Below, piece after piece: positions 1 to 64,000 of a DNA stretch of 64,000 bases. The notes beneath the pieces are model-generated. The model saw nothing but the letters and a program-made list of their open reading frames with translations, was not told the DNA's origin and ran no database searches. This DNA comes from Vicugna vicugna (taxonomy: Eukaryota). The position numbers were made by a program, and so were the translations under genes. The stretch lies in the NCBI GenBank assembly GCA_013265495.1, contig MU057744.1, positions 1,564,356 to 1,628,355 of the forward strand. Reading direction: 5' to 3'. Position 1 is the stretch's first letter, and the number at the start of each line of letters is the position of its first letter.

Positions 1-210
1 AAACAGAAACAGACTCACAGACATAGAAAACAAACTTACAGTTGCCAAAGGAGAAATAGAGTGGGGAGAGACAAATTAGGAGTTTGGGATTTGCAGATAT
101 AAACTACTATATATAAAATAGATAAACAACAAGGTCCTACTGTACAGCACAGGGAACTATATTCAGTGTCTTGTAATAACCTATAATGAAAAAGAACATG
201 AAAAGAAAAA
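1..210 (+). mobile_element. L1 3' UTR fragment
   Basis: aaacagactcacagacatagaaaacaaactta..cagcacagggaactatattca. Confidence 0.9.
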
Positions 211-967
211 AGAGAACAAGTGAGGGCAGCAGAGGTGAGTCTGAGTATGACATTCTCTAACTTTGGGCGGTAGACCAGTTGGGGTGCTTTTGGCTGCAAG
301 TAAGAGACTCTTATTTCCAAATGCCTGATACCAAGGGAATTTATTTACCGTACAGTCTGGAGGTAGAGCTTGTTGGCTGATCCAGGTGGTCCATCTCTCT
401 GCTCTGCTCCGCTTGATGTTGGTCCAACCATCTTGTAACTCATAGCAAGTTAGCTACAGGACTCGAGGCATCGCATCCAGACGTGACAATGGCCAGAGGA
501 GGAGAAAAACCATTTATCCTTGTGGCCCTTTCCTGGTAGCGCAGAACATTTCCCCAGAACCCTTTTCCCCAGGAGACTTCTCTTATGTCTCATTAACCAG
601 AGAATGGTCAAATGCCCATTCCTGAAATAATCAGTGACAAAGTGAAAGTAACCTCTGCAGCGCAGAGTCGGGGGGGCCCCTTGAGGCACACGGATACGTG
701 CACAAAACTGAGATCCTGGAGAAAGGGAGGAGGAGGGAAGGGATGCGACTCTCCTCTCTAAGCCTTTACGTCCTCCTGCTTAAATTAAATGCAGGAGCAC
801 AACACGCACTCACATGGTTGTCAAACGAGGCACACACCGAAGGCCAGCATCGGAACAGGGCTAACTGGGAATCTGAGAGCGCATGAAACCAGGGCTGCAA
901 GTTCCAGCCTCCGCTTACACTGAGTTACTTAAAGCTGTGCTTTTTTTTTTCCTTCCATTTCGGAGTT

Positions 968-1385
968 TTTTATTTATTTATTTTTAATTGAAGTCTAGTC
1001 AGTTTGCAATGTTGTGTCAATTTCTGGTGTACAGCATAGTGTTTCAGTCATCTGTAAACATAGATATATTCCTTTTCATATTCTCTTTCATTATAGGTTA
1101 CTACAAGGTATTTAATATAGTTCCCTGTGCTGTGCAGTAGGAACTTGTTTATCTATTTTATATATAGTAGTTTGTATCTGCAAATCCCAAACGCCTAATT
1201 TATCCCTTTCCCGTCTTTCCCATTTGGTAACCGTAAGGTTGTTTTCTATGTCTGTGAGTCTGTTTTGGTTTTGTAAATAAGTTCATTTGTGTCATTTTTT
1301 AAGATTCCACACATGAGCGATCTCATATGGCATTTGTCTTTCTCTTTCTGGCTGACTTCACTCAGAATGGCGATCTCCAGGTCAG
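968..1385 (-). mobile_element. L1 3' end
   Basis: Same subfamily signature, T-rich tail at the left end. Confidence 0.9.
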
Positions 1386-1782
1386 CCCTTTCAGATCTGG
1401 GGAACTTTTCCTAATAGTCCAGCAGTGACAGCATTTTCCAACCCGAACTTCTAGTTCTTCCTCAGAGCATTGCTTTCAGGATAAATGTGAGGGCAGGTTG
1501 TCTTGAGTTACTTTGGGTCCACATTTTACTTGAGATCTTTTTCCTTTGTTATACATACAAGTCAGCTTATATATACAAGTCGGTAAAATGCCACAAGTTT
1601 TGTGAGAACTAAGAAAGCTACATCCTCTAGTTTAATAACAGAAAAAGTTAAGACAAGGAAAAAGGTCAGCAGTGTTCAGCGTTCTGCTGAATTCTCTGTT
1701 TCTGGCACCTATTTCTCCAGGTTAGAAGATGAGAATTCCAGCAGGCACCTTGTCCCACCACGACAGGGTGGACTTAAAAAAA

Positions 1783-1965
1783 TTTTTTTTCTTTTTTTTT
1801 TTATTGAAGTCTAGTCAGTTTATAATGTGTCAGTGTCTGGTGCACAGCTCACGTTTCAGTCATACATGTACACACATGTGTTCCTTTTCTTAGTCTTTTT
1901 TGTTTTAGGTTGCTGTAAGATATTGAATCTAGCTCCCCGTGCTGTACAGAAGAAACCTGTTTACA
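1783..1965 (-). mobile_element. Short L1 3' end
   Basis: T-tail plus ttgaagtctagtcagtt signature. Confidence 0.85.
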
Positions 1966-3444
1966 TATTCAGTTTTTGAAAAAACAAGTTGATCTGCTTA
2001 CCAAATGTAGATTTAGTCCTGCCCCTGATAGTTGGCTTCATGGAAGTCAACTGTATACTGGGATGTTTTTATTTTTTAAACGATACTCTGAAAATTATGA
2101 CTGCTGGTAATTTGGAGCATAGTTGTTTTTCTTCGTATAACAAGTTAAATCTGTGGTAATTTTAAGATGAGCATGGTTTTGTGTGATGATTGAGGATGTG
2201 AGATCTGTGTATGTAGCTGATTGGATTGTTTTCTCCCTAAGCAGCTTTATATTAAAAAAAAAATCAAAGAGCCATGTAAAGTTTGGTCATTTTTTAATCT
2301 GTTTTTTCCCTGTTTATTTTTTTAAGCCAGTTAAATGCCTTTCTGAACAGGGGTGTGTAAAGGGAATGAGTGCTTTTTGAAGCTTCCTGAACAAATTCAG
2401 TTCGTGTTTATTAGATGGGTGTGATGTGCAGCGGTGTCAGAGGAACCAGCAGGACCCTGAAGGTTCAGGCGTCCTTGCTTTAACCCCCTTCCGGGGAACC
2501 TGGGCCGTGTGTCCTCCCCAGCCGTTCTGTGTGCTGCTCTCCCACTTAGATAATTACCAGCAAAGTACCGACACACAAGAGACCTTTTGCAGTTCTAGTC
2601 AAGCTGTCGGACCTTTGCAGGAATGATAGCTTTCTGCTCCTGCTCTCAGGATGCCCAGGGCCTTTTCAGCTTCTAGGAGGAAGATGCTCTCACATTGGGC
2701 CCCCTGAACTTTGCACTGCCTTCTTTTAACAGGAAGATTCACCTCCCACCCTGTGATGGAAGCTGACCCTATAATCTCCTAAATCGTTGCTTTCTCCAGG
2801 CCATCCCATAACCCAGCTAGAGCAAAAAAACAAAAACAAATAATTCACATTGAAAAGAATAAATGGTACCCATTTTCTTCTCAATTAATTGTGATGGGAT
2901 ACACTTCGAATCTCTGTCTTTGCCTGTGTTAGTTATTTTGTTTGCAAAGGATTTGCTGTTAATTCTGAGTTTAGATTATTTTAGAAATCATCTCACTTGC
3001 TGAGGGTGACAGTGTCTTGAATTTAGTCATTAAACATTTACTGAGGACACACAAGGTGTGGGCCTGCCGGTCAGTGCAGGGCACCCGCACATGAGACCCT
3101 AGGTAGCTGACCTCCAGGAGCTCATGGGGATGCACCGAGTATGCAGTTTCCTTGATTATTAGAGCTGCCAGCATTTGGTTTTCCGAGTATTCTGAAGTAA
3201 CCTTAACCTTAGAGTAAAAACTTCTATTTTTCAGCAAAAATCATCTCCTTTCTGCTCTGTGCCTTTTCTCCTACAGACACAGATTCTTGGATTAAAAAAG
3301 CCAAGGAATCATAAGAACTGGAAGGAACTTTCAAAATGAACCTTTGAAATTTCTTCTGTCCCTCCCCACCCCTCCTTCGTCAACCCTTTGGCTATATGTA
3401 GGCAGAATTCACAATCCTTACCAGAAAGTGGTTTTGGCAATTAG

Positions 3445-3962
3445 TGTTATTACTGAATCCAAACTCATTCTGTTTGCTGCACGACAGGCCAGTATACTGG
3501 GAGACGAGGTGTTGGGACAAGGAATAGTGACTTTATTTGGAAAGCCGGCAGACCGGGAAGATGGCAGACAAATGTCCTGGAGAACCATCTTCCCCAACTC
3601 AGAACTCAGGCTCCTTCTACACTAAAAAGAGGAGGGAGTGTGGTTGGTTGTTGCAAACCTCTTGGTGTCAGAATTCTTTGTTCTTGCAGCTGTCCACGTG
3701 GGTCAGGTCAGGGTGTCCCTGTAAACCTCCAACAAGACAAGTGTTATTTTCTATTCTGCAAGTTTTTATCTCGATATGAATGCAAGTGTTATTGTGCCCT
3801 TAAAGGTCAGAGCCTTGAGAATGGGCTGTCCTGTCTCTTTCAGGCTCCAGGCAACATCCTTTTACAAAAGGTGCAGAACCAGCAGGACTCAGCCCAGGAA
3901 ACAGAGCACAGGGTCAGAGCCAAAGGAACAGGTCTAATATGCAGTCAGGTTTGTTCTCCCTT
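3445..3962 (-). mobile_element. Solo ERV1-type LTR
   Basis: TG start with tactgaatccaaactc..gacgaggtgttgggacaaggaatagtgactttatt, resembling recalled artiodactyl LTRs. AATAAA on the minus strand. Confidence 0.65.
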
Positions 3963-5845
3963 AGTAAATCATAGTAAATAATGGTATTTAATTCCTTCAT
4001 GAGTTCCTTTCCATATGGAGCCTATGAAATACTCAGAAGTTTACATCTGAAATATCTGTTCAGTGGGAATTGCCTTATTGAATCTCAGATGGTAAAATAG
4101 TTTTTATGTACTCTATGTTGGAATGATCTCAAATTCCTTAACTGAGAGGATGAATTAAAACAGGCAAATTGGAAAGTTGTAAACATCCTCATACTTGTAA
4201 ATTAATTAAGTTTCTTTTTGCTGGGAATGTTAAGCAAATGGTGGATTCAAGGATAATATTCTAGAGACTGGAAACCATTTCTAGGTAGTCTGTAAATGCT
4301 GTTTAGATTTGCAGAAATTAAGGCTACCTTATTCGATCTTTTTTTTCATCAGTGACATTTAGTGATACTACAAACTTCTAGACATTGCAGTAAGTGGGAT
4401 GGAAAGTTGACGGATGTGGCCGCTGTCATGAAGAAGCTCACAATTTTGTGATTTCTTCTAATGCTCAAGGATCTAGTTAGTTTTTAAAGTAGCTCATGGA
4501 TGCTGTGAAAAATGTGTCCTCTCTACTCGTAACGATGTAGGTGCTTAAAAGCACTAATGTAGCCTCCTTGGGATCTGGGGTCCCCTCGGTACCTTCTTTG
4601 ACGATCTTGATTCGGAAGCCCATGTGTCCGCTCCACAATTCTGACTGGTTGGTAAAGGGTCAGATTTCCTGTTCATTCCCTTCTCTCCACCCCAGTCCAT
4701 GTGTGATGACTCCTCCTCTTTGTATAGTATTTGCAAAAAGCAGAATAAGCAGTTCTGGAGAGTTGTCATTTAAAGGAGAGTTTTCCCACAGTTAGCCACA
4801 GGCCCTCCCCAGTGGAGGGAGGTCGCTGTCTGGGCCTTCCTGGCTCACCTTCTCCTGGTCATTGATGCTCAACTGTTCTTGATCTGACACCAGCCTCCTG
4901 AGAGCAGCCCCAGCAGTGACGTTGGGGGTCAGCTGATAAGGTCACTCGAGGGTCCATGCAATTTCTCATCTTGGTGTTAGCAATCAGATTCTTTATCTTG
5001 CTTGGTTTTATGGTTTCTATAAAGTGTAGGACTCTTCCCAAAGTGGTTCCTGGATATTAGCATTGATTAACCTGAACTGCGGCACACTTTCTTCTCTAGT
5101 GACGAGCAAGAAAAGCAGAGCGTGGAGTGAACTGTTTATTGTGTGGATTTTCCAACAGTTGGAAAAGTTTGGGTTTGACTCCTGCAATTGGGCCATGCAT
5201 GCTCCCCAAGCAGATGTGAAGATAACCAAGTTATGATTATTCCCATCATCTAAGTAACAAGGGGTCTAAGAGAATGACAGACCATTTGGCCACTTCCCCA
5301 TTGTTCTGTAAGGCTAGGCACCATGTTCATGAAAATAGCTTTTAGGGAAAGGGGTAGGGTATAGACGTGCAGTCATTTAAACAGACAAATGCTAACGTTT
5401 AGTGTGTCCTGCACGTGTGGATGTGAGGTAGGAACCTGAAATAAACCTTGGTGTTCAACACATACCTACCTGTATCTCGGTGCTGTTATGAGTGACATGA
5501 CTAGAAATTTCCTCAAACGTCCATTCATTCCAGCACATTCTGAGGGGGTTTGATGAGCCCATGTACACAGAATTTTCCCTTCTTTTCCACAGCAGCCTGC
5601 CATCCAACCATTAAAAAAATAATGACAGCAACAGTCCAGCACCTAGAACCTTATTGAAACACTGGAGAGGTTTATTGCTAATGACAAATTGGTGGCTGTC
5701 ACTGCCCCTGATACCAGGAGAAGGAAGGGTGCCCCTGCCCTGGTCCAGACCCTCGCCAGCTGCTGTGTCAGCTCCTGCCATCGCCACTGGTGGTCATTGC
5801 GACAGAGCAGGTCGGTGCCTAGCACTGATGTTTTCTCATTTGGGG

Positions 5846-5926
5846 CTCTTCCTACTCCTCCTTCCTCTTCTTCTTCTTCCTCTTCCTCTTCTCCTCCTCC
5901 TCCCCCTCCCCCCCTCCTCCTTCTTC
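5846..5926. repeat. (CTT/CCT)-rich polypyrimidine tract
   Basis: Read directly from the sequence. Confidence 0.9.
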
Positions 5927-7448
5927 AGAAGTGGCGAGAAAGGACTAGAAATTTAGGGAAAATACAGATGGGCATGTATTTAGGAGGTCGAACAGAGTCT
6001 GTGGAACAAGAGCCCATCCGTAGCTACAGAATGCACATTAACTTAGTAAAAGCGTTGGGAATCCACACATTTAGGTCCTGATACTTTATTCTATAGATGA
6101 AGAAATGGAGATCTAGGAAAATGAAATGATTTACCCAAGGTTGCATGCATAGGTATTGGTAGGGAAAAGAAGTCTGAGGTTCTTTTCAGTATTAAAAATA
6201 AGTAACAAAAAACAGGGAAGTGTGCAGGCCGCAGAATCTCTATCTTTGAAGAGTCAACAGGCGAGAAAACACTTAGATTGACTCAAAGTAATTCAAGATT
6301 GAGTTTTGGTGGTAGAAACCCTTAAGGATGGAATGGGGTGCTTTGAGAGATTATTTCGAGAGATCTGCAATATAAGGTGTTCTGGGTGTGGTCCTTCCTG
6401 AAAAGCGGGAGGGGGTGGTTGGAGGCCCTGTCGGGGTCCTTTGATTATTTACCGCGGTGTTCCACGAGGACCCTGTAGCTCCAAGAAGGAGGATGTTGAT
6501 CATCAGATCTCTCCCCGACCCCCTGTCTCAGCCTCCTTCCCCAGTGTGCAGGGCTGCGATGAGGACTGTGGAAGCACCAGCCGGCCTGGAGCTCTGTTCC
6601 TTTGATCTGTCCAGGCCGATAGCAGACTTGTGATTCACCTGGGGTCTGGAATAGATTTGCAGTTGCCCTTTGCAGTCAGTGCTTCAACTTTGTTTTGAGT
6701 TGGATAATGAGATATTCTCTAGCATATTGACTAGCATTTGTGAGTTGATTGTGAAAAACAATAAAAGAGTTCTAAACCCATCAGGCAGGGGTGTCTGGGA
6801 ATACACTTTCCCCGCTCAGATTTCTTCTTGCCTCCTCTTTCAAGTAGACATAGGTAAACGTTAAAAATATATATGATGCAAAAGATGGGTGAACTTTTGG
6901 CCATATGTGGAAATATGTATATGTTTGTTATCATTACTCTTTTAACAATGCTTCCAAGTGGACCCATTTGAGAGTGGCCGGTCTTTGATGACCACACAGC
7001 TCTGCACCTGAACAAGGCTCTTAATTTTTCTTTCTTAGCTGTTGCTGCTCAGCATTGTAGATACACTAAGAGAACGTCTCATTTTTTCATCAGCAGTTTC
7101 CTCTGCACGATTGCAAGGACTCTGAGGAATAATTAAGATTAAAATATTCCCAAGCAGGGAGAGAGGGATTTTGGATAAAAGAATATCTCCCTCTTTCTTG
7201 GGATTTTGTCATTGGAGAAGATCCTCTGACTTGCTCAGTAAAACTGCCATTAGTGCTTAAGCACACAAAGTCACAGATATTTGCCAAATATAGTTTGTTG
7301 TTTTCATCTGGTGTTTAATTTCCTGATATCAAAAAAAGAATTTGAATGTGAGATTTTTTTCAGTAGTTTAGGAATTCTCCCTGCTGGTGTGAGGTCACCA
7401 TTTTCATGTTACTGTGAAGTAAGGGCTTGAGAAAATAAATAACATGAA

Positions 7449-7530
7449 TTTGTTTGTTTGTTTTTTTTAACGGAGGTACTGGGGATTGAACCCGGGACCT
7501 CGTGTATGCCAGGCACGTGCTCTACCTCTG
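7449..7530 (-). mobile_element. Vic-1-like SINE fragment
   Basis: gaggtactggggattgaacccgggacctcgtg is the reverse complement of the SINE head. Confidence 0.8.
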
Positions 7531-8587
7531 TGAGATTGTTTGAGAAGAATAGGGAAAAGAGAAACTTCCTCAAAACGACTAAATAGCCCAGGAGGAGGAA
7601 GCATTTGAGCTCCTGAAAAAATAATTATTTCTGTAGAATAAGCTTTTTAGCTAGAGTTCCACGTTTCTTGTTATTTCCTTTGGCTGTGGAGTTTTAAATT
7701 AGACAGACTTTTCATGTTCAGAGCGCCCCCCTCCCTCTGTTGCCCAGTCATTGGGAAGGGGTCCTGTCAGGGGCGGCCTGTGGCAAAAGACGTAGTGATG
7801 GTAACTGCAGGGTGAGGGGATCGGCAGAGAAGGAGCCCACTCAGGTGTCATGCACCTTTGAGGCGCTGGTAGATTGGAAGCTGCGCTATGTTCAACTGCA
7901 CAGGAGACTTCCTCTGCTTAGAGTCGATTAAGAAACAAGTTCCATTGACGGCTTAACAAGCTGCCCCTCGCTGGCCATTGTACCGGAGCCAGGAGTGTGC
8001 TGGGACCCTGGGAAGGACACACAAAAGAGAAATGTTCTGCAGAACAAAGACCGCTCCACGGGGTATTTAGGGACCTGGAGAAGGGTGGATAGAACCTTGT
8101 GGCCAGGGAGGGAAGAAATGACGCTTCGAGAGGGAACCTCCTGCTGGTTATGCTAAAAGCTACGACAGAAAATAGAAAGGGTCCAGGATATGTTTGGTGG
8201 GTCTTCAGGTTGAAAAGTCGCACAGTAGCTGACCTATGGAGAGTCGGAGGTCCCCACAGTGCTCCCAAAACCTCAGCTGTAAATCACGGTGCTTGTGGGT
8301 CTTTGCAGAATCTGATTAGAACAACATAAGGGTAGACAGAATTTGGAAAAAATCCATTTATCTCAAAAGAGAAATACTGTTTGGGGTTGCATTTCAGTCA
8401 CTAGTTGACTGAATTATCTTTTGAACTGGGGTGGTTTTTTCTTGGTTTTTATTTTCCCTCATCAGTAGTCCTCCAGCGAATCCCAGGCGGGAAACTCCTG
8501 TCTTTTTTATTCATAAGAAATTTAGTTTTTGTTTGTGATACAGTCTTTACACCTTTTGATTGTCAGGAGAGGCTAGAACAGGATGTG

Positions 8588-9035
8588 GTTTTATTTTTAT
8601 TTTTTATTGAAGTGTAGTTGATTTACAATGTTGGTTTCAGGTGTACAGCAAAGCGATTCAGTTATACAGATATGTACACATCTGTATATATTTTTAGATT
8701 CTTTTCCATGATATGTTATCACAAGAAATTGAATACAGTTCACTGCGGTATACATTGCAAATCAACTATACTTCAGTCAATTTTTAAAAAATTTTCAATT
8801 AAAAAAATTGTATTTAAGTGTACTTTATACAGCGTTAGTTTCAGGTGCACAGCAAAGTGATTCAGTTATACATATATATGTATATTTACAAACTGTGGTT
8901 ACCAAAGAGGAAAGTGGGGAAGGGAGGGATAAATTAGGGGTTGGGGAATTCACAGGCACACATTACTGTATATGAAGTAGATAAACAACAAGGTCCTACT
9001 GGATAGAATAGGGAACTACATTCAACTTCTTGAAA
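8588..9035. mobile_element. Cluster of alternately oriented L1 3' fragments
   Basis: Minus about 8588-8745, plus about 8748-8808, minus about 8810-8888, plus about 8890-9030. Confidence 0.75.
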
Positions 9036-10779
9036 AGGATGTTTTAACGTAACTGCATATTTGCTCTAAGAGGCATGTAAAGCGTTGAAGGAATGAACCC
9101 AATTTTCATGATAACAAGACTTAAGAAAATAGAGTTGTGACACTATTTTCACACTGAAAGATTTTGAAAAAAAATCCAATTTGGATTTTTAAAAGAGATA
9201 CAATGATGGTTAGACATTGAATGTCCTCTGTGAGACATTTTAATCTTTAGATTAAAAAAGTTGCTGAATTAAACATCCTTCCTAGGATATGAGAAACCGG
9301 TGGTATTTTAAGTGCCAGTTTCCATCGAGACAAAATTTTTGATGAGTAATTTTGGGAGGTTAGGGCTCTTTTTGTCCAAATCAAATGCAGTTTATGGATT
9401 TCTCATACTCAATGCTTGTTTACATTTTCTTTTAAGCTCTGTGTTGCTTAACACCAATGTCTGTGTTTTCTGGATAATACTGACCCAGTGGAAGGTTCTC
9501 GTGGGTAACTGGATCTTGGATGGCGGCCATGCTGCTAAAGCTGCGTATGACCTTGCTCATGACCTCTGTTGCCAGACCAAGTTACCAGTTATGTGGATGG
9601 TAGTAACTGGCCACTATTCTGGGGTCCTTCACAGTTTGCAAAGGACTTCATATGTTTAATTTAGTTTACTCTTTATAATAAGCATATGATGCAGGCAAGG
9701 GTAGTTTCTTTTTTAGTGAATAAGATCATTGTGTCTCATTGAAGTGGATTATTCCAAGGTTAACCAGCTGGAAAGCGAGAGAGTTGCTCTTTTACCTTGG
9801 CTGGAGTTTTGTTTGTTTGTTTTTATTTGCACCTTTTAATTCATCCAGTCATCCATCAAACAGTTGTTGAATATCTGTTATATTCTGGATGTGATGGCTG
9901 ACACAGGTGCGGCAAGCATAAGCCGCGGTCGGTGTCCTTGAGTAGGGTGGTCTGGGGAAGGAGAGCCGTAAGCCAGAGAGTGATGGATGTACGAATCACG
10001 GTCCCAGGAAGGAATTCCGCCAGTCTACGTCGCGATTCACAGAGGCGTTTCTGTTTTGACCCTGTGCAAGCACGTTTTCTGCAGGTGACTCTTAACGGCT
10101 TTCCTGACATGCCTCAAGTTGTCCTGGGAGGAACTGAGCTGGTGGCAGATGGGAAAGGGCGGTACGCAGTGTGTTCCTTACGCGCAGAGACAAGGCAGCG
10201 CCGGGCCTGCGCAGACGCCCCCAGCCGGATGCCCACAGGACGCGGCTCGTCCAGACTCCTGTCCGCGGCCCCGATCCCGGTCTTCTCCCTGGCCGCGGGC
10301 TCAACATAGTATGTTGCCTGCCTGCTCGCCCTCCCCAGCGGGCGCTGAGTGCTTTCAGGGGCCTTGTGCCAGGCGCTTGCAGAATTCCTGCTTTGCCCCG
10401 TGCAGCCCGTGTGCACGCGAGGAGTGCATCTCATCCTCTCTACTCAGCCCTCACCTCTCTTCCTCCCTCTCTGATGACAGGAGTTTGGTTGGTTTGCTTC
10501 TGTTTGCGCCTTTTAGTTCGTCCGCTTCTGCTTCACATTTCCATAGTACTTCAGAGAGCACAGGTGTCCTCTCGCTTAGATGGGCATCATCCAACGTTGA
10601 GGACTCTGATCTCTGGGGGGTCCTGGCAGCCCTCCTGCGTCTCCCCAGGCAGTCCTCAGACTCTCGTCCTCCTCACGCCAGCTGCTGCCGGCCTCACGCC
10701 TCTGGTCCCTGAGAGCCGGGAGCTGCCGGAAGAGCACTCGCGCCATCGGCCGGCTCGCCCAGAGCTCACCGGCAGCTCC

Positions 10780-11680
10780 ACCTGTGCGGACGTTTTGGGG
10801 GTGGCCATTCTGACAGGCGTGAGGGGAACTCTCGTTGTGGTTTTCATTTGCGTTTCTCTAATAATTAGCAACGCTGAGAGCATCTTTTCTTGTGCCTGTG
10901 AGCATGAAGTCTTCTTAGGAAACTGTCTACTTAGGTCTTCTGCTCACTTCTTAATTGGGTGGTTTGTTTTTTGATACCGAGTTGTGGAAGCTGTTTGTGT
11001 ACTTTGAATGTTAACAGCTTGTCGGTCACATCGTTTGCAAATGTTTTCTCCCATTGTCTTCTTGTTCTCTTGATGGTTTCCTTTGCTGTGCAAAAGCTTT
11101 TAAGTTTGATTGCGTCCCTTGTGCTTATTTTTGCTTTTATTTCTTTGCCTTGGGAGACCAATCTAAGAAAACATTGTACAATTTATGTCAGAGAATGTTT
11201 TGCCTCTGTTTTCTTCTAGAATTTTTGTGGTGTCCTGTCTTGTGTTTAAGTCTTTAAGCCACTTTTAAGTTTATTTCTGTGTATGCTGTGAGGGAATGTT
11301 CTAACTTCATTGACTTACATGCAGCTGTCCAGCTTTCCCAACACCACTTGCTAAAGAGGCTGTCTTTTCTCCATTGTATATTCTAGCCTTTTTTGGTCAT
11401 AGATTAATTGACCATAGGTGTGAGGGTTTATCTCTGGGCTCTCTATTCTGTTCCATTGATCCATATGCCTGTTTTTGTGCCAATACCATGCTGTTTTGAT
11501 GACTGTAGCTCTGTAGTATTGTCTGAAGTCTCCAGCTTTATTCTTTTTCCTCAGGTTTGTTTTGGCTATCCTGGGTCTTTTGTGGTTCCATATAAATTTT
11601 AGGGTTATCTATTCTAGTTTGGTGAAAAATGTCCTGGGTGTTTTGATGGGGATTGCACTGAAGCTGCAGATTGCTACCAT
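10780..11680 (-). mobile_element. L1 ORF2 fragment
   Basis: ggccattctgacagg..tttgctgtgcaaaagctttt..ccaataccatgctgttttgat; translated IKLKSFCTAKETI, WEKTFAND. Confidence 0.9.
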
Positions 11681-13669
11681 CATACTGGAGTCAACTCCAG
11701 AGTCCTTCCCGTGGCCTACAAGGCCCTCTGGATCCAGTGTCCCTAAGTCTCTGCCCTCCTTCTTCCACTCACCCCCACCCCAGCATTTTGCTTTTCCTGG
11801 AGCTCACCAGACCCTTTTTCAGTGTGAGGTTTCAGAGTCTGCTGCCCTTCTCTGCCTGGAATATCCCACAGGCTCACTCAAGTTTGTCCTGATCTTTGTT
11901 TGGTGTCCTCTCCTTGGAGAGGCCGATTCTGACCAGCCTGTAATAGAAGCCCCTTCATTACTTTTCATTACTTTTGATACCCTCCACCCTGCCCTTCTGC
12001 AGTCCTGGCTCTTCTCAGTCTCTGATACGAAGCTTTATAACTATTCATGTGCCTATTATTTACCTCTTCCTTCAGTATAAGCTCCATGGATAGAGGAACT
12101 TGGTGGTGGTTGTGTCTGCAATGAGTGAATTTAATCCTTACAAAAATGGGAACGATAAAGTAGCAATCATTAATAATATTTTATACCCTGGGCACCCTTT
12201 CCCAGCAACTTTGTAGATACTATATTCCTGGTTAGTTTAATCCCTGGCAATAATCCTGTGAGGTTGGCAACCATCACAGTGACTAGTAAAAGGAGAACTG
12301 GGGAACTGGGATTGAAACTCTAAGTGAGTCTAGCCCCAAAGTGATGCTTTCCACTTAATTCATACAATTTAGTGTTACACATTATTAAATGATAGTTATG
12401 TACCCTGGATAAGCTATTCTTAATTATTATTACATAACTTATTATTATGTTACTTCTTATTACATAACTTACCATATTAATTATTATGTAACATTATCAC
12501 ATAACTCCCCTCTGATTGATGAAAACTCTGGGGACAAGGTGATTAGTGAAGTGCCCAGGACTACAGTGTTGCATGCAGGCTTCGGACCTGGCTTTCTGAT
12601 TGGGCTCCAGGGGCTCCTTCTGCACAGCACAAGACTTCTGTACCAGATGCGCTGTGTGTCTCACTTTCTCTGGGTAACTTTTATGTTTTCCACCTGTGAT
12701 GTTTGACCACTTGCAACCTGGCATTTGTGAGGTCAACTCTAAGCTTTTCAAAAGCTGGTCCTAATACTGGTGTCATGATTTTATTTCTTGCACAAAGTAA
12801 CCTTTTGCTGACCTTTAGCGCACTTGTGTTAAGCCGAGTGAAAACAACAGACAAGCTGAAGTTCACTGTTTCGCTTGTACTTAACTTTCTGTAGCGCACT
12901 GTACAACCTGGCTCTTCTGAGAGATAGTTTAATGCTTAGGGACAGTTTGCTGGCTTGTTGATTCATTCCCAGGTCAGAGAAACGCTCTCAGCTGAAATAT
13001 TGATGGATTGCAAGAAAAGTGAGGTAATTTCCTGAAAGCCTATAGAAATATGGAAGTTTTGGTGTCTGGTGCACTGGATGGTAATCTCCATTTTAATTAG
13101 AGAATTATGTTTATAATTAGCAAGAACAGACTTTAATAGTCTGTCAATTACAGAAATAAATTGGAGACTGAAATTGCAAACTCATATTTCACTGTGTTTT
13201 GCAAAAGCAGATCTGCGGATCTGTAGATAAATGTTATGTCCATACATTTTGAGCTATGAAACCCTTGCATAAGCATGGGAGATGATGCATCAAAACATCC
13301 CAGAAACAAGATTAAAATAGTTTCTATGAATGACATCCTTCCATGCACCTTGTTTTTGCTAAAAACTCCTTGGGTTTTATTCTCCCATGGGTGGTATACT
13401 ATTTGTCTGTCCCAATGGCTGTTATTTATCAAGTTTTTGATTAGTCTTAAAAGTTTATCCTTGTATTGTGCAGAGACAGGGAAAATACACTTAACCGGAG
13501 GTCATAGACTCCTATGTATAAGAGAGAGAAAGGGGGAAGGGGGGGCCTATATATATATAATACAAGACAGCATAGTGCCCTCAAGAGTCTGAAATTGCCT
13601 TATCTTGAAATAAAGAGATTTTTATACATAGATTCAGATCTTGAGGTTGCCTCTAAAATTACTTCTTTT

Positions 13670-14290
13670 ATTATGTTATTTTTTGTCAATAAATATTATT
13701 TTATAAATAATGTTATATATTACATACTATGTACAATATATTATAATTTATAACAATTATAATTTATAAATAATAAATTAATTTATATCAATAATTACCG
13801 TTTTATAAAAAATTATAATAATTATATAACAATACACTAAAATTAATAATAATTAAAATGTATAAGCAATGAATTATATTAATAAACATTATATTTATTA
13901 TTTTATTATTAATAAATATTATTTTATAAACAATTTATAATTATATTATATATAATAAAATTATATATTATAATTCATAAGTATAATTTATAAATAATAC
14001 AATTATATATTATATACTATGTATAATATATTGTAGTTCATAATGATTATGATTTATAAATAATAAATTATTTTATATCAATTACTGTTTTATAAAAATT
14101 TATACACTAAAATTAATAATTAAAATTTATAAGCAATTATTTTATATTAATAAACATTTATTTTATTAATAAATATTTTATAAATTTATAATTATAATAT
14201 TATGTATAATATATGGTATAATTCATAAGTGTAATGTATAAATAATACATGACTTTTATATTTATATAATATTATATTTGTTACTTTAAA
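13670..14290. repeat. Extremely AT-rich low-complexity block with a ~290-bp diverged internal tandem duplication
   Basis: tatatatta(c/t)atactatgta, tacactaaaattaataat and tataagcaat each recur about 265-290 nt apart. Confidence 0.85.
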
Positions 14291-15423
14291 ATTCCATCCT
14301 TTCCTGTCTTTTCATCATCCTTCCGTAACATACAATCTTTTCATTCGCCTTCCTTACAATGTTGTGCTAATTCATACACAGTTGCTTTCTCTTCAGGCCT
14401 TGCAGGTGGTCCGTGCCGGCCTGGCGTGGACCCTGGGGAATCTCCGGCTCCCTCCCCGTGGTCTCCGTCGTTGTGCAGAGAGGAGGAGGAGGACTCTGAA
14501 CGTTCTAGAATAGGCATGCAGCCTCAACCAGTAGATTGTGTATCATACATACATATAGTTATGCTCACTGTGGCTCTCGTCTGCTCTGCGCAGCTGCTAA
14601 ATATTTCACAGTTATATGAATAAGTACATCTCACTTTTCATAGAAGCATAGTATCTCAGAACAGTTTGTAGAGTAGGTGACGCTGGTGTAACGGCAGAAC
14701 GACTCCCAGCGGGCCCGCTCATCGCACCCCCGCCTTGGCCCCTCAGTCCTTTGTGCTGGCCTCCGGCCCGGCGGCAACGCTCCCTGGGCTCCTCCTTCAG
14801 CGGCTGTTCCGGTGGCTCTACTGCACGTGTAGGCGTGGGAGAGTCCGAGTAACAGCCTCATGCCCGGCACACGTATTAAGACGAATTTTAACCAACTCGT
14901 CGTTAATGCACGAAGCGACCTTCCGTGCCAGGTAGGAAATTCAGACCGTTTCCGGGCTGGGAGCATAGCCATAGGTGCTACGTGTGTTACTTTCTAAGTG
15001 GAAAAGAGAAAAAGATGCATTTCCGGTGAGGTTATTGTTGGTGACCGTATCTGTCAGCCTTAATCTCCGTCTCACAAGACAGCCTGTCTGAAAGATGTTC
15101 AGTCTTTCTAGGTCGGATTTTGTTCTTGCACGTCAGTTCTCTTATGACCAAGTCCAAACTGAATGCTTGATTTTTGTAAGCTGCTTTCCTTGTTCCGATT
15201 CTACATATGTGACCTCGTATGTTCTCTCCAAGCCATTTTAGGCTGTTCACATTTCTGTATCTTTTTTAAATGTCAATTAAAAAAAGTCACAGCTATTAAA
15301 ATTGTTCAAAAATTTACCTATTTTCAAGGATTTACAACATAAGAGTAAAGAAATTTTCTTCATGTCTTGATTCCTGGGATTGTATGTTTTTTTCTTCTTC
15401 ACTTATTATTAAGAAATACAGAA

Positions 15424-15580
15424 GGGAGGGTGTAGCTCAGAGGTAGAGTATGTGTGCAGCATGCACAAAGTCCTGGGTTCAATCCCCAGTGCTTCCACTA
15501 AAAAAAGAAAAGTTAAGAACAAACAGACAAACAAACCTAATTACCTCCCCCCGAAAAAAAATAAAAAAAAAATAAATACA
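15424..15580 (+). mobile_element. tRNA-derived SINE (Vic-1-like, Camelidae)
   Basis: gggagggtgtagctcag (A box), ggttcaatccc (B box), aaacctaattacctcccc tail, TSD aaatacag. Confidence 0.85.
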
Positions 15581-18500
15581 GCTTTCCGTCATGAAACCTT
15601 AAAGTGCTATTCCTGAGGGCAGCTTCAGTGTGTTTTTCACACATTTTGAAATAAAACTTTGGTAGAGAACAGATGGGCCACATCACCTGTCATGAGCTCC
15701 ATCGTACCGTGTTCTGAAGTGGCTTTTGCATGTACTCGTGTCGGTGCATCAGTCCTGACCTGCCTCAGTCCTTCTGTAGCTGGGATGAGATCCCAGGGTT
15801 GTATCTGCATCCGTAAATTATTTGTGTGATACCTAGTTGTGCTGTTAATACACCAGCCGATGTGTGTGTGTGTGTGTCGCTCTCCCGTGGTGCCCTAGCA
15901 GGAGATGTGTGGCCTGATGTGTGGTCTTCGTGCAGAGGAAGGGGTGTGGTGAAGGGGAGTCGTCCCTCACAGTCTGTAGGATTGCTTGTACAAGGTGATG
16001 ATAAAAAGAAGGCCACCATTTTGTGGGTTTCACTACAGTTTCGAAGCTCCTTGCAGAGTGCCACCTTCCTGCCTGACCCTGGGGCCGTGCCCCTCCCCAT
16101 CTTGGCTCACTGCCACTCCTGTTTCCTGGTTTTAGGGGAACAAGGGAACGTGGGGAAGCAGTCATTGAAGAGGAAGGTGGTCTGCTGAGTTCTAAGCCAA
16201 CAATGTGATTTTATCAAGCTTTTTAATGAGTCCCAAGGGATATGGCGGTTAATACCGTCTTTCTGTCTGTAACAGCCAGAAAAATAGGTTTAAATTAGCA
16301 TGTTTCCATCTCTCAAATGAAAGTTAGAAAGGTCCCTGTTGACTGCATTTTGATTTCCTGCTGGGGACACAGCCAGCCTTCCGGCTCTCATCTCACCATT
16401 GCCTGCTGCTCCTCCATTCAGGGAAACGAGCTTGTTCGTTTATGTCAGTTTGTTTTTCGTGCGATGGGTTTTTCATCTGATTTCCATTTTAACACAGTTC
16501 GATCTGCATACCACACTGTATTGGCTTTACCTGTAGCCACGTCATTAAAACATATTTGGTAAAAGGAGATCAGGGGTTATTCTCGGGGCGGTGGCCTGGG
16601 CAGGGTCCTCAGTTTCCCTAGCCAGACTGTTCATGCAGTGACTCTTCTAACGTTGCAGGAGGCAGGACAGCACAGAGGTTAGGAATCTGGTTGTCGAGTC
16701 AGGTGGACCCAGATCTGAGTCCTGTTCAACCGCTTATCAGCTGGGTAACCAAGAGTAAATGGTTTACTCTCACGATGCCCTTTTCTCCTCTGTAAAGCAG
16801 CCGTCATAACAGCCCTTCCTCATCCTCACAGCACAACGTCCTCATCTGCTCATGCCCTGACTGTCTGCTGTGTGCCGGACGCTGCGCTCTCGTGTTGGAT
16901 AGAAGCTGATAAACAGCTGATGCAGACCTTCCCTTCAGGGCCACTGAGAAAATGCACAGTACATGGGACACAGGTGCCTCGTGGCTGTTAGCTGCTCCGA
17001 GCGAGGAGGTAGTTCTACCGAGAGTAGATGGCCACTCCCTTCCCTTCGAAAGGCAAAGAAAGAATTCACTTACTCTTTTCCCCTTCACATGTCCTTTAGG
17101 GACGCCTCCTCTGCGCGGGGACTAGGGATGCGGTACGAAAAAGGTAGGCACGGTCCCCTTGCTAAGGAACGTGCATCCTTAGCGGGGAAGACAGCGGGTC
17201 AGAAGACAGTTAAATAAGGCAGTTACTGCATGTGATTCGTGTTATAAAGGAGCAAGAGAGAGTGAGAGAGAGAGGCAGAGAGGCGGGGGGGGGGGCGATT
17301 AGCTGAGGAAAGGACTGTAAGGTACAACCTGAGAGGTCCCGGGGAAGAACATTCTGGCCAAGGGGAAAACGAGCAAGGCCTTAAGACAGAAAAGGGCTTT
17401 GTGCATCGGAGGACCTGAGGGGTGACATAGAGCTGGACCGTGACAAGCAAAGTGAGAAATGTGTGAGAGGTCATCGTAGAGGTCGGAGGAAGCAGATGGT
17501 GCAGGGCCTGAAGGACCACGAGGAGGCTGCGTGTCACGCGGCCTGGGTGATGGAGGGGGAAGGAGTTCGGGCAGCTGGTAGGCGACGTTAAAGGTGGAGC
17601 CGAAGTGTCTGGTGTTCGCTGCTTGAACTGGCGGTGCTGCTTACGGAGAGAAGGAACTGCGGGGGGCGGCGGAATCTGGAGGGATTACAGAACGACTGAC
17701 ATTTTGGGCACGTTAAATTCCAAGGAGAAGGCACACCTACTCAAATGTGATCGTCATTTGTGGCTCTCTGTAAGAAAAAGGCTTATTTACGTCTTATTTT
17801 GTTTCTCTTTGTTTCTGTGATAGTTAAGAAAGGCATTTAAGACTTCTGTAGAAGTTTCTAGCCTCTATTCTTGCTAAGTTGTAGTTGGTAGGAAGCTAAA
17901 AACTCAAGTCACTGAAGCCTGAGACCAGCAGAGTCTGACTTTGGACCCGGTGCTGGCGCTGGTGGATCTGTTAGGGAACACGGGACGTTCTCCTGAGAGC
18001 TCACGGGTGCAGGAAATCGCTCCACGCTGATGGACTTCCCGAGTTGGTGTGTTAGAGGTGAAAAGGTCAAGTCCCCTTCTTCTAGAAGGATCATTCCTAC
18101 TAAACGGGAAATAGAAAGGCCCTGATGAAGGGTTTGCACCTCCGCCTTGCCCCTGCTGTTCGGATGGCTGCCTCTTGTGACCGCGGGAAGTGGAGTGAGA
18201 GGGCTGGTGCCTTCCTCACCGCTGCGCTTCGGGCGTGTCTGTCTGGCGCCCCTTCAGCTGGCCCTCCCTGGGCACGCGGCGCATGCTGTCCCCACGTCCG
18301 CTTTGTTATGTGCTTCTGCTTGGCAGTCATCGGCGCAGGGCCACAGATGACTTCTGTAGCTATGTCACTTGATGGCGTAAAAAGGACGTTGCTATGATCT
18401 AGCGCAAAACGACATACACAACACGAAAACTTAAGGATACTAGAGAAATAGCCTCTAGCTCCTTCTACCAAAAAAGGGTGGTGGCCAGAGATAGGCTTAT

Positions 18501-18724
18501 ACAGTAGAAGTGGGAAAGTGCATTTAATTTCTCTTTGAACTTGTACAGGAGAGAGAGTTTCTTCTCGCCTTTCGACTTTTCCCACAGAACCATAAAATGC
18601 GAGTTCTGGGGCCCTGAAGGACGTTTGGTTCACTTGCGGGGGAGGAACTGAGGGCTGGACCGTCACCCTGTAGTCCGCGTGGGATCATGCGACTGCACAT
18701 AAAGATGAAACTGTGACTCCAAGT

Positions 18725-18850
18725 GGGGGAGGGTGTAGCTCAGTGGCGGGGTGCGTGGCTTCAATCCCCAGTACCTCCAATATAAATAAATAAGTAAATA
18801 AACCTAATTACCCCCGCAAAAAAACCCCAAACAAAAACAAACAAATAAAA
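18725..18850 (+). mobile_element. Vic-1-like SINE, internally deleted
   Basis: Same head and tail, missing part of the segment between the A and B boxes. Confidence 0.8.
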
Positions 18851-19329
18851 CTTAGACTCAGAAGAATACATCTTTCCAGAAGCTTCTGTAGCGTCAGTGC
18901 ATGGGCCTCTCCCATGTTCAGCAGGCTCTCACCTTCCTCCTTGTTACTCCTGAGTGAGATTCTGCAAGTCTTTCTTTTTGCCTTCAGTGCCTTTAGTTTT
19001 ATTGCAAAGCTATGTCTTCCGGCCAGGAGTTTCCAGCTAATCACTTGTGGAACCTGGCGTGCTACAGGAGAACTTGATGTCACGGTTCTCGTCTTTTTCC
19101 AAGACTTGTGACCATTTTTACAGATGCCCAGCTCTGTTTGGGTCCTTGAGGTGGGCCATGTCTGCCCCTTGCCTCACACCTAGGCACCACCAATGAGAGC
19201 TCTTCCCGTCGGTGCCCACGGACCACGGCCTCAGCTCTGAAGGGCTCAGCCCAGCCCGGTCCTTGCAGCTGGGATCAGTCTTATTGCTGATTCTCTTCTT
19301 CTTGCCCTTTCTGCTGAATTTGCTGGTTA

Positions 19330-20100
19330 GCACCATTGTCTCATTCGTGGTTTCGGTGCCATAATGCACACCCTTACACGTGCATTTCATACAAGTGTAC
19401 AAGATTTTCTCAGTGAATCTGTCTAGGAATGGAACTGCCAGGTTAAGCGGCAGGAGCATTTTCAACTTCCATGTCAGACTGTTTTCTAAAGTTATTTCTT
19501 TGACAATTTACTCTCCCATCACCAGTGCAGAAGCATTCCCATTTTTCCGCATGCTTGTCCACCCTAGGTACTGCCAGTCTTTTTTTTTTTTGGCCAACCT
19601 AGAGAGTCCAAAATGGATTTTATTTTGACTTTAGTTTTTATTTCTCTAATTATTAATACCTATATTTCTTTAATTACTACTCCTCTAATTCCTAATAACC
19701 TCTTCTCATGTGGTAATTTGCCGTTTATATTTCTCCTACTGTGAAATGCCCTTTATGTGTATTATAAATGCCTTTTGCCTATTATTTTATCTTTCTCAAT
19801 GATTTCTATAATTTTTTAATGCAATCATTTGTCTAGTATATGCATTTCAAATGTCTTCTCACAGTTTTCTGGTTTGTCAGTTTACTTCATGGGGGCTTTT
19901 ATTGAACAGAGGTTCTTAATTTTAATGAAGTTTTATTTATCAGTCTTTTCTTTGTGTTGAGTCTTGGCTGAGAAGTCCTTTTTATTATAAGCTCATACTG
20001 ATGTCCATTCATATTCTAGAAGTCTGAAAGTTTGCCTTTCACATTAAAATCTTTAAACCTTAGGGTTGATTTTTTGTGTATGATATGATAAAAGAATTTC
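19330..20100 (-). mobile_element. Old L1ME-like fragment
   Basis: ctaggaatggaactgc..tttactctcccatcaccagtg..gaacagaggttcttaattttaatg. Confidence 0.65.
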
Positions 20101-20439
20101 ACTGACAAATTTCATTTATTTATCTATTTATTTATCTGTGTTTCCAGTCATTCTTGTTATGTACTTACATATTTTATCACTTACACAATAGTTAAGGTGT
20201 ATTATTTTGTATTCTACATTTTCAGTTGCTTTCAGAGGTCTTTTCTGATTGACCTAAGTATTTGTACTTATGTTTAGGGCTGCGTAAGTGGCAGAAGCCA
20301 TCTGACTGATCAGAACGGGGGGGATTACTGATGGAAAGAAGTGGCCCGTCTTCGTCAGCCTAATTTTCATGGTTCTGTCAAGACAGACAGCAGCATCACA
20401 GAGTTTTCAACAACTTTTCCTGCAGGCATTTTCACAAGA

Positions 20440-21505
20440 ATAAATTTATTGAGGACCGCATGTCTAACTGACTATTACTTGTTACCAAACTTCTCACACA
20501 GCTTTCTCAGAATGCTACATTTTTATCCGACATCTTTTCCATAGCAGGTCATTCAGCAAGAGTCTGAAGTGCTTGCAGAGTTGGGTTCTTCACAGAACGT
20601 CTTCCCTGAATGAGTTTTCTGACGTGAGTTGCCGCTGAAGGCTTTGCACCTTGATGTGAGGATTGGTGTCTCCTTAGGTGACATCTTTGATGTTGACCAA
20701 GGCATGGGTGGTCATTGAAGCTGTCCCTCCATTCAGGACACCAAGGTTGGTCTGTGCAGTGTGAATCCACACTTGTCTTACGAGCGTTGCTCGGTGAGGG
20801 AGGATTTCAGGTGGTTACTTCATGGACGTGCTTTTCTGGCAGGAATTATCTGGCATCCTCCAAGAAGCTTCTGCCGCCTGGTGAAGACTGTCTTGCCTTC
20901 TTTCGTAGCTTAACGACGATCACTGTTTGCAGCTGTCTGGTGCACGCCAATGCTGGGGTTCTCTGGTAGGCCCTCCACGGTGATTTCAGAGTCGGCCCTG
21001 CTCTGCAGTGCAAATCACTCACATTTCTGACTTCTCAGTGAAGGCCTTTCTGCACTGACAACAGGCATAGTTTCTCTACCACGTGAACTCCTTGGTGTGA
21101 GTAACGGCTGGCACTGTGGCTGCAGCCTCTCCCGATGTCGCTCCTGTGCTCGTGCAGCCTCCCCCTCTGTGTGGGCTCCCCGGTGCCCGCACAGGCGTGC
21201 GCTCTGGGTGAGGGCGCGCGCGTGCGCACTGCATTCCTAGGGCTTCTCTCTAGTGTGGAGGGTCTGCTGTTGCCTAAGCACAGAACGTGCATTGAAGGCT
21301 TTTCCACAGAAAGGACATCCTCATGCTGTCTCACCAGCACGAATCTGCTCACGTACCTAAAGGGCTGCATGGTGACCGAAGGCTCTTCCGCAGAGAACAC
21401 AGTCGTAGAGGGTCTCCTGTTGTGCAGCTTCAGGTGGGGGTAAAGGTTAAAGCTGTTCCTACGGGCTCTTCCCCATTCATTCCATTCATAGGGTCTCTCT
21501 CTAGG
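20440..21505 (-). pseudogene. Heavily decayed C2H2 (Kruppel-type) zinc-finger array pseudogene
   Basis: Minus-strand remnants ERPYEWNEWGRA, YDCVLCGRAF, CPFCGKAF (about 21317-21293), HTREKP*EC (about 21257-21232) and CQCRKAF, with stops and frameshifts. AATAAA at 20450-20445. Confidence 0.8.
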
Positions 21506-22069
21506 GTGACAGCTGTCATTTTTTGGTTTACATATATTCCTGTTGAAGTATCATCAGTTTACAGTGTTGTGACAATTGTGGGTTTTTTTCCAGTTGCACA
21601 ACTGCAATTATTAAAGAAAACTCTCTGGTCTTTTTTACTTCCATGTAATTTGTCAGTAAATCCTGCTAACTCCTACCTTGAAGATATATTATGTTCAAAT
21701 CACTGGGTCTTTGGCAGGTTCTCAGTAAACACCAGCAGCCTGTGCTTGGCATGGTTGTGATACACACAACGTCAGTGTGGTTGAGTTAAAGAGCCTAAGT
21801 TCCCCAACACAATGGTTCCAGTTTCACTTACCGTGATTTATTCACTGTAATTACATAAAGTCCACACTTCACTGCTGGCTCTTTAATCTTTGAGTCCTGA
21901 TCAAATACAAGGTGCACCTTGTGATCCGTGACCAAGCACATGGCCTCTTTCAGAATCTGTGCTGATTGGTCACTTCACATCTGTCCTTCATTTTATGCAC
22001 AGACAGCAGGGGTGGCACTGTGTTTCCTCCCCGTTCCCACCCCCCACCCCCATGATCAAGACACGTGAC

Positions 22070-23100
22070 ATTTTACACAAATGGATAAATGGGAGTTGGC
22101 ACTAAGGAAACAAAAAGTGGTGATGCTGGAAATGAAATTTCAACTGAACATACATGGAGTCATAGAAGCAGTTTCTGAGTGTGGGAGCATGGACGCTGTG
22201 GCTGCCTGGGAAAATGTACACATGCACCCAGAGGACGGAGTGAGGTGAGCTTCCAGACGTAAATGAGGAGAGCAGTTGTGACAAAAGGAGGAAGACGTCC
22301 CAGAGGAAGTGACAGTGGCAAAGAACTGACAATAAAGAACTCTTGGAGATACTTCATAACATTGAAAATGCTGGAAAATTATCCAAATGTAAGAGGATCA
22401 CAGTTTGCCAAGGCATTTGAAGAGATTCTCTTTGCTCAGGGAGAGTTATACCGAGAAGCATAAGGCATATGCTGTTCAAACTACTCTTTTTTATTGAGGT
22501 AGAGGTGATTTCCAGTGTTGTGTTAGTTCCTGGTGTGCAGCATAGTGATTCAGTTATATATATATATATATTTCTTTTCATGTTCTTTTTCCTTATAGAC
22601 GGTTACAAGGTATTGAATATAGTTCCCTGTGCTGTGCAGTAGGACCTTGTTGTTTATCTCTTTTATATACAGTACTGTGTATCTGCTGATCCCACACTCC
22701 CAATTTATCCCTCCCCCTCTGTCCCCTTTGGTAAGCATAACAGAGAAAGACAAATATCATGATACTGCTTATATGTGGAATCCAAAAAAATGACATAAAT
22801 GAACTTATTTACAGAACAGAAAGAGACTCACAGACAGAAAACAAACTTAGTTCAAACTACTCTTGATAAGTGTTTTATGAAGAAATAAAGCACTTTAATT
22901 CTCAGTGTTTCTAATGTACTAAATGATAGCATACTAAAGAGATACTAGTTTTACTTAGTTTCATTTCTCTGTCTTATGACTGACAATAAGAAGAGTTTTT
23001 AATGTTTGAACAAGAATTTTTTAAAGTCAAGGAACAATTCATAAACAATTTTCCCAAAGGCTGCTTTGCATGGTCGTTTTTATAGTGCTTTGCTCATGGG
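22070..23100. mobile_element. Old Tigger-type (MER46C-like) DNA transposon fossil interrupted by L1
   Basis: Resembles recalled MER46C/Tigger internal sequence (gaggaagtgac..aaagaactc..cataacattgaaa; ttcaaactactcttgataag). Boundaries approximate. Confidence 0.55.
22474..22864. mobile_element. Twin-primed L1 3' fragment with 15-bp TSD
   Basis: TSD gttcaaactactctt at 22474-22488 and 22850-22864. Minus piece to about 22740, plus piece 22741-22849. Confidence 0.88.
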
Positions 23101-23256
23101 CAAACTGAACACTGCCTGTATTTTTAAATGAATAGATATGGACTCAGTGTGAGGCCACAAATACGGTTGCTTTCCTTTAATTGTCTCAGCTCATTTGCCC
23201 TGATTACTATGTATTTACTGTAAGAAAACATAATGTTGTATAAATGTAGTACAGGT

Positions 23257-24285
23257 AACATTTTATTTGTCTTTGTCTGACTGACTTCACTTCGTATGAT
23301 AACCTCTAGGTCTATCCATGTTGCTGCAAATGGCATTATTTCATTCTTTTTTAGGGCTGAATAATATTGCATTTTTTTTTATGGGCTAGATTCCTTTATT
23401 CAAAGTGAAAAAAGTACAACGTTATAAATGAAGGCCGAGGACCAATAAAAATGTACAAATCCAAGTAGAACTCTCATAGGCTTAATGATGGTAAAAAAAT
23501 TATTTGCAAGGCTAACTCAGGAACCTGAACAGATACTATTTCATGGGGTTTACGTCACTGGAATGACAGACCACATTTACAGGGGTTTCCCTTTGAACTC
23601 CCAAATTGTCATAAGAAACCTACTCTTTCCCCTTGAGCTCAGGCACATCCAGTACCAGTGCTCTTCACTAGTGGCTTCCGTTTCTTCCTCTTCCAGTTGT
23701 TCCTTGGTCTCTGAGTCCAGCCTTCTCCGCATGACCTTCATGTGCAGTGGGTCCTCGGACAACTTAGTTCTGCGCTTGGCGGCCACACTGAGTCCCGCCT
23801 GGCGTTGCCACCAGGCCCATTGCGTGTGCGCCTGCAGTGTATACACACACCGCATCTTCTTTATCCAGTCAACTGTCCATTGACATTTCAGAGAAATGTC
23901 ATAGGATATCACTTACCTGTGGGATCTAAAAACAGATACAAATTTTATTTGCAAACCTGAGATAGACTCACGGACATAGAAAACAAACTTGTGGTTACCA
24001 AAGGGGAAAGGGGGGAAGGGATAAATAAGGAGTTTGGGATTAACAGATACAAAATACTGTATGTGAGATAGATAAACAACAAGGCCCTACTGTATAGCAC
24101 AAGGAACTATATTCTATTCCTTGTAATAACCTATAATGAAAAAGAATCTGAAAATATGTGTGTGTATATATGTGTATATATATGTGTGTATGTGTATAAC
24201 TGAATCGCTTTGCTGTACACCTGGAACTAACCTTATAAATCAACTATGCTTCAATAAAATAAAATAAATTAAAACATTTTATTTG
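23257..24285. mobile_element. 5'-inverted (twin-primed) L1 3' fragment carrying the MPHOSPH6 retrocopy
   Basis: Minus piece about 23265-23890 and plus piece about 23890-24272 meet at adjacent consensus positions (gacaaata / aaatgtcat). TSD aacattttatttg at 23257-23269 and 24273-24285. Confidence 0.85.
23372..23836 (-). pseudogene. MPHOSPH6: Processed pseudogene of MPHOSPH6 (MPP6 exosome cofactor), 5' part of the CDS only
   Basis: Minus strand reads (GTG)AAKRRTKLSEDPLHMKVMRRRLDSETKEQLEEEETEATSEEHWY, then after a frameshift DVPELKGKE, versus MPP6 MAAERKTKLSKNLLRMKFMQRGLDSETKKQLEEEEKKIISEEHWYLDLPELKEKE. ATG is mutated to GTG at 23786. AATAAA at 23400-23395, A-tail at about 23380-23372. Confidence 0.9.
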
Positions 24286-24539
24286 GCCATATGCCCAAAG
24301 AGTTAGACGCAATGGTGGAATCAGTGAGATAAACGTGTGAGCATGTGTCACCGTTTCTGGAACGTAGCAGGTCCTCGATAAATGCAAAGTATATCCAGGA
24401 TTAGATCTGGTCTGAGTCACCATCACGTCCCCTGAATGGTTGCCGTGGCCCCCGTGAGGTCCCCTGCTTCTTCCTTGCCTCCTCACGGCTGCATTTAGTA
24501 CCTGAGTCAATGGCTCCCCACTCGCCCAGGCGGGGCCTT

Positions 24540-25025
24540 CCACTGGGTTCTCTCTGACCTCCTCTCCCACCATTCTCCCCCTGGCTTCTCCCCTCCAGCT
24601 GCCATGGCATCCTCCGTGTTTCTCGAACAGGCAGGAACATTTCTGCCCGAGGGACCTTCTCTGGCCTGCCTTCTGCCTGGAGTGTCCCTTCTGCAGATAC
24701 TCCCGAGGCTGATTCCCTTCCCTGCTTCAGGCCTTTGCTCGGAAGGCATTCCCTCCATGAGGCCTGGCAGTTCCAACCACGATTCCAGCCTCCCCGACCA
24801 CAGCAGTACTGCTGATCTTCCTTGTCCTGTACCTTTTTTAATATGTACAGCTTCTCACCTTTCACATAATTTACACATTTATCAGGTTTTTATTTATTGT
24901 CTCTCTTCCCTGCCAGAGTGTAAGCTTAGTGAGCTCAGGGGTCTGATTTATTCAGCGACACATCTCAAAGGCGTAGAACACTTCCTAGCACGTATGTCCT
25001 CAGGAAATACTTGTGACACGTGACT
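24540..25025 (+). mobile_element. L2 3' fragment
   Basis: ttctgcctggagtg..ccagagtgtaagctt..gtagaacacttcctagcac. Confidence 0.65.
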
Positions 25026-25729
25026 GTGGGGAAGAAGCTGTTGCTGCTGCTGTTAGATAATTCTTTCCCACCTTGTACTATTCCGGCGGACCTGGCAGCG
25101 TTTGTTACAGAAACCAGGTCTTACTGACTCAGCACAAAATTGCCTGGATTGCAGCATTGTGGTGCAGGCTTTCCCCACGTAAATAATGGGTCTCTTTGCC
25201 AAAGAGCTGGAAGGTCACCAGAGAAGTACAGGAGCATTTAAGAAAAGGAATTCAATGCAACATGTACTTATGGGGCGTTTACTACGTGCCGTGGCCTAAA
25301 TTGGACGGGGGCATGATTCCCTCCGGTTTCAACTAAAATGTTTATTTCCATTGAACACCTGGTTTCTAGGGAGTCTAATCTGAGCCGTTTGATGGATAGC
25401 GTCGGATACGGCACAGACGGTGAACTTTTTGAGTTGAAGCTAACTGTGGAAAATTATCAGGATGTCGCTGAGGGACAGGGTCAGTTACAGAAAGTCTCAA
25501 CCTGGAGAAATAGTTTGAAAGACAAGCCTAATGGGAGTTTAAGGGAGGTGCCTTGTGTGATGGGAGGGGCTTTTTAATGACCAGTCATTAAGAGCATTTT
25601 TTGACTTTTCAAGAGTACAGTATGCTTGAATAGCTTAGATTGCATGTGGAAAGGTTGTAATCCAAGTTTTATTATGTTTATGTAAAAACAGGAGAAAAGT
25701 GGACTAGATTGCTTTTTTCTCCAGTGTTC

Positions 25730-25990
25730 CAATTGAGTTTTTTTTAATTGAAGTACAGTCGGTTTACAATGCTGTGTTAATTTCTGGTGTACAGCATAGT
25801 GATTCAGTTATACATACATATATATATATATTTTTTTCATATTCTTTTTCATTATGGGCTATTACAAGATATTGAATATAGTTCCCAGTACTGTACAGTA
25901 GGACCTTGCTCTTTATCTAGTTTATATATAGTGGTTAGCATCTGCAAATCCTGAAAAAATTGGGAATTCGGGATTTCAATTGAATTTTAT
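25730..25990 (-). mobile_element. L1 3' end with short inverted 5' piece
   Basis: TSD-like caattgagtttt / caattgaatttt; inverted aaattgggaattcgggattt at the right end. Confidence 0.8.
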
Positions 25991-28900
25991 AATGATGCTA
26001 CCAATACTCATGATTCATTAAAATTTGTCATGGACGTAATAGATAGGATTGGTGATTTCCTCCAATATTGCTCTATTTCTTGGCGCACATAACCATGAAA
26101 TCACTTAATGGGATTGTACAATAGTTGCTTCAATTGGAAATTAAATAGGGTCTTGCCTTGGCAATTCTAAGGAGCAACTCCATTCGTCAGCATGGCAGTG
26201 CACATTCACGAGTAATCATAAAGTGGATTATGACAAATGATCAATTATTGCGTGTGTTGTACTTGCTGGGCACAGTGTTAGACACTGCGCACCCTCATCA
26301 TTACTTAAATGAATGCATAGTGACAACTGAGGAAACTGAAGGAAGTAAAAATAGTGCTCTAGGAGCACAGAACAGAGAAACTGCCACAGCCTGGGGGTCG
26401 GGAAGGCTCCCCTCTGGAAAGGATGCTTGAATTGAGATTTGAAAGATGATAATGTCTCAGCTAGAGGTTGGAGAATTGGTTCAATGCCATGTGCAAAAGT
26501 CCTGTAGAAGCAAAGGAATGGAGGAAGGTTGGTTGGAGGAAATGTTGGGCTGGCAAAGACCTTGCAATGCAGGGTTCTGTAGGCTAGAGGATTTTTGGGG
26601 GCGTATTCCTTAGAGCAATGAGAAGCCAGTAGAAGGTTGTAAACCAGGAAACGGTAGAGTCAGGCTGATGGTGTGACCTCAACGTGAAGCACTGTTGGAA
26701 AGGGGTTTGCAGTGGAAAACTACTCATTGGATTTTGAAGATGTCTAAATGACAGATGATGATAGCTAGGGTAATGGAAAATGGACGGATTTGAAAGGTAC
26801 TGATGGAGTAGATGTCATAGGATTTGGTGACTCTAGGCTGGACATCACTCTTACTTAAGTATCGCCATTTATCTAATTGTTCATGAAGTTTCTTCTGAAA
26901 TATTTCCTTTTATGATTTATTATTTTGTTATAAAGAAAGGTGAGTAATTTTATTTCCTCAAGTGTGTTTTTATATAATAGGGATTGGTGTGGGTTCAGGG
27001 TTTTCCAGAAACAGCAAGATGTTAGTATCTTTATCATCATGCTGATCATTCATGGTTAACTAATTAACAGGCTTTGAAATTAAAAAAATGAAAGAACAGA
27101 ACATAAGCACATTCCATCTTTGTAGCATTTTGATTATGGAATGTTACTTCTTGTGAGTTGCATCAAAATTTGTTGCCCTAGGTACTAGATAGAAGACATA
27201 GGAGCTCAAAAAAAAACAAAGTATATCAAAAGCTGGTGCATATTGAAGGGTGACTTTCTGTCTTTGGGCTAAGGTGCACTGATGGTGTATGCAACCAAAA
27301 CACAAAGGCAAGGAATGAGAGTTAGGAGCCTGGACCTCAGGGCCTGGGAGGCAAAGACTAATTCAGAGGAAGCTGTATGACCCCCAAAGTTGTACTCTAA
27401 TGTGTCCTTATTGTTCTGTTACCCGAGCACTGCTCACTCACTCTCTGGGTCCCAGCAGTATCAGGCAGTGTTTAGTCTTTCTTTTTGGAACAGAAGATAG
27501 ATTTCATGGTGTGTGTGTGTGTGTATTCAGATATCCTTATGCACACGTGTATATGTTGACAATAACCAGAGTTACTGCACATGGGTTATAATAAATAAAA
27601 AATAAAGCTACTTATCAAAACCTTTTCAATGTGTAGTCAGTAGGCTCTGAAGCCACAGTGCTTCTGGTGAAAAATTGTGCTTTGAGATGAATGATGGGTT
27701 AATTAAAGGGAACTGGCAGGTGGTTGTGAATTGATGTTTAGTCCATGAATGCTCAGCATAGTTTACTTTGTCAGAAAGGAACCCTTGGCTTACTGGAATG
27801 TTAAAATAGAAACAGCTCCCAGATAAACTGGAAAAAGCCATAAAGTATGTCAGGCTAGGTGCTCTCCGTCAAAGTTGGATCATGACTGAAAGTTGTCGTC
27901 ATGGCCTCTCTTGTGGGTGGTGTGGCCAGGCTGCCTGGACTTCCTGTTGCTCCGTGGCCAGGCCGAGCCCTCCACCACCCAGTGCTGAGGCACCAGGTTG
28001 GAGGGAACCTGCACAAATGAGGTGGTTTTCTTAATTTAATAGAGCAGTTCAGTACATTATTTGTTTGTTCCTTTCCCTTAGACAGCTGGCTTGTACCACA
28101 TGCTAATGAGCACCTCTGCGTGTGCTCTCATTTCTGGCTCTGTCCAAAGTACACAGACTTCTTTTAATATTCAGCTGTTATCGATGGCCTCCAAACTCTT
28201 TTAAAGACTTCTCACCTCTTTTCTGGGATCCCCATCCTTTCCGGGACCTGCTGTGGATGCCCCCTCACATGTGAGCACTTGTTAGAGATGCAGAATCAGC
28301 CCAAGACCGTGCATCTCAGCAAGACCCACAGGGGATAGGATGCACGTCAAAGACTGGGAAATACTCCTCTAGGTAACAGATGTGGTAAAGACCAGTTGAG
28401 CCTCTGCAGGCTGTGTCGGCTGAGGACTTTGACAGTCAGATAAATTAGGTGTAATGATCAGTTCCTGGAAATAAGTATAATCAGCCCTGTGAGTCACAAG
28501 TTCCTTAGAGCCTCATTTTCCTCATCTATATCCGTGTGGATAATCTATTACTGGAATATTGTGAGGATTAGGCACATGAATTCCAGGGCAAGCGTACACT
28601 GTATTTTTGGTGAATATGGTGCCCCTTCTCTTCTTTTGGGTCTTCCTGGGTAGCACCATTACCCTCACCTGCCCTACACCTGCTGAGCTCTCTTATTCTC
28701 ATTCCTAAAATGTCTTTAATTAGTACCTTAAAGTCGTCATTGACTGATATTTAGATAGCCTCCAGCATCCAAAGGAGCCTGTCTTACCCAAGTGTGCAGT
28801 GCACATGCTAGAGTGAGTTCCATAGGGTAGGTGAGACCAGATGCTGAGAGACTGGGAATCTGGTAGGGCGCCGAGCACATCAGCACAGTTCAGTTCTTTG

Positions 28901-30361
28901 GTTATTTCACCACCTCTTTGGAAAACACGATATAGCTTTGACCTTGCAGATTATATAAACAACAAAGGAACTTCAGTATTTATTATAGCCATGCTGAATA
29001 TGTACTCATTATGTGAAAATAATGGTTTTCTTTTTTTAGCAATTGACTTTCAAAACGTAGCAATTGAATGCTCACTGGAAATTAATGAGCACCTGGGGGG
29101 ATAGTTGGGAGGTAATTATTAAGACACTGGACTTGGCCGTGAGTGGTGCTGCAAGCTAGCTACTGGGTATTGCTGCTGCCATGTAGGAAATAAAGCAAAC
29201 GCATAGCATGATCAGCATTTTCAGTGTAAGTTAGAGCTGCCCCTTTCCGGGTGATACAGCATAGTCTCCAGGTTAACCCAGGAGGCTTGTTTCCTGCTTT
29301 TGAATGTTTGTCACCTCTCATCACCTCCACTCATCAATGCTCCCAGGGGGAGGGTCTTCTAGGATATGCTCATACTCCCTTTTCACTCTGGTTTGAATCA
29401 AAAGGGTCAATGAGGTTTTTTTTTTTTTTACTATTCTGTTAAGTGTCCTGTGTCTTTGAGGTTGAAATGTCAAACTATAAAGGGTTAGACTTTTCATTAG
29501 GCATTTGCCAACAAAAATCAGTGACGGCGAGTTGCTTTGTTGAAAGGTGATCGTGCCATCTCCACTTATTGTTGATTCAGTGCCTGTGCACGTCAGCCGC
29601 GGTGGAAGTCACCTGCCTGCACTTCCCTGGTCACGTGGTCCGCGGCAGAGCCGGTGGGAGCCCAGCCATCGCTGATTCTCCAGTCCATGTGTCCTGTGCT
29701 CCTGCTGCCGGTCCTGGTTATCCTCTGTGACCTCTTCCCCTTGTAGTTTCCCTGTAATCCTGCTTAATTAATCGATTGGATTTCCGAGGAATGAACTAGC
29801 CAATCACCTCTCTGTCCACTTTTAAGCAATCCAGGATCGGTTCAAACATGAGCAAGCAGCCAGTGCGTGGTGGAACTAAGACGACGTGTTGATTCAAACC
29901 CAGTTCTGTCATTGACCTGTTTCCCTCTGTGCGCACTGGAACGGCGTGCGTGGGCCGCCAGTAGTTGGTTCCATTCTTGATGATCCTTGGTGTCCTAGGA
30001 ATATGTCAGACCACTTCTTGGTAATTTTAATGATTAAAACTGTGTGAGAGCGCTAACGTGGAAGTCCTGCATTTTGCCGTTTTCCGTGCAGGTTGCCTCC
30101 TGGGATCAGTAATGACGGTGGGAAAAACTGCCGACTTCTTCCTTGGCGGTCACTTCTCCCTCCTCCCCCTGCCTAGTTATCTTTTTTTGCAAACAGAAGT
30201 GCTCTCAGAATTGATTCTCTGGCGTTCTTGGAACTGTTGTCTGATACTGGTTTTTCTCTGATTTTCAAAGATGCTCTAAAATAATCATCTTGTAGATCTG
30301 ATTTAGACTGTCCAAGTCATGCCAGCCCTCACTTTTCTCTCTCCTTCGCTCCCCTTTGCAG

Positions 30362-30481
30362 GATGATGAAGTGGTCCTGCAGTGTACCGCAACCATCCAC
30401 AAAGAACAACAGAAGCTGTGTTTGGCGGCAGAAGGATTTGGCAACAGACTTTGCTTCTTGGAGTCAACTTCGAATTCCAAG
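30362..30481 (+). CDS. RYR2: Ryanodine receptor 2, internal coding exon (exon 2), 40 codons, phase 0/0
   Basis: Translates to [40 protein letters not shown], matching the RYR2 N-terminus as I recall it (the [10 protein letters not shown] and ESTSNSK residues distinguish it from RYR1/RYR3). Preceded by a polypyrimidine tract and CAG (30359-30361), followed by GTGAGA. Absent from the ORF track because it has no start codon. Confidence 0.96.
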
Positions 30482-31289
30482 GTGAGATAAGGCGTTAGCC
30501 TTTTCAGGCTGTTCCGGCGTTCAGGTTTTACTGGCGGCATGGGCGTTATTCACGGACACATTACTATTTTCGTGGAACATATAAACTAAAGGAAATAGGA
30601 ATTTATTTTCTGCTATGCATGAAGCCAGTTTTCAATTGAGCCCATTACTCTTTGCAAATAACTCAGATGCGACTGTTAACGAGAGTAGACAAAGGCTTGC
30701 CCCCATGATGTTTATATCCTAGTGGAAAAGTCAACTCGTAAATAAGTGATGTCATTTCAGAACTGATAAGGGCGACAGAGAAAAGCGGAGTGTTACTCGC
30801 AGGGTGGAGGGTGGCCAGCAAGGACGCATCCTTCCCAGGTGGGCGTTTGGAGAAGGCGTTTCTGAGGCGGTGACATTTGAGCACAATGAAGGGAGGGATG
30901 AGCAGGACCAAGTTCTCGACCATTCTGAAACGAGGAACCAGGTAATACAAGGTGTTCCCTGGGCAGTCTTCCTGTACAAATTACTGTGATAGGTATCAGC
31001 TGTGAAAAAAATTCTTCCAAAAATAAAACATCAAGAATGCTGATATTTTGTACTTTGCCTGTGGTTTCTGATAATCCGTAGAGGCTAGAACCAGGCAGGC
31101 CAGTTAGTCAGCTGGGTTTTGATTTTTTGCTTTATACCGAACACTGTGCTGGCTGTTGTTCTCCTGGCCCTTCAGTATAAGAACCGGCTTCAGCCCTAGA
31201 AATGAATTCTCCTGATTCTGCAGTAGGTATATCGTGTGGCAGTCAAGGTGCTGACGTGGGCTCCACGTCCACTTAAACTGGTTAATCCT

Positions 31290-33810
31290 GAGACGGATCA
31301 AGGTGGAGGAGCGGGAGGGTATGGAGCTGGCCTCCCCCACAAACACACCAGAAACATATGTGGACTAGTTCTCGCTGAAAACGAACTGGAGACTGTCAGA
31401 GAGACTCCTGTACCACCAGGGTTGTAAGAAATATCCATGTGGAATCAGGTAGGAAGGGAAGAGAAGTGATCGGTTAGGACCTGTACCCTGGAGGGGTCTC
31501 GGAGGAGAAGGGAGGTTACACAGGCAGAGATGTGCCCTGGGGAGTGAGCGGCCAGAGCCTGGCACTGGGAGCCCCAGCCCAGGGCCCGACGCAGGGAAAG
31601 GGTCCCCTTGGCCAGTTGGAGGGCTGCTGGGACTGACAGGAGGGCTGAGGGGAGCCTGGACTTCGCTTGTGAGGAGCGTGCACATGCTGGCTTGCTCCTG
31701 AAGCAGGGTGGAGAGGGGACTGAGGGCCGCTCTGATGGCTGCCCGGTGCCCCTCACTGCCCAGGTACACACCACAGCCCGAGCCCCCAGAGCACTCCAGC
31801 CCCTCCCACTCTCAGCAAGTCCCCGCCGGGCGAGGGGCAGCAGACTGGGTGGCTTGAAGGGGCGTCTGTGGGCGGAGGGGCAGCCATCATGGAGCTCACA
31901 CCGGTGGTGCATCAGAAGCGGCCCACCTTGAAGGCGGCCAGACTGCCACAGCCTGTGCCCTGACACAGGCCAAGAGCACACGAGGGCCGCCTTGCAGTGC
32001 AGCTCGCACTGGCACGGGGCCTGCGAGGTGAAGGACGAGGTCAGCGGTGAGGGATGGAGGCGGCTCGGACACAGAGTGCTGTCCACGCAGAGCGGGGGCA
32101 GCCGTTACTGGCGCGTCCCCAGCCGAAGCTTCAGAAGCAGCCCAGACCTCGTCACAAGCTGAGAGCCCGCATGGGCCCCTCTTGCTCCGGCACTGCTCCC
32201 TCCAGGGTGAGAGCGCCGGTGTTGGAGGAGAGGGAGCACACATTATAGGGAACAGAGCCAGCTTGGACCCGACCCTCAGGGCTTCTGCTCCAGCAACTAG
32301 AGACCTGACCCCAACCTTATAGGGTGGTGACAGCGATGAGCGGAGGGGCAGCCCCGCCTCACACCTGGTCCTGGAACTGGCCCTGCCATCTACAGCCTCA
32401 CCTCCTACCAGGGTGACAGCTGCCAGCACACCCTGTGGAAGGACATGACTTATGTGCATGTCAAATCCAGCACTCCCACCAAAGCAGCTGGGTGCATGCA
32501 GTCTGTAGAGGGATGCTTTCACATAAGGGCCCCTGCTTGAGACCACAATTAGTAACTTGTTTCACCTAACTTCGTAGAGACAGAGAAAGTTAAGGAAAAT
32601 GAGAAGATAGAAGAACTGGTCTCAGCTGAAAGAGCAAGAGAATAACCTGAGAAATGAAGTCAAAATAAACAACTTACCAGATAAAGAACTCAAAACATTA
32701 CTAATAATGCTAACTGGATCAGAGGAAAGAATAGATGAACACAGTGAGAATTTTAACATGAAACTAGAAAATTAAAAAAATGACACAGGCCAAGAGCACA
32801 CGAGGGCCGCCTTGCAGTGCAGCTCGCACTGGCACGGGGCCTGCGAGGTGAAGGACGAGGTCAGCGGTGAGGGATGGAGGCGGCTCGGACACAGAGTGCT
32901 GTCCACGCAGAGCGGGGGCAGCCGTTACTGGCGCGTCCCCAGCCGAAGCTTCAGAAGCAGCCCAGACCTCGTCACAAGCTGAGAGCCCGCATGGGCCCCT
33001 CTTGCTCCGGCACTGCTCCCTCCAGGGTGAGAGCGCCGGTGTTGGAGGAGAGGGAGCACACATTATAGGGAACAGAGCCAGCTTGGACCCGACCCTCAGG
33101 GCTTCTGCTCCAGCAACTAGAGACCTGACCCCAACCTTATAGGGTGGTGACAGCGATGAGCGGAGGGGCAGCCCCGCCTCACACCTGGTCCTGGAACTGG
33201 CCCTGCCATCTACAGCCTCACCTCCTACCAGGGTGACAGCTGCCAGCACACCCTGCAGAAGAACATGACTTCTGTGCATGTCAAATCCAGCACTCCCACC
33301 AAAGCAGCTGGGCACACGCAGTCTGTAGAGGGATGCTTTCACATAAGGGCCCCTGCTTGAGACCACAATTAGTAACTTGTTTCACTTAATTTTGTACAGA
33401 CAGAGAAAGTTAAGCAAAACAAGAAGACAGAGGAACTGGTCTCAGCTGAAAGAACAAGAGAATAACCTGAGAAATGAAGTAGAAATAAACAATTTACCAG
33501 ATGAAGAATTCAAAACATTAGTAATAAGAATGCTAACTGAATTGGGGGAAAAGAATAGCTGAACACAGTGAGAATTTTAACATGAAACTAGAAAATATAA
33601 AAAAAAAAACCAGTTAGAACAGAAGAATACAATAAATAAAGTGAAAAAACACACTAGAAGGAATTAATAGACTAGATGATACACAAGAATGCGTAAGTGA
33701 TCTGGAAGATAGAATAATGAATTATTCAATCAGAACGTTAAAAAGAAGAACAAATTTGAAAATTAGAACAGTTTAAGAAATCTCTAATACAACATCAAAC
33801 ATATATATAC
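31290..33810 (+). mobile_element. L1 5' UTR and start of ORF1 (degenerate), with an internal 820-bp tandem duplication
   Basis: Starts gatcaaggtggaggag..ctcccccacaaacac (L1 5' end). GC-rich UTR followed by an ORF1-like peptide (QRNWSQLKEQENN..EINNLPDEEFKTLVIRMLTEL). Confidence 0.85.
31961..33600 (+). repeat. Direct tandem duplication, 2 x 820 bp
   Basis: tgacacaggccaagagcaca starts at both 31961 and 32781. The ORF track shows identical translations at an 820-nt offset. Confidence 0.97.
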
Positions 33811-34440
33811 CTGGGCATATAGCTGGAGGGAACTCTAATTTGAAAAGACACATGCACCCCTGTGTTCACAGCAGCACTATATACAATAGCCAAGTCATGG
33901 AAACAACCTAAATGTCCATCCACACATGACTGGATAAAGAAGCTGTGGTATATATATACACAATGGAATACTACTCAGCCATAAAAAAGAATGAAATAAT
34001 GTCATTTGCAACAACATGGATGGACCTGGAGATTACCATATTAATTGAAGTAAGTCAGAAAGAGAAAGACAAATATCATATGATATTGCTTATATGTGGA
34101 ATCTAAAAAAAAAATACAGAAATGAACTTATTTACAAAACAGAAACAGACTCACAGACATGGAAAACAAACTTATGGTTACCAGGGGGAGAAAAGGGGTG
34201 GGAAGGGATAAATTGGGAGTTCAAGATTTGCAGATACGAACTACTATATATAAAGTAGATAAACAGTAAGTTTCTACTGCAGAGCACAGGGAACTATATT
34301 CAATACCTTGCAGTAACCTATAATGAAAAAATATGAAAAGGAATATATGTATGTATATGTGTGACTGAAACATTATGCTGTACACCAGAAATTGATACAA
34401 CATTATAAACTGACTATAATTTTTAAAAAATGCTCAAAAA
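33808..34440 (+). mobile_element. Young L1 3' end (end of ORF2 plus 3' UTR)
   Basis: gacacatgcacccc..gcagcacta..atggaatactactcagccataaaaaagaatgaaataatg, ending in an A-rich tail. Confidence 0.9.
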
Positions 34441-34878
34441 AAGAAAAAACAGCATGGTATTGGCAAAAAAACAAATATATGGATCAATGGAACAGAATAG
34501 AGAGCCTAGAAATGAACCCAACCATCTTTGGTCCATTAATCTGTGATAAATGAGACAAGAATATACAATGGAGAAAAGACAGTCTCTTTGGTAAGAGGTG
34601 CTGGGAATATGGGACAGCTGCCTATAAAAGAATGAGATTAGAACATTTCCTCACACTGTACACAAAAATAAACTCAAAGTGGATGAGAGACCTAAATGTC
34701 AGACCTGAAACGGAAATCCTAGAAGTGAACGTCAGCGGAACGCTCAGTACCGTCTATGGTAGTACAGCTGAAACTTATATAGTAATATTGTGCTTCAACT
34801 ATACTTCAATCAAAAACGTAGACAGTGCGATGTGTCAATTATAGATCTCAAAACTGAAAAACAATGGAAAAAAAAACC
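34441..34878 (+). mobile_element. L1 late-ORF2 fragment and truncated 3' end
   Basis: aacagcatggtattggc..atcaatggaacagaatagagagcc, with translated HFLTLYTKINSKWMRDLNVRPET. Confidence 0.85.
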
Positions 34879-37800
34879 TGATTAGTTCTTCGCAGGGGTT
34901 CTTGACTATCTAGCTGACTGGTGACATGGTGAACGTGAACTGTCCATTTTAACCATTTTTGTTCTGATCACGCTCCCTTATTCTTTGTTGGTTTAGTCTG
35001 AAAAAAATTGTATTTAGGGTGAGATACTGAAATGATTTATCAAGTGTAGAATAAAATAGCAGTTGAAGTCTAGCAAACCAATCTGAACTGGTTTTTCTAA
35101 GTTCCCTTATCTGTCCCTACTCAGATTACATAACGATTCCCCACTATGTCAGGTTTTTTCATATCTCTGTTTGCCTTGGTTCTCCCTGACTTTCAGATCC
35201 TTCCTTTGCTTTTCTGCCTGGTGAAATGCTGCTTGTTCTTCAAAGCCTGTCTCCAACAGTCCCTCTTCCGGGTTGTTTTTTCCACATGCCTTGTTGTTTT
35301 CCTCTCTGTTTTTCTTAAGTGATTTCTTCACACTCCTGTTATATTGCCCTCGGGCTTAATTCTGTGTAATACCCACACCAGCCCTCCCTGAGTCTGTCAG
35401 TATGTATCCTCCTGGATGCACACGCCTGCTTCTGAATTCTCTGAGGGACAGGGTACAGCTCCTTTATTTTCTTATCTCTTAGTACCAAGCGCTAGAAAGT
35501 GAATCATAAAATTTAATAGATTATTAAATTTGAAAGGGAACTATTAGTCTTAAGGCAATTTTATTTTTTATAATACAGACTTAATTTTCTATAACAACAA
35601 AGAGTCAAAACTGTAGATCTCAGTTGATGTTTAAAAGCTCTAAGCCTGGGTACAGATGTATTTCATGCAGATATATCTGAATTTGACATTCATTGGTAGA
35701 AAATGGATGATGGACTTTTTTTTTCCCCCTCAAATTGGTGTCTCCTGCATCTATTATAAAGTTGGGAGAACAGAATTGTTGTTGGCAGCGAATAGTCAGT
35801 CACTGTAAATTATATATGTGTTCCTGGAAATGATCCCAGAAGCATCTTAAGCTATAGAATCTTTTAATCAAATGCAAGACTTCATTTTTCAGAAGACTGT
35901 GTCATCCTCCTCGGGTGTTTATTCAGGCTGATCTCTGCCTGAAAGAGAGCGTTTCACAATTCCAGCATAGATTTTCTTGCAGAAAAAATAAACATTAAAT
36001 CTGATGATATGTTTAATTAGTTATTCATAATTCATAATTATGGATATTTACTGTGTACTCCTTCCATGAATAACTTATTTTTGTTTCTATATCTTATAAT
36101 TGAAAAGTTGGGCTTTGGCTGTTTGGAACTAGGCACTTCCAGAGAGACCCACCTTGTTATTATTAAAGGTTTAAGGAGAAATGAGAAGTTATTGGAGAGG
36201 CAGTTTTTAGTCTCTTTGAATCTCTGCATAAAAACAGCTACAACCATGGCAAAACCCAAAACCCACAGACAACCTAGTACCTAAAACAAACTAGGTGACA
36301 AGTTACCCCACGTCTGGTGTCAGCAGGTGTATAGGAGGAAGCAGAGGGAAGGCAGCGTGATTCCTGTTGTCTCTGAAATGGGTACCAGGCTCTCCCTAGA
36401 AAGCGTGGGGGGCTCACGTGAAAGCAGCTGCCACAGGCAGGGGGAGCAACGGTGCGGTGATGAGGATGGACGTTTCTGGAGCCACCTTAGCCTACGGGTT
36501 TTTTAAACTTACCAAATAAGGCTCTTTTTCCAACAAAGCCTCGCTTTGAGGAGAACTGCTGGGAGCCCAGTGCAGACTGAGCTGAGCTGATGCCGCAAAG
36601 GACGGAGCAGGACCAGGTAAAAGTCGGTGAGGGAAGCAGCCTGTAGGTGCCAGTCAGAAACGCCTTGTTTTGAGCAGAGCAAGTTGCTCTAGAGCCATGA
36701 AACTGCAAAAGCTGTGCTGACACCCTCCCTTCCTGAGGGCACAGGAAAGCTCGCCTCAGTTTCCATCTGTTTATCTGGCACGTCTTTATTGCCTGTGGAC
36801 AGAATTCTGCTCCTTATTTGCCTCTCTCTCTCTTTTTATTATATACACACAAAACAGTTATATATACATATATAATTACATATAATCATATATAATTTAT
36901 ATGTAATCACATATAACTTATAATCATGTACAATTTATATATACAAGTGGAGAAATCTAATTTACATTTATTTACATAATTATGTAGTTTTCCTTTATGT
37001 GCAATTTATGTATTTGTATGCCATTTTCTGTGTCCAAGAGAGAATAAGAAGCAGAATCATAGGCATTACAGGCCCAGCAGACTCACAACTGTTCAACCAG
37101 GGATTCAGAGCAACTGTGATTAAAATGGTAAAGGTTCCAGTGCGTGAGCCTGCAAGGACAGATGGGCGATGTAAGCAGAGAGATGGAGACTCTAGGTAAG
37201 GATGAAAAAGGAATGCTGGAGATCAAAAACACTGTAACAGGAATTATGAATGCCTTTGATGGGCCTATTAGTAAGTGGGACTTGGCTGAGCAAACAATTT
37301 CTGAGCTTGAGAGTATCTCAAAAGAAACCTGCAAAACGGAAAACAAAACAAGAGAAAAATGACTGAAAGAGAAACCAAAACAGAATAGAATATCCAAGAA
37401 CTATGGGACAAATAGAGCCATGAAGAAAGGAATATAAGAAATATTTGAAAGAGTGAAGACTGAGAATTTCTGCAAATGAGTGTCAGACACTTAGCCACAG
37501 ATCCAGGAAGTTCAGAGAACACTAAGCAGAATTAATGCAAAAAAAAAAAAACAAACCCAAAAAACCCTACACCTGGACATATCACTTTCAAGGTACAGAA
37601 AATGAAAGAAAAGTCATAAGAGAAGCTTGATGGAAAAAACCTTACCTACGGAGGAGCAAAGATAAAAATTACATCCAACTTCTGAAGACACCACTGCAAG
37701 CTAAGAGAGGCTGGAGTGAAATGCTTAGTGTTGAGATAGGAAAAAAAAAAAAACAATCAACCTAGAATTCTGTACCTTGCAAAATTATCCTTCTGAAGTG

Positions 37801-39493
37801 AAGGAGAAATAAACACTTTCTCAGACAAACAAAAATTCAGGGAATTATTTTGCTAGTCGAGTTGCCTTGCAAGAAATGTTAAAATAAGTTCTTCAGCAAG
37901 AAGGAAAATAAATAGGTCAGAACTTCTAATCTTTATTAAAGAAGGAAGAGCATCAGAGAGAGATTAAGTGAAAATTAAATAATTTTGTTGAAAGTAAGAA
38001 TAGCAATACAGTATTCAGGCATATATATTTATATAAATATTCATTTAATAATTTTCTAAACAGAAAGCACAAGGCCCAGATGAATTCACTGATGAATTCT
38101 ACCAAACATTTAAGGAAGACACCAAGCCAATTCTTTATAATCTTTTTCAGGTGAGAGAAGCAGAAAGAATACTTCCTAACTCATTTATAAGACCAACATT
38201 ACCATTATATGAAAACATGATAAAAACATTGCAAGAAGAAGAAAAGGTATAATCTCTCTTTAAGCATAGATATAAAAATCCTCAAGAAAATATTAGTAAG
38301 TAGAATCTAACTATGTATGAAAAGAATTATATGCTATGACCACATAGGATTTATTCCAGATACATAGTCTGGTTCAACATTCGAAAATCAATCAATGTAT
38401 CCTTCACATCAGTAGACAAAGAATCATATAGTATATTAATAGTTGCAGAAATTGTGTTTGACAAAATCCAACAGTCATTCGTGATTTAAAAACTTAGTAA
38501 ACTAAGAATAGATGGGAACTTTCTCAACTTGATAATGATTATCTATAGTAAACCTACAACTAACATACTTAATGGTGAGAAGCTTGAAGCTTTCCTGCAA
38601 AGATCAGGAACAAGCCAAGAATGTCCCCTCTCACCACTGCTTTTCAATGTTAGCTGGGAGTCCTAGCTATGCAATGAGACAAGAAAAGGAATCAAAGGTA
38701 TACAGAGGGGAAAAGAGAAATAAAACTGTCTTTGTTCCCAGGTGACATGATCATTTACATAGAAAATCTGAAAGAATCAACCAAAAAACTCCTAAAACTA
38801 ATAAGCAATTATTGCAAGATTTTAAGATACAAATTTAATAAGTAAAAGTTAGTTGTTTCCCTCTATACCAGCAATAAAGAAGTGGAATTTGAAATTAAAA
38901 ACACAATACCATTTATATTAACATGGGAAAGTGAACTACTTAGCTATAAATGTAATAAAATATTACAAGAGCTTTATGAGAAAAACTATAAAATTTTGAT
39001 GAAAGATATCAAAGAAAAATTAAACAGAGAGATATTCCATGTCCATGGATAGGAAGACTCAATACTGTCAAAATGTCAGTTCTTCCTGACTTGATCTGTA
39101 AACTCAGTGCAGTCCTATCAAAATCCCAGCTAGTTGTTTTGTGGATATTGACAAACATATTCTAAAGTTTACTTGGAGAGGGAAAGTACCCAGAATAGCT
39201 AACACAATATTGATGGAGAAGAACAAAGTTGGAAGACTGACTATTCGACTTAAAGACTTGCTATAAATCTACAGTAATCAAGACAATGTAGTATTGATGA
39301 AAGATTAGACCAACAGACTGATGAAGCAGAGCAGACAGCCTAGATACGGACCCACAAATGATCTTTGATAAAGGAGCAAATGCAACACAATGGACACTGT
39401 TTCCAAAATACAGAAAGAACTCTTAAAATTCAAATGTAAGAAAGCAACTTGGTTAAAAAACTCACCAGAGACCTTAATAGACACCGCAGGCTA

Positions 39494-40266
39494 TAGATGT
39501 TCCCTGCTGTCTGAAAGCAGACCATCCTTGTGCAAGTTGCCTTAAAGAGAAGAAGCAATTACCTTTGGAAGCATCTTGCTAACAGATGCACAAATTAAAT
39601 TGAGATAAAGCACAGATGCTCACAGACACAGTTCAGAGCTATGGCTACTTGATGCTGGGAAGTTGAGTACAGTGTCTGGGGAAGGAGCTTGACGGGGCCC
39701 CTCTTGTTTCTCAGGGGGTGGGCTGGATCTGTAATGGCTTGTTGCAGAACAAAAGCTGAATGCTTTTTCCTCTTTTTGCTTTTTTTATAAAAGTAAAAAT
39801 CCTCTTATTTCTTTTTTTTTGTATTCATGATTGTTATTTAATATCTTTTTTTAAATTGAAGTATAGTCACTTACAATGTGTGCATTTCTGGTGTACAGCA
39901 TAATGTCCCAGTCATGCGTATATATATGTACATTTGTTTTCATATTCTTTTTCATTAAAGGTTATTATAAGATATTGAATATAGTTCCCTGTGCTGTACA
40001 GAAGAAATCTGTTTTTATCTATTTTTATATATAGTGGTTAACATTTGCAAATCTCAAACTCCCAATTTATCCCTTCACGCCCCCTTTCCCTGGTAACCAT
40101 AAGATTGTTTATTATGTCTGTGAGTCTGTTTCTATTTTGTAGACGAGTTCATTAGTGTCCTGCTTTCTCTCCTGATTTCTTTTGATTAGCAAACCAGGTA
40201 CTAATGTAGCTCTTCTCTAAAAGCAAAGTGGCATAAAGCAGACTTTTGGAAAGCAGAAGATGCCTG
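39494..40266. mobile_element. MER82-like Tigger DNA transposon nested in L1M
   Basis: TA dinucleotides at both ends, degenerate inverted termini (tagatgttccctgctgtctgaaag / cttttggaaagcagaagatgcctg) and recalled MER82-like body. Confidence 0.65.
39830..40165 (-). mobile_element. Young L1 3' end nested in the MER82-like element
   Basis: ttgaagtatagtc..ctggtgtacagcat..gatattgaatatagttccctgtgc signature. Confidence 0.9.
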
Positions 40267-41239
40267 TATACAGATCACAGATAAGCATACAAAAAGCTGC
40301 TCCATATCATATGTCATTAGGGAAGTGCAAATTAAAACAGTAAGATATCGTTGCACCTATTAGAGTGGCCGAAATCCAGAACGCTGACACATAAAATGCT
40401 GGCAAGGTTGTGAAGTAACAGGAATTCTTATTCATCATTGATGGGAATGCAAATTAGTTCAGCCACTTTGGAAGGCAGTTTGGAGACTTATGAAACTCAG
40501 CATACTCTTACCATATGATTCAACCATCATGCTTCTTGGTATTTACCTAAAGGAGTTGAAAATTTAAATGTCCACACAAAAACTTGTAGTTGGATATTTA
40601 TAGCAGCTTTATTCATAATTGTCAGAACTTGGAAGCAACCAGCCCGTCCTTCAGTAGGGGAATGGGTAAGAAAACCGTGGTGTATATACATAGTGGAATA
40701 TTATTCAGTAGTCAAAAGAAGTGAACTATTGACCCATGGGAAGACATAGAAGGGACTGCAATGCTTATTGCTGAGTGAAAGAAGCCAATCTGAGAAGGCT
40801 GCATACTGTAGGATTCCACTATATGACATTCTGGAAAAGGCAAAACTAAGAAGGCAGCAGAAAGACCAATGATTGCCAGAGATTAGGGAGGAGGGATGAG
40901 TAGGGGGAGCAAGAAGGATTTTTAGGGCAAACTGTTCTGTATGATACTGTAATGATGGATGCATGACGTTATACATTTGTTACAACCCACAGAATGTAAA
41001 GTACCAAGAGTGAAAACTTTGGGTGGTTAGACTCGTCAGCGTAGTTTCATCTCGAATAACAAATGTACAGGCTGCTGGGGGATTGCATAGTGGGAGAGGT
41101 TTAGCATGTGTGAGGGCAGAGAGTATATGGGAAAATCTCTGTGCTTCCTATTCAAATTTGCTGTGAACCTAAATATGCCATAAAAATAGTGCATTTAAAT
41201 GAGAAGGCTAACAGAAGATCCTAGGCATAAGAGAATGTA

Positions 41240-44200
41240 CTTACAAAAAATGGCCCCGGGAAGGAAACTGAAGTGAAGAGTGCTTGCCTAAAGCTACACA
41301 GTGAAAATGCACAGTGCACACCAGCAAACCAACTTCTTGGTTGGCCAAGACAGATATTGTGTAAAGCTATTGGATTTTAAAGGTAAAGAAAAAAAATCTT
41401 TTGAATCCAGGTAAAAAGACCCAGTTGCTTTTAAAGGAAAGAAAGTTGGATTGCCATGAGACTTATTTTATTCGTTTTTAATTAAAAATTGCTTTTTAAT
41501 CGAAGGAGAGTTATTTTACAATGTTGCATCAATTTCTGGTGCACGTGGCATCATGTTTCAGTCATCCATGTAGGCTTATCTTTAGCACCAGTGCTTTATG
41601 GTAAGTGATTGAGTAACATATTAAGAAACTTAAGGAAAGAAAATATGAGTCAAAAATTCTAGGCAAACTGACTTTTCATATAAAGGCCATAAACACACTA
41701 CTATGAACATGGAAAAATCTAGGGGTTTCGTCCCCATGACCCCTTCTTTGGGAATTTACTGGAGACATCCAAAGTCCAGGGAAGACTGGACGAGGAACGG
41801 TGGTGAGTACGCACTACACACTCGCCTGAGATGCTGGCACTCAGGATGGTTCTAAAGGAGAGTGTATCACGTGTGATGGCTTTATGCTCTGACAACTACC
41901 CCAAAATGGGAGAAGAATGGGAAGAGTTTCAAAAAACTGTATTAAGCTTTCTGATTGCCTTGTGGGTATTACCTGAAAGTAAAAGATCTAACTTCCAGTT
42001 AAATGCTGGTAGAGAAGGACAAAAGAAGACATTTTGAGCTGTTCTTGGTGTTGCTCATAGAACACAGAGTAACCAAAATCAGTGGGACCTAAAGGCATTA
42101 TTTAAAGATACTAGCATAAGGGTAGACAAAACATCCTAAGCAAAAGATACTTATATCTGTATCTTTAATGTGGATATGACATAAAAATATGAGAGAGCAT
42201 AGTGCTGCACAAATAAAATAGACCACATAGTGAAGGGTAGATACATGTAGATTCCACAAGTGATAGACACACCCAGTGTTTTAAATACATGAAAAAAATC
42301 CATTGTAAATAAAGGTGAAATTATGTATTTATATTCACTTTAAACAAAAATACATATTTTAACAATATAAGAGAATTGAGCCCCAAACATATTAATCATA
42401 AATAATTGTAAATGGACTTGACTTACCTATCAAAATAAGAACTTGAGATTTTAAGATTCACTAACAAAGCCAAATTTGACACCATGTATACTAGAGCTGA
42501 GAGGTTTGGAAAAATAAAAATGAAAGGATGGATAAGGTTATACAGAGAAGTGCAAATCAAAAAGAAAGCAGGTGTCTCAGCCTTATGGCTGGACACGGTG
42601 TAATTCAGACCGAAAAACTTTAAAAGAGATAAGAGAGGACACTTAGTAATGGTAAAGGATGCACTTCACAAGGAAGTTGAAATAGCTGTGTGCACCCAGT
42701 AGCAGAAACAGCTTTCACAAACTCTTGGAGATACAAAGAGAAAAGAGAAACAGATGCCCAGTACAGAGGTCAGTGAGCTTGACCATGTACAGATACGTCG
42801 AAGTCTGAACGGCAGAAATAGTGTGCATTTTTAAATGCAGCGTTAAAGAGTATTGACCGTGTTTTAAACCATAGAGGTAAGCTCAGTAAATCCCAAAGAA
42901 TAGCAATAATTCAAACATGACTATAAAAGAATAAAACTAAAAATTAAGTTTTCAAAAAAGCTCCAAACCCGTAAAAATCCCTTCTACTTGAGAATTAAAA
43001 AGCACGCTATTAAATAAATGTTGGGTCAAAGGGGAAGAATTTCTTGAACATAGTGAAAATGAATACATGGTGTTCTAGACTGTGTGGGGACAATGAAGGA
43101 AGTTATCAGGGGAAATTTTTAGTATTAAATGAATGTATTAATAAAAATGAAAAAAAGAATGAACTAAACAAGCAGATAAGAAACTAGAAGAATAACAAAG
43201 TAAACAAAAGAAAGCAGCAGGATGGAATTAATAAAGATACAAAGGAGACTGATGAGTTAAGTTAAAAAGTGTTTCTTTGCAAAACATCAATAGACCAACT
43301 AATTAATCAAGAAAAAGGGAGAAAGTACAAATATTCAAATATTAGAGGTTACATAAGGGTACAAGAGGGAGAATGGTCAAAACAGTGAATTAAAATCTTG
43401 AAAGACCATTAGTTCACTTACATGCAAGTTGACTTAGAAATCTTCATGAAATGAATCATTTTGTAGAAAAATTAAATGCACTGCAGAAAGTCTAAACAGA
43501 CTAATTATCGTAAAATAAATAAAGTAAGAAAAGAATTTCCTGACAAGAAGTGCACCAGGGTCAGATAAACCCCTACTTAACTACGCAGCTGGAATTATTC
43601 CAAAGATACAAAAAGAAGGAAAACTTCCAAATTGATTTCGCTAAGTATAACAAGGATTCCAAAATCTTAAAAAATTGTTTTGGAAAATTATAAAATAATT
43701 TTCCTTATGAATATTGATACAGAAATCCAAAGTAAAATATGTTTTAACAGAAAGCAATTTTGCATTAAAATATACATCGTGACCAAGTGGGGTTTGTTCC
43801 AGGAATCCAAGAGTGGCTCAATACCCAAAAATGCCATTAAAATAATTCTTCATATCAGTCGAGCTAAGGAGGAAAGCCTTTGGACATCTCTTAAGATAGC
43901 AGAAAATCTATGTTTTGGAAAATAATAAAATAGAAATTGGTGGGTAGCTCCTTAACACTTATTTTACAAGCACACAGTCACTCACACACTTCAGTTCAGC
44001 ACCTCAGTTACAGGGAGTCACTAGTGGTCAGAATCGGGTGTAAGTGAAAGATGGATGTTCAGTGTCTCTGTGCTGTGCCTGTGTGCGTTGGAGGTATCAG
44101 CCCGTGTTATTAGACATAGAGACTTAAATGTGGATATGAAGAGGTAAAGCTATCTCTAGTTGCAGATGATTTGATTGTATATCTAAGAATCCCAAATGAG

Positions 44201-44300
44201 TCAATGGAAAAACTGCTACCAAAGATGGGCTTAGGAGAGACCGCTATAAAACAGCTGGTTATGAAATCAATGTGTCCACAGCCTTCTTAGCTACACTGAA
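41240..44300 (+). mobile_element. Very old L1ME-like fragments
   Basis: A-rich degenerate endonuclease/RT remnants (aattgtaaatggact; ccaagtggggtttgttccagga; ttgcagatgatttgattgtatatcta). Confidence 0.7.
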
Positions 44301-46334
44301 ACATACACACATATGGAATGATTATTGTGCACACACATACACACATCCAAACACAACTTTACAGTAAGTTCGAAAGGGGACCAGTGATTGTCTTAGGCCA
44401 GTCATTTATCAACAGTCATGAAGAATCCCTAAAAAAGATTCATAAAAAATAGGATTCTTATTTAATGATCTTAGTCCTGCAAGCAGAATTTTCTGGTGTT
44501 ATTCTTTGTGAACTCAGGAGAGATACAGTAAGAAGATCTTTAAGCTTTGTTTCAGTCCAACACGTCAATGATTCTAAGACTGGTCCAAACCTACCATGCC
44601 TATAAAACAACACTGCTGATTTTTATCAGGCCTCCAAAAAGGTAGTTGAGCCTTGTAGATAGAATAATATCAAGAGTTCTTTCTGTTTCTTCTAAATTTC
44701 TGTGGCATCATTTTAATTAAAAGTCTTTCTTCCCATAATGGAACATGATAGAGCAGTATTTTATCGTCAGTGACTTCTAGTTTCAGGATATCATTCACCG
44801 TGATAAATAATGCATTGGCATATTAATGATGCATAATCGTTGTGATATTCCAGATGAAGCGCTCTTCTTCTTCAAGTGAGAATTTTTGAATAATAAAAAT
44901 GTCAGTGTGAGATAAATGTGGGATGATGTAAGAGTCACTTTGAAAATACAATTTATGAAAACTTTTAAATGTCAGGTACTTTCTCAGTGTTTTTCCTAAA
45001 AGTTAATTGAAGGAATAAAGCATAATTATAGGCAAATAAATATTGACATTATTGCTGTTCTGTTGTTCTATTTACTTTATTCACTGTGACTTTCACAGAA
45101 TTTTGGGCCAAAGGAAGGTAAAAGGGAGCCAGTGTGTTCGGGAAAGAACATGAATTATTAATAGCCATATTTGTTTCTCAAAATCCTCGTGTTTTAGTTA
45201 TGTAAGTCTTTTTTTTCCCAAAAACTTTAAGAGGAAAATGTAGTACATGTTAGGTGTGGCAGAAAAGAAGTAAGTAGCCTTATGATGTATGAATATCCAG
45301 TCTATGAAGATAATTGATTGCATGTGTAAAGTTCTGATAGAACACAAGAATTATAGGAAAATGTCTAACAATTTTTGGCATATTATTATATTGGCCAGAA
45401 TGGAACCATTTGTTAAATTATAACTTATAAGTTGCATGGAAATAATTCTTGGTGTTTTCAATGCACACTGATGCTGCTACCCAGTTAGGACAGGATGGCA
45501 ATTCAAAAAGATGAAGATGACATAATTGAAATCGCCAAAGGAGGAAGCATTTTATGGAATACTTTAATAATACAGCATCAATAAATTGTCTTATGAGCTA
45601 AAGACTCATTCTTGGAATATGTTAGAGATTTTTAAAAATTCTCATTGTAGTTAAAGATGAGCTTCTGATCAGTAGTTCTTGAAATGAAATGAAAACTTAA
45701 GAAAACACTGAACTCTTAGACTGAAAAACATTTGAATCTAAAATCTGAGAGAGATATCCATTAATTATAAGGTAGTTGGAACCAGTTGGAGAAAAACTTA
45801 CATGGAGTTCACCTCTCACACACATAGGTTTCCCTCAAACACTGTGGGAAGATTGACAGACACTTTAATCCACCCAGCCTCTCTGCCTCTGATGCAAGCA
45901 TGGGCTGTGCTAATAAGCTTTGTACCCTCTGCCATCCTGTGACATCTAAGACTCCCACCAAATGGTGTGGGTGCTGATAGGGAGGCAGGGAGCTGGGGAG
46001 GACCCACTGCATTCTGGATGCAGGGGAAGTAGTAAAGGCACATGCAGAGACAGGAACAGCATTGCAGAAGGAGAAGCTGCCAAGTTAGAAGATCAGAGCT
46101 GAATTAAATGGATGCCTGTAAAAAACTGAAAACTGCACACTACTTTCCTTTCTAGATCTGAGAGTGTCATTTTTTTTTAATTGAAGATAGTCAGTTACAG
46201 TGTGTCAGTCTCTGGTGTACAGCTTAATGTCCCAGTCATGCATATGTGTACATATATTCATTTTCATATTCATATTACACGATATTGAATATAGTTCCAT
46301 GTGCTATCCAGAAGAAATTTGTTTTTTTAATCTC

Positions 46335-47339
46335 TTTTTTTAAATTAATAAACTTAATTTTTTTAGAGCAGCTTCAGGTTCACAGCAGAATTGAGCAGAA
46401 AATACAGAGTTCGCACACAGCCCTCCCCACCCGCACATACATACTCACCTACCCTCAACATCCCTCATCAGCGTGGCATATTTGGTACAAGCGATGAACC
46501 CACATGGGCACGTTATTATCAACCGAAGTCCATAGTTTACATGAGGGTTCACTCTTGGTGTTGTACGTTCTATGGGTTTTGACAAATGCATAATGACATG
46601 TAGACACACTATAGTATCACACAGAATGGTTTAATCACCCTAAAAATCCCTTTTGCTCCGTCTATTCATTCCTTCCTCCCTCCCTCTCCCCAAACCCCTG
46701 GAAACCACGATCTTTTTATTGCTTCTGTAGCTGTGCCTCTTCCAGAATGTCATTTGGTTAGAACCATACAGTTTGTAGGCTTTTCAGACTGGCTTTTTTC
46801 ATTTAGTAATAGGTCTTTTAAGTTTCTTCCATGTCTTTCATGGCAGGCAGGTCTGGCCCAGTTTTTTACAAAATCACTGCCCTTGGACCTGGCACACGTG
46901 AGTTTTCGTGTACACTTCCTAAGCGAATGGAGTTTCCATTTTCCTGAGTCTCACAGGGCTCCTGGAGCCAAGCTGCACTGGCCTTCGAAACCAGATGTCC
47001 TGGGGTCTCCTCCTCTTCCCAATACAAGACGCAGGCTGGGGTGCTTGACGTGGGGCTTAGAGCTCTCCCTCCTGTGGGAGGGCCTCTGGGACTTCACAGA
47101 TCTTCAGCTTGTGGGTCGCCCCCCCCCCCGCCCAGGGGGCATGGGGCCTGATTATATGGTGAGCACACTCCTCCTACATTCCTGCTGTGGTTCCCTCTTT
47201 ATGTTTCCAGTTGCAGATCTTTTTTGCTAGGTTCTAGTCTTTTTTTCAATGGTTGTTTAGCATTCCATTGTGGTTTCGTTGTAGTCATGAGGAGAAGCGA
47301 GCTCGTGGGCCTACCACTCCGCCATCTTGACTGGAAATC
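46335..47339 (-). mobile_element. Non-autonomous ORF-less L1/HAL1-like element (L1 5' UTR plus L1MB/MC-type 3' end)
   Basis: Minus strand begins gatttccagtcAAGATGGCGgag (L1 5' terminus with YY1 site), then about 500 nt of 5' UTR, a junction at about 46843, about 500 nt of old-type 3' end and a short A-tail. Flanked by tttt(a)atctctttt duplications. Confidence 0.75.
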
Positions 47340-47504
47340 ATTTTTATCTCTTTTTATATATAGTGGTTAACATTTGCAAATCTCAGACTCCCAAATTATC
47401 CTTTCTGTCCCCTTTCCCCCGGTAACCATAAGATTGTTTACCTTGTCTGCGAGTCTATTTGTTTTATAGATGAGTTCATTAGTGTCTTCTTTTTCCTTTC
47501 TTTC

Positions 47505-47607
47505 TTTTTTTTTTTTTTTTTCTTTTTTTTTTTTTTTTTCTTTTTTTTTTTTTTTTTCTTTTTTTTTTTTTTTTTCTTTTTTTTTTTTTTTTTCTTTTTT
47601 TTTTTTT
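47505..47607. repeat. Periodic poly-T tract (T17C)n
   Basis: T-runs interrupted by a single C every 18 nt, inside the internal A-tract of the L1. Confidence 0.9.
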
Positions 47608-47698
47608 AGATTACACATATGAGTGATATCATATGATACTTTTCTTATTTAACCATCAATGGAAGGAACACATTGCAGCAGCTAATAGTTATCTAATA

Positions 47699-48025
47699 CA
47701 GGGGGTGTCATGCTTTTTCTGTAAAAAGCCAAATAGCAAATACTTTCAGCTTTGTGGGTAATACATTTTTTTTTAGAGCTAGTTACTCTTGAAACATTGT
47801 AGCATGAAAACAGCCATAACTAGTATGTAAACGAATGAGCATGGCTGCGTTCCAAAAACAGTGTATTTATGGACACTGAAATCTGAATTTCTTGATTTTT
47901 ATGTTTATAAAATATTCTTCTTATGATTTTTCCCAAGTATTAAAATATGTAAAAGGCACTCTTAGTTCATGTTGTACAGAAACAGGCAGTGGGCCAGATT
48001 TGGCCTGTGGACTATCCTGTGGTCT
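47699..48025. mobile_element. MER58-like hAT DNA transposon
   Basis: cagggggtgtc..tttttctgtaaaaagccaaatag..gggccagatttggcctgtgg. Confidence 0.7.
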
Positions 48026-48524
48026 ATCTGTAATGTAATATATGGAAAATATGTTCCTGATGAAATTGCTAGAATGCATACTATAGGAGCAACAGTCAAA
48101 GATATAATAGAAGAAAAAATTTCTGCCTGTAGTTTAAATGTACTCACCCTATCCTCGTTTGGGAAAGAAGATACTCTGGCTGGAGCTATTAGTGGAGCTT
48201 TATGACAGTAGAGGCATGGACTTTGAGTGGGAAGTCTTGACAAATGGTAGTTAATCAGTTAATGAATGTGTTTGACATATGAATGAAGGGGAGAATAAAT
48301 GAGTTCAGTATAAAAATAGGTGAATAGAGTGTGATGTGGAAGGATTCATGTCATAAGGAGTATGAGGACAAAGGACAGAGAAGAAGCAGCCTTCTGGGAA
48401 TTCCCAGTTGTTCTGCTGGGCTCAGGCAGGGCTTCAAATGCCAAGCGATCAGCAGGACTACATTTGAAAGACAAAGAGAGCTACTGAAGGCTTTAGGACT
48501 ATGGATTGCATTATTTCCTGTTCT

Positions 48525-49168
48525 GTTACTATCAAAGGTAAGCAAAGCCAGACACTAGTTAAAATGGTCAGGACAGATTTTAATTTAATTTAAACTATTG
48601 CAGTGGGGAGGAGAGCCCAGCATAAACTGAACTCATTATCAATTGTCAGCAACAGAGAAGTGAAACATTACAAAGGGGTCCTCGATATAAATGCTGATGA
48701 GGCCGGCTGGATCTGCTGGCTGGCAAGTACTGAAGGGAGTTGGAGTCTGGGGCTCCATTCTTCCTGGCGATCACACTTCAAAGGCATGGCTTTCAGGTAC
48801 TTAGGAAAGACACTCTCGAGTTGTAGGAGATACCAGTCTATCTAGAAGGGACAGAGGAAGGAGTCGCAGTTGTCAGGACTTTTTAGTAAATGCTAAGGCA
48901 AATGAAATTCTTTTGGCAGCCTTCAGCTTTCTTATGCAGGCCCTTTCTGGTTGGGGATTGGTTAGAGTCATTCTAAGGATGTGACCTTCAGCTATTAGAA
49001 AACATGTCAGGGTTTAAGTCTTTTAATGTGAACTGGGCAGGGGTCAGGGATGGGCGAAATCATTTTTGTTGAGAGTCTGTGGGGTTTTTAGGCCAAGGTT
49101 GAGGCCTCGTGGAGAAGAGGGTTTGGGGGAGCCTGGTGAAAATTTGATCAGGGAGTGAATCTTTGTCC
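48525..49168 (-). mobile_element. Solo LTR (MER21/MER34/MER39-group-like)
   Basis: Minus strand begins gacaaagattc..tgatcaaatttt..aggcctcaaccttggcc. Confidence 0.6.
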
Positions 49169-49869
49169 TCCCATGCTGGTTTGTGTATTTGGACATGCAT
49201 GAACATCCCCAGAGGTACAGTCAGTCCAGCCTGATTGAGTTTACTGAGAGACAGCTTGCCTTTGGGTGTGCCCTGCTCTCTCCCTTCCTGAAACGCCCTT
49301 GCATAGGTTTTGCTCCTGAGGGAAGCCTGCTCACCCTCTAGGCAGCTGTCAAATACCTCTTCCTTTGCGAGGCCCTCCTGCGTTTATTTGCATCCCCCTC
49401 CTCCCTGGACGAATACCTCCTTCCCCCTGTTCAAGCATAATGAATTGCTTTTTCTACTGCATCGCTTGTTGCTAAATCACATGACCCTTTAAATTTACTT
49501 TCTGAAACTATTATGAAATAATAAGCGGGAAAGCACCTGCAGGCAGAGGCAGCGTCTCATCTGTCTTGTATCTCAAGTGCATAGTAACAACACTTCCGAG
49601 GGAAGTAGATGATTAATTAATGTCGGTTGATTTTTGACTGATTTTCCCTCTTTGGACTGATGACCTAATTAATATTGATGTGTCAGTTTTGACAGTGTGC
49701 TAATTCATTTGGCTTTTTTTGAAAAAATTCCTGCTGTATCTTCCAAAGAACGCAGAGTAAGTATTCATATTTATGACTGTAGTAATGCTTAATCCCACAC
49801 AGATTGAAGGTGGATTTGGTCCCATGCATCTTCAGTAATAGTTAATTTATTACTTTACGTTAAGGATGG

Positions 49870-50231
49870 AGGCAATCTGAAAAGGCTACCTACTGTAGGA
49901 TTCCAACTCTGACATTCTGGGAAAGGCAAAACTATGGAGACAGGAAAAACATCAGTGGTTGCCAGGTGTTACAGGGAAGGTGGGATGAAGAGGTGGAGTA
50001 CAGAGATTTTTAGGGCAGTGAAACTATTCTGTGTTTTGTTATAATGGTGGATACACATCATTGTACGTTTGGTGAAACGCATAGAAAGGACAGCACCAAG
50101 AGTGAACTCTAACGTAAGCTATGGGCTTTGGGTGGTAATAATAATGTTTCAGTGTAGGTGCACTGATTGTAGCAGATGTACCACTCTGGTGTGGAAGGCT
50201 CTGTGTGTATGTGTGCGTGTGCACGTGTGGG

Positions 50232-50270
<39 letters not shown>

Positions 50271-50350
50271 TAGGGGTATGTGGGAACTCTCTGTACTTTC
50301 CGCTCCATTTTGCTTTGAACCTAAAACTGTTCTAAAAAGTAAACTCTATT
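49870..50350 (+). mobile_element. L1MC-like 3' end containing a (GT)n microsatellite (about 50237-50268)
   Basis: ctgaaaaggctac..gacattctgggaaaggcaaaactatggagac..gaacctaaaactgttctaaaa. Confidence 0.8.
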
Positions 50351-53300
50351 TAAAACACATACAAACAAGAAAGGATCTCAGAATTTTTTCAGTAGGGAAA
50401 TTAATAATCAAATTGTACTTTATTCAAACAAGGTTATAGTGCACACAGTGAAAATATAACGATATATATCAATAAGAATAAATTCCAAGAACACAATGTT
50501 GGGCAAAAATAAAAAAATTACAAACATATGCATTATGATACCATTTATATCATTTTACAACATGATAAACAATTCTGTAATTAGTATTAGAATATAGACG
50601 TGTAATATTATTGTGAAACAGTGCCCTTGAATGATAAATTCTAAATTCAGCAGAATTGCTTCAGGGAAGCAGACAGAATAAAATCAGGGCTGGGTTCCCA
50701 CCTGGTTGAATTCACCTGTGTATGTAATAATTTAATTTTTATGTTAAGTGTTGGAACATGGGTGTTTATTATAATATTTTCATACTATTTTGTACTTCTG
50801 AAGTTCTCAATTAGAAAAGAGCTAATGGAAAATGATACTTGATTTGTAGCCAGAACATTTAAAAAAATAATCAGTAAACACTTAAGTAATTAATCTGGGA
50901 AATTCTGATGTTGTGAATAATAATTTTTGTCTTGTTAGATTTCCATTTTCAAGGTCATGCCTTAAAAGCCTGCAGCAATTGCTTTACTGGGAATTATTGT
51001 CATTCAGGGTTTAGTGTGGGGATAAGACAGTCACCTTGGTGGTCAGGAAGATGGGAACAGAGAGGAGCTGAGGTTAGTAGCACTAGAGAACTACACTGCA
51101 ACTCTGAGGGCTCACTGGGGGCGGTTTGGACTTGGTGACTGAAGTTTACCACCAGTCTTTTAGTTCATAGGCCTCAATTTGCATAAAACATATGCCCTAC
51201 GTTGAGTGTCAGGATTTTTCCCATCTCTCATACTTATGGAGATGTTGACATTCCATGCGTAGCTTTCCTCTCTGATTTTCTCATAGTCTCTAGGTATTTT
51301 TTCAGTACCTTGTTCCAAGGAGCTGCTGCCAATCAAGTGCACCTGAAATGAAGCTGACTTGCTTTCCTGGGTGAGTCAGAATAAGCTAAGTCATGCTTTT
51401 GTAAGAAAAAAATACGAGCGTCGCTCCCTCAAATCCCAGTGGTTCAATTTGTGTGCGTGCCGCCTGCCCAATATTGATTACTTGTTTGTCAAAGAGAATC
51501 AGTTTAACGGCATCAGAAACACCAGAATGGTATTTATACCCATTGGGGCTTACAGGGTATGTGGCCAGGGTCCGTTATTGGCATAATACCTGTTTCTCAG
51601 TATCTTCAGCTGCAGAATGCTGAGGTAATTGTACTTGCCTTACGCTATCATTATAATGACTATAGGAGATAAATAAAAAGTTCTTTGAACAGCATCCTCT
51701 GTAAGTGTACAGTAAATGTAACCAGTGGTTTTTGCTGTTTATTATTATTAACTAGGATGCCATTCAGTTGTTTTCAATCACTGAAGAAAATTAAATGTGA
51801 ATAGATTCTAAAAATGAGTTTAGATAGATTTCTAGGAGAGTCTCTTTCTCTTAAAGTTAATTACAAGTCAACATAACCTATAAGCAGTGTTGTGAATTCT
51901 ATATTTCCAGAAGGAACAGAATTTGAGTCAGTTTGGAGATTTACTGGTTTTTAGTTAGAAAGGATTCTCTCTCGCTTTCAAATTTCATATATGTTCTGTG
52001 AATTTTTGAATAGTTGTTAATTATTCATTTAACAAGGATTAATTGAGCATCTAGTGAGTTTTAGGCTCTAGGGATTAAATGGTGAATAATACATACTCCC
52101 TACTGTTGTTGAACTTTCATGCCTGGAGTGGAGACAGAAAATCAGTCTTCATTTACATGACATAAGTGGTATCTGGGTACAAGACGCTACTGGAACCCAC
52201 AGGAAGGTCACCTTACTCAGTCTCAGGGTTTTGGGTTCAGTGATGCCTAAATCAAGCCCTGAGGAATAAGTGCAGTTATTTACAGGAAGAACACAGAGAT
52301 TAGCAGACCATGGCTATACAGAAAGCATGTTTATTAGAGCTACACAGAAGATAGGTCGCCCCGATCTTATAAGTTCCATGTGTTTGAGTTATCTTTCGGT
52401 GTGCTCTTTGTACAAACACAGACATTTAGTAATAGACTCACTTCTCATAAATACAGAGCTTACCTACTATGTGAGATGTATTTTTAGGGTTTAGGTCAGT
52501 TTTCTAAGGGTAATTGAACACATTTGGAATGATTTTTGAATGGAACAACTTTTGATATATGGTTTTTAAAATATTGACATCTTATATCCATTGAATACCT
52601 TACTTTTCATTATTATTTACTCAAGGAGTTGACTGCTTGCATTGAATGTCTCCCATTTTTACTTTTGATGAATAAAGTGAAATAGGCAGTATTAATAAGC
52701 AATAAGTTAAATAGACTAAAATCAATAAGGTAGTAAATTTACTAGTACAATGTGAAATAATGGCTCTCCTTCTACATATAAACATAAGAAATGATGAGCT
52801 CTGTGTTCTAAACATTTCTTTCAATTCATGTTTAAATTTTTTGTTGTTCATTTTTGGTTTAGAGATGCTCTCAAGTAATTTTCCACCAGTGCTAATGAGT
52901 GTACTGTTAGCAACTTCCAGATCTATCAGAGTTAAGTAACAGAGGCTTTTAGGAATAACTTTAATACTTTTTTCTTACTTACTTAACATTCGATGAATAA
53001 AAAGTGAGTTGAATTAAAATATAAATATTATTGACCTTAGGTGGATGAAACTGATGACCCATTAATGTTTAAAGTGTGGGTTGATGGTCAGGAAGTCTTA
53101 CTTTATTAACGCAGTATATGTTGATATTACTTTGGTGTGGGAGGTACCTGGATTGGCAGCATAGTATTTGTATTATGAAGTCAATTGATGAAATAGAATG
53201 TAATAGAACTTAAAATATTGAGCCCCCTTTAAATTTCAAAAAACTTTTAGGACTTTAATGTCATAGTAGTTGTATATTTGGTGTCTACTGAAAAAATGAA

Positions 53301-54254
53301 ACATGACTAAAAGTACTACTACAAATTCAGAAACACTATTATATATTTAAATAAAATGTCTTATTTGATTAGTCAAATAAATTTAAACATAGTATATGCA
53401 ATGGCATGTGCATACACAGACATATATATGCATAGACAGACATTTTCAGTGTGTAGATCATTCAGTAACAGACAGTGCTTCTGGAATATATGGTGGTTTC
53501 ACTTATTCTTTCTTATAATCTATAATCCCAGGCCCACAGGTTGGCAACTTCTGAATTATAAGTTGAAGATTTCAAGAAGAACTGATTAACCTGGGGCGCA
53601 AAGTCTTTGTGAGAAGAGTTAGTGAAATAGTATTAGAGTATAGGTTTTTTTTTTTTTTTTGTACAGAGAAATGACTTATGTAAAATATTCTTTTAGAAAT
53701 TATATTTACAGTGTTTGGAACAAAAATGGAGGGGGAAAGCCAGAAGAATGGAGGGAGGATTACTTCCTATAAGTACTACTTCCTTTAAGTATAGTGCGAA
53801 GAAAAATGTGATCTGTCTTAGTGCGAGAGGGATGGGGTCCAGAAAATTTGGAGACCAAACCATAGGAGCAGACTTGGTGATATATTTCACATTGCCAGCG
53901 AAATTCACATAAAGTTGAGATTAGATTCCTTAAATCCAGAGAAACATAAAATATGTTTTAGATAACTTAAAGAGACATTGAGGTATGGGTTATCTGCATT
54001 TTAATTATTGACAATGCAATAACTTATAATGTATAATTAATATCATGTAGGGTATGAGGGTACTGTAACTTCTGGAATAGTTTATGCATTGTAATGTAGC
54101 ATTTTAATATTCTTTACTGCCTCAGGTTTCCATGAAAGTTGTCTAAAATAAATATTTACTTGAGATCTTTTAGTAAATGTGATAACTTTCTGTGAAAAGG
54201 AAAAAAAATCAATGCCATGAAATTCACAGTTTCGTTATGTTTAAAGTCACTTCT

Positions 54255-55270
54255 TTCAGTTCACTTAATAAACACTTTATTGAGTGCCTACTATGTGCTA
54301 AGCAATGTCCCAAATTGTGGTGCTAGAGCAGTGGTTGAGACAGAGCTCATCATGTTCTGTATCTTTCATTCTAGTGGAGGAAGACAGAAAAGACTTTAGT
54401 AAACAGTGATCATACTGTGAAGGATAAGGTGGTGGTACATGACAGGATAACTCCATTAGATTGGTTTGGTCATAGAAGGCCTCACTGACTACTGAACAGC
54501 CAGGATGAAGCAGCCATTGGACGTGTGGAGGATGAAACATTGTAGATAGAAGAGATGGTGCAACGACTCCAAAGTGAGAATGAGAATGGATTGTTGTTCC
54601 CAGATTAGAAAGAGCCTGGTTGGAATCTAGCAAGTGAAGTAGGCAAGTGACATGAGATGGGGACAGAGAGATTGACAAGGGCCAAATCATTAAGGGCTTT
54701 GCAGACCAGGGTAAGAGATTTGGGTCTTATTTTAAGTTCAATGGAGAGCTATTGGGTGGTTGTAAGTAAGTGTATTACACAATTTATGTTTCTAGTTTTT
54801 GCACTGGTTGCTGCATTGGAGAGAGGGATGGAGAAGATGAATGACAGAGCTTGAACTGGGTGGTAGGGCAGTAGAAGGACTCGGGTTCAGAATCATTATT
54901 GCATTGGGTTTGAGAGGTAAGGGAAAAAGAGGAATCAAAGATTTTTGGATTTGAGTGTATTGTTGAGATGAGGAAGATGGTTGAAAGGCATAGAGAAAGG
55001 AAGACATTAATAGTACATGTACTCTTTTGACTGTGCTGGATTTATGACAGCAAGTAGAGATGTCAAATAAGCAGCTTAGTCTCGAGCACTAAGGAGAGGT
55101 CAAGTCGGATGACAGAGATTTGAGAATCACTGGGTTATATTATGACATTAAAAACCAAAAGTTTGGGTGAGAACTTCCTGGAGGAATTTGTGGTTATAGA
55201 AGAGAGAGGGCCTTAGGTCAAGCACTTCCGACCTTTAAAGGTAGGTCAGAAAAGAATGGCTCAACAAGGG
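54255..55270 (-). mobile_element. L2 fragment
   Basis: ttattgagtgcctactatgtgc 3'-end signature; agagatgtcaaataagcag. Confidence 0.65.
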
Positions 55271-56399
55271 AGACAGTTTTTTTTTTTTTGTCTTCCAAGA
55301 ATATAAAAATCTTTCTTGGAATCTTTATTCTCTAAATAAACTAGAAGACTATTTTGTGAGTTTAATAACGCACAAAGCCATTGGGTACTAAAATGTAAAT
55401 ACCACATACAGTTGAATTTCAGTGGTAACTCTATTTTGTTACTGCAAAAGTTGAGAAGTGCGTGATGAACATGGAAATAAAATCACACTTCTGGAGATAA
55501 TTTAACAGATGACATATTTGGGAAAAGTAAGGAATGTAAAAGGAACAAAGCAGTTGTCAAAAAACACAAACAGTAAAAGTCAAGATATAATTATAGTTCT
55601 ATTCCTTATGTGGGAGAAGAAAGGAAAATGAAACTAATAGAAAACTCCATCCCAGAAATACCTGAGAGGAGGAAGGAAACTAACATGTAAACAAAAGGAG
55701 GGAAACAACAAGAGAAGGTAAAGCTATGAAGCTGGTCCATAGATTTAAATAATTAGAGGGAGGGCTGGCAGTAATCTTTGTGCTCTACCCCAACAAACTG
55801 CAGGAACAGATAAGGCATAAACGCGGTGTGTTTTAACACCAGGTGATGACTTCTGTGAAAGTTAAAATCACCACCTGCCATTTCTATAACAGCCTACCTA
55901 CAGAAAAGTAAGGTAAAGGTGGGTATTAGGCTTCAAGACTTATAAAACCCAGTAAGACTAGGAATTTCAAACAATTTAAAAGCGTTTTTAGTAGAATCCC
56001 ATCAATTGGGAGCGTAAGGTACTGGTTTCATTCAGAGTAAGTCTGAAGCCATGTAGCCCCTCCTTGAATATCAACAAGCTCCATTTTGAAGTCTTTTTTT
56101 TTTTTTTAATATGTAGTGACTTTTAAAATTAAAAGAAAATTTTCAAAATTAAAGTATAGTCAGTTTACAATGCTGTGCTCGTTTCTGGTGTACAACACAG
56201 TGATTCGGTTTTACGTAGATATATTCTTTTTTATATTCCAATTTTGAAGTTTCTTAGTTTAAAAAAAGTATTCTGGAATTCCTGTTGAGAGTTTCACTGT
56301 GAGAGGGTATTCATAATACCTTGGAAGCCCTCAAGTATAAACTTCGTAGTTGGCTTCCTTTAAAAGGCCAGGAAAGAAACCATCTTTCTCTACATTCAC

Positions 56400-57250
56400 A
56401 TGTAACAGCGCTACTGCCGACGCGTTTGAGTCCTCCGCGCCTTCAGGAGAAAGGCGGGCCTTCCCTTAACCAATCAGACGAGTCCTCGCGGTCACCTGAC
56501 AGCAGACCCGCGTTCTCATTGGCGGACTCTGCCGCCGTCTGGCCGCCGGCGCGGTGCTCGTCTCAGATGTGGAAAGACCGAGAAGGCGCGTCCCGACCTG
56601 GGGAGCGCGCGGATTCTGACGGGACTGCCGCCCGCGCGGCCTGTGGGACTCGCAGTCTCTGGCAGTGTGGCCGCAGTCGTGGATACGCATTTTCCTCAGG
56701 TTAACGGTGAGGGCGGTGACGGGGCAGAGGCGAGGAGCGGTGGTCTGGGCTCTACAGATGTGGTGAGCGGAAGCGCCGCGGGGCCGCTGTGGCCGCGGCT
56801 TCGGTCCTCCTCACGCGTCTTGCGTCCTCCTCACCTGACTTCAATTCTCCTCACCCGTTTTCGGATCCTCTCCCCTGACTTCCGTCCTCCTCACCCGTCT
56901 TCTGGTCCCCTCTCCCGTCTCAGGATCCTCCTCCCCCGTCCCCCGTCCTCGGGTCCCCCCTCCCCCGTCTCCTGGTCCCCCTCTCCCCCGCCCCCGGGTC
57001 CCCGAGGGCGCGGCCTTCCTGGCCCGGGCCTGGCCGGCTTCGTTCCGCTGGCCCGGGGCCCGCGTCAGCCCCGGAGGAGGTGCGGCCGGCGCGCTCGGGG
57101 TGAGTGGGGCCAGCTTCTGTTCGGCGGACGGAGGGCGGTTTGGTAAGAGCACTGCGGGCTCGTTTTGTGTGGTGCGTGCGACTCTGAGGGACTGGTCAGC
57201 GCGGGCATGAGTGCCTCGGAGACGCTTCTCGTGGGCAAAATGGGCAACAC
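56400..57250. promoter_or_regulatory. CpG island with promoter-like architecture; host gene unidentified
   Basis: Dense CpG/GC in an AT-rich context. CCAAT at about 56470 and inverted ATTGG at about 56518. Several + strand GTGAG/GTAAG donor-like motifs (about 56708, 56764, 57100, 57142). C-rich tract at 56800-57000. Confidence 0.75.
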
Positions 57251-57347
57251 TTAAACAAGTGTTCCCTTTGAGTTCTTACAGTTCTGTTTTCGGTTGCCTG
57301 GATCTATGTAGGTTTCGCCCTCAGCTCGGAGTTCGTCGTAAATTCTG

Positions 57348-57349
<2 letters not shown>

Positions 57350-57382
<33 letters not shown>

Positions 57383-57396
57383 CTTTTTTTTTTTTA
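57350..57396. repeat. Long poly-T tract
   Basis: Read directly from the sequence. Confidence 0.95.
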
Positions 57397-60300
57397 TTCT
57401 GCTGGTGGAATTGAATTATCGTTGACCAGATTTTGCCCGCATGTGGCTTTCAGCAGGTGACCTGCTGGAGGGAAGAAGCTGAAGAGGGGAGCAAACTTAC
57501 CCTGTTTCAGGAGAGAAGAGGAAACATACAGGATTTGAGTCTTAAAAGGTTAAAAATAAGGACAAGGCATGCAGAATAAGATTATTAGGTTGGGGGATGG
57601 GCTTTGAACATGCAGCTTCTCTCAGAATTCTGCAGTAGAAAATTCTCAGGGCTGGAATGACACTTTTGGGATGATGGACTTCTGAGCCAGAAGAGATTTT
57701 CTAATGCACCGTAGATACTTCCCTCACCTCTAAGAGTTCAAAGTCATAAAGCAGTAGGGGCTGACTCTAAGTACAGTATTCCTGAGTGGTGAGTTACAAC
57801 GTCTGCTAATAAACAGTTTTATCCTTTGACATGTTCTGCTAAGTTTTTATTGTGGCTTGTGAATGTTTAGTGTCCTCCAGGGGGCTTTTAGGCGAATATG
57901 TTCTCACAGCACACGTGGTACCATTATACAGTGAGCCAACCTAATGGGTTTTAATTATGCTAAGGGCGGTGGACCTTGGCGCTGCTGACAAATTCATGTT
58001 TTTTACATTGCTGGGATGGAGAGCACAAACCAAAGGTTTCACCTGGAATCATGTCTGGAAAGTAGTTTCCTTTGCTATGATGCCACCTCTCAGTTTTGTT
58101 TCCCAAGTTGAAGAGTACAGGTGACTGGTGGCATTCACATCCACGTGGTGGAAACAGAGGAAGTGTTGCTCTTGACTTTGGGAGACCCAGATTCTAGGCG
58201 AGGATTTTCACTTCCTCTGTTGGGATTTGAACAAGTCACCTAACAAGAAGCACTTCATTTGCCTTGGCTGTAAAGTAGGGGAGAGCCATCCCATACAGGA
58301 GGCCTCCTGAGGATTACTGAGAGGTAGTAATAAGATGATACACGATCAGTGAATATTTGAGCGATCTCTTCCCTCCAGTAGGAGCTCTCTGCCTGGTTAG
58401 CAATCTGGTTACTTTAGCTAATGTTTTTCCCCTCTGGTTGCTGTCGTACTTGTTTAATTTTCTGCAATCCCTTAGTTTGTTAAGCACGGCTATCTGGGGT
58501 TCAGCTGTACTTCCTTTTGTATCCCAGTTGACATGTAGGTATGTGTTCATTTTGGTATTTGTCTGATCTGTTAGTTCTAAAAATGGGAGAGGCTTGAAGG
58601 ACACTCTTGTTGCTGACATATTGAGTGTGGCTCTGCTCCACTGTAAACTTTTCAGTGATCCTGTGTGTTCACTGACTCTCATGAATTGCTGGCAATTCAC
58701 AAAACAAAATGAGATCTTCAGTGCTGAGGTGGGCAAAGCACTTCTCTCCTAATTTTCCTGATAATGCTCCTACAGTTTGTTATTAGATAGTAGTTACAGT
58801 GCTGGTAGAGAGTGACTTGATATGCCAGCAGGGATACATGTGACTTTTCCACATTTTTGATAAATACTCATGCAGTTGCTAGAGAGACCCAGTTGTTGGA
58901 GAGACTCTTTCCATGCTGAAGACATAACGGCACCAGTGAAATCTGTTGAGTTTCCTGCCAATCCGTCTGAGGTGTAACCAGGTCTTTGTAACTGTTTTAT
59001 AATAATTGCAGTAAATTTAGTGGAAAACTAGAGCTCCTGGCACCGAGTAGTTACTCACTAACTTTGTAGTAACCAGCCAATTGCATCTGTTCTTTAAACA
59101 CCAGTAAATTGAATTAAATAATTAGCAGGTTAAAAAATTATAATATAATATTGTTTTATAATTATAAAGTTAAAATTTAAAAATTTAAAATATGTAATTA
59201 AAATTCTGCTTGGAGACTGAAAAAATACCTATTCTCCACCTTAGCCTCACTTGAGATCTTCCTCATTGAATCACTTCTCATCTCTGTAAGATGCACGGTT
59301 GCAAAAACTAGAATAGGTAGTTTCTTATGTTTTCATGAAAGGTGTAAATACTGTTTGTAGCATACTACCTGTTGAATTGAAGACAAAAAAGTTGTGAGGC
59401 ACAGAGTGCAGAAACTCCATTTAATAAAGATGGTAGAAAGGATTTTAATTCACTGAAAGAATTGGTAATCCAGTTAATTCCAGAGCTTTCCAAGTTAACG
59501 TGTTTTAAAATGTTAGGTAGTCCTCTTTACTAAAAATAGAGCTTCCAGTTACAACTAGAAATTTTGTTTAGTTTTTTTTCTGCCTTGGTATTAATAAATT
59601 CCTTAGTAATGAAGTTCATAAAACATAGGCTAGTCTGATGACTTTCGTATCTTTCCAATGACAAAAGTCAAAAGCAATCTAATTATTACTTTAGAGAAAG
59701 AGTTTCTCAAGAGATAAGATGCTCCTGATAAAACCAGTAGCCTCACCTGTTAAGGCCCATCCATCTAAAGAATGTCTTAAGCTAGAATGGAATTATCTAG
59801 TTGTTGGTAATGTTGTTATTCCATCCTTTGAAGCTGCCCTCTGAAAAACAAATTGTGACTCATACCATTGTAGCCCAGGCTTAATTTAATGGAAATATAA
59901 ATGTATTACTGCTTTATGGTTTTACTTGATTCATGAAATTTTGTGATAATTGGTAACACGTCTTTAAAAATACCAGGCCTCAAGCTTCTGCTCAAAAGCT
60001 TTTCTCTTATTTTACCAACTGATAAGTTTATCTGCTGTCAAGCTAGTAAATACAGAATTAAGAATCAGAAACTTTCATGTATTTGACTTTCCCTTATCAC
60101 CAATTTAATAGCTTAACATAACTTTTTGACGTGACAGAAAATGTGTCAGTGTGACTCGCAATTATGGTAAGAAATAGAAAAAGAGCATATCCTTTAACAG
60201 AGAGCTCCAGAAATTTGGATCCAGGTGCATTTATTACACTAACAGATTCTAAGTCTTGCTTAGAATCATGAACGTTAGTTGTGTTTGTTAACTGGTGTCC

Positions 60301-61018
60301 CTTGGTTGTGCAGCTTGTTTCCTGCTACAGGGTGGTCAGCTCAAGTCTCCCTCAGAATGTACTTGCATTGTACATTGGTTGCTACAGGGTTAGGAAGTTG
60401 ACAAGAAGACTGTTAAGTAGGAAGTTGACAAGAAGACTGTTAGGCTAAGAACATTCAATCTAGATTCATCAGGGGCACAGACACTGAAGGCAGAAAGGCC
60501 TCCAGTTAAAATCCCAGCTCTGTTATTTATGTGTTTGTTAGTTTTCAGTAATTTTTTCTGTTACAGGCAGCACTGCAGTGAACATCCACATGCAGCTCTC
60601 TGAGCAGAGTTCATTTCCTTAGAGTAAACTACAACAAATGGAACTTCTAAGCTACAGGCATATACTTTTTAGGGCTTTTGATATTTACTCCCATATTACC
60701 CTCTAGAATAATTTACAATCCCATGAGCCGTGTTTTTGAGAGTCATTTTCCCATTCTCTCATCCACACCAGCCATTTTTATTTAAAATAAAAAGCCTGCT
60801 ATTCTGAAAGGCAAAATTCTTTGTTTTGGAAAAATTGTGTTTCTTTGATTACTGATCAGGATGACCATTTCTCATGTTTACTGTGTTTGTGTGAATTTCC
60901 CTGTTTATATCCGTGGCCCTCTTTTCTATTAGAATATTTGCCTTTTTTTGATATATAGCTGTCATTTAAACACACATACACAAACACACACTATCATGTA
61001 TATATTAAAATTTCCAGT

Positions 61019-61172
61019 GGGGAGGGTATATATAGCTCAAGTGGTAGAGTGCATGCTTAGCATGTGCAAGGCTCTGGGTTCAATCTCCAGTACCTCCTCT
61101 AAAAGTAAATAAATGTATAAGCCTAGTTACCTCCCCCCTCAAAAAATAAGTAAAATAAGAAATAAATTTAAA
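61019..61172 (+). mobile_element. Vic-1-like SINE
   Basis: A and B boxes, tail, TSD aaaatt(t/c)ccagt. Confidence 0.85.
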
Positions 61173-61777
61173 AAAATTCCCAGTTTTCTTGTTAACATTT
61201 GCTTTGGTTATAGTGTTTTTGTTATGTTGAAGTTTAAAAAATGTATTTAGTAAGCTATCTATTTTTGTTCTTTGTATTTCTGCCTTTAGGAATGTCTTTA
61301 GAAAATCTTTCCTACCACATAATTATAAAAATATCTATTGATGTTTTCTTCTTGTACTTTCATAGTTTTCTTATGTTCTTAATCTTTACGGAGTTAAATT
61401 TGATATAAGACATAGGGGTTTTGAATTATATATATATTTGAATAGGTGATACATTTACCTGTGGCAAAATTCAGAAGGTACAGTTAGAGTCTTCCTCCTA
61501 ACTTTGACTAATATGAATATAGCCATATTAAAGTTCAAAAGAGTTTACTTCATTAATAATTAAACATTTTCTTGTATGTAGTCATACAAAAATATCCCTG
61601 TGATTGTCCTTTTTAAATTTTATTTTTAAATAAGAAAAGCTATTGTTTATATTACCTGAAAGCCTTATGCATTAGTGATACTAAATTTATATGTACCTAC
61701 TTCTTACTTTTTCCTGCCCGTCATATAAATTATGATAGTTTTTGCAACCATATCAAATATAAAGATTTTCTCCAGTT

Positions 61778-62212
61778 TGTCAACTGAAAAAAAAATGGAC
61801 AACCTAAAATTGAGAATTATGTTTTTTTTAGCAGACCTGCTGAGGACTTAATCCTGGGAGACAGCTTCTCAGATAGCTCTGAGGGAGGAGGTAGGGGAGG
61901 AGCCAGGATATGTAGGAGTTTTTGCAACAAAAATCAGGTAGTTGGAACATCAGAAGATTACTGTTAATTAAAAACCAGACATCTCAAGTTATGGGATTTA
62001 GTGCTTTACAAATCTAGGTATGGGAAGATGCAAGAGTCTGGGCTTACTGAAGTCATTCCTTTGATGTGCACCTTAGCTGTCTAGGGCCAGTATCTTGTTT
62101 TCTCCATCCTCAGGGTGCACCATCAGAGTTAGGAGGTGGCTGCGGTGGCTGAGGGCTTGATGGCTACAACAGCCTTTGTCTACTGATGTGGCAGGTGACA
62201 TTCTTTGTCACA
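61778..62212 (-). mobile_element. Solo LTR (MER41-like, artiodactyl)
   Basis: TG...CA ends; ttctcagatagctctgag..tatgggaagatgcaagagtctgggctta. Confidence 0.7.
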
Positions 62213-64000
62213 CGTTTTAAAGACTGTTTTGGTGGTGATTCAGATACACTTGAGTGTACTCTATATGGTTATCGTATTGCTTGGGAATGTAGATTTACGA
62301 GGCCAAATCTAAGCATCTTTTATTTGAGTAGATATTCCTAGTTATCAGGTAATTCAGTAATTCCCACCACCATAGCCATGCTTTTCTCTTTTGTGCAAGT
62401 CTTCTGTGAGGGTAAGAGATCTGTGCTTAGGGAAAATCTTGACTTAGTAGAAAATGAGTAGTGTGGGAGGGACGCAGATTACTGTACTCTAATTCTGTCG
62501 CTGTGCTTGTCATGGCCCTCACTCTACAATAGAATTCTTCCTGAGTATAATACGGTTCTTTTATAAGCAGTAAGTACATGACTACATCCGTGAGTCACAG
62601 TTTTAAAAAATGCCATCTTCTCAGCTTTGGCAGTGTTTATTCCTTATCTTGGAAAGTAGTGTGATGTTGAGGAATGCGTCCCAGACAAGAGGGCAGGAGA
62701 CCTGGACTTGCCTCCAAGTTTTTCCCAATTTAGGCAAATCTTGCACCTCCTTTATTTTTTTAGTTCTGAAGTGACAATAATATTTTCTTTTCCCCATTCA
62801 TTATAGTTGTGTTGAGCATCATATAACGTGTGTAAAGTACAGTGAAAATATCTAATATGCTACACAAATGTAAGTAAGTTGCTGGTAAGAAAAGAGAAAA
62901 ATCTCCACTCTGATTATTCTTAACTTCTGTGCATAACTCAGTGTCCAGAAGAACGTGTATGTGCTCTGCCACTTGGGCTTCCTGTTTCAAAGGCTACTTA
63001 TTAATTGACGTTTCTATGCTCCCTTAAGTTTACCTGGCTGTTATCTTATGCCATCTTCCACTTCTAGATATGGGGAACTTCGGATCAAGTTTCAAAATAA
63101 AAGCGTTGAAGGGTTTCTCTTGGTATTTACTTATATATGATATATATATATATCCAAAAAGGGGAATACTGTCATTAAAGAGCCATGTACTTTATGAAAA
63201 TGTATTTTAACAACAGATTTAAAAGTATAGACCATCAAAGGAAAACCAAATTTTATTACTTGGATTGTTGCACATCAAAGCACACAAAACATAAAATTTA
63301 AGATCTAGAAGTATCCTGAATACATAGTGTATTCCTATCAATCAATATGAGAATGACAACCAAAGAGAAAAAAGAGAGATACCCAAGAATACGCATTTCA
63401 CAAAAGAGGAAATACAAATGGGTCATTATAGAAGTTAAAACATAGTCAACCCTCATTATTAATTGGGGAAATGAAAACTAAAAGCAAAGTGAAGTTATTA
63501 TTTCACAGATTGGGAGTATTATAATCGGAAAGAGTGTGGAGCAATAGGAATTTCCACTCTTTTCTTTCCTCTAATGCTTTGGCTTTTCTGTGTGGGTTTT
63601 TGTTTCCATGACTTAAATTGTTTTTGTTGCATTGAAAACTGCAGAAACACATCTGTTAAGGATGTGATCAAAGCAAGCAAGGTGGTCACCGTTGATACTG
63701 TTTAGAAAATGAACTTGGAGACACTTTAGAAATGATTTTACCCCTTCTGCTTGGTTCCTCTTGAGGAATTTGAGGCATTCGGGTTCAGTAACTTAACAAA
63801 AGTTGGTCCTTTTAGTGATGAAGTCAAGACTAAAATTTGGCTATCATTTCTTTTGTATCCATTCTGCCTTAATATGATGACTCATTACAATAGAAATAAT
63901 ACAGTTTAATCACCTAACCCTTATGAGATGCACTTATATCCCAACACTTCCAGTAACCTCTAGCTAAGAAAATAGCAATACTGTACGTCACATTCAGTCT

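Follow-up and report, generated by a model that had tools for sequence, protein, structure and literature searches.

A hybrid of two L1 lineages, devoid of open reading frames, inserted into the 3' end of a less diverged L1 in the vicuña

The stretch of the vicuña (Vicugna vicugna) genome analyzed here, a window of 64,000 nt, harbors a 1,001-nt unit that consists of LINE 5' and 3' ends only, without any ORF. The unit occupies positions 46340-47340 of the minus strand and runs from 47340 to 46340. It is a hybrid of two L1 lineages, associating an L1A-type head with the tail of an older lineage that has a different 5' end, and a single insertion of the L1 type placed it within the 3' end of an L1 that was already there. 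For its origin we tentatively favor, at somewhat below even confidence, a dead copy, shortened by an internal deletion, of a chimeric L1 derivative that was itself non-autonomous, the 1-kb form being single or low in copy number and not propagating.

Results

Architecture of the unit

An initial sequence-only reading had assigned the unit to positions 46323..47354. An insertion is indeed present at this location, but the insert proper is limited to 46340-47340, flanked and composed as follows.

46170-46323, minus strand: distal half of the host L1 3' end with a short poly(A); 79% identical to 39846-40015, the nearest copy in the window being that at 39845.
46324-46339: left copy of the target-site duplication, with one extra A; exact core at 46330-46339.
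46340-46843, minus strand: tail, corresponding to the last ~500 nt of the 3' end of an old L1 and closing with a short A-rich sequence that has decayed; 67% identical to 40734-41197 and 49870-50350.
46843-46844, minus strand: head-tail junction, with a 2-nt GC microhomology deduced from back-read pseudo-protein frames and the pig consensus.
46844-47340, minus strand: head, the first ~497 nt of an L1A-type 5' UTR, from the 5' end to about the middle; similar to pig L1A1 and HAL1_SSc.
47320-47328, minus strand: YY1-type motif close to the 5' end, a 9-mer with which the pig L1A1 consensus also starts.
47341-47355: right copy of the target-site duplication.
47356-47646, minus strand: proximal half of the host L1 3' end, split by a poly-T/C array at ~47495-47607; 115 of 135 positions identical to the 39845 copy.

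Both ORFs are missing from the unit, in agreement with the initial description. Reading of all three sense frames of 46430-47341 across their stops revealed no Pfam family, and the sense strand of the unit contains no stop-free frame of more than 75 codons. ORF2 is absent, and no ORF1p coding sequence was found, the unit offering no space for an ORF1 of ~900 nt. Rfam provided no match within 46430-47700.

Insertion into a pre-existing L1

The host segments on both sides of the unit are collinear and overlap at the duplication only, 46171-46325 matching 39846-40015 (79%) and 47341-47495 matching 40012-40169 (85%). The claim that the two halves rejoin was therefore upheld by the collinearity check against the copy at 39845-40165. 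The host-type L1 3' end is present many times in the window, and both halves were nearest to the 39845 copy (110/138 and 115/135 identical positions for the left and right halves, respectively) when aligned with the other copies of the window (six for the left half and four for the right). The host extends past the poly-T array to 47646, positions 47600-47646 being 87% identical to 34066-34112. The array itself (~113 nt at 47495-47607, about 17 T plus C, period of 18) splits this half of the host L1; it could have arisen by microsatellite-like expansion or be an artefact of long-read sequencing. The host is a less diverged L1, as proposed, but the term 'young' was overstated since the identity to the nearest copy is 80-85%; a divergence of ~9% per copy would follow from equal decay of both copies.

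The predicted flanking duplication was recovered as 10 exact nucleotides (46330-46339 and 47346-47355); its length becomes 15 nt (47341-47355) when an additional A is tolerated in the left copy (46324-46339). At the cut, the sequence of the T-rich strand is TTTTT/AT (47351-47357), also in the uninterrupted copy, which is the geometry expected of the L1 endonuclease. In the place expected for a poly(A), there is only a short A-rich end, which merges with the duplication. Thus, a single insertion event of the L1 type brought the unit into an L1 3' end that was already in place. Since the insertion of the tail interrupts the less diverged L1, the old-type tail arrived after that L1 had inserted, and the earlier claim that a tail of this type was then still mobile is borne out.

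Two independent host insertions flanking an older relic were rejected since the two halves complement each other and join at the duplication. An assembly artefact was judged unlikely. Fourteen of 24 listed sequencing runs, from 7 studies, contain 0.54-0.65 of the words of the queried stretch, as assessed by word sharing and with the reservation that one run may be the source sample. Words located entirely outside the insert account for 0.415 of the stretch. The observed shares exceed what is attainable from the flanks; the runs therefore contain insert words, and the insert is probably not an assembly error. Word shares of 0.06-0.14 in RNA runs were given no weight.

The head resembles an L1A-type 5' UTR

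The head corresponds to a 5' UTR of the cetartiodactyl L1A type, of which it comprises the first ~500 nt. The consensus 5' UTRs of pig L1A1 and L1A6 (HAL1_SSc) are available in supplement file 1 of PMC6501411, and in the portion covered here, blocks collinear with the head were recognized by eye over the interval between the YY1-type motif and the junction. This comparison supports the proposed complete L1-type 5' end followed by about 500 nt of 5' UTR. The intact YY1 motif reported at 47328-47320 was also found, and this 9-mer occurs nowhere else in the window on either strand. A 23-nt pig motif had a single match in the window, at 47045-47067 with three mismatches, and none in 100 shuffles. 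In addition, a dromedary hypothetical protein (P0001) is in effect an antisense translation of the head sequence type, and its alignment begins at residue 81 of the junction-crossing frame, which corresponds exactly to 46844.

The 5' UTR of pig HAL1 has a length of 944 nt in the part of PMC6501411 used, indicating that the head corresponds to only about the first half of such a region; the by-eye collinearity with an L1-type 5' UTR is accordingly limited to that half. CpG content, considered as a sign of youth, gave no signal (observed/expected ratios of 0.34 for the head, 0.44 for the tail, and 0.38 for the window). A putative promoter in the head may have been working when the unit inserted, but a working promoter is unlikely today.

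The tail resembles an older L1 lineage

The tail is 67% identical to two old 3' ends of the window (40734-41197 and 49870-50350), and we take it to be L1MC1-like. A three-way comparison over 331 columns gave a branch length of 0.19 for the tail versus 0.22 and 0.16 for the 40734-41197 and 49870-50350 copies, respectively. The latter copy (plus strand) is an old tail of the same type that is truncated at its 5' end and contains an internal GT microsatellite; it served for comparison.

The former copy belongs to a decayed native old L1 (~36200-41197, plus strand) comprising a 5' region, an ORF1, a partial ORF2, and the same type of tail. Its ORF1 domain was identified by Pfam (PF17490, E 7.6e-11), and ORF2-like remnants were recognized by eye. 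A weak Piwi_N match at 37132-37359 falls in this ORF1 region and is probably spurious. The copy at 39845-40165 is a host-type L1 inserted in antisense orientation inside the native old L1, which is the usual order. The 5' region of the native old L1 did not align with the head (score of 36 versus a mean of 25.7 and a maximum of 42 in 100 shuffles). Because this L1 combines the same tail with a 5' region unrelated to the head, the unit joins two lineages. A simple deletion of the native old L1 is disfavored on the same ground, in the one copy present in the window.

In the covered part of the PMC6501411 supplement, the pig HAL1_SSc file contained no match to two tail motifs; pig HAL1_SSc has the same head as the unit, but its end resembles, by eye, that of the host-type L1.

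The junction deviates from an exact splice

Homology to old L1 3' ends stops at 46843 and homology to the dromedary sequence begins at 46844, in accordance with the junction initially placed at about 46843. A phmmer search with a 208-residue frame crossing the junction returned 593 hits, and the best 150 of these were examined: 134 covered the tail only, 16 covered the head only, and none covered both halves. The fused peptide was likewise absent, in any of the three frames, from the best 150 of the 593 pseudo-protein hits, in which loose patterns of the parent type were found 4, 2, and 6 times.

Beyond the junction, the tail hits among these best 150 of 593 displayed W-L in 58 of 75 informative cases, with D as the next residue in 44. 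Back-reading of three overlapping pseudo-protein frames of the tail (W-L-D, M-A-stop, and H-G-L) places AG immediately before the tail in the donor lineage, i.e., an acceptor exactly at the junction, as had been proposed for the native donor. In contrast, the suggestion that the junction is an exact splice product did not survive the GT/AG comparison. In the parents compared, dromedary and pig, no GT donor is found exactly at the junction: according to the head hits and the pig consensus, three further bases precede the GT, and in the one dromedary parent, the junction is followed by a pyrimidine-T-G codon instead of GT (residues N-Q-Q-A-G). The GT located 3 nt from the junction in the parent leaves a 2-nt GC microhomology and no exact splice. 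On the acceptor side, the sequence before the AG is purine-rich, with 40% pyrimidine and no pyrimidine tract over 40 nt of one in-window copy of the tail, in which the AG itself has been lost. Neither the microhomology nor the near-splice fit is a strong signal, since at least two shared bases arise by chance at ~16% of junctions and the acceptor is devoid of a pyrimidine tract.

Search for additional copies

No second copy of the junction was found in the 64-kb window. Three indexed protein searches provided 1, 0, and 0 hits and no second copy, the single dromedary hit carrying an unfused head. Contig scans of microbial collections provided no match, plus 19 chance loci, none of which had a BLAST hit to the unit. 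These searches have low power: the contig collections are microbial and their scans say little, the best tail hits have 57% amino-acid identity, and a name is attached to only 1 of 20 hits looked up, so that camelid copies are scarce in the library.

Part of a dromedary RepeatMasker table (supplement 5 of PMC6675863) was also analyzed by counting 130 of the 274 rows bearing the label L1MC1, which is the label assumed above for the tail. Three of these 130 rows had a length of 480-530 nt, compared with 2-6 rows in the neighboring 50-nt bins. Their lengths (502, 506, and 509 nt) are to be compared with the 504 nt of the tail. Another L1MC1 piece lies 176 nt away from one of these rows, and one row is bordered on one side by 1.2 kb free of annotation; no L1 head is annotated next to the 509-nt row. 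The absence of a pile-up of ~500-nt rows in the part counted argues against thousands of copies but not against a few hundred. The search for a host gene fixing the orthologous dromedary locus yielded none among 150 of 165 long frames, with two sub-threshold Pfam matches.

The first sixth of the camelid Repbase table contains L1-1_Vpa and L1-2_Vpa and no name matching the unit. No such element is described in the covered parts of three articles on camelid transposable elements (PMC8605555, PMC6675863, and PMC6726744; the library supplements of the first lay outside the scope), and the covered parts of PMC3183009, PMC4072516, PMC3342881, and PMC13756887 contain nothing specific to such a unit. 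More generally, the literature within a scope that excluded most subscription papers and Repbase Reports describes no such camelid element. The unit may already be catalogued in Repbase, Dfam, or camelid repeat libraries.

Other features of the window

Two 300-nt copies (31961-32260 and 32781-33080), 100% identical and 820 nt apart in a GC-rich stretch, represent either a recent tandem duplication or an assembly duplication. A sub-threshold Pfam match to MPP6 at 23580-23912 (minus strand, E 0.00028, N-terminal 42 positions) might come from an exon of MPHOSPH6 or from a fragment of a retrocopy of this gene. Positions 56000-57500 contain a CpG island (observed/expected of 0.8-1.0); a 20-nt tandem array (56780-56939) and a long poly-T (~57343-57398) are located in the same segment. 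Very AT-rich degenerate repeats (13650-14290, GC content down to 17%) lie beside a CpG-rich patch (14000-15000).

Discussion

According to the internal deletion that we tentatively favor, the head-tail hybrid would first have existed as an ORF1-only half-L1 (HAL1), which would have kept the old tail mobile by borrowing ORF2p in trans. The middle of this precursor (the rest of the 5' UTR, ORF1, and the spacer) would have been lost at the 2-nt microhomology, either by a skip of the reverse transcriptase during insertion or by a later genomic deletion, and the resulting 1-kb form would be present as a single or low copy without propagation. This reading is based on the nesting, the duplication, and the endonuclease-type site; on the homology of the head to pig L1A1/HAL1_SSc along its whole length; on the native old L1, which has an ORF1 and the same tail behind a 5' region that does not align to the head; and on the lack of a second junction copy among the best 150 of 593 hits, the dromedary hit with an unfused head, and the lack of an excess of ~500-nt rows among 130 of 274 dromedary L1MC1 rows. 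Several observations argue against it. The HAL1 precursor was not seen in this analysis, and the pig HAL1_SSc end is host-type by eye, with no match to the tail motifs. The negative searches are weak (best tail identity of 57%, few camelid copies), and the 502-, 506-, and 509-nt rows are close to the length of the tail (504 nt). Finally, a random deletion does not explain why the tail starts right after an AG.

The sequence-only reading had concluded, from the mobility of the old tail, that the unit was an ORF-less parasite mobilized in trans. This inference fails since a longer precursor explains the mobility equally well. Membership of a true ORF-less bipartite family, generated by one deletion and then distributed in trans over tens or a few hundred sites after transcription from half of a 5' UTR, is nonetheless a possibility to be reckoned with, albeit an unlikely one. 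The unit has a complete 5' end with a YY1 motif, a complete 3' end, and one duplication, and a family member would be likelier than a one-off to turn up in a random window. Three of the 130 L1MC1 rows fall at 502-509 nt, compared with ~0.8 expected per 10-nt band according to a hand count with a band chosen post hoc in this part of the table. Against such a family, no second copy was found in the window, among the best 150 of 593 pseudo-proteins, in the indexed protein searches, or in the contig scans; the lack of a pile-up in 50-nt bins speaks against thousands of copies only.

If there was no HAL1 precursor, a one-off template switch would be needed. Reverse transcription would have started on an RNA ending in an old tail and continued, by switching or ligation, on the 5' half of an L1A-type 5' UTR, a scenario that we consider doubtful. 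Both parts have the same orientation, with a full 5' end, one duplication, and a 2-nt microhomology, and the divergence of the tail matches that of the two dead copies (0.19 versus 0.22 and 0.16). Mechanisms of this type are presented for U6/L1 and Alu/L1 chimeras in the covered part of bioRxiv 10.1101/2025.02.02.635956. However, a dead tail would have to be transcribed, to end at its own 3' end, and to be used as the first template, and a 2-nt microhomology is found by chance in ~16% of junctions. Equally hard to credit is retrotransposition, perhaps repeated and each time a dead end, of a SpIRE-like RNA spliced from a donor in the middle of the 5' UTR to the AG preceding the tail: the AG is directly before the tail in the donor lineage, the head parent has a GT 3 nt downstream from the junction, and the fit would become exact with slippage by 3 nt in a CTG repeat or with a camelid variant of the head devoid of these bases, but the fit is inexact in the parents compared, the dromedary parent has a pyrimidine-T-G codon after the junction, and the acceptor lacks a pyrimidine tract (40% in 40 nt of an in-window copy that has also lost the AG).

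On present evidence, the unit is not a HAL1, having no ORF1, nor a SpIRE, having an inexact donor, and is built like a bipartite ORF-absent LINE. The comparisons below are based on the covered parts of the articles cited. HAL1 (half-L1, defined in PMC5753468), exemplified by pig L1A6/HAL1_SSc (PMC6501411), resembles the unit by the type of head, the non-autonomous status, the absence of ORF2, and the logic of internal deletion. In contrast, HAL1 retains ORF1 and the whole 5' UTR (906 and 944 nt, respectively, in the pig HAL1 table of PMC6501411), whereas the unit has no ORF1, retains only the first half of the UTR, and ends in a tail whose type differs from that of the pig HAL1 end. Non-autonomous LINEs of the bipartite ORF-absent kind (RIME, NARTc, Bov-A, RTESINE, and R2-derived elements; PMC5786205) also consist of LINE 5' and 3' ends only, with a conserved 5' end and presumed Pol II transcription, but they are multi-copy families and both ends come from one parent, whereas the unit is at most a putative family member and its ends come from two lineages.

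SpIREs (PMC5860796) derive, like the unit, from retrotransposition of an L1 RNA that is intact at its 5' end but has lost internal sequence, and are described as dead ends. They have exact donor-acceptor junctions in the 5' UTR or between the 5' UTR and ORF1, the rest of the L1 being kept, whereas the junction of the unit misses an exact splice by 3 nt and neither ORF is retained. Gibbon LAVA (PMC5174737) also contains an ancient L1 fragment (L1ME5) in a much younger element mobilized in trans by L1. The L1 piece of LAVA is antisense and joined to an SVA head, whereas the old tail of the unit has the sense orientation and forms its 3' end, following an L1 5' UTR. The U6/L1 and Alu/L1 chimeras (10.1101/2025.02.02.635956) combine, as does the unit, a 5' module with an L1 3' end in the same sense and one duplication; the 5' module of the unit differs in being a truncated L1 5' UTR and its 3' part in belonging to an old lineage.

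As a lone copy, the unit is a clear but ordinary scar. An old-looking L1 tail can be part of a later insertion, and this misleads the dating of repeats, whether from nesting or from the subfamily assigned. That camelids harbor a family of bipartite elements of the L1 clade without ORFs, in which an L1A-type promoter half is fused to a revived ancient L1 tail, and which was stripped down from a HAL1, kept a Pol II start of its own, and was propagated in trans, is a minority prospect. If true, it would be new with respect to PMC5786205 (2018), whose covered part names as sources the RTE, Ingi, Vingi, and R2 clades only, without L1, and it would extend ORF-absent bipartite LINEs to the L1 clade. 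Such elements would be parasites of a parasite, ORF1p in cis would be dispensable for amplification of RNAs made from an L1 promoter, and the family would provide a natural test of the need of HAL1-type elements for their own ORF1p.
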